Part shown: positions 1 to 64,000 of the stretch, piece after piece
Layout of the letters: every line of letters starts with the position of its first letter
Position numbering within the stretch: position 1 is the stretch's first letter
Assembly (NCBI GenBank): GCA_963764745.1
Contig: CAVXTN010000006.1
Location: 1,652,313-1,716,312, forward strand
Direction of reading: 5' to 3'
From: Candidatus Aminicenantes bacterium
GTDB taxonomy: Bacteria; Acidobacteriota; Aminicenantia; UBA2199
Length of the DNA stretch: 64,000 nucleotides
Made by a program: the position numbers and the translations under genes
The notes under the pieces: model-generated
Told to the model about the DNA's origin: nothing
Database searches by the model: none
The model's input: the letters and a program-made list of their open reading frames with translations, nothing else

Positions 1-1610
1 GTGTCGGACGTGCTGCCGCCCCCGCCTCCCTTTCCGCCGCCTCCGCCCGGCACGGTGGGCGGCTTGTCGGGCTTCTTGCAGAACTCGTCGAGCGACTTCC
101 CGGCCGCGCCGGCCTGGGCGGTGTGGTTGCCGCCGTCGAGGCCCACGGTGATGGGCCCCTTGGCGGGCGTGGTGTGCTCGGAGGCACCGGGACTGCCGTC
201 GGGGCAGGTGCAGCCGCCGTCGCGGAGGCACAGCGCGACGGGCCCGGTCTGGTTGAGCGGGGTGTCGACGCCGAAGCCCTCGTCGTGCAGGCGTCCGTAG
301 CCGTCCATGAGGTAGACGATCAGCACGTCGGCGGAGGACTCGATGACGGCCTGGGTGGCCTGCGCCGGCCCTCCGAAGGGCAGCGCGTGGCTGTTGCCGG
401 CCCCGATCGTCAGGTGCTCGGGCGTGGGGCCGGCGCTCGGCGGTGACCCGGGCCCGGTCATCTTCCACGAGGGGTTTGCGGCATCCTCGAAGTAGCTCGC
501 CCCCCACTGCTCGTAGTAGTCGGTCTCGCTCCCGGCGATGAGGACCCCGAGCGCGTCGGAGTCGTGTCCACCCACGTCGGCCACAACAGTCGGCAGGAGC
601 CGTGGCCAGACCGCCGACTGATCGCGCACCACGTCGCCGTAGTGGCCGAACACACCGAGCGCGTCGTAGGAGCGGTCGACGTAGGCCGTCATCGGCGTGA
701 ACGTGTACTTCGACCACTTGTTCTCGACCACGCCGGACCCGCTCGGCACGACCTGGGCCATGACCCACGTGGCCTCGCCCTCCTCGACCCACGGGGACAC
801 GGTCGCGACCGCCTCGCCGGATCCCACCGCGACCTGCTGGTAGCAGTGGAACACCTCGTGCGCCATGACCGCCGCCGCGTCGTTGCCGGGGACCGCGGCC
901 ATCTTCTGGTTCCAGATCGTGATGTGACAGCCATCGCCGAACGGCTGGTAGGCAGTGGCGTACCAGGGCTTGTAGTACCAGGTCGTCGACGCATAGGCCG
1001 TGCCGGGCAGGTCGTAGGAGACGTCGATCCGGAACTTCGAGATCGGCTTCGCCCCCAGTTCGGCCGCTTCCGCCACGCTCGCCGACTCGGCCAGGTGCAG
1101 GTAGTCGTACGCGGGCGTGTCACGCCGGGAGGTGGGCGAGCCGAGGCTGATCTGCCGTGGTGTCGGCGTGGTGGCGCCGCCCGCAGCCCCACGCCCGAAC
1201 GAGATCGTCGTTGGTGGAGCCGCCTGGTTCGGTTGACCGAGCAGTCTCGCCGCCGCCTTGCGCTGCGCGACCGTGAGCTTGTCCCAGACCCCGTACAGGT
1301 AGCTCGTGGCCATCGAGCCGTCGAAGTCGGTCTTGTCGACGGAGCCCGTGTGGGCCGGCACGCCCGGCAGTGGGCCGATCTGGATGCTGAACAGCATCAG
1401 CGCGCGCTCCGCGGTGAGACCGTCGGTGCGGATGTCGTGCATGATCTGGGACTGGGTCTCGCCCACCGGGAACGGGGAGGAGGCCGTGCGCGCCGCGCCG
1501 CGGCTCGTCGTGGTGGTCGTCCCCTGGCGCGACGCGTTGTCGGTCTTCGCGGAGCACGCGCCTGCCGCGAGCACGAGCGCCACGACGAAGAGTGGAGTGA
1601 GCCGCCGCAT
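1..1610 (-). CDS. Secreted lipoprotein with HExxH motif (putative metallopeptidase-like). Partial: the C-terminus runs off the window start.
   Basis: Start ATG at 1608-1610 follows GGAGGAAC. N-terminus MRRLTPLFVVALVLAAGAC gives a signal peptide plus lipobox Cys, and an HEVFH motif lies mid-protein. I translated it by hand and found no stop down to position 1. It is absent from the ORF track, consistent with the track omitting minus-strand ORFs that lack a stop inside the window. It occupies the position lpqT holds downstream of prs in mycobacteria. Confidence 0.5.
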   Translation of the reverse strand, partial: MRRLTPLFVVALVLAAGACSAKTDNASRQGTTTTTSRGAARTASSPFPVGETQSQIMHDIRTDGLTAERALMLFSIQIGPLPGVPAHTGSVDKTDFDGSMATSYLYGVWDKLTVAQRKAAARLLGQPNQAAPPTTISFGRGAAGGATTPTPRQISLGSPTSRRDTPAYDYLHLAESASVAEAAELGAKPISKFRIDVSYDLPGTAYASTTWYYKPWYATAYQPFGDGCHITIWNQKMAAVPGNDAAAVMAHEVFHCYQQVAVGSGEAVATVSPWVEEGEATWVMAQVVPSGSGVVENKWSKYTFTPMTAYVDRSYDALGVFGHYGDVVRDQSAVWPRLLPTVVADVGGHDSDALGVLIAGSETDYYEQWGASYFEDAANPSWKMTGPGSPPSAGPTPEHLTIGAGNSHALPFGGPAQATQAVIESSADVLIVYLMDGYGRLHDEGFGVDTPLNQTGPVALCLRDGGCTCPDGSPGASEHTTPAKGPITVGLDGGNHTAQAGAAGKSLDEFCKKPDKPPTVPGGGGGKGGGGGSTSD

Positions 1611-1703
1611 GGTTCCTCCGAGCCGCCGGACAAGAGGGGTCGCGAGACCCTAGGCCGTTTGCGACGGAAGCGACGGCCGGACCCGACGTGGGCCGGGCCG
1701 GCG

Positions 1704-2675
1704 TCAGCTCTGGTTCTCGCCGCCGAAGATCTCGCTCACGCTGGTGTCCTCGAACACCGCGTCGATGGCGTCGCTGACCAGACCCGCCACCGAGAGCACC
1801 TCGAGCTTGTCGATCTGCTTCTCGGGCGTGATGGGCAGGGTGTCGGTGACCACGACGCGCGAGATGGCCGAGTTCTTGAGCCGGTCGGTGGCGGGGTCCG
1901 ACAGCACCCCGTGGGTGGCCATGACCCACACGTCGGACGCGCCGTGCTCGTTCAGGATGTCGGCCGCGGCGCAGATGGTGCCGGCGGTGTCGATCATGTC
2001 GTCGATGATCACGCAGTGGCGGCCGTCGACGTCGCCGATGACGTCACGGGCGAGCACCGTGTTGGCCGTGCCCTTGGGGCGGTACTTGTTGACGAACGCC
2101 AGGTCGGCGCCCACGTGCTGCGAGAAGCGCTCGGCCACCTTCACCCGGCCGGCGTCGGGAGACACCACCACGAACGACCCGAGCTCCTGCGCCTTGAGGT
2201 AGTCGACCAGCACCGGCATGGCGGTGAGGTGGTCGACCGGCCCGTCGAAGAAGCCCTGGATCTGGCCCGAGTGCAGGTCGACGCTGACCACGCGGTCGGC
2301 GCCGGCGGCCTGGAACATGTCGGCGACGAGCTTGGCGGTGATGGGCTCGCGGCCCTCGGCCTTGCGGTCCTGGCGGGCGTAGCCGTAGTAGGGGCAGACG
2401 GCGGTGATGCGCTTGGCCGAGGCCCGCTTGGCGGCGTCGATCATGATCAGGTGCTCCATGATCGCCTTGTTCACCTCGCCACCGTGCGACTGCAGGATGA
2501 ACACGTCGGCACCGCGCAGCGACTCGCCGAAGCGGCAGTGCAGCTCGCCGTTGGCGAACTCGCGGAGGTTGGTCTCGCCCAGCTCGACACCCAGGTGGGC
2601 CGCGATGTCGGTGGCCAGGATCGGGTGCGCCCGACCCGAGTAGAGCCGCAGCTTCTTCTTGGTCAGGAGCTCCAT
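1704..2675 (-). CDS. prs: Ribose-phosphate pyrophosphokinase
   Basis: MELLTKKKLRLYSGRAHP...FANGELHCRF...DLHSGQIQGFF...DDMIDTAGT are canonical Prs motifs. The true start is an internal Met of the 1704..2822 ORF. Confidence 0.9.
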   Translation of the reverse strand: MELLTKKKLRLYSGRAHPILATDIAAHLGVELGETNLREFANGELHCRFGESLRGADVFILQSHGGEVNKAIMEHLIMIDAAKRASAKRITAVCPYYGYARQDRKAEGREPITAKLVADMFQAAGADRVVSVDLHSGQIQGFFDGPVDHLTAMPVLVDYLKAQELGSFVVVSPDAGRVKVAERFSQHVGADLAFVNKYRPKGTANTVLARDVIGDVDGRHCVIIDDMIDTAGTICAAADILNEHGASDVWVMATHGVLSDPATDRLKNSAISRVVVTDTLPITPEKQIDKLEVLSVAGLVSDAIDAVFEDTSVSEIFGGENQS

Positions 2676-2700
2676 CGAGGACCCTTCGATCGGCCGGCTG

Positions 2701-3828
2701 TCAGCCCGGCGTGCCAGCGACCCCGTCTTCGGGACTGCGGGCAGCATAGAACGGCCCGGTGACGGCTCCGTCGGGGATTGCGCTGCCGGCCGCCAGCACG
2801 GCGTAGGGGCCCACCCGGGCACCGTCGCCGATCTCGGCGTCGACGCCGGTCGACGAGGCGACCACGGCGTCGCGGCCCACCACGCAGTCGGTGAGCCGGG
2901 TGTCGGGCCCGATCTCGGCGCGCTCGCCCACGACGGTGTGGCCCTGGAGGATGGTGCCGGGGAAGAGCGTGACGTCGGGCGCCAGGCGCACCGTGGCGTC
3001 GAGGTAGGTGCGCGCCGGGTCGATCATGGTGACGCCCTGACCCAGCCACGACTCGTTGGTGCGGCGCCGCAGCTCGGCCTCGGCGGCGGCCAGCTGGCGA
3101 CGGTCGTTGATGCCGTGCGTCTCGTCGGGGTCGGGGGCGACTACTGCGTGGACCGGGTAGCCGGCGTCGTGCAGCACGGCCACCACGTCGGTGAGGTACT
3201 GCTCGCCCTGCGCGTTGTCGGGGTCGATGCGCCGCAGGGCCGGGGCCAGGACGCTGCGCCGGAAGCAGTAGATGGAGGTGTTGACCTCGTCGATGGCCAG
3301 CTCGTCGGCCGTGGCGTCGGCGTGCTCGACGATGCGCACCACCTTGTCGTCGCGGCCGCGCACCACCCGCCCGTAGCCCGTGGGGTCGGGGAGGTGGGCG
3401 GTGAGCACGGTGCACGCGGCGCCGGTGCGGCGGTGCTCGGCCACGAGGGCGGCGATGGTGGCCGGGCGCAGCAGCGGCGTGTCGCCGGGGAGCACCAGCA
3501 CGTCGTCGGCGTCGTCGTCGGTGTCGTCGGGGAAGGCGGTGAGCGCCACGCTGACCGCGTCGCCGGTGCCGCGTTGCACGACCTGCTCGACGAAGTCGAG
3601 GACGTGGTCGATGGGCTCGTCGGCGAGCTTCTTCGACACCCGCTCGGCGCCGTGGCCCACCACGACGACGGCACGGTCGATGGGGCAGTCGGCCAGGGCG
3701 TCGAGCACGTAGAGCACCATGGCCCGCCCGCACAGCAGGTGCAGCGGCTTGGGCCGGGTGGAGTGCATGCGGGTGCCTTCGCCTGCGGCGAGGACGATGG
3801 CGGACAAGGGCCGACCGGCGACTGCCAT
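2701..3828 (-). CDS. glmU: GlmU, UDP-N-acetylglucosamine pyrophosphorylase / GlcN-1-P acetyltransferase. C-terminally truncated (~376 aa against a typical ~460-495).
   Basis: N-terminus MAVAGRPLSAIVLAAGEGTRM with a complete uridyltransferase domain. Only the start of the LbH acetyltransferase domain is present before the stop at 2701. Just 25 nt separate it from the prs start. Confidence 0.75.
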   Translation of the reverse strand: MAVAGRPLSAIVLAAGEGTRMHSTRPKPLHLLCGRAMVLYVLDALADCPIDRAVVVVGHGAERVSKKLADEPIDHVLDFVEQVVQRGTGDAVSVALTAFPDDTDDDADDVLVLPGDTPLLRPATIAALVAEHRRTGAACTVLTAHLPDPTGYGRVVRGRDDKVVRIVEHADATADELAIDEVNTSIYCFRRSVLAPALRRIDPDNAQGEQYLTDVVAVLHDAGYPVHAVVAPDPDETHGINDRRQLAAAEAELRRRTNESWLGQGVTMIDPARTYLDATVRLAPDVTLFPGTILQGHTVVGERAEIGPDTRLTDCVVGRDAVVASSTGVDAEIGDGARVGPYAVLAAGSAIPDGAVTGPFYAARSPEDGVAGTPG

Positions 3829-3905
3829 GCCGCCTTTTCTACTATGCGCCCGGGGACACCGGCGCGCTCGGGAGGCCTGTGGCGCCCTCCACCTGCAGCG
3901 CGACG

Positions 3906-3979
3906 CTCCGGGGGGAGGACTCGAACCTCCAAGCATCCGGTACCGAAAACCGGCGTTCTGCCAATTGAACTACCCCGGA
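3906..3979 (-). tRNA. tRNA. The anticodon loop reads UUUCGGU, anticodon UCG, so putatively tRNA-Arg(TCG); the fold otherwise resembles Gln/Glu-type tRNAs.
   Basis: Reverse complement TCCGGGGTAGTTCAATTGGCAGAACGCCGGTTTTCGGTACCGGATGCTTGGAGGTTCGAGTCCTCCCCCCGGAG. Acceptor stem 7 bp, D-stem GTTC/GAAC, T-arm GGAGG-TTCGAGT-CCTCC. CCA is not encoded. Confidence 0.6.
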
Positions 3980-4091
3980 AGGGACCGGCCCACGCTACCC
4001 GCGGCCGCCGCCGGCCCCGGCGAGCCGTCCACCCCCCGCCCTGGGGCCGTTTCGCACCGGTCGGGGGGCCTCCGCTAGGTTGATCCGCCTC

Positions 4092-4190
4092 ATGGGCTCA
4101 CTGATCAAGAAGCGCCGCAAGCGCATGCGCAAGAAGAAGCACAAGAAGATGCTGAAGCGCACACGCTGGCAACGCCGCGCCGGCAAGTAA
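4092..4190 (+). CDS. 30S ribosomal protein bS22 (mycobacterial-type small basic protein, 32 aa)
   Basis: MGSLIKKRRKRMRKKKHKKMLKRTRWQRRAGK closely matches actinobacterial bS22 (MGSVIKKRRKRM.KKKHRKLL...). Too short for the ORF track. Confidence 0.8.
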   Translation: MGSLIKKRRKRMRKKKHKKMLKRTRWQRRAGK

Positions 4191-4229
4191 CCGAACCGGC
4201 CGCCCCGCAGGCCCCCGACACCGGGTGGA

Positions 4230-5099
4230 TCAGGTGGTGCCGAGGTAGAAGAAGCTGCCCTGGTCGTCGGTGCACTCCGACGTGCGGCCGTAGGGCTGCG
4301 TCGCGGGGTCGGTGGCGGTGCCGCCGGCCGCTCGCACCCGCTGCACTGCGGCGTCGACGTCGTCGACGCGGTACATCGGCGCCACCGAGTCGTGGTCGCT
4401 GCCGCCGCGCATCCCGGTCATCGGGTGGACGCCCTGGGGCTCCCAGCCGTCGTCGACGCGCCCGCTGCTGAAGGTCCAGCCGAGCACCGCTCCCAGGAAC
4501 GCCCGGGTGCGTGACGAGTCCCGCACCCCGAACGTGAGGTAGGAGATGTCGCCCTGGTGCTCGCCGTTGAGCGGCACCCGGGGCTCGACGCGGTCGGGCA
4601 GCGGCTCGACGAGCGCGAACGCCATGCTCTGGTCGTCGGTGCAGTCGGCCACGTGGCCGAAGCGCTCCGTCCGAGCCTCGTCCGCCCGGCCACCGGCCTC
4701 ACGGACGTCGGCGATCGACCGCTGCACGTCGTCGACCACGAAGTAGGGCACGGCCGTGCCCGCAGCGCCGACACGGAGGCCGTGGCGCGGCCGCACCCCG
4801 GACGCCTGGCGGCCGAGGTCGCCGAGCGGGGGCCCGTAGCTGCAGCCGAGCACGGCTTCGTAGAAGGCGACGGCTCGGTCGACGTCGGGGACGCACACGG
4901 CGAGGAACGCCACGTCGCCGTGGTGGGGTGGGTCCGGCGGGGTGGCGTCGGCGGTGGCGGTGAGGTCGAGATCGGACACGGTGACTCCTGGGGGCAGGGC
5001 GAGGGCGCGCTCGACCCGGGCACGGAGCCGGGCCGCGAACGCCGGGTCGGGAGTGGACGGGGTCGGGGGGAGGTGCAGGGCGTCGAACGGGTCAGCCAT
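4230..5099 (-). CDS. Two-domain VOC (glyoxalase/bleomycin-resistance fold) family protein
   Basis: Two repeated VOC modules (GDVAFLAVCVPDVDRAVAFYEAVLG... and GDISYLTFGVRDSSRTRAFLGAVLGW...). Its start overlaps the stop of the upstream ECF sigma gene (ATGA). Confidence 0.7.
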   Translation of the reverse strand: MADPFDALHLPPTPSTPDPAFAARLRARVERALALPPGVTVSDLDLTATADATPPDPPHHGDVAFLAVCVPDVDRAVAFYEAVLGCSYGPPLGDLGRQASGVRPRHGLRVGAAGTAVPYFVVDDVQRSIADVREAGGRADEARTERFGHVADCTDDQSMAFALVEPLPDRVEPRVPLNGEHQGDISYLTFGVRDSSRTRAFLGAVLGWTFSSGRVDDGWEPQGVHPMTGMRGGSDHDSVAPMYRVDDVDAAVQRVRAAGGTATDPATQPYGRTSECTDDQGSFFYLGTT

Positions 5100-5623
5100 C
5101 AGACGCCTCCTGGTCGGTGTAGGCCCGGCGGAACGCGGCGCGGGCGCGCACGAGCAGTGCTTCGGTGGCGTGCACGCGAGCGGTCGAGGAGCCCGGCCAC
5201 CTCGGCGACGGGGAGGCCGTCGACGTAGCGCAACGTGAGCGCGGCCCGGTGGTGCGGCCCGAGCGAGGCGAGCGTGGCGTGGGTGCGGAGGCCGTCGACG
5301 TGGACGTCCCACGGGTCGCCGTCGGGTGGTGCCTGGGCGTCGGCCAGGGCGTGGAGGCCGCGCTGCTCACGGGCCTGGCGGCGCCAGTGGTCCACCAGCT
5401 TGTGGCGGGCGACGCCGATGAGCCAGGGCACCGAGATCACGGGCGGATCCGGACGGCGGGAGGCGTCGACCGCCGCGAAGAACGTCTCGGCGGTGAGATC
5501 CTCGGCCACCGGCACGCCGTCGCACCGCACCAGCAGGTAGCCGTAGACCGCAGGGAGCGCCTCGTCGTACAGCGCGAGCAGGGGGGATCCCGCTGCGCTG
5601 GTGCCGGTCGAGGTGTCGCTCAC
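5092..5623 (-). CDS. ECF (sigma-70 family) RNA polymerase sigma factor. Frameshifted near 5170.
   Basis: Region 2 (PAVYGYLLVRCDGVPVAEDLTAETF) and region 4 (LTLRYVDGLPVAEVAGLL) are present. The canonical C-terminus ...VHATEALLVRARAAFRRAY sits in the adjacent frame (ORF 5092..5370). Confidence 0.7.
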
Positions 5624-5627
5624 ATCC

Positions 5628-6434
5628 CTATCGTCGTTCGGGAGGCCCGATCTCCGACGGGCCGCCGCCGGATTTCTCCGAGCCCGGCAGCTCGGCCGGC
5701 CGGGTCTGCACCACGATGCGGTCGTCGCCGGGGAAGGCTCCCGCCACGAACCAGGTGCTGCCGCTCCCGGCCAGCACGGGCACCTCCCCGGTGGCCTCCG
5801 CCAGCCGGTCGCGCCAGGCCGCCAGCCGGGGCTCTACGGCGAGGGCGGCCGCGGCGAGGTCGTTCGGGCCGTCGCCGACCGGGCCACCGAGGCGGTCCCA
5901 GGCGGCGTAGACCTCGGGCGTGGCACAGCCGAAGGGCGGGATGAGCAGCGTGTAGGTGCGCGCCACGAAGGGCAGCGGCTCGACCAGCTCGCCGATCCCG
6001 CGCACCCGGGCCCGGCCGCCACGGACGCAGAACGGCACGTCGGCGCCGATCGACGCGGCCACGGCGAGGTCGTCGACACCGGCCCAGCGGAGCACGGCCG
6101 CCGCGTCGGCCGACGCGCCGCCGAGCCCCCCACCTGCGGGGATGCGCTTGAGGAGCCTCACGTGGGCGGTCCGACCGACGGCCGCCAGCGCCCGGCGCAC
6201 CGAGTTGTCGTCGTCGGGGCCCACGTGCAGGCCACTCCCGGTGCCGACCACGTCGAGGCCGTCGCCGGAGGTCAACTCGAGGGTGTCGGCGAGGTCGAGG
6301 GTGACCATCTCGGCGTCGATGAGGTGGTAGCCGTCGTCGCGCACTGCCGTAACCCTCAGGCTCACGGTGAGCTTCGCGGGCGCGGCGACCACCTCGACGG
6401 CCCCGGAGTCGGTCACCGGCACAGCTTGCCCCAT
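5628..6434 (-). CDS. ispE: 4-diphosphocytidyl-2-C-methyl-D-erythritol kinase
   Basis: GHMP kinase motifs (KLTVSLRVTAVRDDGYHLIDAEMVTLDLAD...PAGGGLGGASADAAAVL). Conserved position downstream of ksgA. Start taken at internal Met MGQAVPV. Confidence 0.85.
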   Translation of the reverse strand: MGQAVPVTDSGAVEVVAAPAKLTVSLRVTAVRDDGYHLIDAEMVTLDLADTLELTSGDGLDVVGTGSGLHVGPDDDNSVRRALAAVGRTAHVRLLKRIPAGGGLGGASADAAAVLRWAGVDDLAVAASIGADVPFCVRGGRARVRGIGELVEPLPFVARTYTLLIPPFGCATPEVYAAWDRLGGPVGDGPNDLAAAALAVEPRLAAWRDRLAEATGEVPVLAGSGSTWFVAGAFPGDDRIVVQTRPAELPGSEKSGGGPSEIGPPERR

Positions 6435-6441
6435 GCCGGCC

Positions 6442-7284
6442 TCACGCCGGGGCGGCGGCGCGGGTGAGCCGGCCCCACGCCTCGAGGTCGAGCTGCTCGG
6501 CACGGGCCGTGGGGTCGACCCCGGCGGCGGTGAAGGCCGCGGCGTCGACGAGCCCACCCAGGGCGCCCCGCAGCATCTTGCGGCGCTGCCCGAACCCGGC
6601 CCTGACCAGGGCGAACAGCTGGTCGGCGTCGGCATCCACCGCCGGACCTCCCGGACGCCTGACGATCTCGACCAGCGCCGACTCCACCCGGGGCCGCGGC
6701 ACGAAGACGTCGGGCCCCACCTTGCCCACCACGCGGGCCGTCGCCCAGTAGGACACCTTCACCGAGGGGATGCCGTAGGCCTTGTCCCCCGGGGTCGCAG
6801 CCAGGCGCTCGGCCACCTCGAGCTGCACCATCACCAGCATCCGCCGGATGGCCGGCACCGCGTCGAGCAGGTCGCACACCAGCGGCGTGGCCACGTTGTA
6901 CGGCAGGTTGGCCACGAGCACCCACTCGGGGGCCGCGGCGAGCACGGCCGACCAGTCGAGCTCCATGGCGTCGCCCGCGACCACCTCCACCCCGGTGCCC
7001 TGCACCGCCTCCTCGAGGACGGGGAGCAGGTGCCGGTCGAGCTCCACGGCGGTGACCGAGGCGCCGGTCTCGGCGAGGGCCAGCGTGAGCGAGCCCAGGC
7101 CGGCACCGATCTCGACGACGTGGTCCCCGTGGGTCACGGCGGCCAGGCGCGCGATGCGGCGCACGGTGTTGGCGTCGGCCACGAAGTTCTGGCCCAACGC
7201 CCGGCTGGGCCGCAGGCCGTGCCGGTCGAGCAGGTCGAGGATCTGACGCCGCGAGTGGGTCACAGGTCGACGAGCGTTGCACAC
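6442..7284 (-). CDS. rsmA: 16S rRNA (adenine1518/1519-N6)-dimethyltransferase
   Basis: LGQNFVAD...VEIGAGLGSLTLAL...ANLPYNVATP are KsgA signature motifs. Confidence 0.9.
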   Translation of the reverse strand: MCNARRPVTHSRRQILDLLDRHGLRPSRALGQNFVADANTVRRIARLAAVTHGDHVVEIGAGLGSLTLALAETGASVTAVELDRHLLPVLEEAVQGTGVEVVAGDAMELDWSAVLAAAPEWVLVANLPYNVATPLVCDLLDAVPAIRRMLVMVQLEVAERLAATPGDKAYGIPSVKVSYWATARVVGKVGPDVFVPRPRVESALVEIVRRPGGPAVDADADQLFALVRAGFGQRRKMLRGALGGLVDAAAFTAAGVDPTARAEQLDLEAWGRLTRAAAPA

Positions 7285-7312
7285 CCGGGCGGGTGCGCCC
7301 GGGGCCGGCCCG

Positions 7313-8191
7313 CTACCAGGTGACGGTGACGCTGATGACGCCGGTGCCGAGGCTGGCCAGCCGGCCGAAGACCTCTTCGCTCAAGTCGATGATGCGCCCG
7401 GCGCCGAAGGGGCCGTAGTCGTCGACGACGCAGCTGGCCGTGCGGCCGTTGGCCGAGATGGTGACCCGGGTGCCACGGGGCACCGTGCGGCTGGCGCACC
7501 CGCCCGGGTTGTGGGCGTAGTAGCTGGCGAGGCCCGACTCGGAGTGGCTGGAGGAGGCCACCGTGGTGGGCGGTGCGGTGGTGGCGGGCGCCGCGGTGGT
7601 GGGCGGGGGCGTCCACGCCGGGGCTGCCGTGGTGGGCGTGGTGCTGGCCGTCTGGCCCGTCGAGGCCGCGGCCGTGGTGGGCGGCTCGGTGGTGGGGGCC
7701 TCGGTGGAGGGCGTGGTGGTGGCGGTGTGCTGCGACGCCGCCGCGGCACGGTGCAGGGCGATGGGCAGGAGCTTGGCGGAGGCGTCGTGGGCGCCCGGGG
7801 CGGGCACGCTCGACGAGCTGCCCGACGGCCCGGCGACGGTGCGGACCTGCACCGTCTTGGCCTGCGGCACCGCGCTGGCCGAGCCACGCGAGACCAGCAG
7901 CAGGGGCAGCATCAGGGCCGTGACCAGCACGGCGAAGAGGATGCCGGGGCTCTCCCAGGGCATGCCGTGGGCGACGGTGGCGGCCGGAGCCGTGACGGTG
8001 GCCGCAGGCCGGGCCGCGCGCCGGGCAGCAGGCCGGGCAGCGCGCCGGGCAGCAGGCCGGGCGGCGCGCCGGGCTCGGCGGGCGTTGGCCGGGAGCCGCG
8101 ACGGCGGCAGCTCGACGCGAGCCTCGGGCGGTAACGGGGGGGAATCGTGCATGAAGTCGACAAGGTTACGAGCGTCGTAACCCAACCGCAA
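7313..8191 (-). CDS. Membrane-anchored RlpA-like (DPBB domain) protein with a Thr/Pro/Ala-rich linker. It sits where RpfB lies in mycobacteria.
   Basis: C-terminal SGLASYYAHNPGGCASRTVPRGTRVTISANGRTASCVVDDYGPFGAGRIIDLSEEVF is an RlpA double-psi beta-barrel. TM helix GILFAVLVTALMLPLLLV. The start may be the internal Met at 8152 (MHDSPP...). Confidence 0.7.
   Translation of the reverse strand: MRLGYDARNLVDFMHDSPPLPPEARVELPPSRLPANARRARRAARPAARRAARPAARRAARPAATVTAPAATVAHGMPWESPGILFAVLVTALMLPLLLVSRGSASAVPQAKTVQVRTVAGPSGSSSSVPAPGAHDASAKLLPIALHRAAAASQHTATTTPSTEAPTTEPPTTAAASTGQTASTTPTTAAPAWTPPPTTAAPATTAPPTTVASSSHSESGLASYYAHNPGGCASRTVPRGTRVTISANGRTASCVVDDYGPFGAGRIIDLSEEVFGRLASLGTGVISVTVTW
8008..8079. 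repeat. Tandem 12/24-nt coding repeat (GCCGGGCAGC[AG][GC])x6 inside the rlpA-like gene
   Basis: Three consecutive 24-nt units (8008-8031, 8032-8055, 8056-8079) encode ...ARRAARPAARRAARPAARRAARPAA... Confidence 0.8.
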
Positions 8192-8259
8192 CTTTCAGAG
8201 GTGTGATCCGTTCCCGTTCGCAACGACCTCGCCGCGCCGGTCTCCCCCGCCGCGCCAGG

Positions 8260-16875: not shown

Positions 16876-18469
16876 CTATTTGGTGTGGAGGAGGGCGGCT
16901 TGGGCGGCGTTGTTGCCGCAGGCGCCGTGGACCCCACCACCGGGGTGGGCCGACGACGACGCCAGGTAGAGCCCCTTCACCGGCGTCTCGGCGCGGCCGA
17001 GGCCCGGGATCGGCCGCAGGAACAGCTGCTGGCGGAGGTGCGCGCTCCCCCCGTCGAGCGCCCCGCCCACCAGGTTGGCGTTGGCGGCCTGGAGGTCGAC
17101 CGGCGAGGCGACGTGCCGGGCCACGATGAGGTCGGTGAAGCCCGGAGCCAGCCGCTCGACGCGGGCCTCCATGCGCGCCGCGAAGCGCGCCACCCCGGCC
17201 GGGTCGCGCCAGGTGCCGTCGAGGCCCTCGTGGCCCGCGTCGCCACGCGCCTCGTCGGGACGGGGCACGTGGGCGTAGGCCCAGGCCGACTCGGTGCCCG
17301 CGGGCGACCGGGACGGGTCGGCCGTCGTCATCTGCCCCAGCAGCAGGAAGGGGTCGACGGGGCACGAGCTTGTCGGCCAGCTCGCGCGAGGTCCGGCTCA
17401 GCTCGTCGAGCGAGTCGCCCACGTGCACGGTGCCCGCGCCGGCCACCTCGGGGTCGGCCCACGGGATGGGCGCTCGCAGCGCCCAGTCGACCTTGAAGGT
17501 GCCGTCGCCGTACTCGAAGTGCCCGATCGCCCGCCGCACCCGACCGGGAACGTCGGCCGGGTCGAGCAGATCGAGGTACAGCGCGGGTGCGCCCACGTCG
17601 GCCAGCACCGCCCGCCGCACCGACACGGCGTCGCCCGACGCCGTGCGCACGCCTGCGGCACGTCCGGCCCGCACGACCACCTCGGTCACGGCCGCACCGC
17701 ACTCGACCCGTCCACCCTTCGCCTCGAGCCGCCGCACCAGGGCGGCGGTGAGCTCACCGGCGCCGCCCACCGGGACGGGCCAGCCCACCTGCTGCGCGAG
17801 CGAGGACAGCAGCCACCCGTAGATGGCGCTGCTGGCCGACTCGGGCAGCAGGTCGGTGTGGAGCGCGTTGCCGCCGAACAGCAGCGCACCCCCCTCGCCC
17901 TCGAAGCGCCGGTGCGCCTGGCCCCGGGCCGAGCCGAGGCCGAGCTGCAGCAGGTCGACGAGGCCCCGCGGTCCCGCGAGGCCCCCCAGCCGGACCGCCG
18001 GGCGCACCGGTGGGAACGGCGTGAACAGCGCGTCGAACAGGGCCGGCGAGATGCGGTCGAAGAGCGCGAACAGGGCGCGCCAGGTGTCGCCGTCGCCGCT
18101 GCCGGGCGCGAACCGGTCGAGGGAGGCGGCCGTGACGTCGAGGTCGGGGTCGATGACCAGGGTCGGGCCGTCGGGCGTCGGGTGGGCCAGCGGGCGCGGC
18201 GCCGACGACCACTGCAGGCCGTGGCGGTCGAGGTCGAGCGCCCGGAGCGCCGGGGACACGGCCGCGAGCGGGTAGAAGGCGCTGTAGAGGTCGGACGTGA
18301 ACCCCGGGGCGGTCACCTCGGCGCTGCGCACCGCGCCGCCCGGCTCCGGTGCCGCTTCGAGCACCAGCACGTCCCACCCGTGATCGGCCAGCACGTTGGC
18401 CGCCACCAGCCCGTTCGGGCCGGAGCCGATCACGACCGCGTCGACGTCGCCCGACCGGTCCGCTGGCAT
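16876..18469 (-). CDS. CrtI/phytoene-desaturase-like NAD(P)/FAD-dependent oxidoreductase. Frameshifted near 17330.
   Basis: N-terminus MPADRSGDVDAVVIGSGPNGLVAANVLADHGWDVLVLEA (Rossmann fold). C-terminal part ...GLYLASSSAHPGGGVHGACG in ORF 16876..17331. Confidence 0.7.
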
Positions 18470-18543
18470 CGCGCCATGCTCGCACACCCCGCCGAGCGGG
18501 CTCGAAGAGCGCGACGTGGAAGCGCCCTCTCCGCCGCGGCCTC

Positions 18544-20444
18544 TCAGTAGCCCAGGGGCCAGAGCTCCGGGTGGAGCCAGAGCCCGAACGCCGTCAGGGC
18601 CACCGACACGACCAGCAGCACCCAGCCCCGCGTGTCGAGGTGGCCCCGGTCGTCGACGAACTCGGTGACCACGCGGTTGATCCCGGTGCCGGAGCGGAAG
18701 GCCCGCCCGCCGTGGCGCGCCGGCACCAGCAGGCAGAGCACCGCGCCCACGCCGCCCAGCCGGATGACGAGGTCGCGCCAGCCCGAGCCCGGCTCGGGTG
18801 AGCCGATCAGCGCGGCCACACCGATGGCCACCGCGCCGAGCAGCAGGGCCGGTATGGCACGCAGGATGCTGGTGAGGACGTTGCGCAGGAAGAACGCCGG
18901 CGCCGCGGCACGGGCGTCGACCCGGTGCCACGCCTTCACGTCGGCGCCGATGTCGCTGCGGTAGCGGTGCACGACGATGTCGCCGACCGTGGCGAGGGCC
19001 GGGAGCGCGACGAGCACGAGCAGCGGGATCACGACCACGGGCGTCGCCGACGCGAGCGAGGCGACCGCCACCCCCACCGGCACCGTGACCAGGCCACGGC
19101 CGCGCGGGAGAGGGCCGACCACCGGAGGCTCGGGTCGCGGCGGCGGGGCGAGGATGCCGACGGGCGCCGGCTGCCGCGGGACCGGCGGCACCGGCGCGTA
19201 CGCGACGGTCGACGGGCGCGCCGAGCGGCCGGCACGGGCGCCGCACGCAGCGCGGCGACCGCCGCGGAGCGGGAGCCGGGAGCCGGAGGGGCCGCGACGT
19301 CGACCTGCGGCAGCGAGCCGCCGAGCGCCTGCGCGGCGCCACCCAGCACCGGCACGCCACCGGGTCCGGGACCGGCCACGCGGGCCACGGGGCTCGGCGC
19401 GCCCGGGGTCGGCGCCGTGCCGGCGAGGGTCGCCTGCACATCGGGCGCGTCGAGCAGCAGCGCGTGCCGCGGCGGTTCGACGTCGCGGAGCCCGAGCCGG
19501 TCGAGGAAGGCCGCGGCGGTGGCGGGACGGTGGTTGGGGTTCAGCTCGAGGCCGTCGAGCACGGCGTCGCTCACGAGGCGGGGGATGCCGGGGTCGAGCT
19601 CGATCGGCGGTGGCAGGCGGGTGCCGGCCTGCCGGTCGAAGGCGCCCACGGGCGTCCGGCCGGTGAGCAGGCGGTAGAGCGTGGCGGCCATGCCGTACAC
19701 GTCGCACGCGGGACCGAAGTCGCCGGTGCCGGCGTACTGCTCCGGCGGGGCGTAGCCCGGGGTGACGGCCCGGGTCATCGACTCCCCCGACTCGCCGTCG
19801 AAGCGCCGGGCCAGACCGAAGTCGATCAGCACCACCCGTCCCTGCTCGGTGAGCATCACGTTGGAGGGGTTCACGTCGCGGTGCAGCAGGCCCGCCTCGT
19901 GGATCGGCTCGAGCGCCGCCGCGACCCGCGCGGCCACGTCGAGCACCTCGTCGGCGGTGAACGGGCCCCCGCGGGCCCGCTGCAGGTCGCTCAACGTGCG
20001 GCCGCTGAGGAGCTCCATGACCAGGTAGGCGGTGTTGTGGGCCTCGAAGACCTCGTAGACGTGGACGATCCCCGACTGCGTGAACCGGGCGAGGACCCGC
20101 GCTTCGCGCAGGAACCGCTCACGGGCCTCGCCGAAGGCCTCCCGGTCGCGCGGCGCGGCGAGCACCATCGACCCGTGGCGCACGGCCGACGGGGGGAACA
20201 GCTCCTTGATGGCCACCGCGCGCTCCAGGCGCTGGTCCTGGACCTCGTAGGTGATGCCGAAGCCACCCCGCCCGATGACGCGCCGCACCTCGTACCGGCC
20301 GTCGAGGACGGCCCCCTCGGCCAGCTCTGCGGGCGCGGCCAGGGCACCGCCGCACCAGGCGCAGACCAGCCAGCTCCCGTCTACCGCCGCTCCACAGCCC
20401 GGGCAACGGTCGGCGGGGTCGATCGATGTCTCGGGCTCGCTCAC
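18544..20444 (-). CDS. Ser/Thr protein kinase with an N-terminal zinc ribbon and a C-terminal multi-pass membrane domain. Frameshifted near 19200.
   Basis: CPGCG...CAWCG, then the kinase domain (VIGRGGFGITYEV...AIKEL...HRDVNPSNVML...DFGLAR...TPGYAPPE). The C-terminal TM segments continue in ORF 18544..19707. Confidence 0.75.
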
Positions 20445-20456
20445 GTCGCCTGAACG

Positions 20457-20954
20457 TTACCGGCGCTGCGGCGATCCGGGCGTCGGGGGGTCCCAGCCGA
20501 CCACCGGGGCGATGGGCTCGACGGCATCGAGCGCGGCGATGATCTCCCGCAGCTCCAGCGGCGTGGTGGCGAGGTCGATCGCCGCCCAGAGGGTCTTGGA
20601 CACGGGGTAGAAGAGCAGCGGGAACGGGATGCACACGAACAGCCCGACCAGGAGGGGCGGCACGATCGAGGCCCCGGCGTTGGAGTCCTGCCGCGCGATC
20701 AGCCAGATGAACACGAAGAACAGCAGGGCCAGGGTGATGCAGAGGTTGATGTTGTAGGCCCCGAACCAGAAGCCCTCCTCGCGCTCGAACTTGTAGCCGC
20801 AGCCGGGGCACCGCTCGGCCATCACCACCCAGTGGCGGAACAGGTGGCGCGCGCCGCAGCGGGGGCACCGTCGGACCAGTGCACGTGCGGTCATGAGCCG
20901 GAGGGTGCGACGACGGGCGACGTCGTCGACGTACAGCTCGGGCATCGGCGACAC
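20457..20954 (-). CDS. DUF983 domain protein (Cys4 zinc ribbon plus two TM helices)
   Basis: RCPRCGARHLF...CPGCGYKFEREEGFWFGAYNINLCITLALLFFVFIW. Confidence 0.6.
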   Translation of the reverse strand: MSPMPELYVDDVARRRTLRLMTARALVRRCPRCGARHLFRHWVVMAERCPGCGYKFEREEGFWFGAYNINLCITLALLFFVFIWLIARQDSNAGASIVPPLLVGLFVCIPFPLLFYPVSKTLWAAIDLATTPLELREIIAALDAVEPIAPVVGWDPPTPGSPQRR

Positions 20955-21064
20955 CTCCGATCACGCTCCGAGGCCGATCGCACGGACGAGTGTCTCCTGA
21001 GCATCGCGCTTTTCCGCACGGATGCGGCAAGCGGGGCGTGACGGGGCCCGCGGGGCCTCCGGGG

Positions 21065-21788
21065 CTAGCGCGACTCCTGGGTGCGGAAGAACGACCGCAG
21101 CTCCGCCGCCCGGTCGAGGCCGCAACGCCGGGTGATGCGGGCCCACTGCGGATCGTCGTCGGGGAACAGCGCGACGCGGTGGAAGCGGTCGCGCTGGACG
21201 AGCCGCGAGGGGTCGGTGGAGATCGGGTCGACCGACACGCTCACGCCGCCGGAGAACAGCGCGAACCAGTGGTCGATGTACTGGTCGACGGTGTTGGCGA
21301 GCGCCGACGCGAGGCCGGCCGGGCCGCGCACCGCCACGAGCCACGGCGAGAACCCCACGGCCCGCCGCGGTGGCAGCGGGTCGGGTACGAGGTCGGGCAG
21401 CGAGCGGACCTCGTCGAGCGCCGAGTTCGAGCGCGGTGTAGACCTCGTCGACGTAGTCGGCGTTGACCGAGAGGTCGACCCGGGGCAGCAGATCGACGTG
21501 CATCGCCACCTCGTCGTCGTACACCGACCACTCGACCGCCAGGTGCGGGGTGAGGCTGTTCGGACGGGAGAAGGCGTAGAAGAGGTGGGCGCAGCTGGGC
21601 TGCTGGCCGTCGCCGAACTCGAGGTCGGCCACGACGGCCTTGTCGAGGTCGAGGCCGACGAGGACCGTGCCCTCGCCCACCGGCTCACCCGTGTCGATCG
21701 GCAGCAGGTCGACGCGCTCGCGTGGCTGGAGGCCGAACTTCGCCGACACGCGCTCGACCGCGGCGGCGCTCATGGAAGCGGTGATCAT
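21065..21788 (-). CDS. Hypothetical protein. Frameshifted near 21450.
   Basis: MITASMSAAAVERV... follows the RBS GGAGGTCACGAAG. The C-terminal half is in ORF 21065..21688. Confidence 0.4.
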
Positions 21789-21904
21789 CTTCGTGACCTC
21801 CTGGGGATGCCGGACGGCGGGGAGCCGGGAGCGGAGCGCCCTGCGTGTGTCCGCCGCAAGTGATCGTAGGGGCCGACCGGGCGGCGCGCCCGGACCCTCG
21901 GGCG

Positions 21905-24125
21905 TCAGGGGCGCAGGTCGACGGTGACGCGGCGGGCGTCGGGGTCCTCGGCATGGCGCGCCACGACGAGGTCGTGCGCTCCCCCGGCCGCAACCCACCC
22001 TCCGGCACCGACGGGTCGGCGGGCGAACGCGCCCGGCGCGATGCGCACCTGGACGGGCACCGTGGCCCCGGCGGGGACGTCGACGCGGGCGAAGGCCACC
22101 AGACGTGGCGGGGTGCCGGACGCGCCGCCGTACACCTGCACCACCTCGGTGCCGGGCCGGCTGCCCTCGTTCCGGGCCACGGTCGTGACCAGCACCGACC
22201 CGTCGTCGCCGACCTCCACCGAGGCGTCGCCGAGCACCAGCGACGTGTAGCTGAGCCCGAAGCCGAACGGGTAGGCCGCGGCGTTGCCGTCGCGGGCGAG
22301 GCGCCAGTAGCCGTGCCAGCCGTCGTAGGTGACCGCGTCGGCGTCGCGGTCGAACGGTGGCAGGTGCGACTCGTCGGTGGGGACGGTGAACGGCAGGCGA
22401 CCCGTGGGCTCGGCCCGGCCGAGGAGCACGTCGGCGAGGGCGTGACCGCCCTCCATCCCGGCGTACCAGGACTGCACGACCGCAGGAACCGACTGCCGCC
22501 ACGCTCTCGGTGACGACGGCGCTGCCGGCCACGATGGCCACGACGGTGCGGGGGTTCGCCGCGGCGACGGCGGCGATCAGCGCCTCGTCGTCGGGGTGCA
22601 GCTGCAGCGACGTGCGGTCGCCGCCCTGGGCGAAGCCGAGACCGGATTCGGAGGCCGGCCCCTCGCCGCCCGCGGCTGCGGCGACCGCCTCGGGTGCCCG
22701 GTAGTGCGGGCCGGCGTCGACGCGCGCGGCGAAGGCGACGACCAGCTCGGGGTCGTCGGGGCCGGGCAGGAGCTCCTGGAGGTGGCTGGTGCCGGAGTCG
22801 CCGATGAACTCGCCCTCGTCGGCGCGGGTGTAGCCGACCACCACCACCGCCACGTCGCACCACTCGGCCACGCTGGCGGCAGCCGCCGGCTCGGCGCCGT
22901 CGTGGTGGATGACCTCGGCCCGTGGCAGCGCGGCGCGCAGGCCGTCGAGCGGGGTGACCGCGTCGGGCGCCCACACGTCGCTCGACCCACCGTCGCCGAG
23001 GTTGCGGATGGCCGCGAGGCGACCGACGACGGCCACGCGTCGCAGCGCGGCCTCGTCGAGCGGGAGCACCGGCGTGCCCTCGACGGGCTCGTTGCGGAGC
23101 AGCACGACGGACTTGGTGGCCGCCTCGCGCGCCAGCGCGCGGTGCGCGTCGCAGGCGAGCACGTCGGCCCGGGGTGCGGGCTGGGCAAGGACCGCCGCGA
23201 AGCGCAGCAGCGTGGCCACCGTGTGCCGCACCGCGGCGACGATGTCGGCCTCGTCCGTCTCGCCCTCGGCCAGCGCGCGGTCGAGCCCACCGGCACGGAC
23301 CATGCGGTACGGCATCTCGACGTCGAGGCCGGCCGCCACCGACGGCCCGGCGTCGCGCAGGCCGAAGATCCAGTCGGAGATCACCATGCCGGTGAAGCCC
23401 CACTCGTCGCGCAGCACCTCGGTGAGCAGCTGCGGGCTCTGGCCACACCACTCGCCGTTGACCGCGTTGTAGGCGCTCATCACGCAGGCGACGCCCTCGT
23501 CGACGATGCGCCTGAAGTGCGGCAGGAAGACCTCGTGCAGCGCCTGCTCGTCGACCGTGACGTCGACGCTGAAGCGGGCGTTCTCCATGGAGTTCAGGGC
23601 GAAGTGCTTCACGCAGGCCATGGTGTGGCGCTGCACGCCGCGCGTGAGGGCGGCGCCCAGCTCCCCGATGTGGAACGGGTCCTCGCCGTACGTCTCCTGC
23701 GCCCGGCCCCAGGCCGGGTGGCGCAGCACGTTCACGCACACGCCGCCGTAGAGGTCGGCGCCGACGGCGCGCAGCTCGCGGCCGATGGCGTCACCGATGC
23801 GCTCCTCGAGGTCGACGTCCCACGTCGCGCCGCGGGCCATGCTGACCGGGAAGCAGGTGGCCGGGCCGATGACCACGCCGCGCGGGCCGTCGGAGAAGTG
23901 GAAGCCGGGGATGCCGAGCCGGTCGACCTCGGCCGCGGGGAACGTGCGCCGGTGGTACCCGCCCTTGCCGAGGTCGTCGAGCCCGGCCCAGAACGGCAGG
24001 TCGCCGTCGAGGCACCAGCGCAGCTCGTCGGGCGTCATCAGGGCGACGAGGTCGGCGGCCTCGGCGGCGGGGTCGGCCCCCGTGCGCACCCGCCCGGCCG
24101 CCGCGGCGAAGGGGGTGTCAGGCAT
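21905..24125 (-). CDS. Glycoside hydrolase family 3 (beta-glucosidase/beta-N-acetylhexosaminidase-like). Frameshifted near 22490.
   Basis: GH3 N-domain (...KHFALNS...VMSAYNAVNGEW...GFTGMVISDW...). C-terminal domain ...MQSWYAGMEGGHALADVLLG...PFGFGLSYT in ORF 21905..22477. Confidence 0.8.
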
Positions 24126-25008
24126 CGGGGGCTCCCTGCTGGGGTCGGCGTCGCACCAGCACCACCCCCACCACCGCCGCCACGATGGCGACGACCGCCG
24201 CCACGACGAGCACCGCGGGCAGGACGTGGTTGGGCGGATCGGTGCCGGTGGTCGACGAGTGCACCGCGGTGGGTCGGGCGAGCGGCGCCGAGGTGGGCGG
24301 GGTGGTCGTGGGCGCCAGGGTCGTGGTGGTGGTGGTGGACGTGGTGGTCGACGTCGTCGTGGAGGTGGTGGTGGTGGTCGTGGGCGTGGCCCGCCCGGCC
24401 GCGGCGATCTGCACGGCCACGAAGTGCGCCATGTGCACCGAGCCGCTGGGCGTGAGGTGCAGGCCGTCGCCACCGGTGTCGGTGGGCAGCGCGGCGGCGT
24501 TCCAGTCGGCGACCGTGACGTTGGGGTGCGCCGCGGCGACCTGGCGCATGACCTGGTTGGTCTGCGCGTAGTACGGCCGCGCCTGGCGGATGGTGAGGAG
24601 CACCACGTGCGGGACGGGTGCCAGGGCGTCGACCAGGGCCTGGAGCCGCGGTTGGTAGATGCTGGGCGTGCCCCCGTCGTTGGTGCCGAGCTGCACGACG
24701 ACCACCTGGAACCGGGTGCCGTGCCGCTGCACCACGGTGAGCCCCTGCTCGGTGCTGCGGTCGACCATCGCGTCGACGATGACCTTCCAGCCCTGCAGGT
24801 CGGCCGGGATGTTGCCGTAGGTGCCGGCCAGCACGCTGTCGCCGATCACCAGGGCGGTGTGCGGCGGGGGCGGCGCCGCGGCCCGACGCGTGGCCGGCCC
24901 GGCGACGGCCGCCGGGGTGAGGAGGGTCACCAGCGCCGCCGCGCCGATGAGGGCCGCGACGATGACGGCGCCTGGAGCGCCACGTCGCGCCCGTCGCTGC
25001 TGGTCCAT
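24118..25008 (-). CDS. SGNH/GDSL hydrolase family lipoprotein or secreted protein, with a C-terminal Thr-rich linker and TM anchor
   Basis: ...LVIGDSVLAG...GTNDG...DGLHLTPSG..., then [23 protein letters not shown] and a hydrophobic tail. Confidence 0.7.
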   Translation of the reverse strand: MDQQRRARRGAPGAVIVAALIGAAALVTLLTPAAVAGPATRRAAAPPPPHTALVIGDSVLAGTYGNIPADLQGWKVIVDAMVDRSTEQGLTVVQRHGTRFQVVVVQLGTNDGGTPSIYQPRLQALVDALAPVPHVVLLTIRQARPYYAQTNQVMRQVAAAHPNVTVADWNAAALPTDTGGDGLHLTPSGSVHMAHFVAVQIAAAGRATPTTTTTTSTTTSTTTSTTTTTTLAPTTTPPTSAPLARPTAVHSSTTGTDPPNHVLPAVLVVAAVVAIVAAVVGVVLVRRRPQQGAPDA

Positions 25009-25085
25009 GGTCGGGCTGGCGGGATTCGAACCCGCGGCCTCCTGCTCCCAAAGCAGGCGCGCTAACCAAGCTGCGCTACAGCCCG
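25008..25085 (-). tRNA. tRNA-Pro (anticodon TGG), CCA encoded
   Basis: Reverse complement CGGGCTGTAGCGCAGCTTGGTTAGCGCGCCTGCTTTGGGAGCAGGAGGCCGCGGGTTCGAATCCCGCCAGCCCGACCA. Anticodon stem CCTGC/GCAGG, loop TTTGGGA. The 3' terminal A shares a base with the start ATG of the SGNH hydrolase. Confidence 0.8.
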
Positions 25086-25157
25086 AAGAGGGGCCACGCT
25101 ACCGGCACCACCTGGGCGGCTCGACCCGTGTTCGACCGCCAGAGCTGCTCCCCCACC

Positions 25158-25206
25158 GTTCTCGGTGCGAAAACCGTCGCTGAGCGACGGTATTCGCACG
25201 CAGAAT
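25158..25206. repeat. Palindromic intergenic repeat, family B copy 2
   Basis: GTTCTCGGTGCGAAAACCGTCGC-TGA-GCGACGGTATTCGCACGCAGAAT. About 80% identical to the copy at 11729..11777, with a symmetric CG/GC internal mismatch. It lies just downstream of the LLM oxidoreductase stop. Confidence 0.75.
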
Positions 25207-25215
25207 CGGGGAGCG

Positions 25216-26235
25216 CTACCGGCCTCCCCCACCGAGGCCTGCCACGATGTCGGCGAAGTGGGCCGGGTCGGGCTGCCGGGTGCACTCGATGCTGACGGTG
25301 TCGGCCACGCCCGCGAGCTTCTCGCGCACCAGCCCGGGCACCGCGTCGCGACGCCCCACGACGGCCACGGCCTCGATGAGCTCGTCGGGCACCAGCTCGG
25401 CCATGTCGTCCCAGCGGCCCTCCTTCGACAGCCGGTTGAGCTGCGGGTGCAGGCCGTCCCAGCCGTGGACCTCGAGCACGCGGGCGTAGGCGGGCGTCGA
25501 GGCGTAGAAGGCCAGCTGCTTGCGGACCACCGCGATGGAGCGGTCGAGCTCGGCCCCCGTCGCTCCCGTTGCCAGCAGGCACACCACGATGACCTCGAGG
25601 TCGGCCCGGTCGCGGCCCGCGGCCGCCAGCCCGCGCGACACCGCCGGCAGGGTGAGCTCCAGCAGCGAGCGCCGCGTCGAGAAGGGGTGGACGATGACGC
25701 CGTCGCCGACCTCGGCCGCCACCTCGGTGAGGCGGGGCCCGACGGCGGCCACGTGCAGCCGGGCGCGGGGCACGCGGTGCGGTCCGGGGTCGAACGCGGG
25801 GGTCATGAGCGTGTGGCGGTAGAACTCGCCCTCGAAGTGCAGCGGGGCGATCCCGTCCCAGGCGTCCCAGATGGCGCGGATGCCCAGCACCATCTCCCGC
25901 ATGCGCGCGGCGGGCCGCGACCACGGCATCGAGTAGCGCCGCTCGATGTGCGGCCGGACCTGCGTCCCGAGGCCGAGCGTGAAGCGGCCGTCGCTCAGGT
26001 GGGCCAGGTCGTGGCCCACGTTGGCGAGCGTCATGGGGGTGCGGGCGAAGGCGATGGCGATGGCCGTGCCGAGGCGCAGCCGGGTGGTCGTGCGCGACGC
26101 CAGCGCGAGCGGCAGGAACGGGTCGTGCTTGGTCTCGTACGAGAACGCGCCGTCGTAGCCGCAGGCCTCGAGCTCGGCGAACAGCTCGCCCGCCGCGGCG
26201 ATGTCGTCGAAGGGCGTGGTCGTGAACACCTGCAC
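25216..26235 (-). CDS. LLM class F420-dependent oxidoreductase (luciferase-like monooxygenase family)
   Basis: MQVFTTTPFDD...GYDGAFSYETKHDPFLPLALA...LGTAIAIAFARTPM... Confidence 0.8.
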   Translation of the reverse strand: MQVFTTTPFDDIAAAGELFAELEACGYDGAFSYETKHDPFLPLALASRTTTRLRLGTAIAIAFARTPMTLANVGHDLAHLSDGRFTLGLGTQVRPHIERRYSMPWSRPAARMREMVLGIRAIWDAWDGIAPLHFEGEFYRHTLMTPAFDPGPHRVPRARLHVAAVGPRLTEVAAEVGDGVIVHPFSTRRSLLELTLPAVSRGLAAAGRDRADLEVIVVCLLATGATGAELDRSIAVVRKQLAFYASTPAYARVLEVHGWDGLHPQLNRLSKEGRWDDMAELVPDELIEAVAVVGRRDAVPGLVREKLAGVADTVSIECTRQPDPAHFADIVAGLGGGGR

Positions 26236-26303
26236 CGGCGGAGCCTCGCAGATCCACCGTCGCCGCCGCCGATCCGCTGACCTGCGGGTAGCCTCGCCCC
26301 ACC

Positions 26304-26909
26304 ATGCTCGACCACGTGTTCACCGACGCCATCGGCGCCCTCCGCGATGCCGTCGAGAGCGCGTTCCTCGAGCGGCAGGCCTTCGAGGAGCGCTTCCAGG
26401 CCGACGTGCTGCTGGGCGACCTCACCTGGGAGACGTCCTACTCACTGCCCGGCGAGGGCTCGCCGCCGCGCACCCGCGCCGACATCACCCTCGACTGGCC
26501 CACCTGGGCCCAGAGCGCGTACCGCTCGTGGTACATCGGCGAGCCGTTCGACGAGCCGCCCCGCGTCGAGATCGAGATCGTGCTGCGGATCCAGCGCCTC
26601 GCCAAGGCGCCCGACCCCGCGGCGGTGCTGGGCGTGCTGCCCGAGCAGAGCGCGGCGGTCGGCAACGAGAAGCTCGACCGGTCGGGCCCCACCGTCGAGA
26701 CCGCGTACGGCAGCGACCTCGACGACGTCGAGTACGCCATCGAGGTGTCGTACGAGGGCACCTACGAGCTCGACGAGGCCACCCTCGCCGACGGCTCGGT
26801 GCTCGACGAGCACTTCGGCGCCATGGGCGGCTGGATCGCCTCCACCCTCGTGCGCCTGGGCGACCTCCAGTTCGACTTCCTGCCACCCGAAGACGAACCC
26901 GCTTCCTGA
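26304..26909 (+). CDS. Hypothetical protein, 201 aa
   Basis: Intact ORF ending 25 nt before the RBS of the enoyl-CoA hydratase gene. No recognisable domain. Confidence 0.45.
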   Translation: MLDHVFTDAIGALRDAVESAFLERQAFEERFQADVLLGDLTWETSYSLPGEGSPPRTRADITLDWPTWAQSAYRSWYIGEPFDEPPRVEIEIVLRIQRLAKAPDPAAVLGVLPEQSAAVGNEKLDRSGPTVETAYGSDLDDVEYAIEVSYEGTYELDEATLADGSVLDEHFGAMGGWIASTLVRLGDLQFDFLPPEDEPAS

Positions 26910-26933
26910 CCCGAGGAGTTCCCATGTCCGATG

Positions 26934-27717
26934 TCGTGTTGCTCGACGTGGCCGACCGCGTCGCCACGGTCACCATCAACCGGCCCGAGGCGCGCAACGC
27001 GCTCTCGCCGCGAGGTCCGGCGGCTGCTGCCCGCCGCTGATGTCGGAGGCCGACGGGCGCGACGACGTCGACGCGGTCGTGCTCACCGGCGCCGACCCCG
27101 CGTTCTGCGCAGGCCTCGACCTCAAGGAGCTGGGCTCGGGCGCCGCCGACCTGTCCGACGCCGGCGCGGTCGGCAACGTCGCTCCCGGCGGTCACCGCAA
27201 CGGGCCCTTCCCCGAGATGCGCAAGCCGGTGATCGGCGCGGTCAACGGCGTCGCCATCACGGGCGGGCTCGAGGTGGCGCTGGCCTGCGACTTCCTCGTG
27301 GCGTCCGAGCAGGCCCGCTTCGCCGACACCCACGCCCGCGTCGGCATCCAGCCCGGGTGGGGCCTCACGGTGCTGCTGCCCCAGGCGGTGGGGCTGCGCC
27401 GCGCCCGCGAGATGAGCGCCACGGGCAACTTCGTCGACGCGGCCACCGCCCTCTCGTGGGGCCTCGTGAACCACGTCGTGCCGCACGGCGAGCTGCTCGG
27501 CTTCGCGCAGCGCCTGGCGGCCGACATCGCCTCGAACGACGCCCGCGCCGTCCAGACGATCTACGCCACCTACGACGAGGGCAGCCTGCTGGCCCCCGGC
27601 GAGGCGTGGGACCTCGAGTCGCGCACCGCCGCGGCCTGGCAGGGCGCGGGCCTCGACCCGGCGGAGATCGAGCGCCGCCGTCAGACCGTCAGCGACCGCG
27701 GCCGCCAGCAGGTCTGA
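26934..27717 (+). CDS. Enoyl-CoA hydratase/isomerase family protein. Frameshifted, likely twice, around 27020-27045.
   Basis: GAGGAG RBS, then MSDVVLLDVADRVATVTINRPEARNALS. The protein continues in another frame (...DAVVLTGADPAFCAGLDLKE...GAVNGVAITGGLEVALACDF...). Confidence 0.75.
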
Positions 27718-27730
27718 AAACCGCCCACAC

Positions 27731-27785
27731 ACGCGTTTTGGGGACGGATATGTGCGCCAGGCGCACATATCCGTCCCCGAAACGT
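27731..27785. repeat. Palindromic intergenic repeat, family A copy 1 (~24-bp stem), between the convergent ECH and ferritin-like genes
   Basis: ACGCGTTTTGGGGACGGATATGTGCGCC-AG-GCGCACATATCCGTCCCCGAAACGT. Related copies at 47901..47956 and 49321..49375. Confidence 0.8.
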
Positions 27786-27821
27786 CAGAGCGGTGAGTCA
27801 GAGCGGTGAGGCTGAGCGGGG

Positions 27822-28967
27822 TCAGCCGGCTTCGGCGGCAGCCTCGCGGTCGGCGTTGACGGCGTCGAAGTCGAGGTACTCCTCGCCGGTGTCGGTCCAG
27901 TCCTCGAACTGGGTGACGCCGAGCACGTCGAAGCTCTTGCGCAGCCAGCCGTCGTTGGCGTCGAGCAGGCCGAGCTTCTTGCAGTTGGGCACGATCTTCG
28001 AGAACAGCAGCTGCTGGAACGGGTCCTCGTTCTTGTCGGCCGACGTTGAAGGTGCGGATGGCCTCCTTCACGTCGACGCCCATGCGCTCCCAGACCTCCT
28101 GCTGGAGGAAGCGGTCGCGCATGCGCACCGCGGCCTCGAAGGCGAACTCCTGGCGGTCCAGCATCTCGGCGTCGGTGAGGCCCTCGTAGTACTCCTTCAG
28201 CGACAGCACGCCGAAGGCCACGTGGCGGGCCTCGTCGCTCATGACGTAGCGCAGCAGCTGCTTGAGCAGCGGCTCCTGGGTGGTCTGGTAGGCCATGCCG
28301 AACGCGGCCAGGGCGAGGCCCTCGACCATGATCTGCATGCCCAGGTAGGTCATGTCCCAGCGGCTGTCGTTGATGATGTCGTCGAGCAGCATCCGCAGGT
28401 GGGCGTTGATCGGGTAGTGGCCGTCGACACTTGGTGTCGAGGTACTTGGCGAAGACCTCGACGTGGCGGGCCTCGTCCATCACCTGGGTGGCGGCGTAGT
28501 ACTTGGCGTCGATCCACGGCACCGTCTCGACGATCTTGGCGGTGCAGATGAGCGCGCCCTGCTCGCCGTGCATGAACTGCGACAGCGACCAGTTCTGGCG
28601 ACTCGATCTGGAAGTCGAGCCACTCGCGGTCGCCCCACTTCGCGAGCGCCGTGCCCGTGAGGTCGATGCCGAGCATGTCGAAGATGTCCTCGCCGGCCAC
28701 GCCCTGCTCCGCCGGCCATCTTCTCCTGGTCGACCTCGATCGACCAGTCGAGGTCGGTCTCGCCGTTCCACTGCGACCGCTTGGCCTTCTCGTACAGCTT
28801 GTTCGAGCTGCGGGCCGGGCGCCCTTCTCGTAGTCCCACGTGAAGATGGCGTCGGCGTTGTCGGAGACCGTGTGGACAGCCTCGTCGACGTCGGTGTTGG
28901 TGATGGCGAGGATGGCGTCGAGGTCGTCGGTCTCCTCGCGACCGAGGATGTCGGCTTCGTTGGTCAT
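27822..28967 (-). CDS. Ferritin-like diiron-carboxylate protein (AurF/acyl-ACP-desaturase-like oxygenase family). At least five frameshifts.
   Basis: Reconstructed across three frames: MTNEADILGREETDDLDAIL... then ...NKLYEKAKRSQWNGETDLDW... then ...SQFMHGEQGALICTAKIVETVPWIDAKYYAATQVMDEARHVEVFAKYL... then ...DSRWDMTYLGMQIMVEGLALAAF...VMSDEARHVAFG... then ...DKNEDPFQQLLFSKIV...EAAAEAG*. Two E...EARH motifs. Confidence 0.6.
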
Positions 28968-28969
28968 GG

Positions 28970-29630
28970 TCAGGTCCCCCTTGGATCTGCGGATGGTGGT
29001 GGTGCGTGGTCGGGCCCGCTGTCGGCGAGAGCCACCACCAGGTGGGTGATGAGCTGCTCCCACGGCCCGGGCGTGGGCAGCGGCAGGTCGGTGGCGTCGA
29101 ACAGCAGGAAGCCGAACGCCAGGGCGTGGCAGAAGGCCACGAGCGAGTCGGTGTCGATGCCCTCGGAGATGCCCCCGTCGGCCTTGGCCGCCTCGACGAT
29201 GGCGGTGAGCCGGTCCTGGCGCTCGAGCACCCGGTTGCGCAGCACCTCGGCCACCTCGGGGTGGCGGCGGGCCGCGACGAAGGCCTCGAGCAGCAGCGAC
29301 GACTGTCGCGGGCACCTCGGTGTCGCGCTTGACCAGGTGGGTGCCGGCGGTCAGGAGGATGTCCTCCATGCGGCCCTGGAAGTGGTGGTCGGCGAACAGC
29401 GCCTCGAGCTCGTCGTTGGCGTGCGGGTCGATGGCCTCGACGAGGAGGTCGGCCTTGTTGGCGAAGCGTCCGTAGATGGCGCCGGTGGTGACGCCGGCCC
29501 GGCGGGCGATCTCGGCGACGCCGGCCTTGTCGTAGCCCCGCTCCGCGAAGACCTCGGCCGCGGCGGCCAGCAGGCGGTCGCCCAGGGCGTCGACCTCGGG
29601 GTCTCCGGGGGGCAGGGTCGGCTCGGGCAT
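28970..29630 (-). CDS. TetR/AcrR family transcriptional regulator. Frameshifted near 29290.
   Basis: N-terminal HTH LLAAAAEVFAERGYDKAGVAEIARRAGVTTGAIYGRFANK (inside ORF 28350..30224). C-terminal ligand-binding half in ORF 28970..29254. Confidence 0.7.
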
Positions 29631-29639
29631 CCGTCGGAT

Positions 29640-29655
29640 GATAATGACTATTATC
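29640..29655. promoter_or_regulatory. AT-rich inverted repeat GATAAT-GACT-ATTATC in the TetR upstream region. Candidate TetR operator and -10 element.
   Basis: ccgtcggatGATAATGACTATTATCcgggg lies 10-25 nt upstream of the TetR start. It is a striking AT island in a 72% GC background. Confidence 0.5.
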
Positions 29656-29700
29656 CGGGGGGTCAACGGGTCGTCCGTCACCCCCCGCCCGCCCGTGGGG

Positions 29701-30730
29701 CTACGTGAGCAGGACCCGCACGTCGACCGGGATGAGGTCGGTGAGGGACACCTCCGGACGGGCGCCCACGTGCGAGATGATCTCCGCCGCGGCGATGCCG
29801 CCGAGCCGGGCGCAGTCGGCGAAGCCGAGCCCGTGGGTGAGGCCGAAGAGGAAGCCGGCGGCGTAGAGGTCGCCCGCACCGGTGGTGTCGACGACGTGCT
29901 CGACGTGCGCGGCCGCGACCACGTGCACGACCCCGTCGGCCACCACCACCGAGCCCCTGCGAGCTGCGCGTGAGCGCCCAGATGCCGGGACGGGCCCGGA
30001 CCTCGACCAGCGCCGCGTCGAACGAGTCGACCTCGAAGAGCGAGCAGATCTCGGCCTCGTTGGCGAAGACGATGTCGACGTGGCCGTCGAGCAGCTCGAG
30101 GAACTCGGCCCGGTTCTGGTCGACGCAGAACGCGTCCGACAGCGTGAAGGCGGTGCGCCGACCGGCCGCCCGGGCGGTGGCGAACGCGTGGGTGAGGGCG
30201 GCCTTGGCGCCGGGCTCGGCCCACAGGTACCCCTCGCCGTAGGTGACCTCGGCCGACGCGATGAACGCCGGGTCGATGTCGTCGGGCGTGAGCAGCCCTG
30301 CGGTGCCGAGGTAGGTGTTCATGGTCCGCTGCGCGTCGGGCGTGACGAGGATGAGGCAGGTGGCCGTGGGCGGTCCCTCGGCGGCCGGCGGCGAGACGAA
30401 CTCGACGCCGATGGCCTTGATGTCGTGTGCGAAGACCTCGCCCAGCTGGTCGTCGCGGACCTTGCCGACGAACCCGGCGCGGCCACCCAGGCCCGCCACG
30501 CCCGCCATGGTGTTCGCCGCCGAGCCGCCCGACGACTCGGAGCCCGGGCCCATGGCGTCGTACAGGCGCCCGGCCTGCTCGGTGTCGATCAGGCGCATCG
30601 AGCCCTTGGCCAGCTCGTGCTCGACGAGGAAGGACTCGTCGGCGTGGGCGATCACGTCGACGATGGCGTTGCCCACCGCCACGACGTCGAGCTCGGCGGG
30701 CGGGTTGGCGGAGGCGGTCGCGTCAGTCAT
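29701..30730 (-). CDS. PfkB family carbohydrate/nucleoside kinase. Frameshifted near 29960.
   Basis: ...VVAVGNAIVDVIA...GGSAANTMAG... The C-terminal DTTGAGDLYAAGFLFGL motif is in ORF 29701..29949. Confidence 0.75.
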
Positions 30731-30758
30731 AGAGGTTGGCGACGCTACCGCGCGGCGG

Positions 30759-32122
30759 TCAGGGCCAGATGACCCGGCCGAAGCCGCTGAAGGTGTCGGG
30801 CCACACCCGGTCGACCCGCACCACCGAGCCCGTGTAGGGCGCGTCGATCATGAGGCCCCCGCCGATGTACATGCCCACGTGGTAGGCGGGCCGGCCGAAG
30901 AACACCAGGTCGCCGGGCTGCACGTCCTTGGGGGCCACCGGCGTGGCCCAGGCCTGCTGCGCCTGCGACACCCGCGGGATGGAGGTGACGCCAGCCGCCT
31001 GGAACGCCCGCAACATCAGCCCCGAGCAGTCGAAGCGGTCGGGGCCGGTGCCGCCCCACAGGTAGGGCTTGCCGTACTGGGCCACCACGTAGAGGACGGC
31101 CACGGCGGTGCGCTTGTCGGCCTTCTTGGGGATGACGATGGTGCCCGCCGGGCTGTTCACCGTGACCACGCCGGCCTGGTGCTTGAAGGTCTTGGGCAGC
31201 TTCTCGAGGGTGCCGGGCGCGAGGTCGGGGTTGAGGGCGACTTCGGCCATCAGCTCCTTCTCGTCCACGTCGAGCTGGTGCTGTGCGGCCTTCAGCGCTC
31301 CCGTGGCGGCGTCGAGGGTGCCCCGGGCCGAGCGGTGCGCGGCCTCGGCGGCGCGGCGCTGGCGGAACGCCACGTCGAGGACCGCCAGGGCCCGCGCGTG
31401 GTCGCCCGCGGCCGAGGCGATGCGCTCGCGCAGCTGCTGGGTGGTGAGGGCCATGTAGGTGCGCGCGGGGCCGCCGGTCTGGGGGTCGGAGGCCATGCCC
31501 GCGTCGAGCGAGACCCCGCCGCCGCCCTGGTAGCCGGTGTAGGCGCGCATGGCGGCCCACTTGAGGTCGCGCCGACGCCGCGCCCGGCCTTGCCCGCCGC
31601 ACGCACGTCGGCACGGTGCGCGGCCTCGAACACCAGCCGGGCCGCAGCCGCGGTGCGGGTTGCCGCCCGGTAGCGGATCTTCGCCGGGCCGACCGCCTTG
31701 GTGGCCGTCTCGACCGCCACCGAGTCGGCGTCGACGAGTCGGGCGATGTGGAACAGGGGGTCGTCGGAGGCCGACGGGATGAGGGGGGTCGGCACGAAGC
31801 CGGGCTGGGACTCGGCGGCGGGTGGGCCCCCGGGGACGGTGGTGCTCGTGGTGGTGGTGGTCGACGCACCGGGCTTCGCCGGCGTGGTGGTGGACGTGGC
31901 GCGCGGCGCCGTGGTGCTCGGCTCCGACGGCAGCGTGGTGGTGGGCGCCTCGGTGGTCGGCGGGAGGGTGTCGGTGACGGGCGGGTCGGTCGGCGCCGGT
32001 GCCGGGTCGGCGTGGCGGGCGCCGCTCGCGACGGGGGCCACCCAGACCGACAGCAGCGCCGCGAGCGCCGCTGCGGCCACCGCCACGGTCGGGCGGCGAC
32101 CGTGCAGGTTGTGGGTGGGCAT
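30759..32122 (-). CDS. RipA-like NlpC/P60 peptidoglycan endopeptidase with an N-terminal signal peptide, Thr/Pro linker and coiled-coil. Frameshifted near 31570.
   Basis: C-terminal catalytic domain ...[25 protein letters not shown]...GDLVFF...[15 protein letters not shown].... The N-terminal half is in ORF 31292..32122. Confidence 0.75.
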
Positions 32123-32321
32123 GGGCAGGCGGTCCTTCGAGCAGCGGGGACGCAGGAGTCTTGCAGCCTTCGGTGACCCCGGTCACCCCGAGTCACGCCG
32201 GCCCAGAGAGCATCGGCACGCCGGCACCGGATCCTGAGCCTCGCGACGCCGAGGCGGCTCTCCGCTCGCCCTCCCGGAACTACGCTCCACTCTCCGTCCC
32301 GCAAGTCCGAGGAGCACCACC

Positions 32322-34883
32322 GTGGCCGACCCGCAGGGCGCCGACCCGCACCGCCTCCCCCGAACCGTCGTCCCGAGCCGCTACGACCTGGTGCTCGAGC
32401 CCGACCTCGACGCGGGCACGTTCCGCGGCACCGTCGCCGCGTCGGTCGACGTGGTCGACGCGGTCGCCGAGCTGGTCCTCAACGCCATCGAGCTGGTCAT
32501 CGACGAGGCCTGGGTCGTCGACGCCAACGGCACCCGCAGCGACGCCTCGGTCAGCTACGACGAGGCCACCGAGCGCGCCACGCTGTCGTTCGACGGGGCC
32601 CTCGTCACCGGCACCGCCACCGTCCACGCCTCGTTCCGCGGCATCCTCAACGACAAGCTCCACGGCTTCTACCGCTCCACCTTCACCGACGCCGACGGGC
32701 ACCACCCGCACGCTCGCCACCACCCAGTTCGAGTCCACCGACGCCCGCCGGGCCTTCCCGTGCTGGGACGAGCCCGACTTCAAGGCCGTCTTCGGCGTGA
32801 CCCTCGTGGTGCCCGCCGACCTGCTCGCGCGTCTCGAACGGCGCCGAGGTCGGCCGCGAGGACACCGGCGACGGCCGGGTGCGGGTGCGCTTCGCCGACA
32901 CCATGCTGATGTCCACCTACCTGGTGGCCTTCGTGGTCGGGCCGCTCGAGGCCACCGACCCGGTCGACGTCGACGGCGTGCCGCTGCGCGTCGTGCACGC
33001 CCCCGGCAAGGCCCACCTGGCCGGCTTCGCGCTCGAGATCGGCGCCTTCGCCCTGCGCTACTTCGCCGACTACTACGGCATCCCCTACCCGGGCGACAAG
33101 CTCGACCTCGTGGCCATCCCCGACTTCGCGTTCGGGGCCATGGAGAACCTCGGCTGCATCACGTTCCGCGAGACCGCGCTGCTCGTCGACCCGGCGACGC
33201 GCCACCCAGCCCGAGCTCGCAGCGCGTCGCCGACGTGGTCGCCCACGAGCTCGCCCACATGTGGTTCGGCGACCTCGTCACCATGAAGTGGTGGAACGGC
33301 ATCTGGCTCAACGAGGCGTTCGCCACGTTCATGGAGATCGCTCGCCGTCGACGCACTTCCGCCCCGAGTGGAAGCGCTGGACCACCTTCGGCCTCGAGCG
33401 CTCGGCCGCCTTCGACATCGACTCGCTCGCCGCCACCCGCCCCATCGAGTTCGAGGTGCGTGTCGCCGGCCGACGCCGAAGGCATGTTCGACGTCCTCAC
33501 CTACGAGAAGGGCGCGTCGGTGCTGCGCATGCTCGAGCAGTACCTCGGCGAGGAGCGCTTCCGCGACGGCATCCGCCTCTACCTGGCACGAGCACGCCTA
33601 CGGGAACACCGAGACCACCGACCTGTGGGACGCCCTCGAGGCGGCCACCGGCGAGCCGGTCCGCCGCATCATGGACACCTGGATCTTCCAGGGCGGGCAC
33701 CCCGTCATCGGCGTCGACCTCGCCGCCGAGGGCACGGTGCTGCGCCTCACCCAGGAGCAGTTCCGCTACCTGGGCGGCGACGCGGGCGCCCGCTGGGCCG
33801 TGCCGGTGCTGGTGCGCTGGGCCGACGCCTCCACCGGCGACGTCCACGAGCGCAAGGAGCTGCTCGACGGCGACGCGCTCGAGATCGACCTGCCCACCGC
33901 GGCCTCGTGGGTGGTGGCCAACAGCGGCGCCAGCGGCTTCTACCGGGTGCGCTACACGCCCGAGCTGCGGGCTGCCGTCACCGCTCGGGCGCAGGCCTCG
34001 CTGAACCCCGCCGAGCGCTACTCGCTGGTCGACGACACCTGGTCGTCGGTGCTGGCGGGCACCACGCCCGCGTGCGAGTTCCTCGAGCTGGCCGCGGCGT
34101 TCGGCGACGAGCCCGACGTGTCGGTGTGGCGCCGCCTCATCGGTGCCCTCGCCACCCTCGACCGCATCTCCGACGACGCCACGCGCGACCGCCTGGCCGC
34201 GTTCGTCGGCACGCTCCTGTCCCCGGCGCTCGACCGGCTCGGACCCGCGCCGCTGGCCGACGAGCCCGAGCGCGTCACGGTGCTCCGGGCCGCGCTGTTC
34301 GAGGCCCTCGGCGTGCTCGCCCACGACGAGCGGGTGCTCGAGCAGTCGCGCCGCATCCTCGCCGGCGAGGTGGAGGTCGACCCCGCCACCGCCGACGCCG
34401 CGGTGCGGGTGGTCGCCGGCCACGCCGACACCGCCACGTTCGACGACTTCCTGGCGCGGTCGAAGGCCGCCACCACGCCGCAGGACACCTTGCGCTACCT
34501 CGGTGCCCTCGCCGACGTCGACGACCCCACGCTCTTCGCGCTTCCTCGATCTGCTGCTGGGACCCGACGTCCGCACCCAGGACGCGGGGCTGCTCCTCAA
34601 CCGGGCGCTCACCAACCGGGTCAACGCGGCCACGGCGTGGACGTTCGCCACCTCGCACTGGGACGAGCTCATCGAGCGCCTGCCCACCAACGCGGTGTCA
34701 CGCATGATCACCGGCGTCCGCACCTTCCACGACGCGGCCCTGGCCGCCCAGGTCGAGGCCTTCCTCGAGGCGCATCCCGTGCCCCAGGCCGCCCGCGCCT
34801 TCGCGCAGCACCTCGAGCGCATCCGCGTCACGGTCGGGCTCGCCGAGCGCGAGCAGGCGCGGCTGAGCGACGCCCTGTCGTGA
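32322..34883 (+). CDS. pepN: Aminopeptidase N (M1 family). At least seven frameshifts.
   Basis: Reconstructed across frames: ...[13 protein letters not shown]... (GAMEN), [31 protein letters not shown] (HEXXH...E zinc site), and the ERAP1-like C-domain. The first frameshift is a G insertion in a GGG run at ~32690. Confidence 0.85.
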
Positions 34884-36136
34884 CCCGCGAGCGCCGCCCA
34901 CCGAGCGGGCCCACCGGCCCGCTCCGCTGGGCGGTGCACCGCGCGGTCGCCACCGGGCTCGTGCCCACGCTGCCCGAGCTCCGCCACGCGCTCCGGCCCC
35001 CCGGCGACCACCCGGTGGCGCGCCGCCTCGAGGTCTTCGCGGTCGAGCCCCACAGCGCGCAGATCACGTGGAGCGCGCTCGGGCCCGGGCCCGTCCGCTT
35101 CCGGGTCGCCGACACCATCGTCGACGTCGCCACCGACGGCGGCCCGGGTGTCGTCGAGCTGCCCGGGCTCCCCGAAGGCAGCCACCTGCGCCTCGAGGTG
35201 AGCGGCGAGGGCGTGCCCGACCGGCACCGCACGCTGGCCTTCCGCACCCCGCTCCCGCCACCCGGCGAGGAGTGCTACCGCCTCGCCACCATCAGCGACC
35301 TCCACGTCGGCGAAGCCACGTTCGGCTACCTCCACACCATCACCGACGACGACCTGCTCGACCCCCATCCGGTGCGCTGCACCCGCGCCGCCATCGCCGA
35401 GGCCGCCGCCTGGGGCGCGCAACGCCTGCTGGTCAAAGGTGACGTGGTCGACCAGGCGCACCCGGCACCGTGGCAGGTGGCCGCGGGGCTGCTGGCCGCG
35501 GCACCCATGCCCGTCGACGTGATCCCCGGCAACCACGAGAAGAAGCGCCGTCGCACCATCGAGCCCGGCGTCGCGCTCGGCCAGGTGGGGCTCGACGTGG
35601 TCGAAGGCGTCACCACCATCGACGTGCCCGGGCTGCGGCTCGTGCTGCTCGACAGCGCGCAGGTCGGCGACGACCGGGGGCGGCTCGGCCACCTCGAGGA
35701 GGAGCTCACCGAGGCGCTGACGGGCGCGCAGGGCGGCGCGCTGGTGGCGATGCACCACCAGGTGCAGCGCGGCGTGCTCCCCACGAGCTATCCGTTGGGG
35801 GTGCCGCGCAACGAGGGCCGCCGCGTCCTCGACAGCATCGCCACGGCGCATCCCGCCACCTTCGTCACCTCGGGCCACGTGCACCGCAACCGGCGGTGGC
35901 ACCATGGTCCCCTGGTGCTCACCACGGTCGGCTCGGTCAAGGACTACCCCGGCGTGTGGGCCGGCTACGTGGTGCACGAGGGCGGGATCCGCCAGGTGAC
36001 GCGCCGGGTCGCCGAGCCCGCCGCCATCGGCTGGACGGAACGATCGGGCGACGCGCTGTTCGGCGTCTACCGGCACTGGACCCCGGGCCCGCTCGAGGGC
36101 CGCAGCTTCAGCTGGACCTGGCCCCATCCGATCTGA
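34879..36136 (+). CDS. Metallophosphoesterase (calcineurin-like/purple-acid-phosphatase-like)
   Basis: The GTG start overlaps the pepN stop (GTGA). ...ISDLHVGE...GDVVD...GNHE...HHQ...GHVHRN... are metallophosphatase motifs. 419 aa, intact. Confidence 0.7.
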
Positions 36137-36170
36137 CACTGGGCGACTGGACTCGAGGAGGCGGAAACGA

Positions 36171-37788
36171 GTGACGAACCCAGGAGGGAGCAGGCTCTCG
36201 CGGTTCGCCCGCATCCAGGTCCTTCCCGACCCCGGCGCGCCGTGGCGACCGACCTGGCCGTTCGTGCTGATCGCGGCCACCGCCTTCCCCCTCGCCCTGC
36301 TGCCGCTGGGCGTCCCGTCGAACGCCAAGCTCGTCACCCTCGCCGCGGTGTTCTTCGTCATCGCGGCCGCGCTCACGCTGCTGCCGAGCACCCGATCGCT
36401 GCTCGCGTCCGACGACACCTTGCCCGACCAGCGCTGGTGGCTGCGCCCGCTGGCGGCGCAGGTGCCGGTGCTCTTCTGGTGCCTGACCGTCGCCACGCTG
36501 CAGGCGTCCGGCGGTGGTGCCCGGGCCGGCTACGCGCCCCTGCTCATCCTCCCCATCGTCGCCCAGGCGGTCATCGGCACCCGTCGCGACCTGTTCGCCT
36601 CGCTGCTGCTCACCACCCTCACGTTGCTGCTGCCGGTGCTGGTGGTCGGGCCCCCGCGCTACCCCCGCTCGGAGATCCGTGGGGCGGTGCTGTGGCTCAT
36701 CTGCTCGGCGGGCGCGGGCCTGGTCATCGAGCAGCTGGTGCGTGCCGGGCGCGACAAGCAGGCGGCGGTCAGCGCGGTCGCGCAGCTCACCCGTGAGCTC
36801 GACGAGGCGCCCGACGTGGGCCGGGCCATCGCCAACGGCGCGGTGCGGATCATCGGGGCCGACGTGGCCCTGCTGCACGAGCCTGCGGGCCCGGCAGGGC
36901 TGGCACGCCTCGGCTGGGCGGTCTCCGGCTCCGAGCTGGCCACCCGCAGCGAGGCGCGCGTCGAGGCCCACGCGCCGCCCGACAACGTGGCCGCCGACAG
37001 CGGTCCGGGCCTCGTCCTCGCCGCGCGAGCCGTCGTTCTCGATCGGCGCCATCGACCCCACCGACGCCACCGACGAGCTCGATGACTGGCTCGGCGGGCA
37101 GCAGGTCACGTCGGTGCTCCACGTGCGGGCGACGCGCCACTGGCGGCGCCATGTCGTGCTCACGCTCGGGTGGCGCCACATCGGGGTGTCGGCCATGCAC
37201 GACGTGCTCCCCATCGCCGAGCTGCTCGCCAACGAGGCGGTGGCCGCGTTCGATCGGGCCGACCTCGTCTCCGGGCTCGCCAGCGACGCCGCCCACGACG
37301 CGCTCACCGGCCTCCCCAACCGCCGGGCGTGGGACAAGGTGCTCACCACCGAGGTCAGCCGCGCCCGCCGCTCCCGCCAGCCGCTCGCGGTGGTGCTCCT
37401 CGACCTCGACCACTTCAAGGCCTTCAACGACACCCACGGCCACGTGGCGGGCGACTCGCTGCTCCACGACGCCGCGCAGGCCTGGGTGTCCGACCTCCGC
37501 GACACCGACATGCTGGCGCGCTGGGGCGGCGAGGAGTTCGGCCTGCTCCTGCCGAACACGCACGTGGAGGTGGCCGTCGACGTGGTCGAGCGGCTGCGGG
37601 CCGAGACCCCCGGCGACCAGACGGTCTCGGCCGGCCTGGCGATGTTCCACCCGCAGGCCGACGCCACGTCGCTCACCGATGCGGCCGACCGGGCCCTCTA
37701 CGCCGCCAAGCAGGCCGGCAGGAACCGCCTGGCCATCGCCCGCGTCGACGGCAACGGCGACGGCGTCGGGGTGGGCGTCGTCAGCTGA
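36171..37788 (+). CDS. Membrane-anchored diguanylate cyclase (GGDEF). Frameshifted near 37040.
   Basis: An N-terminal ~6-TM sensor region, then ...DALTGLPNRRAWD...RWGGEEFGLLLP (GGEEF active site). Confidence 0.8.
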
Positions 37789-38329
37789 CGGGCCGGTAGG
37801 CCACGTGACCGGCGACGTCCTCGACGGTGACCTTCTCGCGGAAGCGCTGGGTGCCCACGGTGACCGCGCAGGTGAAGCTGCCCTTGGGGGCGATGACCCG
37901 CACCGGGCTGGTGCCGCAGTCGACGGTGACCGCGCCCGGCGCTCCGTCGTGGGCGTAGAGCGTGGCCAGGCGCGTCCGGAGGTCCTGCACCGTCTTGTCG
38001 ACCACGATCACGGCCGCCGCGGGCTTGAACGACACCCGCCCGGTGTCGTCGAGCTGCGTGACGACGATGCCGACCTTCTGCCCCTGCACCACCGTGGAGC
38101 ACTGGAACGTGGCTCCCTTGGCGAGCGGCACCCGATCGGGGCAGTGCGTCCCCGACACCGGCGCAGGCTGGTAGTAGGCGGCCAGCTTCGTCCCGATCTG
38201 CTGCTGGGCCTTCGAGGTGTCGAGCTGGTCGTGGTGGCTGCACGACGCGAGGCCGAGCGCGGCCGCCACCAGCACCAGCCCTGCCACCAGACGAGGTCGC
38301 GGGGTGCGGCGGCGCGTTCGGGAGACCAT
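37781..38329 (-). CDS. DUF4333 domain lipoprotein
   Basis: Signal peptide plus lipobox LGLASC, then the DUF4333-like ...VSGTHCPDRVPLAKGATFQCSTVV...CAVTVGTQ. Confidence 0.6.
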   Translation of the reverse strand: MVSRTRRRTPRPRLVAGLVLVAAALGLASCSHHDQLDTSKAQQQIGTKLAAYYQPAPVSGTHCPDRVPLAKGATFQCSTVVQGQKVGIVVTQLDDTGRVSFKPAAAVIVVDKTVQDLRTRLATLYAHDGAPGAVTVDCGTSPVRVIAPKGSFTCAVTVGTQRFREKVTVEDVAGHVAYRPVS

Positions 38330-38412
38330 GGCGGGAGGGGGCAGCCTGGTCGAGCACAGCAGCTCGGGCGTCAGGCGCAGCTCTCCACACTACCGAAGCC
38401 CGGACCGCCGTC

Positions 38413-39051
38413 CTACGGCAGGAGCGACAGCACCAGGCCCACCTGGCCGAGGTGGTAGGTGACCATGACGGCGAGCCGCCCACCCTTGAAAGGGTTGACG
38501 AACTTGTTCCAGGCGAGGGTGCCGTCGGACGCGAAGAAGAGCAGCGCGCCGACCATGGCCCAGGCGTCGCCCGAGCCGATGGCGCTGGCGACCATCGCGG
38601 AGATCACCACGAGGTACGCGAGGACCGGGCCCACGAGCCCCGGCTCGTCGCCCGCCCGCACCGCCCGCACGATGTGTCGGCCGAGCGTGGCCGCGCCCAC
38701 CGCCACCACCACCAGGCCGACCACCAGCAGCCCGGCGTGCTGGGGACGGAACCAGAAGCCCACCACGTAGCAGACGTGGCCCACGAAGAACGCGGCCAGG
38801 CCTTCGATGAACCGCTCGCGCGGGAGCATCAGGAACACGTCGCCGGCGAGCGAGGCCACCAGCCCTGCCACGAACCAGGCGCGGGTGGCCCCGTACTCGG
38901 GGTGGAGCGTGACCGCCACGCCGACGAGCAACGCGAGGGTGGCCGGCTTGGCCACCCATTCGAGGGGCCGGCGCCCGGTCGCGACCGCGACCCAGTCGAC
39001 GACCGCCGCGACCAGCGCCAGGGCCAGCAGCGCCGAGGCGGCCGTGGTCAT
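38413..39051 (-). CDS. YhhN family (lysoplasmalogenase/TMEM86-like) membrane protein
   Basis: 212 aa with ~7 TM helices and the LAGDVFLM...FFVGHVCYVVGF...LFFASDGTLAWNKF motifs. Confidence 0.7.
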   Translation of the reverse strand: MTTAASALLALALVAAVVDWVAVATGRRPLEWVAKPATLALLVGVAVTLHPEYGATRAWFVAGLVASLAGDVFLMLPRERFIEGLAAFFVGHVCYVVGFWFRPQHAGLLVVGLVVVAVGAATLGRHIVRAVRAGDEPGLVGPVLAYLVVISAMVASAIGSGDAWAMVGALLFFASDGTLAWNKFVNPFKGGRLAVMVTYHLGQVGLVLSLLP

Positions 39052-39080
39052 GCCCTCGAGGTGCACGGTGTGGCCCGCAC

Positions 39081-40275
39081 TCAGAACTGGGCGAGCGCGT
39101 CGTCGAAGCTGATGCGCTCGGCGATGGCGGAGCGGAGCTGCATGACGTGGCGGGGGCGGTTCATGCCGAGCACGCCCACCAGGCGACCCGCCCGCCCGTA
39201 GAGGGCCACGAAGCGACGCTCGTCGAGCGAGCCCTCGACCACGCGCACCTCGTCGTCGGGACGGGGCCGCCCGGCGAGCTGGAGCTTGCGGTCGTACTGG
39301 TCGGACCAGAACCACGGCACCGCGGCGAACGGCTCGGCCTCGTCGCGGCCCGCCAGCAGGGCCCGGGCCGCGTGGGCGGCCTGGCCGAAGGCGTGGTCCC
39401 AGTGCTCGACGCGCATGACCTCGCCGTCGAACGTGGGGTTGGGCCAGGCGGCGATGTCGCCGGCGGCCACCACCCCGGCCGCCGCGAAGCAGGCCTCGTC
39501 GCACTGCACGCCGTTGCCGAGCTCGAGGCCGGAGCCTTCGAGCCACTCGGTGTTGGGGATGACGCCGATGCCGACGACGACCACGTCGGCGGCGACGGAG
39601 GTGCCGTCGGCCAGCACCACCCGCTCGACGCGGCCGTTGCCCTCGATGCTGTCGACGCCCACGCCGAGCCGCACGTCGACGCCCTCGTCGCGGTGCAGGT
39701 CGGCGAACACCTGCCCGATCTCGTTGCCCAGCACCCGCCCGAGCGGCACGGGCAGGGGCTCGACGATGGTGACCGCGAGCCGCGTGCTTGCGGCAGGTGG
39801 CCGCCACCTCCGCGCCGATGAAGCCCGCGCCGACCACGACGACGTGCCGTGGGCCCGCGGTGAGCGCCGCGCGGAGCGCGAGGCAGTCGTCGAGGGTGCG
39901 CAGCGCGAACACGCCGGCCATCGACTCGGTGCCGGGCAGCGTGCGGGCGCGCGCCCCGGTGGCGATGACGAGGCCGTCGTAGTCGAGCTCCTCGCCGTCG
40001 TCGAGCGTCAGCGTGCGGCGGCCCAGGTCGAGCGCCGAGGCACGTCGACCGAGGCGCCACTCGACCGAGAGCATCTCGTCGACGGCGGCCGGCAGCACGA
40101 TGCGGTCGGGCTCCCACTCACCGGCGAGGACCTGCTTCGACAGCGGCGGCCGGTCGTAGGGGGTGTGGGCCTCGTCGCCGACCACGATGATGCGGCCCGT
40201 GTAGCCCTCGTGGCGGAACGTCTCGGCCGCCTGCATGCCGGCGATGGACGCGCCGGCGATGACGATGGATTGCAG
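39081..40275 (-). CDS. Ferredoxin--NAD(P)+ reductase (FAD-dependent pyridine nucleotide-disulfide oxidoreductase, putidaredoxin-reductase type). Frameshifted; start codon unclear.
   Basis: ...IVIAGASIAGMQAAETFRHEGYTGRIIVVGDEAHTPYDRPPLSK... in ORF 38413..40236. C-terminal half in ORF 39081..39749. The GxGxxG motif lies upstream of the first ATG, so the start is a non-ATG (CTG at ~40275) or hidden by an indel. Confidence 0.7.
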
Positions 40276-40278
40276 GGG

Positions 40279-40473
40279 TCAGTCCTCCGCTATCGACAAC
40301 GCCTGCTTGGGGCAGCGCCGCACGGCTTCCTCGATCTTGTCGCGCATGCTCTCGGGCGGGGTCTCGTCGAGGATGTAGAGGAAGTCGTCGTCGCGCACCT
40401 CGAACACCTCGGGGGCGATCCCCATGCAGATGGCGTTGCTCTCGCAGAGGTCGAAGTCACACACGACGCGCAC
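40279..40473 (-). CDS. Ferredoxin (single-cluster 3Fe-4S/4Fe-4S type, 64 aa)
   Basis: VRVVCDFDLCESNAICMGIAPEVFEVRDDDFLYILDE...AVRRCPKQALSIAED. GTG start follows the RBS GGGGGACCA. Confidence 0.75.
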   Translation of the reverse strand: MRVVCDFDLCESNAICMGIAPEVFEVRDDDFLYILDETPPESMRDKIEEAVRRCPKQALSIAED

Positions 40474-40518
40474 GGGTTGGTCCCCCTGGGGTTGGCTTCG
40501 GCCGGGCCGGTCCCGACC

Positions 40519-40549
40519 GTCACGGGACCTGGCGTCCCGTCCGCGTGAC
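40519..40549. promoter_or_regulatory. Nested inverted repeat GTCACGGGAC-ctggc-GTCCCG-tccgc-GTGAC in the divergent promoter region between the ferredoxin operon and the SnoaL-like gene
   Basis: Perfect 6-bp IR CGGGAC/GTCCCG, flanked by outer GTCAC/GTGAC arms. Located 46-76 nt upstream of the ferredoxin start. Confidence 0.45.
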
Positions 40550-40605
40550 CGTAGCGCGATCCTCGTGCCGGTAACGTCCGTACACGCCGACCCGGGGGAA
40601 GTGCC

Positions 40606-41070
40606 ATGAGCTACGACCGTGACGAGATCGAACAGGCCTTCCAGCGCTACGCGGCCGCGGCCGCCGACGCCGGCCGCACCGGCGACTGGGGGCCGTGGGT
40701 CGAGTGCTTCACGCCCGACGTCCACTACATCGAGCACCTCTACGGCGACTTCCACGGGCGCGCCGACGTGCTGGCCTGGATCACCCGCACCATGACCGAG
40801 TGGCCCTTCACCCAGATGCAGATCTTCCCGTGGGACTGGTACACGGTCGACGCCGAGCAGGGCTGGGTGGTGGGCCAGGTCGAGAACCGCTTCGTCGACC
40901 CCGGCGACGGCAAGGTCTACGAGGCCGCCAACTGGACGCGGCTCGTCTACGCGGGCGACGGCCTGTTCTCGTCGGAGGAGGACGTGTACAACCCGGCCGA
41001 GTTCGGCCCGATGGTGCAGGGCTGGCTCGAGGCCTGGGCCCAACACCACCCCGACGAGCCGAAGGGCTAG
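40606..41070 (+). CDS. NTF2-like/SnoaL-like (DUF4440-type) protein
   Basis: MSYDRDEIEQAFQRYAAAAADAGRTGDWGPWVECFTPDVHY... 154 aa, intact. Confidence 0.6.
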   Translation: MSYDRDEIEQAFQRYAAAAADAGRTGDWGPWVECFTPDVHYIEHLYGDFHGRADVLAWITRTMTEWPFTQMQIFPWDWYTVDAEQGWVVGQVENRFVDPGDGKVYEAANWTRLVYAGDGLFSSEEDVYNPAEFGPMVQGWLEAWAQHHPDEPKG

Positions 41071-41474
41071 GGGGTCGCGGCGGGGGCCTCGAGCCGGAAC
41101 GTGGGGTGGTCGGCCGCGTCGGGCAGGTCCTTGAAGTAGCCGGCCACCATCTTCCCCTGGATGCGCTGGTAGGTGTCGAGCACGGGCTGGCGCTCGCCCA
41201 CGGGCACCTCGACGGCGCCGAGGGTCTCCGACACGCCCTTCCGGGTGAGCTCGACCGACCCGGCCGCGCGCACGTTCTTCACCCAGGCGGACTCGCCCCG
41301 CGTGGAGACCAGGTAGCGGGCCCCGTCGTGCTCGATCGGCAGGACGGGCACCTCGCGGCGCTCGCCCGACGTGCGACCCACGACGGTCAGCTTGTAGGTG
41401 CCCGACAGGCCGAACTTCATGGCGAGGGGGTTGAAGACGTTCTTCGTGAACCACGGTGGTGGCTTGTACGCCAT
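41067..41474 (-). CDS. Deazaflavin (F420H2)-dependent nitroreductase family protein (Ddn-like/DUF385)
   Basis: ...VFNPLAMKFGLSGTYKLTVVGRTSGERREVPVLPIEHDGARYLVSTRGESAWVKNVRAAG... is a classic Ddn-family core. Confidence 0.75.
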   Translation of the reverse strand: MAYKPPPWFTKNVFNPLAMKFGLSGTYKLTVVGRTSGERREVPVLPIEHDGARYLVSTRGESAWVKNVRAAGSVELTRKGVSETLGAVEVPVGERQPVLDTYQRIQGKMVAGYFKDLPDAADHPTFRLEAPAATP

Positions 41475-41483
41475 GGCGGCCTC

Positions 41484-42241
41484 CTACGAGCCCATCGCGC
41501 CGATGCCGAACACCGCGCCCTGCGGGTCGGCGATGACCGCACCACGCCCGAAGTCCATGTCGTTCGGCGGCACCAGGACGGTGCCGCCCAGCTCGGCGGC
41601 CTGCGCGGCCGACGCGTCGCAGTCGTCGACCGCGAACCACACCGACCAGGCGGGGAACTCGCCCTCGCCGGCGGTGTGGGCGCCGCACACCATCTCGCCG
41701 TCGACCGTGAAGGCCCCGTCGGCGGCCCCGTCCGCGCCCGACGACACGCCCCAGCCGAACAGCGCGGTGTAGAAGCTGCGGGCCGTCGGCCACGTCGGTG
41801 GTGGCGAGCTCGTTCCAGGTGAAGGTGCCGGGCTCGTTCACCAGCGTGGCACCGATGTGCTGGTCGGGCTGCCACACGGAGATGAACGAACCGACCGGGT
41901 CCTGGATGACGCCCATGCGCCCGGCGTCGAACACGTCCATGGGGCCGGCGATGACCGTGCCGCCGTTCTCGGCCGCCGTCGCCGAGCGCGGCATCGGCGT
42001 CGGCCACGGTGACGTAGACGGCCCAGAACGGGGGCATGTCGGCGTTCATCTGGGGGCCGACGCCGGCCACGTTCTGGCCGCGGAGCGTGAACAGCCCGTA
42101 GCCGCCCGCTTCGGGCCGAGGGTCCATCGCGACCTCCCACCCGAACAGGGCGCCGTAGAACGCGGCGGTGGCAGCCGTGTCGGGGCTGCCGAGATCGATC
42201 CACGAGGGGGTTCCGGGCGCGTACGAGGTGCGTTCGGTCAT
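41484..42241 (-). CDS. Two-domain VOC family protein. At least two frameshifts.
   Basis: Domain 1 MTERTSYAPGTPSWIDLGSPDTAATAAFYGALFGWEV... (ORF 41417..42241). Middle part in ORF 40279..41994. Domain 2 ...DGEMVCGAHTAGEGEFPAWSVWFAVDDCDA...ADPQGAVFGI (ORF 41484..41747). Confidence 0.6.
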
Positions 42242-42350
42242 GTCGACCTCCAGGTCTTGGGGAGCGAACGCGAGGGTAGGCCGCGATCGCGCCCGGCCGC
42301 TCCCGAGGCGGGGCCGCGCTCACGGGATCTGCGGACCCGGCGCCGACGTG

Positions 42351-42427
42351 GTGGTGGAGGTGATGGGACTCGAACCCACGGCCTCTTCGATGCGACCGAA
42401 GCGCTCTAGCCAACTGAGCTACACCCC
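42351..42427 (-). tRNA. tRNA-Ala (anticodon CGC), CCA encoded
   Basis: Reverse complement GGGGGTGTAGCTCAGTTGGCTAGAGCGCTTCGGTCGCATCGAAGAGGCCGTGGGTTCGAGTCCCATCACCTCCACCA. The G3:U70 pair in the acceptor stem is the Ala identity element. Anticodon loop GTCGCAT. Confidence 0.8.
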
Positions 42428-42475
42428 CGCAGGAAGCGTCACCTTAGCCGAGGCCGCGAAGGCCCCCGGAACGCG

Positions 42476-42503
42476 TCACTGCCCGGCCGTGAGGCCGGGC
42501 AGT
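42476..42503 (-). terminator. Strong hairpin: 12-bp perfect stem, GTGA loop. Candidate intrinsic terminator of the CAP-domain gene, ahead of the tRNA-Ala promoter.
   Basis: CACTGCCCGGCC-GTGA-GGCCGGGCAGTG. No U-tract, as is common in Actinobacteria. Confidence 0.5.
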
Positions 42504-42558
42504 GGCTGCGGGTCGGCTTCGGGCTCCCCTCCCTCGACCGACGCGTCCTTGGTGTGGC

Positions 42559-43044
42559 TCAGCAGGTCCGGATGAACTCCTGGACCACGAACACGGTGCT
42601 GCCCCGACGGGCCACGCCGGTGCCGGCGTGGTTCCAGGTGCCGTTCAGGATGTTGCCCCGGTGCTCGGGCGAGCCCATGAAGGCCCGTTCGATCGAGGCG
42701 GTGTCGGGGCCGTAGCCGACGTTCTCGCCCAGACCGCACCAGCGCACGCTGTAGCTGCTGGGCAGGTAGGTGTGCTGCAGGTAGCCGATGGCGGCCAGGT
42801 GGTCGGCCCAGGCCTGCGCCTTCGACACCGACTGGGAGAGCGGGCTCAGGTTGCGCAGACCGTTGTGGTAGCGGTCGGTGTTGAGCTGGTAGAGCGTCTT
42901 GGACTGGTTGTTGCTGAGGCACGACGTGAGCAGCGCCATGGCCACCACCAGGGCCAACGCGGCGAGGAGCGCCGGGCGGCGGCGCGCCGGGGACACCTCG
43001 GGGACGTCAGGCGTCGCGGGGGGGCTGGTCTGAGCTGCGGCCAT
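42559..43044 (-). CDS. CAP (SCP/PR-1-like) domain secreted protein
   Basis: Signal peptide, then ...AWADHLAAIGYLQHTYL...GENVGYG...ERAFMGSPEHRGNILN...HAGTGV... Start taken at the internal Met MAAAQTSPP. Confidence 0.65.
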   Translation of the reverse strand: MAAAQTSPPATPDVPEVSPARRRPALLAALALVVAMALLTSCLSNNQSKTLYQLNTDRYHNGLRNLSPLSQSVSKAQAWADHLAAIGYLQHTYLPSSYSVRWCGLGENVGYGPDTASIERAFMGSPEHRGNILNGTWNHAGTGVARRGSTVFVVQEFIRTC

Positions 43045-43140
43045 GAAGAGGTATCGGCCGGATCGTGGGGGCACCTTGAGCCTCAATCGGTCCGGTGGGC
43101 CTGACTTCGTGGCACGCCGGCACTGGTCGGCAGCGGGGGG

Positions 43141-43730
43141 TCAGTTCGCGGCGGAGTGGGGCACCATGGCGGTGTCGACCTTGCGCACCGGGACCCGTGC
43201 GGGGCGGGAGCCCGCCGTGCGGGAGGTGCGGGTGCCGCTCACGGGCCGCTGGACGGCACGGGCGGCGGCAGGGGCCTGCTGGTGCGGCAGGTACCGCACC
43301 TTGAGCTGCTTCTCGTGCGCGATGCGCTGCTGCTGGAGCAGGGCGAAGACGTAGCCGGCCAGGGCCAGGTCGCACAGCACGTTGACGACGATGAGCAGCG
43401 GCCCGCCCAGGACGAGGGCGAGCAGGAAGGTGAAGGCGGCCGCACCAGCGAGGGCGAACAGCACGTCGCGGCGGCGCCGGCGGACGCTGGCCGACACGGA
43501 GGCGGTGCGGGGCGCCGGGCGGCCGGGGCCGAACGCGGCGACCGGGGCGAAGGACTCGGAGCGGCTGGCACGAAGGGAGCTGCGGCGGCCGCCGGGCTGG
43601 GTGCGCTGCAGCGTGTGCAGCTGGTCACGGAACGCGGAGACGGAGTCACCCGGGCGGGTCGAGGCACGGTCCCTCAGCCACGATCCGATGAGTACGGCCC
43701 ACAGAATGACCAGGACACCCAGCAACAGCA
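43141..43730 (-). CDS. Hypothetical membrane protein (2-3 TM helices)
   Basis: Hydrophobic segments MLLLGVLVILWAVLIGSW and LFALAGAAAFTFLLALVLGGPLLIVVNVLCDLALAGYVFALL. Start uncertain. Confidence 0.35.
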
Positions 43731-43947
43731 TTGCCACGCTCCACGCCTGCCTTTTGGTATCTGGACCGTAACCCGACACCCCCGGAAGGGGGTGGATGGT
43801 CGGCGGTCGGGGGGACGGGTGGACCTGAAGTCGACGGTGACCAGGCCAGGAACAGCCCATGACGGGTCGACAACAGTTGTTACATTTCTACTACGACGAG
43901 CGGCCGCGCGCCAGCCGCCCACGTGGCGATCGGGCCCGAAGGGGCGT

Positions 43948-44463
<516 letters not shown>

Positions 44464-44472
44464 CGTGACAGC

Positions 44473-45441
44473 TTACGAGGCCGAGCCGCGCGGCGAAGCT
44501 TCCGGGCCCGGGCCGTCGGGGTGGAGCCCACGCCGCTCGACCAGATCGGTGAGGAAGGCGGCGAACGGCGGGCCCAGGTCGTCACGCTCGAGCGCCAGCT
44601 CGACGGTGGCCCGGAGGTAGTCGAGCTTGGACCCGATGTCGTAGCGGCCGTCTCGGAACACGTAGCCGAACACGTCGGCGTCGCCGAGCAGCAGCGCGAT
44701 GGCGTCGGTGAGCTGGATCTCCCCGCCGACGCCCGGCTTCACCAGCTCGAGGGCGTCGAAGATGTCGGGGGTGAAGACGTAGCGACCCATGACGGCCAGC
44801 GACGAGGGGGCGTCCTCGGGGCGGGGCTTCTCGACGATGCCCTTGATCGGCACGAGGGTGCCGTCGGGCGTGGCGGCCCCGTCGGGGTTCCACGCGTCGC
44901 CCGGGTCGGCGCAGCCGTAGCTGCTGATGTCGGCCTGCGGCACGCTGCGGAGCGCCACCACCGAGGCGTTGCGCTCCTCGTGGGCCGCGATCATGCCGGA
45001 CAGCACCTTGGCGTCGTCGACCATGAGGTCGTCGCCGAGCAGCACCGCGAAGGGGTTGTCGCCGACGTGCTTGCGGGCCACCGACACGGCATGGCCGAGG
45101 CCCAGCGGCTCGCCCTGGCGGACGTAGTGGATGTCGGCCAGCTCGGCGAGGCCCTGGACCTCCTCGAGCAGGTCGTGCTTGCCCTTGGCCTCGAGGAAGT
45201 ACTCGAGCTCGAACTGCCGGTCGAAGTGGTCCTCGATGCTGCGCTTGCCGCGGCCGGTGATGATGAGGATGTCGTCGATGCCGGCGCGCACGGCTTCCTC
45301 GACCACGTACTGGATGGCCGGCTTGTCGACGACCGGCAGCATCTCCTTGGCCTGGGCCTTCGTGGCCGGCAGGAAGCGCGTGCCGAGCCCTGCCGCGGGG
45401 ATGACGGCCTTGCGGACGGTGCGGTGCGGATCGGTCGTCAC
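44473..45441 (-). CDS. galU: UTP--glucose-1-phosphate uridylyltransferase
   Basis: VRKAVIPAAGLGTRFLPATKAQAKEMLPVVDKPAIQYVVEEA...YVRQGEPLGLGHAV... GTG start at an internal V of ORF 44473..45567. Confidence 0.85.
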   Translation of the reverse strand: MTTDPHRTVRKAVIPAAGLGTRFLPATKAQAKEMLPVVDKPAIQYVVEEAVRAGIDDILIITGRGKRSIEDHFDRQFELEYFLEAKGKHDLLEEVQGLAELADIHYVRQGEPLGLGHAVSVARKHVGDNPFAVLLGDDLMVDDAKVLSGMIAAHEERNASVVALRSVPQADISSYGCADPGDAWNPDGAATPDGTLVPIKGIVEKPRPEDAPSSLAVMGRYVFTPDIFDALELVKPGVGGEIQLTDAIALLLGDADVFGYVFRDGRYDIGSKLDYLRATVELALERDDLGPPFAAFLTDLVERRGLHPDGPGPEASPRGSAS

Positions 45442-45642
45442 AGACCACCAGTTGTACCCGACGGCACACCCCACCGCACACCTGGCACGGGGCCGGGCTG
45501 GGGACCCGCGGGCCGCTCCCGGTATGCTGGCAGTCTCCGGGGTCGAGTGCCAGCTGTGCTCTCCCACGACCCTGGGCTCTCCGTCGGCGGCGCTGTCCTC
45601 CGACGGTCCCGGCCCCCGATCGCGTGCGCACAGAGGTCCCCG

Positions 45643-45927
45643 ATGCCCACCTACGAATACCGCTGCAAGGACTGCGGCGAGCCGCTCGAAGTCGTGCAGT
45701 CGTTCACCGACGACGCCCTCACGGAGTGCCCCGCGTGCGGCGGCACGCTGCGAAAGGTGTTCGGCAACGTCGGCATCGCCTTCAAGGGCAGCGGCTTCTA
45801 CAAGACCGACAGCCGGGGCTCGAAGGCCACGGCCGGCACGTCCTCGGGTTCCGGTTCCGGGTCCGGCGACAGCGGCTCGTCGTCGAGCGACAGCACCAGC
45901 AGCTCATCCAGCGACTCGTCGTCGTGA
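45643..45927 (+). CDS. FmdB-family zinc-ribbon protein with a Ser/Gly-rich tail
   Basis: MPTYEYRCKDCGEPLEVVQSFTDDALTECPACGGTLRKVFG... Low-complexity Ser/Gly-rich sequence continues in another frame to 46015, which may reflect an indel. Confidence 0.7.
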   Translation: MPTYEYRCKDCGEPLEVVQSFTDDALTECPACGGTLRKVFGNVGIAFKGSGFYKTDSRGSKATAGTSSGSGSGSGDSGSSSSDSTSSSSSDSSS

Positions 45928-46050
45928 GGGCAACGGCAACGGCAGCAGCGGGACCGGGAGCGACGGGGCGAAGAAGGCCGACACCAAGGCCCCCGCCGCC
46001 ACCCCCTCCACCTGACCCGCCCGGCGGCCGAGTTCCCGTTCTGCTCCCGC

Positions 46051-47315
46051 TCAGTTGGCCGAGCCGGTCGCTGCGCCCGACGACCCGGACGAACTGGACC
46101 CTGACCCGCCGCCCGCGACGCCGGGCTCGGGCGTCGGCGTCGTCACGGAGCAGTTGGCGTCGGGAGGGCACGACGGCGTGGTGGGGCACGGCGCGTTCGC
46201 CGGGCAGCTGGGGACCGAGCAAGGGGTCGTCGTCGCGCAGCCGCAGACCGTGCCGGGCGTCGAGCTCGGGTGTCGCGGTGCCCGGCTTGACCGTCTCGGC
46301 GGGACCGCCGGGGTTCACGTAGGTGCAGGTCGGCGGCAGCGTGGTCTTCGGGCAGGACGCCGTGCTGGCGCCCGGCACCTGGAGCTTGAGGCACTCCCCC
46401 GATCCCGGGAGCGTGGTCGGCGTCGGGGAACCGCAGTTCTGACCGTTCGGGAGCGGCGTGGTGGCCGTGGGCGCCTGCTCGGTGAGCGTCAGCAGCGGAC
46501 GCGCAGCCGCTCGGGGTAGACCCGCCGGCGTTGGACGGCTGTCGCACGCCGATCGCGGTCGGCAGCGAGGTGGCACCGGGCGCCAGCGGCAGCGCCAGCG
46601 CGGCGACCCAACCGGTGCCGCCCGGCACGGTGGTCGAGGTCGCCGACGTCGGTGGCCGCGCCGACGTCGGCGGCCACCCGCTGGTCGGCGCTCCCCGAAC
46701 CACGCACCAGGACCACCACGAACGGATGGCCCTCGGCGACGCCGACGACCTGCTCGGTGGCGGTCGTGGAGGACCCGGTCAGCGTGGTGCCGAAGGTCGG
46801 TGCCACGGCCACGTCGTCGGTCGAGGCCTCCACCTGGAACGTGTCGGAGGTGACGGTGCACGGGCCCGGAACGGTCGTGGCGGGACCGGATGCCTGCGGC
46901 TCGATCGGGCCGCCGACCGTGCCACTCCCCACCGAGTACACCGCGCAGGGTCACGCCGTTGGAGGTGCGGATCAGGACCTTGGTGAGCGGACCGGAGGCG
47001 AGCTCGGGCCCGGCCATCATGCTGTTCGTCCCGCCCGAGGCGCCGGGGACCAGGGCCGTGCGACCCACCCTTGGGCTGCGTCGCGGCGGTCTGCGTGGTC
47101 GTGTGGCTGCCGGTGTTGCGGCCGACGGCGACACCCGTGGCCACGCCCGCGATCAGCAGCACCGCGGCGGCCACCGACAGCACCCGCTGGTTGCGCCGGC
47201 TGCGGGTGGCGATGCGGTCGGTGAGGTCGGCGACGTCGGCCTGGGGGGCGACGGCCGCGCCCTCGTGGGCCAGCCCCGCGCGCAGGCGACCGGTGAGGTC
47301 CTCGTCGTCGCTCAT
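46051..47315 (-). CDS. Anti-sigma factor (single TM, Cys-rich extracytoplasmic domain). Multiple frameshifts; the C-terminal boundary is approximate.
   Basis: MSDDEDLTGRLRAGLAHEGAAVAPQADVADLTDRIATRSRRNQRVLSVAAAVLLIAGVATGVAVG (ORF 46779..47789). ATGA overlap with the sigma stop at 47312-47315. Downstream fragments in ORFs 45782..47134 and 46489..46941. Confidence 0.5.
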
Positions 47316-47848
47316 GGTTGGATCACCTCTCGGAGTGCGGCCAGGCCGCGGTGGATCAGGGATGCGACGGTGCCGACGCGGCAGCCGAGCGCATCGGCGA
47401 TGGCGGCGTCGGGGAGGTCGGCGTAGTAGCGCAGCACGATGGCGGCCCGCTGCCGGTCGGGCAGCGAGCGGAGCGCGTCGGTGAGCTCGTCGGGCTGGTC
47501 GGCGCGTGACGGCACGGCCTCGAGGAGACGCTCGCGGTCGGCGCCGGGGACCTCGTTGCGGCGGGTCCGGGCGGTGCGGCGGTGGTGCGAGGTGGCGCCG
47601 TTCACGACGCTGCGCCGCACGTAGGCGACCGGCTGGTCGACCGAGCCCCAGCGCCGGTGCAGGCCGACGAACGCGTCCTGCACCAGGTCCTGGGCGGTGT
47701 CGCTCGACCCGGTGAGCACGTACGCCAGCCGCACCAGGGCGTCGTGGTGGGCGAGGTAGCAGTCGACGAACGTCGTCGACGGCCCGCACTCGCCGGGGTT
47801 CACCGCCTGGAGTCGGGCACCGAGCACCGGGGCCGCCGCGTCATGCAC
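47312..47848 (-). CDS. ECF RNA polymerase sigma factor (SigE-like)
   Basis: Region 2 (DLVQDAFVGLHRRW) and region 4 (LPDRQRAAIVLRYYADLPDAAIADALGCRVGTVASLIHRGLAALR). GTG start. Confidence 0.85.
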   Translation of the reverse strand: MHDAAAPVLGARLQAVNPGECGPSTTFVDCYLAHHDALVRLAYVLTGSSDTAQDLVQDAFVGLHRRWGSVDQPVAYVRRSVVNGATSHHRRTARTRRNEVPGADRERLLEAVPSRADQPDELTDALRSLPDRQRAAIVLRYYADLPDAAIADALGCRVGTVASLIHRGLAALREVIQP

Positions 47849-47900
47849 GGATGTCTAGACGCCCGACCCACCCCAAACCTTGCACCCGTCTCCCCCTTCC

Positions 47901-47956
47901 ACGTTCTGGGGACGGATATGTGCGCCTGGCGCACATATCGCACCGAAAGTGCGGGT
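47901..47956. repeat. Palindromic intergenic repeat, family A copy 2 (degenerate right arm carrying an embedded GCAC-CGAAA-GTGC mini-hairpin)
   Basis: ACGTTCTGGGGACGGATATGTGCGCC-TG-GCGCACATATCGCACCGAAAGTGCGG. Located between the AAA ATPase stop and the sigma factor start. Confidence 0.7.
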
Positions 47957-47990
47957 CCGACCCGTCCGGCCGGGGTCTGTCCCGGGAGGG

Positions 47991-49076
47991 TCAGAGGTAG
48001 AAGCCGACCGCGGCGGGCGGCTCGACCGCCTCGATGGGCCCCGCGCCGCCGACCCGGGCGTAGAGCTCGGCCACCGTGGCTCCCTCGGCGGCGATGGGCA
48101 CCGCCTCGCCGAGCCACTCCCGGCACTCCTCCGGGCTGAGCCGCCCCACCTCGATCTGGGCGAGGCAGCGACCCGGGCGGATCACGGCCGGGTGGAGGCG
48201 CGCGTGAGGGGCTCGTTGGTGGTGATCGCCACCAACACCTCGAGGCCCTGGCCGAGGATGCCGTCAGTGAGGTTGAGGAGGCGAGCGAGCGACTGCCCGG
48301 TCCCCGACTTGGCGTCGCCACGGATCAGCTCGTCGCAGTCCTCCAGGATGAGCAGCCGCCACCGCGGGTCGCCCTCGTCGTCCGGCTCGCAGAGCCCGAC
48401 CTCCATCAGGTAGCTCGGGTCGCGCAGCAGGCGTTCCGGATCGAGGACGCAGTCGACCTGGCACCACGACCGCCACCCATGGGCGAGCGCACGCAGCGCG
48501 GTGGTCTTGCCGGTTCCCGGAGGACCGTGCAACAGCAGCAGGCGACCGTTGATCGCGTCGGGCCGCAACGCCATGAGGTCGTCGAACGCCGCCGCGACGG
48601 AGCGCTGGTAGTTGCGCCGGATCTCGGGCCAGGGGCGCACCGCGATGCCCCGCGTGCGCCGCACCGGGCCGCGCTGCCCTACGTTCCAGAACCCCAGGCT
48701 CACACGCTCGTCGGTGGGCGCGGGGGGCTCGACCGCACCCTCGCAGGCCTCGTCGAGCACCTGCCGCGGCCACGTCGGCGCTCGTCGCCGTCACCGTCAG
48801 CACGGCAGAGCGATCCCGGTAGCGCGCCACGAGGAGCAGCCAGCCGTCACCGGACACGAGCGTCGAGGTCCGGTGCGACTGCTCGGCGTGACGGATCACG
48901 GCACCGCCGTCGGGGAGGAGGGCGGCGTCGGGCAGCACGTTCTCGAGCTGGCGCGTCCGCGACCAGGGCTGGGTCCCGGCCACGAAGGCCGCGATGATCA
49001 TCGTGTCGATGACCGCGCCGGGGTTGGCGCACTCGTCGAGGGTGATGGAGGTCGGAGGGAAGGTGGAAGGGAACAT
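47991..49076 (-). CDS. AAA family ATPase with a ~170-aa N-terminal domain of unknown function. Two frameshifts.
   Basis: Walker A LLLHGPPGTGKTTALRAL, Walker B LLILEDCDE, sensor-1 ITTNEP, sensor-2/Arg finger IRPGR (in ORF 47991..48185). N-terminal MFPSTFPPTSITLDECANPG... in ORF 48264..49109. Confidence 0.65.
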
Positions 49077-49145
49077 GGCTGAGGTCGCGTTCGTGAAGGC
49101 GCGCGGCACAGACGCGTCGCGCTGGATCGGGTTCGGCCCGGCTGG

Positions 49146-49171
49146 AGCCGGTGTCGGTCGCGGGCTCTAGA
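49146..49171. promoter_or_regulatory. Perfect 26-bp palindrome GGTCGCGGGCTCTAGAGCCCGCGACC, about 70 nt upstream of the AAA ATPase start
   Basis: The sequence is its own reverse complement. It lies between the pmbA end, the family-A repeat and the AAA ATPase start. Confidence 0.5.
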
Positions 49172-49320
49172 GCCCGCGACCTGGCTGCACGCCGAAGGTG
49201 GCCCTCGACGGGGCAGGTCCCCGGAGGGCCGCGGCGGCAGCAGTGGACGAACGCATAGGGCGGAGATGATGCGCCTCCCCGCTCCGCGTGTCAACGGAGT
49301 TCCCGGTCAACCCACCCTCG

Positions 49321-49375
49321 ACGCGTTTTCTAGGGACGGATGTGTGCGCCTGGCGCGCATATCCGTCCCCAAAAG
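49321..49375. repeat. Palindromic intergenic repeat, family A copy 3
   Basis: ACGCGTTTTCTAGGGACGGATGTGTGCGCC-TG-GCGCGCATATCCGTCCCCAAAAG. Just downstream of the pmbA stop (49407). Confidence 0.8.
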
Positions 49376-49406
49376 ATCGACGGCGAAGGGAGGCGGCAGG
49401 CGAGGG

Positions 49407-50748
49407 TCAGGTGCCGGAGACGGAGATGTCGCGCAGCACCAGGCTCACGCCGGCGGCGCTCATGGGCAGCCACTCGACGTCGTTGCCCACGGCCACCACG
49501 TCCTTGAGCATGCGCTGGAGCGTGGAGGCGATGGTGAACTCCCGCAGCGGCTGGCCGAGCACGCCGTCGACGATGCGCAGCCCCTCGGCGCCGGTGGAGA
49601 AGTCGCCACTGACCGGGTTGACGCCCGAGTGCAGGCCCGGCCACGGACGAGACCAGGATGCCGTCGCCCACCTCGGCCAGCAGCTCCGGCTGGGTCTTGG
49701 TGCCGGGCACCAGCGACACGGCCCGGCAGCCGACGCCCGGGGTGCTCTTGAAGCCACGGACGGCGGAGCCGGTGGAGACGGTGCCCGACCGGCGGGCGGT
49801 GTAGGCGTTGTGCGCGAACTTCTGCAGGACGCCGCTGTCGACGAGGACGTTGCGGCGCGTGGCCAGGCCCTCGCCGTCGGTGTGCGAGGCGGTGTAGGCG
49901 AGCGGGTTGGTGGGGTCGTCGACGAGCGTGAGCACCGACGAGGCGATCTCGTCGCCCAGCCGGTCGGCGAAGAGGGAGCGGCCCTTGAGCACGGCCTCGC
50001 CGTTCATGGTGCCGGCGAGGATCCCGATGAGCTGGGCCGTGACGTAGGGATCGAGGACCACGGTCATGCGGCCGCCCGCGGGCTTGACGGCGCCGAGCAG
50101 GCGGGTGGCGCGCTGGGCCGCGTCGGACGCGGCCGCGTCGACGTCGAGCTCGGACGGCTCACGGCCGACCGAGAACCCGAAGCCGGTCTTGGTGTCGCCG
50201 TCGGCGGTGGCGAGCGGGTAGGCGCCCACGTAGCAGGCGGAGTCGCGCCCGGTGGCCCGGATGCCGGTGGTGGTGACCACCACGCCCTCGCTCACGCCGT
50301 CGGCGTACTCGGCCGCCTCGATGCCGCTGATGCGCGGGTCGGCCGCACGGACGGCCCGCTCGAGGTCGAGGGCCAGCGCCACCTTGCGGTCGGTGGGGAC
50401 GTCGAACAGGCCCGGTCGGTACAGGTCGAGGTCGGGCACCGGCACGCCGTCGGGCTCGGCCAGGCCGAGGAACTCGTCGGGGGTGCCGAAGCCGGCGTTG
50501 TCGCGGGCCTCGTCGAGGACCTCGTGCAGCACGTCGGGGTCGAGGCTGCCGGCGTAGGCGAAGCCCTGCCGCCCGTCGGCGATGACGCGCACGCCGAGGC
50601 CCTGCGACTCGGCCGACGACAGCGACTCGATGTCGCCCTCGTAGACCCGGATCTCGGTGGAGCGGCTCTTGCCGACGACCACCTCGACCTGCTCGCCGTC
50701 GTGCGCCCAGCCGATGACCCGATCGGCGATCGCCAGCAGCTCGTCCAT
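49407..50748 (-). CDS. pmbA: Metalloprotease PmbA/TldE. Frameshifted near 49760.
   Basis: MDELLAIADRVIGWAHDGEQVEVVVGKSRSTEIRVYEGDIESL... The C-terminus ...VAGLHSGVNPVSGDFSTGAEGLRIVDGV... is in ORF 49407..49757. Confidence 0.75.
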
Positions 50749-50764
50749 GGTTCGCGCTTCGCGC

Positions 50765-52223
50765 TCATGCCGCGGACCCGCCGATGGTGAGCTTCGACAC
50801 CCGCAGCGTGGGGACGCCGTCGCCGACGGGCACGCCCTGGCCGTCCTTGCCGCACGTCCCGGGCGGACCGAACTCGAAGTCGTTGCCCACGGCCTCGATG
50901 TTCTGGAGCACCTCGGGGCCGTTGCCGATGAGGTTGCCCTCGCGGAGCGGCTCGGTGATCTCGCCGTTCTCGATGAGGTACGCCTCGGTCATGCCGAAGA
51001 CGAAGTCGCCGGTGGCGGTGTTGACCTGGCCGCCGCCGAGCTTGGCCACGTAGACGCCGTGCTCGGTGCCCGACACGATCGAGGCCGGGTCGTCGGGGCC
51101 GTCGAGGATGAAGGTGTTGGTCATGCGCACCATGGGCAGGTGCTGGTAGCTCTGACGGCGGCCGTTGCCCGAGCGGGGCCGGCCCTCCTTGCGCGAGCGG
51201 AGGAAGTCCCACATGTAGTCGGTGAGGATGCCGTCCTGGATCAGCACGTTGCGCTGGGCCGGGGTGCCCTCGTCGTCGCAGCCGAACGCGCCCCACTCGG
51301 TGGCGACGGTGCCGTCGTCGACGAGCGTGACGAGCGGCGACGCGACCTGCTCACCGCGGCGGTCCTTGAACACCGAGGCGCCCTTGGCGATGAGGTCGGC
51401 CTCGAGGCCGTGGCCGCACGCCTCGTGGAACAGCACGCCACCGCCGCCCGGCCCGATGACGACGGGCAGCTCGCCGGTGGGCGCCGGTCGCGCCGCGAGC
51501 TTGGTGAGCGCCCGCTCGGCGGCGGCGCGTGCCAGCTCCTCGACGTCGTAGCGGTCGAACAGCTCGAAGCCGATGGTGTGGCCGATGCTCTCGCGGCCCG
51601 TCTGCATGCCCGTGTCGCCCAGGGCCACGGCACCGACGGTGAACAGCGTGCGCACCTGGTCGTCGCCGGTGAGGAGGCCGTCGGAGTTGGCGATGAGGAT
51701 GCGGCGGCGGCTGTCGGCGTAGCTGGCCGACACCTGCCGGATGTCGCCACCGGCCGCGCGGGCGGCGCCGTCGGCCCGCTGCAGCAGCTCCACCTTGGTG
51801 GCCTTCGCCGACGTCGGACGGCTGGATCTGCGCCGGGCTCGGGTGGCGCACCTCGGTGCGGGTGAGGGCCACCGTGCGGGTGCCGCCCCCGCCTTCGCGG
51901 GCTGCGGCGGCCGCGGCCTCGGCGGCGACGAGCAGGCCGGTCTCGGACAGGTCGGCGGTGTGGGCGAAGCCCGTGGTCTCGCCCACGACCACCCGGATGC
52001 CGGCGCCGCGATCGCGGCCCGACGACAGCTCCTCGATCTTGCCGTCGTCGAGGTAGGCCGACGACGAGCGCTTGTCCTCGGCGAAGACCTCGGCGAAGTC
52101 ACCCCCGGTGCGCAGCGCGGCGGTCAGGACCCGGGTGACGACGTCGTCGTCGATGAGGGCGGCAGCGGGCACAGGTGCCTCCAGAGGGGCGTTGTCGGCA
52201 GCCTCGATTCGGGGCCGCCGCAC
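50765..52223 (-). CDS. tldD: Metalloprotease TldD. At least two frameshifts.
   Basis: ...GVLFHEACGHGLEAD...GNGRRQSYQHLPMVRMTNTF...VCGKDGQGVPVG... are TldD signature motifs. N-terminal part in ORF 51351..52223. Confidence 0.8.
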
Positions 52224-52285
52224 GCGACCGCGCCCGGCGCACCACGACCCGTTCGCTCCCGGTCGACAGAGCGGCTTATCGTACC

Positions 52286-52666
52286 CCGATGCCCGTGGAA
52301 CCCGGCCTGTCCGCGTCGGCGACGCTCACCGTCACCGACCTCGACACGGCGCAGCACCTCGATGTCGGCGATGTGCCGGTCCTCGCCACGCCGCGGGTCA
52401 TCGCGCTGTGCGAGCAGGCCAGCGTGCGGGCCACGGAGGGCCGGCTCCCCGAGAGCCACACCACCGTCGGCACCGGCGTGCAGATCTCCCACGTGGCACC
52501 GTCGGGCGTCGGCGAGACGGTCACGGCCGAGGCCACGCTCGACAAGATCGACGGGCGCCGCCTCATGTTCACGGTCAGCGTGTCCGACAGCCATGGGCTC
52601 GTGGCTGCCGGCAAGGTCACCCGGGTGCTCGTCGACCGCGAGCGCTTCCTCGAGCGTGTGAGCTGA
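52286..52666 (+). CDS. Hotdog-fold thioesterase family protein
   Basis: MPVEPGLSASATLTVTDLDTAQHL...VLATPRVIALCEQASV...GTGVQISHVAPSGVGETVTAEATL... Confidence 0.6.
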   Translation, partial: PMPVEPGLSASATLTVTDLDTAQHLDVGDVPVLATPRVIALCEQASVRATEGRLPESHTTVGTGVQISHVAPSGVGETVTAEATLDKIDGRRLMFTVSVSDSHGLVAAGKVTRVLVDRERFLERVS

Positions 52667-52667
52667 G

Positions 52668-54393
52668 GTGTCCGTCCCCGCCTCCCCGAAGGTCGCAGCC
52701 CCCGGTCCCGACGGAGCACCCGCCACGACCGACGAGCCCACCACGCCCACCGAGCCGGAAGGGCCGGAGCAGGTCGGGCGCCGGGGCCGGTGGCTCGAGG
52801 CCCTCCCCGCGCTCGCCGCAACCGTGGTGCTGCTCGCCGCCGGCACGGCGCTGCTGGCCACCACGTGGCACCCCGTCGGCGACTACGCGATCGCCGAGAT
52901 CATCGTCCGCCACTCGTTCCCCCACCCGCCCCTCTTCGGGCCCTACTCGGGCACCCGGCCCTACCACCACCCGCTCCCGCTCGTCTACGCCCTGGTGTGG
53001 GCGCCGTACGAGCTCTTCGGCCAGCGGTCGTCGGCGCAGCTCGCCGCCACGGTGTGGTTCAACGCGGTGCTCATCGGCCTGCTCGTGTGGCTCACCGCCC
53101 GCCGGCGGGTGCTCGGCCTGGGCCTCCTCCTGCTCGCGGGCATCACGGTGTTCGCCCGAACCAACCAGCCCGGTCACCTGTCGGTCCCCTGGAACCCCTA
53201 CCTCGGCTTCGTGCCCGCCGTGGTCCTGGTGGTCGCGGTGTGGCAGACGACGCTCGGCCGGCGCTGGTACCTGCCGCTGGCCACCGGCCTGGCGACGTGG
53301 TGCGTGGGCGCGCACATCGGCTACGCCCCCACCGTCGTCGGCCTCGCGGCCGTCACCATCGTGGGTCTGCCGCTCGCCCTGGTGCGCCAGCACGGCCGCG
53401 CCGGGTGGCGCCTGCTCGGGTGGCCCCTCCTCGCCTCGCTCGGCGTGCTCCTGCTGATGGTGTCGCCGGCGCTGGCCGACCTCGCGCAGCACGGCTCGAC
53501 CAGCAACCCGTCGGCGATCTGGAGGTGGGTGCAGACCTCCAAGGACCCGATCATCCCCCGCCACACCGCGTGGCAGGCGATCTTCGGCGACCTGTCCCTC
53601 CGGTCCACGTGGGCCACCGGCCACCGCCCGTACGCCGTGTTCGGCCGGCTCCCCGACACCCCGGTCCCGCTCCTCCTCGTGCCGCTCGTGCTGGCCTTCG
53701 CGTTCGCCGCGTGGCGCCGCGCGGGCGACGAGCTCGCGGCGCTCGTCACGGTGTCCGTCGCGGTGCTCACCACCGCCATCGGCATCCTGAACCTCCAGTC
53801 CGACCACCTCGTCGACTGGTACCTGCTCCCGATGCACGCCATGGGGGTGAGCCTGGCGGGCATCGTCGTGTGGTCGCTGTGCCGCAGCGCGTGGCACGTC
53901 ATCGGCCCGCACGTGTCGCTGACCGAGCCGCGTCGCCGGCTCCTGCGCACGGCGGGCGCCACCGTGGTCGCCGCCGCGCTCGCGCTGCTCATCGTGCCCA
54001 CGCTCCACGAGCAGAAGGTCACGGCCGACATGGCGGCCGCGCCCGCCTCGCTGGTGGCCTCCGTCGAGCGGGTGGTCCCCAAGAGCCACACCATCGTCCT
54101 CGAGTCGCCGTACCTGTACGACGGCTACCACCCCGAGGCCCTGGCCCTCGACCTCGACCGCGCCGGGTACACCGTGCGCTACCTGCCGCGCGACGCCAAC
54201 CTCTTCGGGAAGGGCCTCACCATCATCCCCAAGGGCCGGCCGGTCACCTACCTCTACACGAAGCTCTCGAGGCAGGCCGACTACAGCCCGGCGCCCGGCG
54301 CCCGCCGCATCGGCCAGACGGCTCCCGGTCCCCGCGGTGCTCGTGCCGGGGCTGGCGCCGATGGTGGTGTGGCTGATGCCGGGTCCCCCCTAG
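52668..54393 (+). CDS. Large polytopic membrane protein (~570 aa, possible GT-C-type glycosyl/mannosyltransferase-like). The C-terminal boundary is uncertain.
   Basis: GTG start overlaps the thioesterase stop (GTGA). 12 or more predicted TM helices. A CCCCCC run at ~54383 precedes an out-of-frame TAG, so the read-through to 55538 is probably an artefact. Confidence 0.5.
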
Positions 54394-55259
54394 GCCAGTC
54401 GGGGTCGGACCTCGTCGAGGAAGTCGTGCACGGCCTCCCACCAGGCCTCGGGGTTCTCGAACTGCGGGCTGTGCCCGGCATCGGGGATCTCGACCCGGCG
54501 GGCGTCGGGGATGGTCGTGGCCATGCGGTGCGACGCGGCCACGAACGGCCGGTCGAGCTCGCCGACGAGCACCAGCACCGGGATCTCGATCGTGGCGAGG
54601 GCCGGCAGCTGGTCGGACTGGGTGGCGGTGATCTCGATGGCGAGCGAGGCGTACATGGCCGGCGAGGCGCCGAGCAGCTTGCGGTCGCCGAACTCCGCGT
54701 AGCCCGGACGCTCGGCGATCAGGCGGCGGTGCGCCGGGGTGCTGAGGGCGTCGTCGGCCCGCTCGGCCTGGAGCCGGGCCAGCTCCGCCATGCCCCGCTC
54801 GCGGACGATGTGGGCCGCGGCCTGCGCCATCGCGGGGTCGAGCGCGGCGGGGGCCCGGTGGTGCGTGTCCATGAGGACGACGGCCACGAACCGGTCGGGG
54901 TGGCGGAGCACCAGCCGCTGGGCGATCATCCCGCCCATCGAGTGGCCCAGCAGCACGCAGCGGTCCCACCCGAGGACGTCGAGCAGGGCCAGCACGTCGG
55001 CCACGAAGATGTCGATGGAGTAGTCGGCCTCGTCGGCTGGCGAGTCGCTGGTGCCGTGGCCCCGGTGGTCGGGGGCGACGACGTGCCACCCGTCGGCCGC
55101 GAGTGGCCCGACGAAGTCGGCGAAGTCCTCCTTGGCCCCGGTGAAGCCGTGGAGGAGCAGCAACGGGAGCCCGCCCTCGCCCGCCTCCAGCACGCTCAGG
55201 CGGACCGGCTCGAGCCGGATGTCGCGCTCCTGCACGGTGGGGGCGTCGTCGGGCATGGC
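54391..55259 (-). CDS. Alpha/beta fold hydrolase
   Basis: ...LLLLHGFTGAKEDF...VLLGHSMGGMIAQ...DAGHSPQFENPEAW... 289 aa, intact. Confidence 0.8.
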
Positions 55260-55270
55260 TGCTCCTCGGT

Positions 55271-56181
55271 TCAGTTGGCGGGCGCCCCGGGCAGCGACGA
55301 GCCGGACCCGAGGCTCTTCATGAGGGCTGTGAGGGGTCGAAGGTCTGGACCTGGTCGGCGGGCGGGCGCGGTGATGGTGACGGGCCCGCCGAGGTCGGTG
55401 AAGTCGATGGTCAGGCGACGCCGACGCCGGTCGCGCGACGAGCCCGAGTCCGCCAGACCCTGCAGGCGCCGTGATCGAGAGTCTGCTGACGCACGAGCAG
55501 GCCCTGCCCGTCGACCCAGACGTCGACGGGCATCGTGATCGAGCCGACGAGCCCGCGTGTCCGCGCCCGGCCGCCCTTGGCGAGACCTTCGACGGGTCGA
55601 CCGTGCCGTGGTAGTGGGTGGTGTCGACGCCGTCGATGGTCTCGTGGCCCACCACCGTGAGGTCGCCGGTGACCGACCTGCAGCTCGTCGAGCATCTGCT
55701 GGGGTCCATCGGCCGCGTCGCGAGCTGTCCGAGCTCGGGAGGCGGGCGCACCGATGGCCATCCAGGGCTTGTCGGTGGTCGACCCGAGCCCGCGGGCAGC
55801 TTCAGGTACATCTTCCCGTCGACGACGACCATCTCGGCTCGTGGCCCCCAGGGACCCGAGGCCGGCACGTCCAGTCTGCGTGGCCCCGGCGTCGAGGTCG
55901 TAGGCGCCCGTCGCGGTGATGCTAGTCGTTGCCCGGCTGACCCGATCCCGAGGTGGTGATCTTGAAGCGGCCGGTGCGCAGGCCGACGTGGCGGCGGCCG
56001 CCTGCTTCGCGAACGAGGCTTGGACCACCTGGCCCGATGCCGCCTGTTGCGCGTGCCCGCCCGTGGTGCCCACCGTGCGCGTGCTGTCGACGCGCACCCC
56101 GCACGAGGCGGTGAGCCCCATGGCGACGAGACCCGCCGCTGCCGCCCATCGACGGGGATGAACCGTCCGCTGCCCGATCAT
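55271..56181 (-). CDS. Putative lipoprotein. At least three frameshifts; boundaries approximate.
   Basis: MIGQRTVHPRRWAAAAGLVAMGLTASCG gives a signal peptide plus lipobox. Further plausible fragments are in other frames (...MVVVDGKMYLKLPAGSG..., ...GDLTVVGHETIDGVDTTHYHGTVDPSKV...). Confidence 0.4.
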
Positions 56182-56293
56182 GACGCTGCCCTCCAGGTCG
56201 CGGCCCCTCCGCGCCGTGTCAGCGTAGGTCACGCCGGGCCCGGGCAACCCGGCGCGCGGCACTTCCGGCGGTAGGATCGTCGGCCGACCCTGC

Positions 56294-57418
56294 TTGCCTG
56301 GAGAGGTGATGGCCGCGAGGAAGACGCTGACGCTGGTGGCACGCATCACCGTCAGCGCGGCCATGCTCGGGTACCTCGCCTACAAGATCAACTCCACGAG
56401 CCACCCCCACGGCGGTGGCTCGCAGCAGCCCATCCTCCCGACCTGGTCAGCGCACACCGCGTCGTGGCTGGCGCTGGCCCTGGCCATCACGTTCTTCGGC
56501 ACCATCGTGTGCTCGTTCCGTTGGCGCGCGGTGCTGCAGGGGCTCGAGGTCACGCCACTGCCGCCCTCCAAGCGGCTGGTCGAGCACTACCTGGCCGGGC
56601 ACTTCGTCGGCAACGTGCTGCCGTCCACCGTCGGGGGCGACGTGCTGCGGGTGTCGCGCCTCAGCAAGGACACCAACGAGGGCCCGATCAGCTTCGCCTC
56701 GGTCGTGCTCGAGCGCCTCACCGGGTGGCTCGTGCTGCCCGTGCTCATCCTCGTCGGCTTCGCCATCAACCGCGGCCTGCTGAAGCTCGGCCGGGCCACG
56801 CACGTGGCCCTGGTCATCGCCGCCATCACCCTCGTCATGCTGGTGGTGGTGCTGCTGGCCCTGAGCAGCCGCCACCTCGGCGGGCGCCTCGGCCACACCC
56901 AGGGCTGGCGCCGCTTCGCCGCCGCCGTGCACCTCGCCACCGCGCACCTGCGGCACCATCCGGTGCGGGCGCTCACCATCATCGGGTGGGGCTTCGCCTA
57001 CCAGGTGACCATGGTGCTCGCCGCCTACTGCGCCGCCCGCACCCTGGGCGTGAGTGCCGTCGGGCCCACCGCGCTGCTCACCTTCTACCCCGCCGTGCTC
57101 ATCGTCCAGGTGCTGCCCATCAGCATCGCGGGCTTCGGCATCCGCGAGGGTCTGTTCGTGCTCTTCCTGCACCCGCTCGGCGTCCCCGACGGCAAGGCCG
57201 TCGCGCTGGGCATCCTCATCTACCTCCTGGCGCTCGTCGTGAGCCTGTTCGGGGCACCGGCGTTCGCGTTCGGCAACCGCCGCGACGCCGACGCCGCGCA
57301 GGCCGCCGATGCCGACACCGACGGGCAGCAGCCGGCCGAGGCAGAGACGTTCACCGACCACCCCACGGGCGCGGAGGCGCGCGGCGGGCGCGGCGCCCGA
57401 CCCGCGGCGGCGCGATGA
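56294..57418 (+). CDS. Lysylphosphatidylglycerol-synthase transmembrane-domain protein (MprF flippase-like TM domain, UPF0104). No aminoacyl-transferase domain.
   Basis: 8 TM helices with ...HYLAGHFVGNVLPSTVGGDVLRVSRL... as the signature. 374 aa, intact. Confidence 0.7.
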   Translation: MPGEVMAARKTLTLVARITVSAAMLGYLAYKINSTSHPHGGGSQQPILPTWSAHTASWLALALAITFFGTIVCSFRWRAVLQGLEVTPLPPSKRLVEHYLAGHFVGNVLPSTVGGDVLRVSRLSKDTNEGPISFASVVLERLTGWLVLPVLILVGFAINRGLLKLGRATHVALVIAAITLVMLVVVLLALSSRHLGGRLGHTQGWRRFAAAVHLATAHLRHHPVRALTIIGWGFAYQVTMVLAAYCAARTLGVSAVGPTALLTFYPAVLIVQVLPISIAGFGIREGLFVLFLHPLGVPDGKAVALGILIYLLALVVSLFGAPAFAFGNRRDADAAQAADADTDGQQPAEAETFTDHPTGAEARGGRGARPAAAR

Positions 57419-58439
57419 CCGACCAGCGCACCGGGGTCGACGTCACCGACGACGGGCCCGACGACCCGAGCGTCACCTCCCCCGAGCTCGACGTCGACCC
57501 CACGCTCGAGGTCGACCTCGACGCCGCCACCGACACCGACACCGGGCCGGAGCTGGTCGCCCATGCCGGCACGCCCGAGCAGGTCGCCACGGCACGCCGG
57601 CGGCTCCGCTGGTGGCGCGAGCTGGTCTACATCGGCGGCCTCTACGCCCTCTACTCGTTCGTGCGCAACACCTTCGGCTCGAACGGGAGCGCCCACGGCA
57701 TCAACGTGAGCCCGCTGGCGGTGGCCCACGCCTACGGCCACGCCAAGGACGTGATCTGGTTCGAGCGGTCCCTCGGCCTGTTCGTCGAGCCCCGCCTGCA
57801 GCGCTGGTACCTGAGCCTCCCCCACCACGGCTTCATCCGCTTCTGGAACATCTACTACGGCACGTTCCACTTCGTCGTGCCGATCATCGCCCTGGTGTGG
57901 CTCTTCCGGCACGACCCGGTCCACTACGCCAAGTGGCGCAACACCGTGGCCATCACCACCGCCCTCGCGCTCATCGGCTTCGCCGGCTACTCGCTCATGC
58001 CGCCACGCCTGCTCGACTCCACCATGGTCTACGGGGCCTGCAACACGCGCTACGGCCTCACCTGCCACCACTACGGCTTCGTCGACACGCTGGTGCGCTA
58101 CGGCGGGCTGTGGAACTTCGACTCGGGCACGGTCGCCAACGTCTCCAACCAGTACGCCGCCATGCCGAGCCTGCACATCGGGTGGTCCACCTGGTGCGCG
58201 CTCGTGCTGGTGCCCCGATCGTGCGCCACACCTGGTCGAAGGTGCTCGTCGCCCTCTACCCCGTGGCCACCCTCTTCTGCATCCTCGTCACCGGCAACCA
58301 CTACTGGGTCGACGCGGTGGCGGGCCTCCTCTTCCTCGCCGTGGGCTACCTGCTGGGCTCGATGCTCGCCAAGGCCACGTCGCGCTGGAGCGACCGGCGC
58401 GACGCCGCAGCGCGCCGCCGCCCAGCCCGTCGGCTCTGA
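57414..58439 (+). CDS. PAP2 superfamily membrane phosphatase. Frameshifted near 58215.
   Basis: ATG overlaps the upstream stop (ATGA). ...SLMPPRLLD... ...SLHIGWSTW... ...HYWVDAVAGLLF... form the PAP2 motif. The tail is in frame with ORF 57309..58439. Confidence 0.7.
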   Translation, partial: DDRPAHRGRRHRRRARRPERHLPRARRRPHARGRPRRRHRHRHRAGAGRPCRHARAGRHGTPAAPLVARAGLHRRPLRPLLVRAQHLRLERERPRHQREPAGGGPRLRPRQGRDLVRAVPRPVRRAPPAALVPEPPPPRLHPLLEHLLRHVPLRRADHRPGVALPARPGPLRQVAQHRGHHHRPRAHRLRRLLAHAATPARLHHGLRGLQHALRPHLPPLRLRRHAGALRRAVELRLGHGRQRLQPVRRHAEPAHRVVHLVRARAGAPIVRHTWSKVLVALYPVATLFCILVTGNHYWVDAVAGLLFLAVGYLLGSMLAKATSRWSDRRDAAARRRPARRL

Positions 58440-59240
58440 TCAGGCGGGCAGCGCCCGCAGCAGCGTCACCTTGTCGGGGATGCCCTTGAGGCGGACCTGC
58501 TTGGCCCTGCCCCAGGTGACGCCCCGCAGGTCGCCGACCGCGTCGTGCACGTCGGCGGTGACCAGCACCACGCCGCCCCCGGCCTCCTCGGTGACGCGGG
58601 CGGCCACGTTCACCACGTGGCCCACGACGTCGTCGACGGTCACGACCGCCTCGCCCGAGTGCACCCCGGCGCGGAGGCGCAGCGGGTCGGGTGCGGTGTC
58701 GAGCAGCTCGACCGCCGCGAGCACCGCGGCCTCGGGCTCGGGGAACGACAGCATCAGGCCGTCGCCGAGGCGCTTGACCACCCGGCCGCCGCGGCTGCGC
58801 ACCACGGGACCGATGGCGCGGTGGTGGTCGTGGAGCAGGGCGATGGCGGCGTCGTCGCCCTCCTTCGAGGTGTAGGCGGTGAAGCCCTCGAGGTCGGTGA
58901 ACACCACCGTGACGGGCTGGCTGGTGCCCAGGCCCTCCTCGCCGGCGTGGAACGCCAGCACCTGCAAGGTGTTGAGCCCCACCGTGCCGATGAGCGACGG
59001 GCGCTGCTCGACGGAGCGCTCGAGGAAGCGCTGCACCACCTCGAACGGGGTGGCGGTGCTGACGCGACGGTCGGTGGGGTCGTCGAGCCAGCGCTGGTCG
59101 ATGAGCCCCACCTCGACCGCGTTCGCCGCACGCTCGGGGTCGCGACGGATGATCTCGGCCAGCTTCTCCGACAGGGAGCGGCGGAACGTGGCGACGGCAC
59201 CCGCCCCGACGTCGCGTGGGCTCCGCGGGGGGACGGGCAT
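58440..59240 (-). CDS. Class III adenylate/guanylate cyclase domain protein
   Basis: ...[16 protein letters not shown]...[16 protein letters not shown]...[10 protein letters not shown]... Confidence 0.75.
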
Positions 59241-59293
59241 GGGCGCCAACGTACCGGCCCGCCAGGTCCCCACTCGTCGGATCGCGCCAGGCC

Positions 59294-60576
59294 CGGGTAC
59301 AACCTGGGGATGGAGACCGCCGTCAGCATCGGGGTGCTGGCGGCGCTGCTCTACCTGATCACCCGACCGCCGAGGCCGTGGCCAGAGTGGGTGTGGGCCG
59401 TCCCGGCGGCGGCCCTGGTGCTGGTGACCGGTCTCGAGCCGTGGTCGGCCGCGTGGCAGCAGGTGCCGCGCTGTGGCCGACGCTGGCGTTCCTGGCGGCC
59501 ATCTTCGTGGTGGCCGAGGGCGCCGACGCCGCGGGGCTGTTCGACGCCGCGGGCTCGCTGCTCGGGCGCGGCCGCCTCCAGGGCCACGCGGGACAGCGGC
59601 GCACGGTCGTCGCCGTGGCGGTGCTGGCGGTGGTCATCACGTCGGTCCTGAGCCTCGACGCCACGGTGGTGCTGTTCACCCCCGTGGTCGTGCGGGCGGT
59701 GCACGGACGCGGCCGGCCGACGGTCGACGCGGCGCTGCTCGCCACCGTCTTCCTGGCCAACGGCGCGTCGCTGCTGTCGCCGGTCGCCAACCTCACCAAC
59801 CTGCTGGTCATCCACCAGAGCGGCCTCTCGTACGCAGGGTTCTCGGCGCGGCTGGCCCTGCCGTGCCTCGTGGCGGGTGCCCTCATCACCTGGGTGCTGC
59901 TCGCAGGGAACCGGGAGGCGACCGACCCGGTGCCGGCGGTGGCGGTCGGGCCGCCCGAGGCCCCCCAGCGGACCGTGGACGCCCTCGGCTGGTTCGTCGT
60001 GGCGGTGATCGCGGTGCTCGTAGTGGCGTTCTTCGTCGGGTCGGGCCTGGGCATCGCCCCGGCCTGGCCGGCCTGGATCGGCGCCCTGGTGATCTCCGTC
60101 GCGGTCGTCGCCTCGGAGCGCGACACGCCGGTGCGCCTCGCCCGGGCCGCAGCGCCGGGGTTCCTGGTGTTCGTGCTCTGCCTCGCCGTCGTCGTCGGCG
60201 CGGCCGCCCGCCACGGCCTCGGGCACACCCTGGTCGACCACGTCCCGCACGGCTCGGGCCTGCTCGCGATGCTCGGCGTCGCGCTGCTCGCGGCCGTGCT
60301 GGCGAACCTGGTCAACAACCTCCCCGCCACGCTCCTGCTGCTCCCCACGCTGGCGGGCCGGCCGGTGTCGTTGCTCCTCGCCGCCCTGCTCGGCCTCAAC
60401 ATCGGCCCGAACCTCACCTACACCGGCTCGCTCGCCACGCTGCTCTGGCGCCGGCGGGTGCGAGAGGACGGGGTCGAGCCCGCGCTCGGGACGTTCCTGC
60501 GCAGCTCCTGGGTCTCCACCCCCTCGCGCTGGCCGCCGCGACCGTCACCCTGTGGCTCACCACGGGACGGCCCTGA
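59294..60576 (+). CDS. ArsB/NhaD-superfamily (SLC13/citrate-transporter-like) permease. At least two frameshifts.
   Basis: N-terminus [17 protein letters not shown]... in ORF 58545..59651. Core ...[18 protein letters not shown]...FTPVVV...[15 protein letters not shown]... in ORF 59216..62668. C-terminal TM helix in ORF 59473..60576. Confidence 0.6.
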
Positions 60577-60583
60577 CCACGCC

Positions 60584-60610
60584 GCCCGCGTGGACACGCG
60601 GCGCCTCAGC
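60584..60610 (+). terminator. Candidate intrinsic terminator hairpin after the permease gene
   Basis: GCCGCCCGCGTG-GA-CACGCGGCGCC forms a ~10-bp GC stem, 8 nt after the stop. Confidence 0.4.
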
Positions 60611-60685
60611 GGGTACCGTTGTGTTGCGGGCTCGAACTTCCCCGCGCCTCCTGTCGACGCGGCACCATTTCCTCGCAAGGAGCCA

Positions 60686-64000: not shown

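What the first reader, a model, noticed from the sequence alone, without database searches (positions are those of the whole stretch)
27731..27785. Family A: ~55-nt near-perfect palindromic intergenic repeat, three copies in this window
Three copies share the core TTTT-GGGGACGGATATGTGCGCC-[AT]G-GCGCACATATCCGTCCCC-AAAA and form ~24-bp hairpins. They are at 27731..27785, 47901..47956 (degenerate arm) and 49321..49375. Copies 1 and 3 also share the 5' flank ACGCGTTTT. All are intergenic and sit at gene ends: between convergent genes, or between a stop and the next start. This is the behaviour of REP/MITE-like elements, or of I-shaped, U-tract-less terminators in Actinobacteria. I do not recognise the sequence as a known element. 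Three copies in 22 kb suggests a genome-wide dispersed family.
Basis: seen in the sequence. Interest (0 to 1): 0.7.

Follow-up and report, generated by a model that had tools for sequence, protein, structure and literature searches.

The report
Small mobile palindromic repeat after genes
The three hairpins are copies of a previously undescribed, roughly 55-base palindromic repeat that comes and goes in the short gaps just after genes in an uncultured soil actinobacterium; this is an ordinary kind of selfish "mini-transposon" (REP/MITE-like), not a proven transcription terminator.

Summary
There are three copies, at 27732-27785, 47900-47950 and 49322-49376, and the arm motif is found 6 times against 0.05 expected.

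The consensus is CGCG-TTCT-GGGGACGGATATGTGCGCC-W-GGCGCACATATCCGTCCCC-AGAAGT. No flank beyond this is shared.

The window comes from an uncultured Actinomycetota lineage assembled from soil and permafrost metagenomes. I collected 12 sites in this and related genomes. Every site lies 5-48 nt after a stop codon, and both orientations occur.

Evidence for mobility:
- Copy 3 is missing in two assemblies that differ from the window by 1-2%.
- The copy-1 site is empty in a sister lineage.
- One close strain has a different inner palindrome at the copy-1 site.
- Copies within a genome share genome-specific variants.
- 5 of 12 sites have 4-6-bp flanking direct repeats (permutation P about 0.0004).
- All three empty alleles keep a CGCG.

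Evidence against a canonical terminator or structured RNA: there is no U-tract, no covariation above shuffles and no Rfam match.

Other hairpin families in these genomes share the CGTTCT...AGAACG feet.

Verdict: a new, lineage-restricted member of the REP/MITE-like class. The closest functional analogue is the mycobacterial TRIT. Terminator or 3'-end-protecting activity is possible but untested. Genome-wide copy number could not be measured.

The parts
27732..27785 (+). Family A copy 1: CGCG-TTTT foot, perfect 19+19 arms (27740-27758 and 27760-27778), loop base A at 27759, GAAACG foot. It lies between convergent stop codons.
   Evidence: R1 score 79 bits. The site is empty in L007/L010/L013, filled in L006 and L004, and holds a variant core in L005.
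47900..47950 (+). Family A copy 2: CACG-TTCT foot, intact left arm 47908-47926, loop T at 47927, decayed right arm. It lies 40 nt after the stop of the DUF5925/AAA gene (47991) and upstream of the ECF sigma gene start (47848).
   Evidence: 46 bits. The copy is intact in L038/L039. A diverged copy is present in the 73%-identity relative L071, the site is empty in L068, and a different palindrome occupies it in L075.
49322..49376 (+). Family A copy 3: CGCG-TTTTCTA foot, arms 49332-49350 and 49352-49370 with two G.U-type mismatches, AAAAGA foot. It lies 30 nt after the PmbA stop (49407) and just upstream of a promoter-like site.
   Evidence: 72 bits. The copy is absent from L038/L039 (= L066/L067, 1-2% divergent) and from L068. 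It is flanked by the direct repeat TCGACG.
27715..27717 (+). Stop codon of the enoyl-CoA hydratase gene, 14 nt before copy 1.
27822..27824 (-). Stop codon of the AurF-like di-iron gene (frameshifted in this window), 36 nt after copy 1.
47991..47993 (-). Stop codon of the DUF5925/AAA gene, next to copy 2.
49407..49409 (-). Stop codon of the PmbA/TldD-family gene, next to copy 3.
49266..49294 (-). Promoter-like site TTGACA-17-CATCAT for the DUF5925 operon, immediately downstream (in the minus direction) of copy 3.
   Evidence: It is conserved in L066, L068 and L070.
11728..11778 (.). Related hairpin family B, with the same CGTTCT...AGAACG feet and a different stem: CGTTCT-ACGTGCGGATACCGTCGC-TGG-GCGACGGTATCCGTGCGT-AGAACG. 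It lies 12 nt after a glyoxalase-family stop codon.
   Evidence: (35 bits to model R1).
25106..25222 (.). A 108-nt insertion containing a family B hairpin (25165-25199) plus the second copy of a 9-bp direct repeat CGCTACCGG (25097-25105 and 25214-25222). It lies next to the tRNA at 25011-25085.
   Evidence: absent from L004 and L007, present in L005 and L006. The tree makes insertion the parsimonious direction.

Best explanation
Family A is a lineage-specific, non-coding, palindromic mobile repeat of about 50-57 bp, of the MITE/REP-like class.

The unit is TTCT-GGGGACGGATATGTGCGCC-W-GGCGCACATATCCGTCCCC-AGAAGT. In effect it is two 24-27-nt terminal inverted repeats placed back to back.

Shown here:
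- Near-identical copies sit in otherwise unrelated spacers.
- The copies always lie 5-48 nt after a stop codon, in either orientation.
- The copies are gained, lost or replaced between genomes that differ by only 1-4%.
- Copies within one genome share that genome's own variants (concerted evolution).

Inferred:
- New copies are inserted at or next to CGCG-like tetranucleotides by a transposase supplied in trans, which has not been identified.
- Insertion leaves 4-6-bp target duplications that later decay.
- Copies persist only where insertion is harmless, namely the spacer after a stop codon and outside promoters.
- Palindrome-stimulated deletion and recombination between alleles then remove or swap copies.

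When transcribed, the element gives a 22-24-bp hairpin with no U-tract. At most it would protect 3' ends from exonucleases or hinder read-through or convergent transcription, as REP, SPRITE and TRIT elements are proposed to do. It is not a canonical intrinsic terminator.
For: - Copies at non-orthologous sites: three in the window, L001-L003 in MAG Chersky.40_32, and L022, L023 and L030/L035 in other soil contigs.
- Only the roughly 55-nt core is shared; the flanks are unique.
- Copy 3 is absent from L038/L039, which differ from the window by 1.2-1.6%.
- The copy-1 site is empty in L007/L010/L013, where the spacer is 19 nt.
- The copy-2 site is empty in L068, holds a different palindrome in L075, and holds a diverged family-A copy in L071.
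- L005 has the same feet and outer stem as copy 1 but a different 23-nt core at that site.
- Flanking direct repeats CGCG, TCGC, GCCG, TCGACG and CCCACG occur at 5 of 12 sites, against 1.3 expected. The permutation P for summed length is 0.0004. Where the left foot deviates from CGCG (CACG, GCCG), the right flank carries the same deviation.
- All three empty alleles retain a CGCG where the element's CGCG foot sits.
- Concerted evolution: all four MAG copies share one stem mismatch, including the copy orthologous to the perfect window copy 1. The two copies in the 73%-identity relative share their own variant, GGAACGG...TGGAC...CCGTTCC.
- All 12 sites lie 5-48 nt after a stop codon.
- A sister family-B insertion has a clean 9-bp duplication.
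- The family is restricted to one lineage. One species among 185,579 GTDB representatives has the motif. It is absent from IMG/VR, plasmids and phages.
Against: - No transposase or parent insertion sequence with these ends was seen. Only about 300 kb of this lineage could be examined, and the window itself holds housekeeping genes.
- No filled/empty pair differs by the element alone. Another 20-45 nt of neighbouring spacer also differs, so exact insertion boundaries are not demonstrated.
- For copies 1 and 2 the direction of change (gain or loss) is ambiguous. L068 looks like a deletion footprint.
- The direct-repeat test was designed after I had seen the pattern, and it uses only 12 sites.
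- Seven of 12 sites show no duplication.
- Genome-wide copy number is unknown.
- The copy-2 site is occupied in a relative with only 73% protein identity. That fits long-term retention, and therefore possibly function.
Confidence: 0.6

Rival explanations
1. The hairpins are primarily functional RNA elements: U-tract-less (I-shaped), bidirectional transcription terminators or 3'-end stabilisers. On this view they are kept at gene ends by selection, and their similarity is maintained by gene conversion rather than by transposition.
For: - All 12 sites lie 5-48 nt after a stop codon. Several lie between convergent genes, or between a stop codon and the next promoter.
- The hairpins are very stable: -49 and -38 kcal/mol, z = -9 and -5.6.
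- The copy-2 spacer holds a hairpin in three of four lineages, once from a different family.
- Between lineages both arms changed together: GGGACGG/CCGTCCC became GGAACGG/CCGTTCC.
- TRIT is a published precedent for sequence-conserved palindromic 'terminators' in actinobacteria (PMC3152330).
Against: - There is no U-tract on either strand. The T-run precedes the stem and the A-run follows it, and the terminator scan finds nothing.
- Covariation is no higher than in shuffles, and 11% of stem cells are mismatched.
- Copies are dispensable in strains only 1-2% apart.
- Gene conversion cannot create a copy in a spacer that has no prior homology.
- In mycobacteria, RNA polymerase needs a U-tract (PMC3993855), and predicted TRIT and I-shaped terminators overlap only 2-4% of mapped 3' ends (bioRxiv 10.1101/2022.06.01.494293).
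Confidence: 0.2
2. It is a REP-type element mobilised by a RAYT or IS200/IS605-like HUH (Y1) transposase acting on single-stranded DNA hairpins. The conserved CGCG(TT) 5' of the hairpin foot would be the cleavage or target tetranucleotide, and insertion would occur without target duplication.
For: - A conserved tetranucleotide lies 5' of the hairpin foot, and the feet are shared by several hairpin families with unrelated stems: family B, L030 1308-1359 and L075.
- CGCG pre-exists in all three empty alleles.
- The single-stranded DNA hairpins are stable, at -30 to -33 kcal/mol.
- Copies within a genome evolve in concert, as REPIN populations do.
Against: - The flanking direct repeats vary with the site (GCCG, CCCACG, TCGACG), which fits staggered-cut duplication better.
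- There is no GTAG or CGTC head.
- Copies are single, not paired as REPINs or BIMEs.
- The stems are longer and more perfect than in typical REPs.
- No RAYT gene was seen, although this could not be tested genome-wide.
- A full-text search for REPIN, RAYT and Actinobacteria together returned no paper.
Confidence: 0.12
3. It is a palindromic protein-binding DNA site, such as an operator or a recombination or attachment site like an integron attC, rather than a repeat element.
For: It is a perfect dyad, the centre CCWGG is itself a palindrome, and it lies at the 3' ends of genes as attC sites do.
Against: - The arms, at 19-24 bp, are far longer than operators.
- The sites are dispensable between strains.
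- The neighbouring genes are syntenic housekeeping genes, not cassettes.
- The feet read GTTCT...AGAAC, which is the wrong order and sequence for the attC core sites RYYYAAC...GTTRRRY.
- The loop CCWGG is not kept in the L070 variant.
Confidence: 0.03

Closest known systems
Bacterial MITEs that sit at gene 3' ends, such as SPRITE of Streptococcus pneumoniae and QMITE2 of Coxiella (review PMC10969869)
   Same: - Short, non-coding and built of terminal inverted repeats.
- Intergenic, mostly 3' of ORFs.
- Present or absent between strains.
- Flanked by short direct repeats.
- The transcripts form hairpins that could act on transcription or RNA stability.
   Different: - At about 55 bp it is at the very small end of the range, with nothing between the two inverted repeats.
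- No parent insertion sequence is known.
- The target duplication is only statistically suggested.
- Unlike SPRITE, it lacks the U-tract of a terminator.
REP/BIME/REPIN elements mobilised by RAYT transposases (PMC3733652; PMC12306157)
   Same: - Dispersed extragenic palindromes after genes.
- A conserved short motif 5' of the hairpin foot.
- Concerted evolution within a genome.
- Proposed roles in mRNA 3'-end protection and termination.
   Different: - No GTAG or CGTC head; the foot is CGCG-TTCT.
- The 19-24-bp near-perfect stem is longer than the usual 20-40-nt imperfect REP.
- Copies are singletons, not inverted pairs.
- No RAYT is known in this lineage.
- The PMC3733652 survey does not mention Actinobacteria.
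TRIT, the 'Tuberculosis Rho-independent terminator' motif (PMC3152330)
   Same: - An actinobacterial, sequence-conserved, palindromic and therefore bidirectional hairpin.
- Tightly associated with gene ends and restricted to one lineage.
- Lacks a canonical U-tract.
   Different: - TRIT is restricted to Mycobacterium and centres around position -8, inside the coding sequence. Family A lies +5 to +48 after the stop.
- The family-A core was found in no Mycobacterium among the GTDB representatives.
- Sequence homology could not be tested, because the TRIT consensus is available only as a figure.
I-shaped (U-tract-less) intrinsic terminators proposed for Actinobacteria
   Same: A stable GC-rich hairpin just downstream of stop codons, with no U-tract.
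   Different: - I-shaped terminators are defined by structure only, and each has its own sequence. Family A copies are 85-100% identical in sequence and vary between strains, which points to copying.
- The activity of such hairpins is disputed (PMC3993855; bioRxiv 10.1101/2022.06.01.494293).

Membership tests
MITE | Terminal inverted repeats and no coding capacity, with a size of about 50-500 bp | tested here: met
   The whole 50-57-bp unit is two inverted 24-27-nt arms. It has no ORF of its own.
MITE | Target-site duplication flanking the element | tested here: inconclusive
   Five of 12 sites have direct repeats of at least 4 nt next to the feet, against 1.3 expected; permutation P is 0.0004. 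However, the test was post hoc, the repeat lengths are 4-6 nt with 0-2-nt offsets, and 7 sites have none.
MITE | Presence/absence polymorphism at orthologous sites | tested here: met
   Copy 3 is absent from L038/L039. The copy-1 site is empty in L007/L010/L013. The copy-2 site is empty in L068.
MITE | A parent autonomous insertion sequence with the same termini, supplying transposase in trans | not testable with these tools
   No transposase was found in the roughly 300 kb held.
REP / REPIN (RAYT-associated) | A conserved GTAG or CGTC tetranucleotide at the head of the palindrome | tested here: not met
   The head is CGCG-TTCT. There is no GTAG. CGTC occurs only inside the right arm.
REP / REPIN (RAYT-associated) | Arrangement as inverted pairs or clusters (REPIN, BIME) | tested here: not met
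   All copies are singletons. The nearest pair is 1.4 kb apart.
REP / REPIN (RAYT-associated) | A RAYT (Y1 HUH) gene in the same genome | not testable with these tools
   Only fragments of the genomes could be fetched.
REP / REPIN (RAYT-associated) | High copy number (tens to hundreds per genome) | not testable with these tools
   There are 3 copies in 64 kb here and at least 4 in a fragmented MAG. No whole genome was available.
Canonical intrinsic terminator | A GC-rich hairpin followed immediately by a 7-9-nt U-tract | tested here: not met
   The hairpin is present, but it is followed by GAAA/AGAA on both strands. The terminator scan gave 0 hits.
I-shaped terminator / TRIT-like | A stable hairpin at the gene end | tested here: met
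   All 12 sites lie 5-48 nt after a stop codon. Folding energy is -38 to -49 kcal/mol.
I-shaped terminator / TRIT-like | Transcript 3' ends or termination at the hairpin | not testable with these tools
   No transcriptome data are available for this uncultured lineage.
TRIT | Restricted to Mycobacterium and centred about 8 nt before the stop codon | tested here: not met
   The host is a non-mycobacterial Actinomycetota MAG lineage. All copies lie after the stop codon.
Structured RNA family (Rfam) | A match to a curated covariance model, or covariation supporting the stem | tested here: not met
   There is no hit at gathering threshold. Below threshold there are only generic miRNA-hairpin hits. 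The covariation score is 0.067 against a shuffled mean of 0.070.
Integron attC | RYYYAAC...GTTRRRY core sites, gene cassettes and a nearby integrase | tested here: not met
   The feet are GTTCT...AGAAC. The neighbours are syntenic housekeeping genes.

The most novel reading that the evidence does not exclude
The elements may belong to a clade-wide system of interchangeable hairpin cassettes. Several families with unrelated stems share the same CGCG-TTCT...AGAA-CG feet: A, the L005 core variant, B, the L030, L075 and L003 types, and the L070 variant. They repeatedly occupy, replace one another at, or vacate the same 'landing pads' a few bases after stop codons. This would imply a foot- or hairpin-specific recombinase or transposase, not yet identified, that installs and swaps mobile 3'-end hairpins (mobile terminators or RNA stabilisers) at CGCG sites.
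Probability: 0.15. Interest if true: 0.7.

Novelty: new member of a known kind. Interest (0 to 1): 0.4.

Why it matters
- Small palindromic repeats of this class are well documented in Proteobacteria and Firmicutes. I found few reports for Actinomycetota apart from TRIT.
- This is an undescribed family in an uncultured soil and permafrost lineage, and its gain, loss and replacement can be seen between near-identical strains.
- It is a practical marker for strain typing, and a likely cause of contig breaks and misassembly in these MAGs.
- Because strains with and without a copy exist, it gives a natural test of a disputed question: do hairpins without a U-tract act at gene 3' ends in high-GC actinobacteria?
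- The several hairpin families with shared feet hint at a common mobilising enzyme worth looking for.

Tried and rejected
- Rfam at gathering threshold over the whole window, and at E<=10 around copy 1, gave only tRNAs and sub-threshold generic miRNA-hairpin hits.
- blastn of the element against plasmid and phage collections found no match.
- IMG/VR scans found 0 hits for the core. The 26 hits for foot plus outer stem all lacked a hairpin and were chance matches.
- The metagenome scan with a loosened pattern returned 23 contigs. Only 4 hold real copies; the rest are coding-sequence coincidences.
- I searched the protein database with the three reading-frame translations of the element, hoping to find spurious ORFs that span copies. 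No candidate was found.
- Looking up the sigma-factor protein found nothing on record. The MoaC and FlK look-ups returned only the same two assemblies.
- I could not extend beyond the window ends, because the end genes (NifU and others) are frameshifted in the window, so exact-protein look-ups fail.
- One Pfam batch failed on an out-of-frame reference.
- Rejected after inspection: integron attC, an operator site, a CRISPR or tandem array, and an assembly artefact. On the last point, the element occurs in independent short-read and long-read assemblies from different samples.
- RNA-level selection on the stem finds no support from covariation. The two G.U-type mismatches of copy 3 lie on the strand antisense to its neighbouring genes.

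Full report
**1. Observation**

The 19-nt arm, allowing up to 3 mismatches, matches six times in the window against 0.05 expected; five matches are arms of the three copies. The repeat finder recovers the family independently (D13/I3/I5/I6).

- Copy 1 is a perfect 19+19 palindrome around one base. With its T-rich and A-rich feet it forms 24 pairs (RNA -49.3 kcal/mol, z = -9.0; DNA -30.1 kcal/mol).
- Copy 3 has two arm mismatches (-38.4 kcal/mol, z = -5.6).
- Copy 2 has a decayed right arm in this window only. In two sister assemblies the same copy is perfect.

The window (73% G+C) is full of frameshifted genes when compared with those assemblies. Small indels in it should therefore not be over-interpreted.

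**2. Where the window comes from**

An exact-protein look-up places the locus in long-read soil metagenome assemblies: ENA ERZ25039488 contig_4364 (1.49 Mb) and ERZ25039489 contig_83416. Both differ from the window by 1.2-1.6%.

A scan of one genome per GTDB species (185,579 species) for the core found it in a single organism, the permafrost MAG 'Actinomycetota bacterium Chersky.40_32'. That MAG has four copies on four contigs, and one of them is orthologous to window copy 1.

A sister lineage about 3-4% divergent is represented by several JGI contigs (L007-L014). The nearest relatives of a neighbouring protein (DUF5925/AAA) are 91%, 81% and 73% identical, and everything else is at or below 59%. 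The lineage is therefore isolated and uncultured.

**3. Anatomy**

I aligned 12 copies from 9 independent sites. The consensus is CGCG-TTCT-GGGGACGGATATGTGCGCC-W-GGCGCACATATCCGTCCCC-AGAAGT.

Nothing beyond about 57 nt is shared. The unit has a weak polarity: CGCG lies 5' of one foot and GT follows the other. The T-run precedes the stem and the A-run follows it on both strands, so they only lengthen the stem. There is no U-tract, and the terminator scan finds nothing.

**4. Genomic context**

All 12 sites lie 5-48 nt after a stop codon. Five lie between convergent genes or at a contig end, and the others lie between a stop codon and the next gene on the same strand. Copy 3 lies between the PmbA stop codon and a promoter-like TTGACA-17-CATCAT.

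Either foot can face the upstream gene. No transposase is present in the window or in the fetched flanks.

**5. Turnover between close relatives**

| Site | Filled (family A) | Empty | Other state |
|---|---|---|---|
| Copy 1 | window, L006, L004 | L007/L010/L013: spacer TGA-CCCGGCGCGCCCTCTCGGG-TCA | L005: same feet and outer stem GGGGACGG/CCGTCCCC, but an unrelated 23-nt inner palindrome |
| Copy 2 | window group; diverged family-A copy in the 73%-identity relative | 81%-identity relative, where CCCAACGCGG looks like a footprint of ...CCCCAGAACGCGG | 91%-identity relative: a different perfect palindrome |
| Copy 3 | window only; a copy in opposite orientation in the 73%-identity relative | L038/L039 and the 81%-identity relative | none |

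(Copy 1. Copy 2. Copy 3.)

In every comparison, spacer sequence next to the element also differs. Clean boundaries are therefore not available, and the direction of change (gain or loss) is ambiguous for copies 1 and 2.

A sister hairpin family (B) does give a clean case. A 108-nt insertion with a 9-bp direct repeat is present in the window group and absent from both outgroups.

**6. Signs of a transposition-like mechanism**

- Five of 12 sites carry direct repeats of 4-6 nt abutting the feet: CGCG, TCGC, GCCG, TCGACG and CCCACG. Pairing left and right flanks from different sites gives 1.3 such sites on average. None of 5,000 permutations reached 5, and P = 0.0004 for summed repeat length.
- Where the left tetranucleotide deviates from CGCG, the right flank shows the same deviation. 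This is what a target duplication predicts.
- All three empty alleles retain a CGCG at the corresponding position.
- The caveats are that the test is post hoc, the sample is small, and CGCG is its own reverse complement.

**7. Concerted evolution**

All four MAG copies share one stem mismatch (T.C, mirrored as G.A in L003). This includes the copy orthologous to the perfect window copy 1. The two copies in the 73%-identity relative share their own variant, GGAACGGATATGCGCGC-TGGAC-.... Copies therefore track their genome rather than their locus. Re-insertion from an active master copy, or gene conversion, would both produce this.

**8. No evidence for a selected RNA structure**

On the 12-copy alignment, 89% of stem cells pair. 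The covariation measures equal the shuffled controls (0.067 against 0.070; 305 of 500 shuffles are at least as high), and eight pairs depart from the consensus only by mismatches. Rfam gives nothing. The palindrome is explained by common descent.

**9. A wider superfamily**

Other hairpins in these genomes have unrelated stems but the same feet:

- window 11728-11778 and 25165-25199, and L035 1484-1534 (family B);
- L030 1308-1359;
- L075 1179-1216;
- L003 2238-2278;
- the L005 core variant.

 Model R1 scores several of them at 32-47 bits. This suggests a shared target or a shared recognition sequence for a common enzyme. The idea is not proven.

**10. Interpretation**

The best-supported reading is a small, non-autonomous, MITE/REP-like palindromic repeat. 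It inserts at CGCG-like sites and survives only just after stop codons.

A role as a 3'-end hairpin, in termination, as a barrier to convergent transcription or in mRNA protection, is plausible by analogy with REP, SPRITE and TRIT (PMC10969869, PMC3152330). It is untested here.

Published data on mycobacteria argue against efficient termination without a U-tract (PMC3993855). Predicted TRIT and I-shaped terminators overlap only 2-4% of mapped 3' ends (bioRxiv 10.1101/2022.06.01.494293).

The family fails the defining tests for REP (no GTAG or CGTC head, no pairing), TRIT (wrong host and position), attC and canonical terminators. It meets the MITE criteria except for an identified parent element and a firmly established target duplication.

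**11. Limits**

- The mobilising enzyme is unknown.
- The alternative core in L005 and the mirrored core in L003 are unexplained.

Noticed in passing
window 27822-30730; also 26926-27040, 49407-52223 and 62470-63288: Many genes are broken by frameshifts relative to the gene calls in sister assemblies: AurF-like, TetR, PfkB, the 5' end of enoyl-CoA hydratase, PmbA, TldD and NifU. The window looks like an indel-rich long-read assembly rather than a set of pseudogenes.
   Followed up: partly
window 25097-25222 (hairpin 25165-25199), next to the tRNA at 25011-25085: A second hairpin family (B: CGTTCT-...ACCGTCGC-TGR-GCGACGGT...-AGAACG) lies inside a clean 108-nt insertion flanked by a 9-bp direct repeat CGCTACCGG. 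The insertion is absent from L004 and L007. Another family-B copy is at 11728-11778 and a third at L035 1484-1534.
   Followed up: partly
L005 11436-11474 (orthologous to window 27740-27778): The feet and outer stem are the same as in copy 1, but the inner 23 nt are replaced by an unrelated palindrome, TTTCGGCGCGATATGCGCCGAAA. No second copy of that core occurs in any sequence held.
   Followed up: partly
window about 49073-49256, minus strand: A leader of about 190 nt lies between the promoter-like site and the DUF5925 start codon. It is conserved in the 81%- and 73%-identity relatives and contains a conserved short ORF of about 28 codons (MRSSTAAAAALRGPAPSRATFGVQ...). It may be an unannotated leader peptide or small protein.
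   Followed up: partly
window 49156-49181: A perfect 26-nt palindrome, GGTCGCGGGCTCTAGAGCCCGCGACC, lies inside that leader. Relatives keep a hairpin at the same place with a changed sequence.
   Followed up: no
window 42475-42506: The hairpin GTCACTGCCCGGCC-GTGA-GGCCGGGCAGTGGC lies between a gene end and the tRNA at 42355-42428. It is identical in L038/L039 and in the 81%-identity relative (L068 8672-8703), so unlike family A it is positionally conserved.
   Followed up: no
window 27784-27809: A 13-nt tandem duplication, GTCAGAGCGGTGA x2, lies immediately to the right of copy 1. L005 and L004 have only one copy or a diverged version.
   Followed up: no
L030 1308-1359; L075 1179-1216; L003 2238-2278: Three further palindromic hairpin types have T-rich and A-rich feet (CGCGTTTT...GGAACG, GCGTTTTG..., TTCTGG...CCCAGA) in related soil contigs. 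The L075 hairpin occupies the site that corresponds to window copy 2.
   Followed up: partly
window 7540-7734, 24270-24398 and 31831-31944: GTG/GGT-rich low-complexity direct repeats (repeat finder family D1) lie inside coding regions. They are probably repetitive linker segments of proteins.
   Followed up: no

What the first reader, a model, noticed from the sequence alone, without database searches (positions are those of the whole stretch)
38413..40549. Ferredoxin / ferredoxin reductase / YhhN operon without a cytochrome P450 partner
A 64-aa single-cluster ferredoxin (40279..40473) is followed by a putidaredoxin-reductase-type FAD reductase (39081..40275) and a YhhN/TMEM86-family membrane protein (38413..39051). 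All are co-directional with 4- to 30-nt spacing. A nested inverted repeat (40519..40549) sits in the promoter, facing a divergent SnoaL-like gene. Ferredoxin plus reductase pairs normally feed P450s or Rieske oxygenases, and none is present here. YhhN homologues are lysoplasmalogenases (vinyl-ether hydrolases). An electron-transfer chain wired to a YhhN protein is unusual. It suggests a redox-dependent membrane-lipid reaction, for example on ether or plasmalogen-type lipids, that has not been described.
Basis: inference. Interest (0 to 1): 0.55.

Follow-up and report, generated by a model that had tools for sequence, protein, structure and literature searches.

The report
Ferredoxin, reductase and YhhN operon
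This is a real, tightly packed operon that recurs in about half of related Acidimicrobiia, but the evidence points to an ordinary stand-alone electron-transfer pair sitting next to an ordinary lipid hydrolase, not a new redox-driven lipid reaction.

Summary
The three genes are present, co-directional and correctly identified by family. As printed, the reductase ORF is broken by one extra G at 39780-39781. Four independent contigs that are 96-97% identical lack that base, and the window carries many indels elsewhere, so this is most likely an assembly error. The reductase starts at a CTG codon that is conserved in its sub-clade.

The order Fd-FdR-YhhN occurs in 38 of 80 YhhN loci from Acidimicrobiia species genomes. 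The reductase stop and the YhhN start often overlap by 4 nt. The block also appears in two different genomic settings, so it behaves as a real operon. No P450 lies in the 64 kb window or in any of the linked loci.

The two parts separate freely, however. About half of the orthologous Fd-FdR pairs have no YhhN, sometimes at the same syntenic site. A whole YhhN clade has no Fd-FdR nearby. Linked YhhNs keep all eight hydrolase residues and carry no clade-specific Cys, His or charged residues.

Best reading: a general-purpose [3Fe-4S] ferredoxin/reductase pair that feeds acceptors encoded elsewhere, co-transcribed with a cofactor-independent lysoplasmalogenase-type hydrolase. The promoter inverted repeat is no more than background. 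Interest is low to moderate.

The parts
40279..40473 (-). Single-cluster ferredoxin, 64 aa, GTG start, motif CXXNXXC(X)nCP (predicted [3Fe-4S])
   Evidence: Pfam Fer4_15 4.9e-10. The closest solved chain is 8amp, the M. tuberculosis 3Fe-4S Fdx, at 3.3e-11, followed by the CYP51-Fd fusion 6mcw. Orthologues are 69-85% identical and 51 of 62 carry the CESNA[IVL]C motif.
39081..40275 (-). FAD-dependent NAD(P)H:ferredoxin reductase of the putidaredoxin-reductase/ArR type. It has a CTG start at 40275 and is interrupted in this window by one extra G at 39780-39781.
   Evidence: Pfam Pyr_redox_2 2e-62 and Reductase_C 7e-21. PDB matches: 3lxd 8.5e-74, 3fg2, 6tuk, 1q1r. The frame switch is seen. The gene is intact in L161, L162, L164 and L165.
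38413..39051 (-). YhhN/TMEM86-family 8-helix membrane protein, 212 aa (alternative GTG start at 39066)
   Evidence: PF07947 3.4e-42. AF2 model with pLDDT 95 and 8 helices. K35, G70, D71, H92, G168, S175, D176 and Y199 are invariant. Their spacings match the eight residues tested in TMEM86A/B (PMC11994398).
37781..38329 (-). DUF4333 lipoprotein (lipobox LASC). It is co-directional, 83 nt after YhhN, and is probably the fourth gene of the operon.
   Evidence: PF14230 3.2e-15. It follows YhhN in L001, L002, L005-L007, L020, L031, L166, L169 and L170. It follows FdR directly in L084, L087, L098 and L103.
40474..40605 (.). Divergent intergenic region between Fd and the SnoaL-like gene. It contains the small inverted repeat at 40516-40552.
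   Evidence: The repeat is real but at background frequency. No sigma-70-like promoter or terminator was detected.
40606..41070 (+). SnoaL-like protein, divergent. It belongs to a lineage-specific insertion and not to the conserved block.
   Evidence: Pfam SnoaL_4 and SnoaL_2 at about 3e-07. It is found upstream of Fd only in the window and its 96-97% relatives L164 and L165.

Best explanation
The locus is a four-gene operon on the minus strand: Fd, FdR, YhhN and a DUF4333 lipoprotein. It is typical of one clade of Acidimicrobiia. FdR takes electrons from NAD(P)H through FAD and passes them to the small [3Fe-4S] ferredoxin. The ferredoxin then serves acceptors encoded elsewhere in the genome, most likely P450s, and possibly other ferredoxin-dependent enzymes. 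YhhN is a cofactor-independent membrane hydrolase of the lysoplasmalogenase family that acts on vinyl-ether lysolipids or a related lipid. It is co-transcribed with the redox pair, and often translationally coupled to it, but does not depend on it mechanistically.

Shown: family identities, operon architecture, partial conservation, independence of the two parts, and retention of the hydrolase residues. Inferred: the cluster type, the identity of the electron acceptors, the YhhN substrate, and that the frameshift is a sequence error.
For: 1. Identity. Pfam and PDB matches. The CXXNXXC(X)nCP motif matches the purified [3Fe-4S] P450-type ferredoxins of M. marinum (PMC6237146).
2. Fd-FdR is the stable unit. 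Fd is 69-85% identical across families. The pair is followed by different genes in different genomes:
- YhhN (many loci);
- DUF4333 alone (L084, L087, L098, L103);
- PfkB (L081, L085);
- rpsO-pnp (L173);
- a giant protein (L171);
- hopanoid genes (L168, L172).

On the FdR side, about 11-12 orthologous pairs have YhhN and about 14 do not.
3. YhhN is independent. 23 loci of the B/C clade have no Fd-FdR. The conserved core is the same in both clades, with no A-specific Cys, His or charged residues.
4. The eight catalytic-type residues of TMEM86A/B are retained with matching spacing. Characterised family members are plain hydrolases (PMC9052158, PMC3137066).
5. More distant FdR/Fd relatives (FdR 44-50%, Fd 29-43% identity) do sit next to P450s (L139, L141, L144, L146, L159). 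P450s exist in the class (L030).
6. No FdR-YhhN fusion among the 120 best FdR hits.
7. The frameshift is absent from L161, L162, L164 and L165. The window has 15 gap openings in 5.6 kb against L001 and splits PepN, GGDEF and VOC genes that are intact in relatives.
Against: - The FdR stop and YhhN start overlap by 4 nt in at least 10 species and lie within 1 nt in 3 more.
- Adjacency survives changes of the upstream neighbour: AlkZ-like, CoA-transferase, SDR, CAP and alpha/beta-hydrolase genes.
- It survives a local rearrangement in L002.
- It survives relocation of the whole block next to rpsO-pnp.
- Fd-FdR-linked YhhNs form one clade.
These points show selection for co-expression, which could reflect a functional link.

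No acceptor for the ferredoxin was identified, because whole genomes could not be scanned.
Confidence: 0.62

Rival explanations
1. Redox-coupled YhhN. In this clade the ferredoxin delivers electrons to YhhN or to a YhhN-bound partner, for an oxidative or reductive reaction on ether, vinyl-ether or other membrane lipids. Alternatively, YhhN anchors the soluble redox pair at the membrane.
For: - Conserved order with 4-nt stop/start overlaps.
- The block is kept together in two chromosomal contexts and after the L002 rearrangement.
- No local P450.
- Linked YhhNs are monophyletic.
- In L082 and L083 a divergent YhhN that has lost D176 and Y199 is still kept directly after FdR.
Against: - Both partners occur without the other in about half of the lineages, sometimes at the same site.
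- There are no clade-specific metal- or cofactor-type residues, and the hydrolase residues are all retained.
- No fusion proteins were found.
- The AF2 model shows no similarity to any redox membrane protein; there are no PDB hits at E<=0.001.
- Known family members carry out a plain hydrolysis with no redox step (PMC9052158).
- No paper links YhhN and ferredoxin reductase.
Confidence: 0.1
2. Decaying operon. The frameshift at 39780-39781 is real, so FdR is a pseudogene in this strain and the cluster is being lost.
For: - The window sequence as given has the extra base.
- Several other genes in the window are also split.
Against: - Four independent assemblies at 96-97% identity have an intact gene.
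- Both halves keep a strong coding signature (GC3 about 0.94).
- The window has about one indel per 370 bp against L001. These fall in housekeeping genes such as PepN, a pattern typical of consensus errors.
Confidence: 0.1
3. Pure synteny. Fd-FdR and YhhN are neighbours only by descent within a conserved housekeeping region, with no selection for co-expression.
For: - The downstream genes PepN and PfkB are conserved as well.
- The association has a single origin.
Against: - The upstream neighbours vary while the trio stays contiguous.
- The block recurs next to rpsO-pnp.
- Overlapping stop and start codons occur in many species.
Confidence: 0.15

Closest known systems
Actinobacterial class I P450 redox partners. 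Examples: M. tuberculosis FdR (Rv0688) with the 3Fe-4S Fdx Rv0763c; M. marinum Fdx4, Fdx7 and Fdx11 (CXXNXXC(X)nCP); ArR/Arx; PuR/Pux; PdR/Pdx.
   Same: - The same two protein families and the same cluster-binding motif with Asn at the variable position.
- A small acidic ferredoxin of about 64 aa.
- FdR with two Rossmann motifs and a Reductase_C domain.
- Best solved matches are 8amp, 3lxd, 3fg2 and 1q1r.
- Some members, such as Fdx11/Rv3503c and Rv0688, also lack an adjacent P450 (PMC6237146).
   Different: - No P450 within 64 kb here, or within about 6-8 kb in the 38 linked genome loci.
- The pair is highly conserved across Acidimicrobiia families.
- It is followed by YhhN and DUF4333 in about half of the lineages.
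- FdR starts with CTG in this sub-clade.
YhhN/TMEM86 lysoplasmalogenases: human TMEM86A and TMEM86B, L. pneumophila Lpg1991, M. tuberculosis Rv1401
   Same: - Full-length PF07947 match.
- Eight predicted transmembrane helices.
- All eight residues proposed or tested as catalytic (K, G, D, H, G, S, D, Y) are present with matching spacing.
   Different: - No characterised member is encoded in an operon with a ferredoxin and its reductase.
- The natural substrate in free-living aerobic Acidimicrobiia is unknown.
- No solved structure exists for comparison.

Membership tests
YhhN / TMEM86 lysoplasmalogenase family (PF07947) | Full-length match to the family profile | tested here: met
   E 3.4e-42, 144.6 bits against a cut-off of 25.6. 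Residues 31-210 align with profile positions 2-182 of 182.
YhhN / TMEM86 lysoplasmalogenase family (PF07947) | Eight transmembrane helices | tested here: met
   The AF2 model has 8 helices, pLDDT 95 and pTM 0.89. The hydropathy profile shows 7-8 segments.
YhhN / TMEM86 lysoplasmalogenase family (PF07947) | Eight conserved putative active-site residues (TMEM86A K43, G81, D82, H104, G182, S189, D190, Y213) | tested here: met
   K35, G70, D71, H92, G168, S175, D176 and Y199 are invariant in 22 homologues. The spacings are 35/1/21/76/7/1/23, against 38/1/22/78/7/1/23 in TMEM86A and 34/1/20/67/7/1/23 in TMEM86B. The residues were mapped by spacing, not by direct alignment to TMEM86.
YhhN / TMEM86 lysoplasmalogenase family (PF07947) | [quoted passage not shown] | not testable with these tools
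   This needs an enzyme assay.
Putidaredoxin-reductase-type NAD(P)H:ferredoxin reductases | Pyr_redox_2 fold with FAD and NAD(P)H GxGxxG motifs, plus a Reductase_C domain | tested here: met
   Pyr_redox_2 2e-62 and Reductase_C 7e-21. GASIAG and GAGFIG are present and invariant in orthologues. 3lxd matches at 8.5e-74.
Putidaredoxin-reductase-type NAD(P)H:ferredoxin reductases | Uninterrupted open reading frame | tested here: not met
   The window has an extra G at 39780-39781, which splits the gene into two frames. The gene is intact in L161, L162, L164 and L165, so a sequence error is likely.
[3Fe-4S] single-cluster P450-type ferredoxins | CXX?XXC(X)nCP motif with a non-Cys residue at '?' | tested here: met
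   The window has CESNAIC...CP. Asn occupies the variable position in 51 of 62 orthologues. The motif class is described in PMC6237146. The cluster type itself was not measured.
Complete class I P450 system (P450 + Fd + FdR in one cluster) | A P450 gene in or next to the operon | tested here: not met
   No heme-binding signature and no tblastn hit in 64 kb. None of the 38 linked genome loci has one. Upstream genes are AlkZ-like, CoA-transferase, SDR, CAP and NUDIX.

The most novel reading that the evidence does not exclude
In one clade of Acidimicrobiia a YhhN-family membrane protein has become the terminal partner, or the membrane dock, of a dedicated ferredoxin/ferredoxin-reductase pair. This would give a redox-dependent transformation of ether-type or other membrane lipids that no characterised YhhN/TMEM86 enzyme performs. 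The translational coupling of FdR and YhhN, and the retention of a catalytically degenerate YhhN after FdR in L082 and L083, would then reflect a physical complex.
Probability: 0.09. Interest if true: 0.7.

Novelty: new member of a known kind. Interest (0 to 1): 0.25.

Why it matters
If the ordinary reading holds, the value is mainly in annotation:
- It identifies a highly conserved orphan [3Fe-4S] ferredoxin/reductase pair that is probably the general P450 or ferredoxin-enzyme reductant of Acidimicrobiia.
- It shows that YhhN here keeps the hydrolase active site.
- It flags a sequence error and a CTG start that automatic pipelines miscall. JGI and ENA gene calls truncate the FAD motif by starting at the internal ATG.

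If the minority reading were true, it would give the first redox-linked function for the YhhN/TMEM86 family. That family is relevant to plasmalogen turnover in humans and to M. tuberculosis lipid detoxification.

Tried and rejected
- **P450 just upstream in relatives.** The roughly 405-aa divergent gene (c13) looked like a candidate by size, but it is an AlkZ-like DNA glycosylase (2.1e-57). The roughly 420-aa c5 gene is a family III CoA-transferase.
- **Readthrough or fusion of Fd and FdR.** In the window the Fd TGA is in frame with FdR. This is due to an extra C in the spacer that L161 lacks, so it is not a fusion.
- **Operator in the promoter.** The inverted repeat is at background frequency. 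It is identical in 97% relatives and therefore uninformative.
- **Clade-specific redox residues in YhhN.** None were found.
- **FdR-YhhN fusion proteins.** None among the top 120 FdR homologues.
- **NCBIfam equivalogs.** None passed the cut-off for Fd, FdR or YhhN.
- **Structure comparisons.** There is no sequence or fold match in PDB for YhhN. The AFDB library was unavailable.
- **Literature.** No paper holds both 'YhhN' and 'ferredoxin reductase'.
- **Other oxygenases in the window.** Only a luciferase-like monooxygenase (Pfam Bac_luciferase) was found, at 25216-26235, 13 kb away. From general knowledge this family uses flavin or F420, not ferredoxin.
- **Not done.** The window was not fully scanned with Pfam for Rieske proteins. 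Whole-genome co-occurrence could not be computed.
Full report
**1. What is in the sequence**

The window is about 73% G+C. Between 38413 and 40473 the minus strand carries three genes.

- **Ferredoxin, 40473..40279.** It has a GTG start and encodes 64 aa. Pfam gives Fer4_15 at 4.9e-10.
- **Reductase, ending at 39081.** Once repaired, it matches Pyr_redox_2 at 2e-62 and Reductase_C at 7e-21.
- **YhhN, 39051..38413.** It encodes 212 aa and matches PF07947 at 3.4e-42 over the whole profile.

A fourth co-directional gene, a DUF4333 lipoprotein at 38329..37781, follows after 83 nt. A SnoaL-like gene at 40606..41070 is divergent.

The ORF list, a GC3 frame plot and direct translation all show a frame switch. 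No ATG, GTG or TTG lies between the ferredoxin stop and the FAD-binding GxGxxG motif. Only the CTG at 40275 is available.

**2. The frameshift and the start codon**

Four independent metagenome contigs are 96-97% identical to the window: L161, L162, L164 and L165. All four carry an uninterrupted reductase. The window has one extra G at 39780-39781 (CACGCGGCTC against CACGCGCTC). It also has one extra C in the 2-3 nt Fd-FdR spacer.

The window is rich in indels generally.
- Against L001 (95.1% identity) there are 15 gap openings in 5.6 kb.
- The PepN, GGDEF and VOC genes are each split across frames here.
- The GGDEF gene is intact in L001, and the VOC gene is intact in L164 and L165.

I therefore read the frameshift as an assembly or consensus error. 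A real pseudogene cannot be excluded without the reads.

The CTG is not an error. It is present in L161, L006, L002 and L088 at the position where L084 has ATG (MRSVAVIG against LQSIVIAG, LRRIAVVG and LDTVAVVG). Automatic gene calls start at the internal ATG (384 aa) and so cut off the FAD motif.

**3. Family placement**

*Ferredoxin.* The cluster motif is CESNAIC...CP. This is the CXX?XXC(X)nCP class with Asn at the variable position. That class was shown to bind [3Fe-4S] in M. marinum Fdx proteins that serve P450s (PMC6237146). Its best solved relatives are the M. tuberculosis 3Fe-4S Fdx (8amp) and a CYP51-ferredoxin fusion (6mcw).

*Reductase.* It is closest to ArR (3lxd), PuR (3fg2), putidaredoxin reductase and BphA4. 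No NCBIfam equivalog passes its cut-off.

*YhhN.* K35, G70, D71, H92, G168, S175, D176 and Y199 are invariant among 22 homologues. Their spacing matches the eight residues mutated in TMEM86A and TMEM86B (PMC11994398). An AlphaFold model built on that alignment has eight helices and pLDDT 95. It matches no solved structure at E<=0.001.

**4. Is the gene order conserved?**

*From the YhhN side.* YhhN homologues are all from Acidimicrobiia. A scan of species-representative genomes returned 80 YhhN loci. In 38 of them Fd and FdR lie directly upstream on the same strand. Four further loci are cut by contig ends. The 38 include Iamiaceae, Aquihabitans, Microthrixaceae, Ca. Microthrix, Acidimicrobiaceae and Actinospongicola.

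- The FdR stop and YhhN start overlap by 4 nt in ten loci and lie within 1 nt in three more.
- In Iamiaceae a NUDIX gene is inserted between FdR and YhhN. Elsewhere a CoA-binding gene or an unknown gene occasionally sits there.
- Upstream neighbours vary: AlkZ-like glycosylase, CoA-transferase, SDR, CAP and alpha/beta-hydrolase genes. None is an oxygenase.
- No P450 signature occurs in the window or in 79 of the 80 loci. The one exception, L030, has no Fd-FdR.
- In L002 the order is rearranged to YhhN-DUF4333-Fd-FdR.
- In L166, L169 and L170 the block Fd-FdR-YhhN-DUF4333 lies next to rpsO-pnp instead of PepN/PfkB.

The block therefore behaves as an operon and not merely as regional synteny.

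**5. Are the parts dependent on each other?**

They are not.

*YhhN without Fd-FdR.* A neighbour-joining tree puts nearly all linked YhhNs in one clade. A second clade of 23 loci sits in other contexts (PdxH/VOC/YihY, or crotonase) and never has Fd-FdR.

*Fd-FdR without YhhN.* A metagenome scan with an FdR alignment and eight look-ups of FdR homologues give an unbiased view from the FdR side. Among pairs whose Fd is at least 68% identical, about 11-12 are followed by YhhN and about 14 are not. The pairs without YhhN include loci at the same syntenic site:
- L084: Fd-FdR-DUF4333.
- L087, L098 and L103: Fd-FdR-DUF4333-like, then PepN and PfkB.
- L173: Fd-FdR-rpsO-pnp.
- L168 and L172: hopanoid genes follow.

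*No sign of a changed YhhN function.*
- Comparing linked and unlinked YhhN clades shows the same conserved core. There are no clade-specific Cys, His or charged residues.
- None of the 120 best FdR homologues is fused to YhhN.
- More distant FdR/Fd relatives (FdR 44-50%, Fd 29-43% identity) sit beside P450s in the classical way (L139, L141, L144, L146, L159).

**6. Promoter repeat**

The inverted repeat exists. Repeats of equal quality start at 821 positions in the window, about 13 per kb. The intergenic RNA fold is unremarkable at z = -1.18. The repeat is identical in 97% relatives, apart from another single-base indel in the window. No sigma-70-like promoter or terminator was found.

**7. 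Interpretation**

The stable, strongly conserved unit is the Fd-FdR pair. YhhN, DUF4333 and NUDIX are optional [24 protein letters not shown] are co-transcribed when present.

The most likely mechanism runs NAD(P)H to FAD (FdR), to the [3Fe-4S] ferredoxin, to acceptors encoded elsewhere. YhhN acts separately as a vinyl-ether lysolipid hydrolase, as shown for purified family members (PMC3137066, PMC9052158). I give this a confidence of about 0.6.

The tight coupling, and the retention of a degenerate YhhN after FdR in L082 and L083, are real observations. No direct evidence supports the idea, however, and several lines argue against it. I put it at about 0.1.

Orphan Fd and FdR genes without a neighbouring P450 are already familiar in actinobacteria (PMC6237146). 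The finding is therefore a new member of known kinds, with low to moderate interest.

Noticed in passing
window 32280-34830 (PepN), 36170-37790 (GGDEF), 41484-42241 (VOC/glyoxalase), 39780-39781 (FdR): Many single- and double-base indels split otherwise conserved genes into several frames. Against L001 (95.1% identity) there are 15 gap openings in 5.6 kb. In close relatives the GGDEF gene (509 aa in L001) and the VOC gene (253 aa in L164 and L165) are intact. The window looks like an indel-prone consensus, possibly from long reads.
   Followed up: partly
window 40273-40275; L161, L006, L002, L088: The reductase has a conserved CTG where other lineages have ATG or GTG. The CTG lies 2-3 nt after the ferredoxin stop in the window, L161, L006 and L002 (TGAccCTG), and 9 nt after it in L088. 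It is a likely non-canonical start, or a case of termination-reinitiation. Public gene calls start at an internal ATG and truncate the FAD-binding motif.
   Followed up: partly
L082 5200-5832 and L083 5201-5833: A divergent YhhN (36% identity) sits directly after Fd-FdR. It has lost the catalytic Asp (S-D becomes S-A) and the Tyr (TYHLGQ becomes TGHLGQ). It may be a pseudo-enzyme retained next to the reductase.
   Followed up: no
L168 (Ca. Poriferisocius, 6379-11203) and L172 (6192-9200): In sponge-associated Acidimicrobiia the orthologous Fd-FdR pair lies between thiolase-like/ChsH2-OB genes and a hopanoid-type cluster. That cluster has two SQS_PSY genes, an amine-oxidase-type gene, a polyprenyl synthase and a squalene-hopene cyclase. 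The thiolase-like/OB genes also precede Fd-FdR in L081, L085, L087, L096 and L098.
   Followed up: no
window 40606-42241; L164, L165: SnoaL-like, F420H2_quin_red (DDN-like) and VOC genes form a lineage-specific insertion between the CAP-domain gene and Fd. The otherwise syntenic Aquihabitans-type loci (L005, L007, L031) lack these genes and instead have a NUDIX gene between FdR and YhhN.
   Followed up: partly
window 37781-38329 and L084, L087, L098, L103, L166: A DUF4333 lipoprotein is as frequent a downstream partner of FdR as YhhN. It overlaps the YhhN stop in L166, L167 and L170, and the FdR stop in L087.
   Followed up: partly
window 52668-55538 (+) and 26304-26909 (+): Two ORFs with a good coding signature, of 956 aa and 201 aa, have no Pfam match at E<=0.001.
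   Followed up: no

What the first reader, a model, noticed from the sequence alone, without database searches (positions are those of the whole stretch)
47901..49375. AAA ATPase with an unknown N-domain bracketed by two family-A repeats and a perfect 26-bp palindrome: possible inserted module between pmbA and the sigma factor
Order on the minus strand: tldD, then pmbA, then [repeat A3 - 26-bp palindrome - AAA ATPase - repeat A2], then the ECF sigma/anti-sigma pair. The AAA protein has canonical Walker A and B, sensor-1 and an IRPGR sensor-2, plus a ~170-aa N-terminal domain I cannot assign. It sits in a 1.4-kb unit flanked by two copies of the same palindromic element. A perfect self-complementary 26-mer, GGTCGCGGGCTCTAGAGCCCGCGACC, lies in its promoter region. 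This could be a repeat-mobilised cassette, or a tightly regulated stress ATPase linked to the TldD/PmbA proteases and the ECF sigma factor. It is the best candidate in the window for a previously undescribed module.
Basis: partly seen in the sequence, partly recalled or inferred. Interest (0 to 1): 0.6.

Follow-up and report, generated by a model that had tools for sequence, protein, structure and literature searches.

The report
DUF5925 AAA ATPase with proteasome-docking tail
The gene is an ordinary chromosomal copy of a widespread but unstudied actinobacterial ring-ATPase family, not a mobile cassette, and the family's conserved C-terminal G-x-Y-L tail suggests it may be an unrecognised partner of the bacterial proteasome.

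Summary
A minus-strand AAA ATPase gene (49076..47991) is split over three frames. Palindromic repeats lie on both sides, and a unique perfect 26-bp palindrome lies upstream.

The interpretation mostly fails:
- The "unknown" N-domain is Pfam DUF5925 (E 9e-57). Thousands of ~360-aa homologues exist across Actinomycetota.
- A relative with 96-98% identical flanks has the gene at the same site with no repeats, so the repeats are later REP-like insertions, not cassette ends.
- The tldD/pmbA/ECF-sigma synteny is confined to a narrow clade, and the AAA and sigma genes appear to have separate predicted promoters.
- The palindrome lies in the 5' UTR, not the promoter.
- The frameshifts are probably sequence errors, because tldD, pmbA and the anti-sigma gene carry the same kind of 1-base insertion.

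The AAA module is Bcs1/YjoB-like: its Walker B reads "ED" and Bcs1 is the top structural match.

The new point is the C-terminus. The window protein ends in GFYL, and the family ends in G-x-Y-L, often exactly GQYL. GQYL is the motif that docks Mpa and Bpa onto the 20S proteasome. I propose a substrate-threading ring ATPase that docks on the proteasome. This step is inferred, not shown (about 40%).

The parts
47991..49076 (-). Gene for a DUF5925-AAA protein, 360 aa after correction. As given it is broken by +1 near 48767 and +2 near 48206.
   Evidence: Pfam DUF5925 E 9e-57 and AAA E 2e-10. 96% identical to intact P0001.
48560..49055 (-). N-terminal DUF5925 domain (aa 8-169): helix, five-stranded sheet, helix, beta-hairpin, two helices.
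   Evidence: AlphaFold models with pLDDT 87 and 86. No significant PDB fold match for the domain alone.
48503..48526 (-). Walker A, GPPGTGKT.
   Evidence: Invariant in 121 homologues. Coordinates.
48401..48415 (-). Pore-loop-1 equivalent, SYLME. Y222 and L223 are invariant.
   Evidence: Aligns with the KYLGE pore loop of Afg2/Cdc48. Invariance.
48338..48355 (-). Walker B, LLILED, with 'ED' in place of 'DE'. This is the Bcs1/YjoB signature.
   Evidence: PMC9565160.
48168..48226 (-). Sensor-1 (TTNE) through the arginine-finger motif RPGR, i.e. the second region of homology.
   Evidence: Alignment to Afg2/Cdc48. Invariant N287, R299 and R302.
47994..48005 (-). Extreme C-terminus GFYL, on a low-confidence flexible tail. 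It is a GQYL/HbYX-type motif.
   Evidence: Motif function from PMC12288473 and PMC6017811.
49266..49294 (-). Predicted sigma-70-type promoter, TTGACA-17-CATCAT.
   Evidence: Only hit in 1.8 kb, with 0 expected. The -35 box is invariant in three lineages.
49077..49262 (-). About 185-nt 5' leader. Its 5' core of about 75 nt is nearly invariant and its 3' half is variable. It is predicted to be highly structured.
   Evidence: (z = -5.0). No Rfam family matched.
49156..49181 (.). Perfect 26-bp palindrome. It corresponds to stem-loop P3 of the leader.
   Evidence: Unique in the window. An 11-bp sense-strand hairpin with G-U pairs in L003, and only a weak hairpin in L001.
49167..49256 (-). Possible 29-codon upstream ORF, MRSSTAAAAALRGPAPSRATFGVQPGRGL. 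Its stop codon is the centre of the palindrome. Unproven.
   Evidence: The length is the same in three lineages.
49328..49374 (.). Family-A palindromic REP-like element between the pmbA stop and the AAA promoter. It lies inside an 84-nt insertion relative to L001.
47904..47939 (.). Family-A element with one arm degraded, between the AAA stop and the sigma promoter. It lies inside an 82-nt insertion relative to L001.
27734..27784 (.). Third, best-preserved family-A copy (25-bp arms), placed exactly between the stops of two convergent ORFs.

Best explanation
This is a chromosomal, vertically inherited, independently transcribed gene for a member of the actinobacterial DUF5925-AAA family. It is not an inserted or mobilised module.

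SHOWN.
- The protein is a soluble classic-clade AAA ATPase of the Bcs1/YjoB type. It has Walker A, a Walker B reading 'ED', sensor-1 Asn, RPGR arginine fingers and an invariant aromatic pore loop. A 170-aa DUF5925 domain precedes the AAA module.
- The protein ends in a flexible tail with G-x-Y-L.
- The two flanking repeats are copies of a dispersed, roughly 50-bp REP-like palindrome family. They were inserted into the intergenic spacers after the stop codons of pmbA and of the AAA gene.
- The 26-bp palindrome is one stem-loop of a long, structured 5' UTR.
- The frameshifts match a window-wide pattern of single-base insertions. They are most likely sequence errors.

INFERRED MECHANISM.
- The protein assembles into a ring.
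- The N-domains form the substrate-selecting cap or chamber.
- ATP hydrolysis drives substrate through the Tyr-Leu pore loops.
- The C-terminal G-x-Y-L tails insert into the alpha-ring pockets of the 20S proteasome, as the GQYL tails of Mpa/ARC and Bpa/PafE do.
- The family would then be an additional ATP-dependent route to proteasomal degradation.

Confidence in the identity and the non-cassette reading is about 0.9. Confidence in proteasome docking is about 0.4.
For: FAMILY.
- Pfam DUF5925 scores 191.9 bits and AAA 41.7 bits.
- 3945 homologues were found, the listed ones about 360 aa with the same two domains, from Streptomyces to Acidimicrobiales.
- An N-domain profile finds 1130 clusters at 50% identity.

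NOT A CASSETTE.
- Synteny is the same in L001/L002/L090/L091 and in the L003 lineage.
- L001 lacks both repeats although its flanks are 96-98% identical.
- Phages gave no match and plasmids only two weak ones: a Nonomuraea record of chromosome size and a 772-kb non-mobilizable Kitasatospora replicon.

AAA TYPE.
- The best PDB sequence hits are Afg2/Cdc48 and Bcs1.
- The top ten Foldseek hits of the full model (pLDDT 87) are Bcs1, followed by B. subtilis YjoB.
- The invariant E245-D246 Walker B matches the 'ED' exception that PMC9565160 describes for Bcs1 and YjoB.

TAIL.
- 117 of 121 close homologues and 83 of 83 genome loci end in x-Y-L, mostly G-[LFQM]-Y-L.
- Of 40 divergent full-length cluster representatives, 35 end in Y-[LIMV], 31 in G-x-Y-[LIMV] and 15 in exactly GQYL.
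- The last 20 or so residues have pLDDT 58-66.
- GQYL is required for Mpa and PafE to open the 20S gate, and the Q is dispensable (PMC12288473, PMC6017811).

DISTRIBUTION.
- All named hits are Actinomycetota, the proteasome-bearing bacterial phylum. PMC3511204 discusses pupylation machinery in Acidimicrobiales.

REPEATS.
- Five palindromes of about 50 bp with CGTTYT...ARAACG ends occur in the 64 kb. Those inspected lie just after stop codons.

SEQUENCE ERRORS.
- +1 insertions relative to relatives also occur in tldD (51809), pmbA (49635), the anti-sigma gene (47055, 46942) and at 54328.
Against: - No experiment or structure exists for any DUF5925 protein.
- The tail motif is the only direct pointer to the proteasome.
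- No proteasome or Pup gene showed up among the recurrent neighbours in 80 loci.
- Co-occurrence with prcAB was not tested genome by genome.
- Foldseek does not recognise the N-domain alone as Bcs1-like; the best E-value is 0.03.
- A profile of the N-domain hits no PDB sequence.
- The lid domain is unusually short.
- A conserved C-terminal aromatic residue could instead serve ring assembly or another partner.
- In this window the ORF is broken as given, so a real pseudogene cannot be excluded without the reads.
Confidence: 0.55

Rival explanations
1. It is a proteasome-independent chaperone or translocase of the YjoB/Bcs1 kind. A ring with an N-domain chamber holds or remodels specific client proteins in an ATP-dependent way, and the C-terminal Y-L serves ring assembly or another partner.
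For: Bcs1 and YjoB are the top structural matches, and all three share the 'ED' Walker B. YjoB is a soluble chaperone with no associated protease (PMC9565160). No proteasome genes were seen among the recurrent neighbours.
Against: It does not explain why the last four residues match G-Q-Y-L so exactly, and at the very terminus. It does not explain the restriction to Actinomycetota.
Confidence: 0.3
2. It is a repeat-mobilised cassette: the two family-A repeats are the ends of a unit that moved the AAA gene in between pmbA and the sigma gene.
For: Repeats bracket the gene in the window and also in the L003 lineage. The block between them is much more divergent than the flanks; dS is 0.43 against 0.09-0.12.
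Against: The gene sits at the same site without repeats in L001/L091. No relative with an empty site was found. No transposase or integrase gene fits inside the unit, which holds only the leader and the AAA gene. The same palindromes occur next to unrelated genes. The divergence fits allele replacement by homologous recombination.
Confidence: 0.03
3. It is a stress ATPase that works with the TldD/PmbA peptidases and the ECF sigma/anti-sigma pair as one functional module.
For: The order tldD-pmbA-AAA-sigma-antisigma on one strand is kept in three related lineages.
Against: None of 80 loci from other actinobacteria has pmbA, tldD or this sigma factor within 6 kb. More distant Acidimicrobiales-type relatives have other neighbours. 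The predicted promoters are separate, and hairpin elements sit between the genes.
Confidence: 0.07
4. In this genome the gene is a true pseudogene, inactivated by two frameshifts.
For: As given, the ORF is broken twice. The locus evolves faster than its neighbours, with dN/dS 0.2-0.3 against 0.03-0.11.
Against: The same kind of 1-base insertion breaks tldD, pmbA and the anti-sigma gene in otherwise 95-98% identical sequence. Apart from the two indels, the gene is 96-97% identical to an intact allele and has no in-frame stop in the reconstructed reading frame.
Confidence: 0.1
5. It is an anti-phage defence NTPase (STAND/NACHT-like) sitting in a variable island.
For: There is a marginal Pfam NACHT hit, 27.6 bits against a cut-off of 26.7. 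The allele is unusually divergent compared with its flanks.
Against: The NACHT and nSTAND matches cover only the P-loop region. PADLOC gives only weak P-loop hits, E >= 4e-4. The 80 genome loci from diverse actinobacterial genera all encode a ~52-57% identical homologue of the same size. No partner effector gene was found.
Confidence: 0.04

Closest known systems
Pfam PF19347 (DUF5925) + PF00004 AAA; RefSeq 'DUF5925 domain-containing protein'
   Same: Full-length collinear match with the same two domains and the same length. The window protein is a member of this family.
   Different: Nothing differs apart from the two frameshifts in the sequence as given. The family has no described function, and no paper in the searched library mentions it.
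Mitochondrial Bcs1 (e.g. 8t5u, 6ukp, 6sh3) and Bacillus subtilis YjoB (7w42)
   Same: Classic-clade single AAA module with the unusual 'ED' Walker B. A domain of about 160-170 aa sits directly N-terminal to it. These are the top Foldseek hits for the whole model.
   Different: There is no transmembrane helix, which Bcs1 has. The N-domain is not significantly similar on its own. The lid is shorter. A conserved G-x-Y-L C-terminus is not described for either in the papers read here. The oligomeric state is unknown.
Bacterial proteasome activators Mpa/ARC and Bpa/PafE (and Cpa)
   Same: A C-terminal GQYL-type motif on a flexible tail. Restriction to Actinomycetota. Like Mpa and Cpa, it is an AAA ATPase of the classic clade.
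   Different: The predicted secondary structure shows no long N-terminal coiled coil, and the NCBIfam pup_AAA model scores 15 bits against a cut-off of 505. It has one AAA domain, whereas Cpa has two. It is unrelated to Bpa. No binding data exist.
REP / MITE-like intergenic palindromic elements of bacteria
   Same: Elements of about 50 bp that are nearly perfect palindromes. There are several copies per 64 kb, those inspected lying just after stop codons. They show presence/absence differences between close relatives and lineage-specific sequence variants.
   Different: No associated transposase was identified. There is no U-tract, so they do not fit the scan's hairpin-plus-T-run terminator pattern.

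Membership tests
DUF5925-AAA family (PF19347 + PF00004) | N-terminal DUF5925 domain above Pfam's gathering score | tested here: met
   191.9 bits against a cut-off of 27. Residues 8-169 cover profile positions 16-178 of 178.
DUF5925-AAA family (PF19347 + PF00004) | AAA domain directly C-terminal, total length about 360 aa, collinear with family members | tested here: met
   AAA scores 41.7 bits against 21.2. 96-100% query coverage with 120 homologues.
DUF5925-AAA family (PF19347 + PF00004) | Uninterrupted reading frame | tested here: not met
   +1 near 48767 and +2 near 48206. This is probably technical, because neighbouring genes carry the same kind of insertion.
Classic-clade AAA, Bcs1/YjoB subgroup | Walker A, sensor-1 Asn, and a second region of homology with Arg fingers | tested here: met
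   GPPGTGKT, TTN and RPGR align with Afg2/Cdc48 and are invariant in 121 sequences.
Classic-clade AAA, Bcs1/YjoB subgroup | 'ED' instead of 'DE' in Walker B | tested here: met
   LLILED, with E245 and D246 invariant. The feature is defined in PMC9565160.
Classic-clade AAA, Bcs1/YjoB subgroup | Bcs1-type N-terminal domain fold | tested here: inconclusive
Bcs1 proper | N-terminal transmembrane anchor | tested here: not met
   The predicted structure starts with an unstructured stretch followed by a short helix at 19-33 that is part of the DUF5925 domain, not a separate membrane-spanning segment. I ran no dedicated transmembrane predictor.
Bacterial proteasome activators (Mpa/ARC, Bpa/PafE) | GQYL / HbYX-type motif at the extreme C-terminus | tested here: met
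   The window protein ends GFYL. 117 of 121 homologues and 83 of 83 loci end x-Y-L. 15 of 40 divergent representatives end exactly GQYL.
Bacterial proteasome activators (Mpa/ARC, Bpa/PafE) | Genomic co-occurrence with prcA/prcB | not testable with these tools
   All named hosts are Actinomycetota, but individual genomes could not be scanned for prcAB.
Bacterial proteasome activators (Mpa/ARC, Bpa/PafE) | Ring assembly, physical binding to the 20S core and gate opening | not testable with these tools
   This needs biochemistry or a multimer prediction.
Mpa/ARC orthologue | Score above the curated cut-off of the NCBIfam pup_AAA (proteasome ATPase) model | tested here: not met
   15 bits against a cut-off of 505. 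In addition, the secondary structure shows no long N-terminal coiled coil.
REP-like intergenic palindromes | Several dispersed, near-identical palindromic copies in intergenic DNA | tested here: met
   Three family-A copies with 0 expected, plus two related palindromes at 11728 and 25159. Hairpin z-scores are -5 to -9 for intact copies.
REP-like intergenic palindromes | Associated RAYT-type transposase in the genome | not tested
   Only 64 kb of the genome is available.
Composite transposon / mobile cassette | The gene is absent from the site in relatives, or the unit is found elsewhere, and mobility genes are present | tested here: not met
   The gene is present at the site in every relative found, with or without repeats. 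The unit holds only the leader and the AAA gene, leaving no room for a mobility gene.
Intrinsic terminator | GC-rich hairpin followed by a U-tract | tested here: not met
   The scan found 0 terminator-like sites. The hairpins are followed by A-rich, not T-rich, sequence.
Known cis-regulatory RNA (Rfam) | Score above a family's gathering threshold | tested here: not met
   Nothing reaches threshold. The best hits are chance-level, E 0.2-1.8.

The most novel reading that the evidence does not exclude
The DUF5925-AAA family is a fourth, so far unrecognised partner of the bacterial 20S proteasome. It would be a Bcs1-like ring ATPase whose G-x-Y-L (ancestrally GQYL) tails dock into the alpha-ring. 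That would give Actinomycetota an ATP-dependent degradation route that need not use Pup. Because Bcs1 forms heptamers, the ring might even match the sevenfold symmetry of the core.
Probability: 0.35. Interest if true: 0.8.

Novelty: new variant of a known kind. Interest (0 to 1): 0.5.

Why it matters
The gene in this window is ordinary: one member of a catalogued family, sitting where its relatives have it.

What matters is the family. A 2025 review of bacterial proteasomes (PMC12288473) lists only Mpa/ARC, Bpa/PafE and Cpa as activators, and calls the regulation of activator docking an open question.

This is a soluble Bcs1/YjoB-type AAA ATPase found in Streptomyces, Nocardia, Actinomadura and Acidimicrobiia. 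It carries the canonical GQYL-type docking tail, so it is a concrete and cheaply testable candidate for a further activator.

It would also give the Bcs1/YjoB branch of AAA proteins a bacterial function linked to proteolysis.

The locus further shows how REP-like palindromes and allele replacement can make a resident gene look like an inserted cassette.

Tried and rejected
- RFAM. Scans of the locus at a permissive E-value and of the whole window at gathering score found no known RNA family, only three tRNAs elsewhere.
- LEADER IN METAGENOMES. A scan with the conserved leader core found only the two lineages already known, plus one chance coding hit. Covariation evidence therefore stays limited to three lineages.
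- LEADER IN OTHER GENOMES. nhmmer and peptide-motif searches across the loci, which include 80 from distant genomes, matched only the five close-relative loci. The leader is therefore clade-specific. My early impression that it is more conserved than the gene was wrong overall. It is 76-78% identical against 81-85% for the CDS and 89-97% for the flanks. Only its 5' core is nearly invariant.
- STRAND OF THE LEADER STRUCTURE. Whole-leader folding energies do not favour the sense strand. Only the P3 hairpin of L003 does.
- CONSERVED NEIGHBOURHOOD. Clustering flanking ORFs in 80 loci gave no shared partner.
- DEFENCE AND MOBILITY. PADLOC gave only weak P-loop matches, phages gave nothing, and plasmids gave two weak hits on large non-mobilizable records.
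- LITERATURE. Searches for DUF5925 and for Bcs1-like proteins in actinobacteria returned nothing. The ProEnd supplements are not held as text.
- NOT DONE. I did not annotate the whole window or identify the organism beyond its nearest named homologues.
Full report
WHAT IS THERE

The region 47901-49375 holds one gene on the minus strand, from ATG 49076 to stop 47991. As given, it reads in three frames. I compared it with a metagenomic allele that is 96-97% identical at the DNA level and intact (L087, encoding P0001). The window has one extra base near 48767 and two extra bases near 48205-48206. Removing them gives a 360-aa protein that is 96% identical to P0001.

The two flanking repeats are real. 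The 30-mer core matches at 27742, 47910 and 49334, with no match in 100 shuffles. The 26-bp perfect palindrome occurs once, at 49156-49181.

ARE THE FRAMESHIFTS BIOLOGICAL?

Probably not. I aligned the window against two contig families whose housekeeping genes are 95-98% identical to it (L001, L091). Single extra bases appear in the window in:
- tldD (51809)
- pmbA (49635)
- the anti-sigma gene (47055, 46942 and others)
- position 54328

All of these are insertions in the window. They occur about once per 1-1.5 kb in that stretch. A pattern that breaks nearly every gene in otherwise near-identical sequence points to sequence error, not to pseudogenes.

THE PROTEIN

A PF00004 AAA domain follows. 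The family is large:
- 3945 homologues passed E <= 0.001. The 120 listed are about 355-430 aa (most near 360) and have the same two domains.
- They come from Streptomyces, Actinomadura, Spirillospora, Actinocatenispora and Acidimicrobiales bins. Where named, they are called 'DUF5925 domain-containing protein'.
- 488 loci in species-representative genomes encode a relative.
- A profile of the N-domain alone finds 1130 clusters at 50% identity.
- No paper in the searched library mentions DUF5925.

The AAA module belongs to the classic clade. By sequence, its best solved relatives are Afg2/Drg1, Cdc48/p97 and Bcs1. HMMER aligns GPPGTGKT, the pore-loop segment SYLME (with KYLGE), LLILED (with IIFIDE), TTN and RPGR in register. 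So 'IRPGR' is the arginine-finger end of the second region of homology, not sensor-2.

The Walker B reads 'ED' rather than 'DE', and E245 and D246 are invariant in 121 sequences. The YjoB structure paper describes exactly this exception as shared by mitochondrial Bcs1 and Bacillus YjoB (PMC9565160).

An AlphaFold model built on 121 sequences has mean pLDDT 87. Its ten best Foldseek matches in the PDB are all Bcs1 structures (E 4e-12 to 5e-10, 335-378 aligned columns), followed by YjoB.

THE TAIL

- The protein ends ...AAVGFYL.
- Among 121 close homologues, 117 end in x-Y-L: GLYL 54, GFYL 32, GQYL 12, GMYL 4, with other x-Y-L endings making up the rest. All 83 loci readable through to the stop codon do the same.
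- Among 40 divergent full-length representatives from the exhaustive search, 35 end in Y-[LIMV], 31 in G-x-Y-[LIMV], and 15 in exactly GQYL. GQYL is thus the commonest single ending across the wider family.
- The last 20 or so residues are variable and of low confidence in the model (pLDDT 58-66), as expected for a flexible tail.

GQYL is the C-terminal motif that Mpa/ARC and PafE/Bpa need to open the 20S proteasome gate. The glutamine is dispensable (PMC12288473; PMC6017811; PMC4254994). Workers in the field use the presence or absence of 'terminal GQYL-like motifs' to judge possible 20S binding (PMC10149685).

All named hosts of the family are Actinomycetota, the bacterial phylum with proteasomes. 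PMC3511204 also discusses pupylation machinery in Acidimicrobiales.

From this I infer, but have not shown, that the family is a ring ATPase that docks on the 20S core. I found no description of this idea.

NOT A CASSETTE

- Contigs of one relative lineage (L001, L002, L090, L091) are 96-98% identical to the window in tldD, pmbA, the sigma gene, galU and moaC. They have the gene order tldD-pmbA-AAA-sigma-antisigma but no repeat on either side. In the alignment the repeats fall inside clean 84-nt and 82-nt insertions in the window.
- A second lineage (L003-L005, L089; flanks about 90% identical) has the same order. It has a palindrome on both sides, in a lineage-specific variant, GGAACGGATATGCGCGCTGGACGCGCATATCCGTTCC.
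- L087 carries a different palindrome just after the stop codon.
- The window itself holds a third family-A copy, placed exactly between the stops of two convergent ORFs (27734-27784). It also holds two related palindromes at 11728-11778 and 25159-25205, with the same CGTTYT...ARAACG ends.

These are REP-like elements that settle in spacers after stop codons. They are not the ends of a mobile unit. They lack a following U-tract, so they do not fit the scan's terminator pattern.

A DIVERGENT BLOCK

Between the window and L001, the stretch from the pmbA stop to the AAA stop is far more divergent than its surroundings. The AAA coding sequence is 85% identical, against 96-97% for pmbA and the sigma gene.

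| Gene (window vs L001) | dS | dN/dS |
|---|---|---|
| AAA | 0.43 | 0.20 |
| pmbA | 0.09 | 0.03 |
| sigma | 0.12 | 0.11 |

(All values.)

A four- to fivefold excess of synonymous change points to replacement of the allele by recombination with a more distant lineage, on top of weaker constraint. This is what makes the block look 'inserted'.

NO LINK TO TldD/PmbA OR THE SIGMA FACTOR

- None of the 80 loci from other actinobacteria has pmbA, tldD or this sigma factor within 6 kb.
- No neighbour is shared across them.
- Relatives at 57-60% identity have other neighbours.
- The AAA gene has its own predicted promoter, TTGACA-17-CATCAT at 49294-49266. It is the only such site in 1.8 kb, and its -35 box is invariant in three lineages.
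- The sigma gene has a conserved sequence of its own ending in CGTCTAGA, downstream of the AAA stop, which I read by eye as an ECF-type promoter.

THE PALINDROME AND THE LEADER

The 26-mer lies within a leader of about 185 nt, between the promoter and the start codon.

- The leader's 5' core of about 75 nt is nearly invariant in three lineages. Its 3' half is variable. Overall it is less conserved than the coding sequence.
- The leader is predicted to fold into a multi-helix structure (-101 kcal/mol, z = -5.0). The 26-mer forms one stem-loop of it.
- In the L003 lineage the equivalent segment is an 11-bp hairpin that holds only on the sense strand because of G-U pairs. In L001 it is a weak hairpin.
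- Its sequence is not conserved, which argues against a conserved operator.
- With only three lineages, and no further ones found in metagenomes, the RNA structure remains a plausible but weakly supported reading.
- A 29-codon upstream ORF starts 10 nt after the -10 box and stops at the centre of the palindrome. It has the same length in all three lineages. I could not separate peptide constraint from structural constraint.

VERDICT

The 'inserted module' and 'linked stress system' readings are not supported. The gene is a regular member of a catalogued but unstudied family.

The most useful result is at the family level. A Bcs1/YjoB-type AAA ATPase with a GQYL-type tail is a credible and easily testable candidate for an additional proteasome partner in Actinomycetota. 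I put that at roughly 35-40%. The main alternative is a proteasome-independent chaperone of the YjoB kind.

Noticed in passing
window 42400-55200 (for example 54328, 51809, 49635, 48767, 48206, 47055, 46942): Compared with 95-98% identical metagenomic contigs, the window carries single extra bases about once per 1-1.5 kb. They break tldD, pmbA, the AAA gene and the anti-sigma gene. In the well-aligned coding stretches they are insertions in the window. This looks like systematic sequence error, so any 'pseudogene' call in this window should be treated with care.
   Followed up: partly
window 47988-49409 compared with L001 1915-3250: The block from the pmbA stop to the AAA stop is about 85% identical to L001, while both flanks are 96-98% identical. 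dS is 0.43 against 0.09-0.12. This suggests the whole allele was replaced by recombination. The extracytoplasmic part of the anti-sigma gene (about 45850-47130) is similarly divergent, at 56-87%.
   Followed up: partly
window 49167-49256 (-): A possible 29-codon upstream ORF, MRSSTAAAAALRGPAPSRATFGVQPGRGL, begins 10 nt after the predicted -10 box, so it would be nearly leaderless. It ends at the TAG in the centre of the 26-bp palindrome. Three lineages keep the same length and a conserved N-terminal two-thirds.
   Followed up: partly
window 11728-11778 and 25159-25205; L087 1170-1216: Further palindromes of about 50 bp share the end design of family A (CGTTYT...ARAACG) but have different cores. 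The genome seems to hold several subfamilies of REP-like elements. Copies within one genome resemble each other more than copies at the same site in different lineages do.
   Followed up: partly
window 47845-47900 (-), L001 3265-3310, L004 1300-1350: A conserved sequence, GCAAGGTT-N14-CGTCTAGA, lies upstream of the ECF sigma gene in all three lineages. By eye it looks like an ECF-type, probably autoregulated, promoter. No tool was run on it.
   Followed up: no
window 50746-50762: A 17-nt insertion relative to L091 sits at the tldD-pmbA junction. It changes the first codons of pmbA (MDELL... in place of MSDELL...).
   Followed up: no
window 27785-27825: Short tandem copies of GTCAGAGCGGTGA lie directly after the family-A palindrome at 27734-27784.
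   Followed up: no
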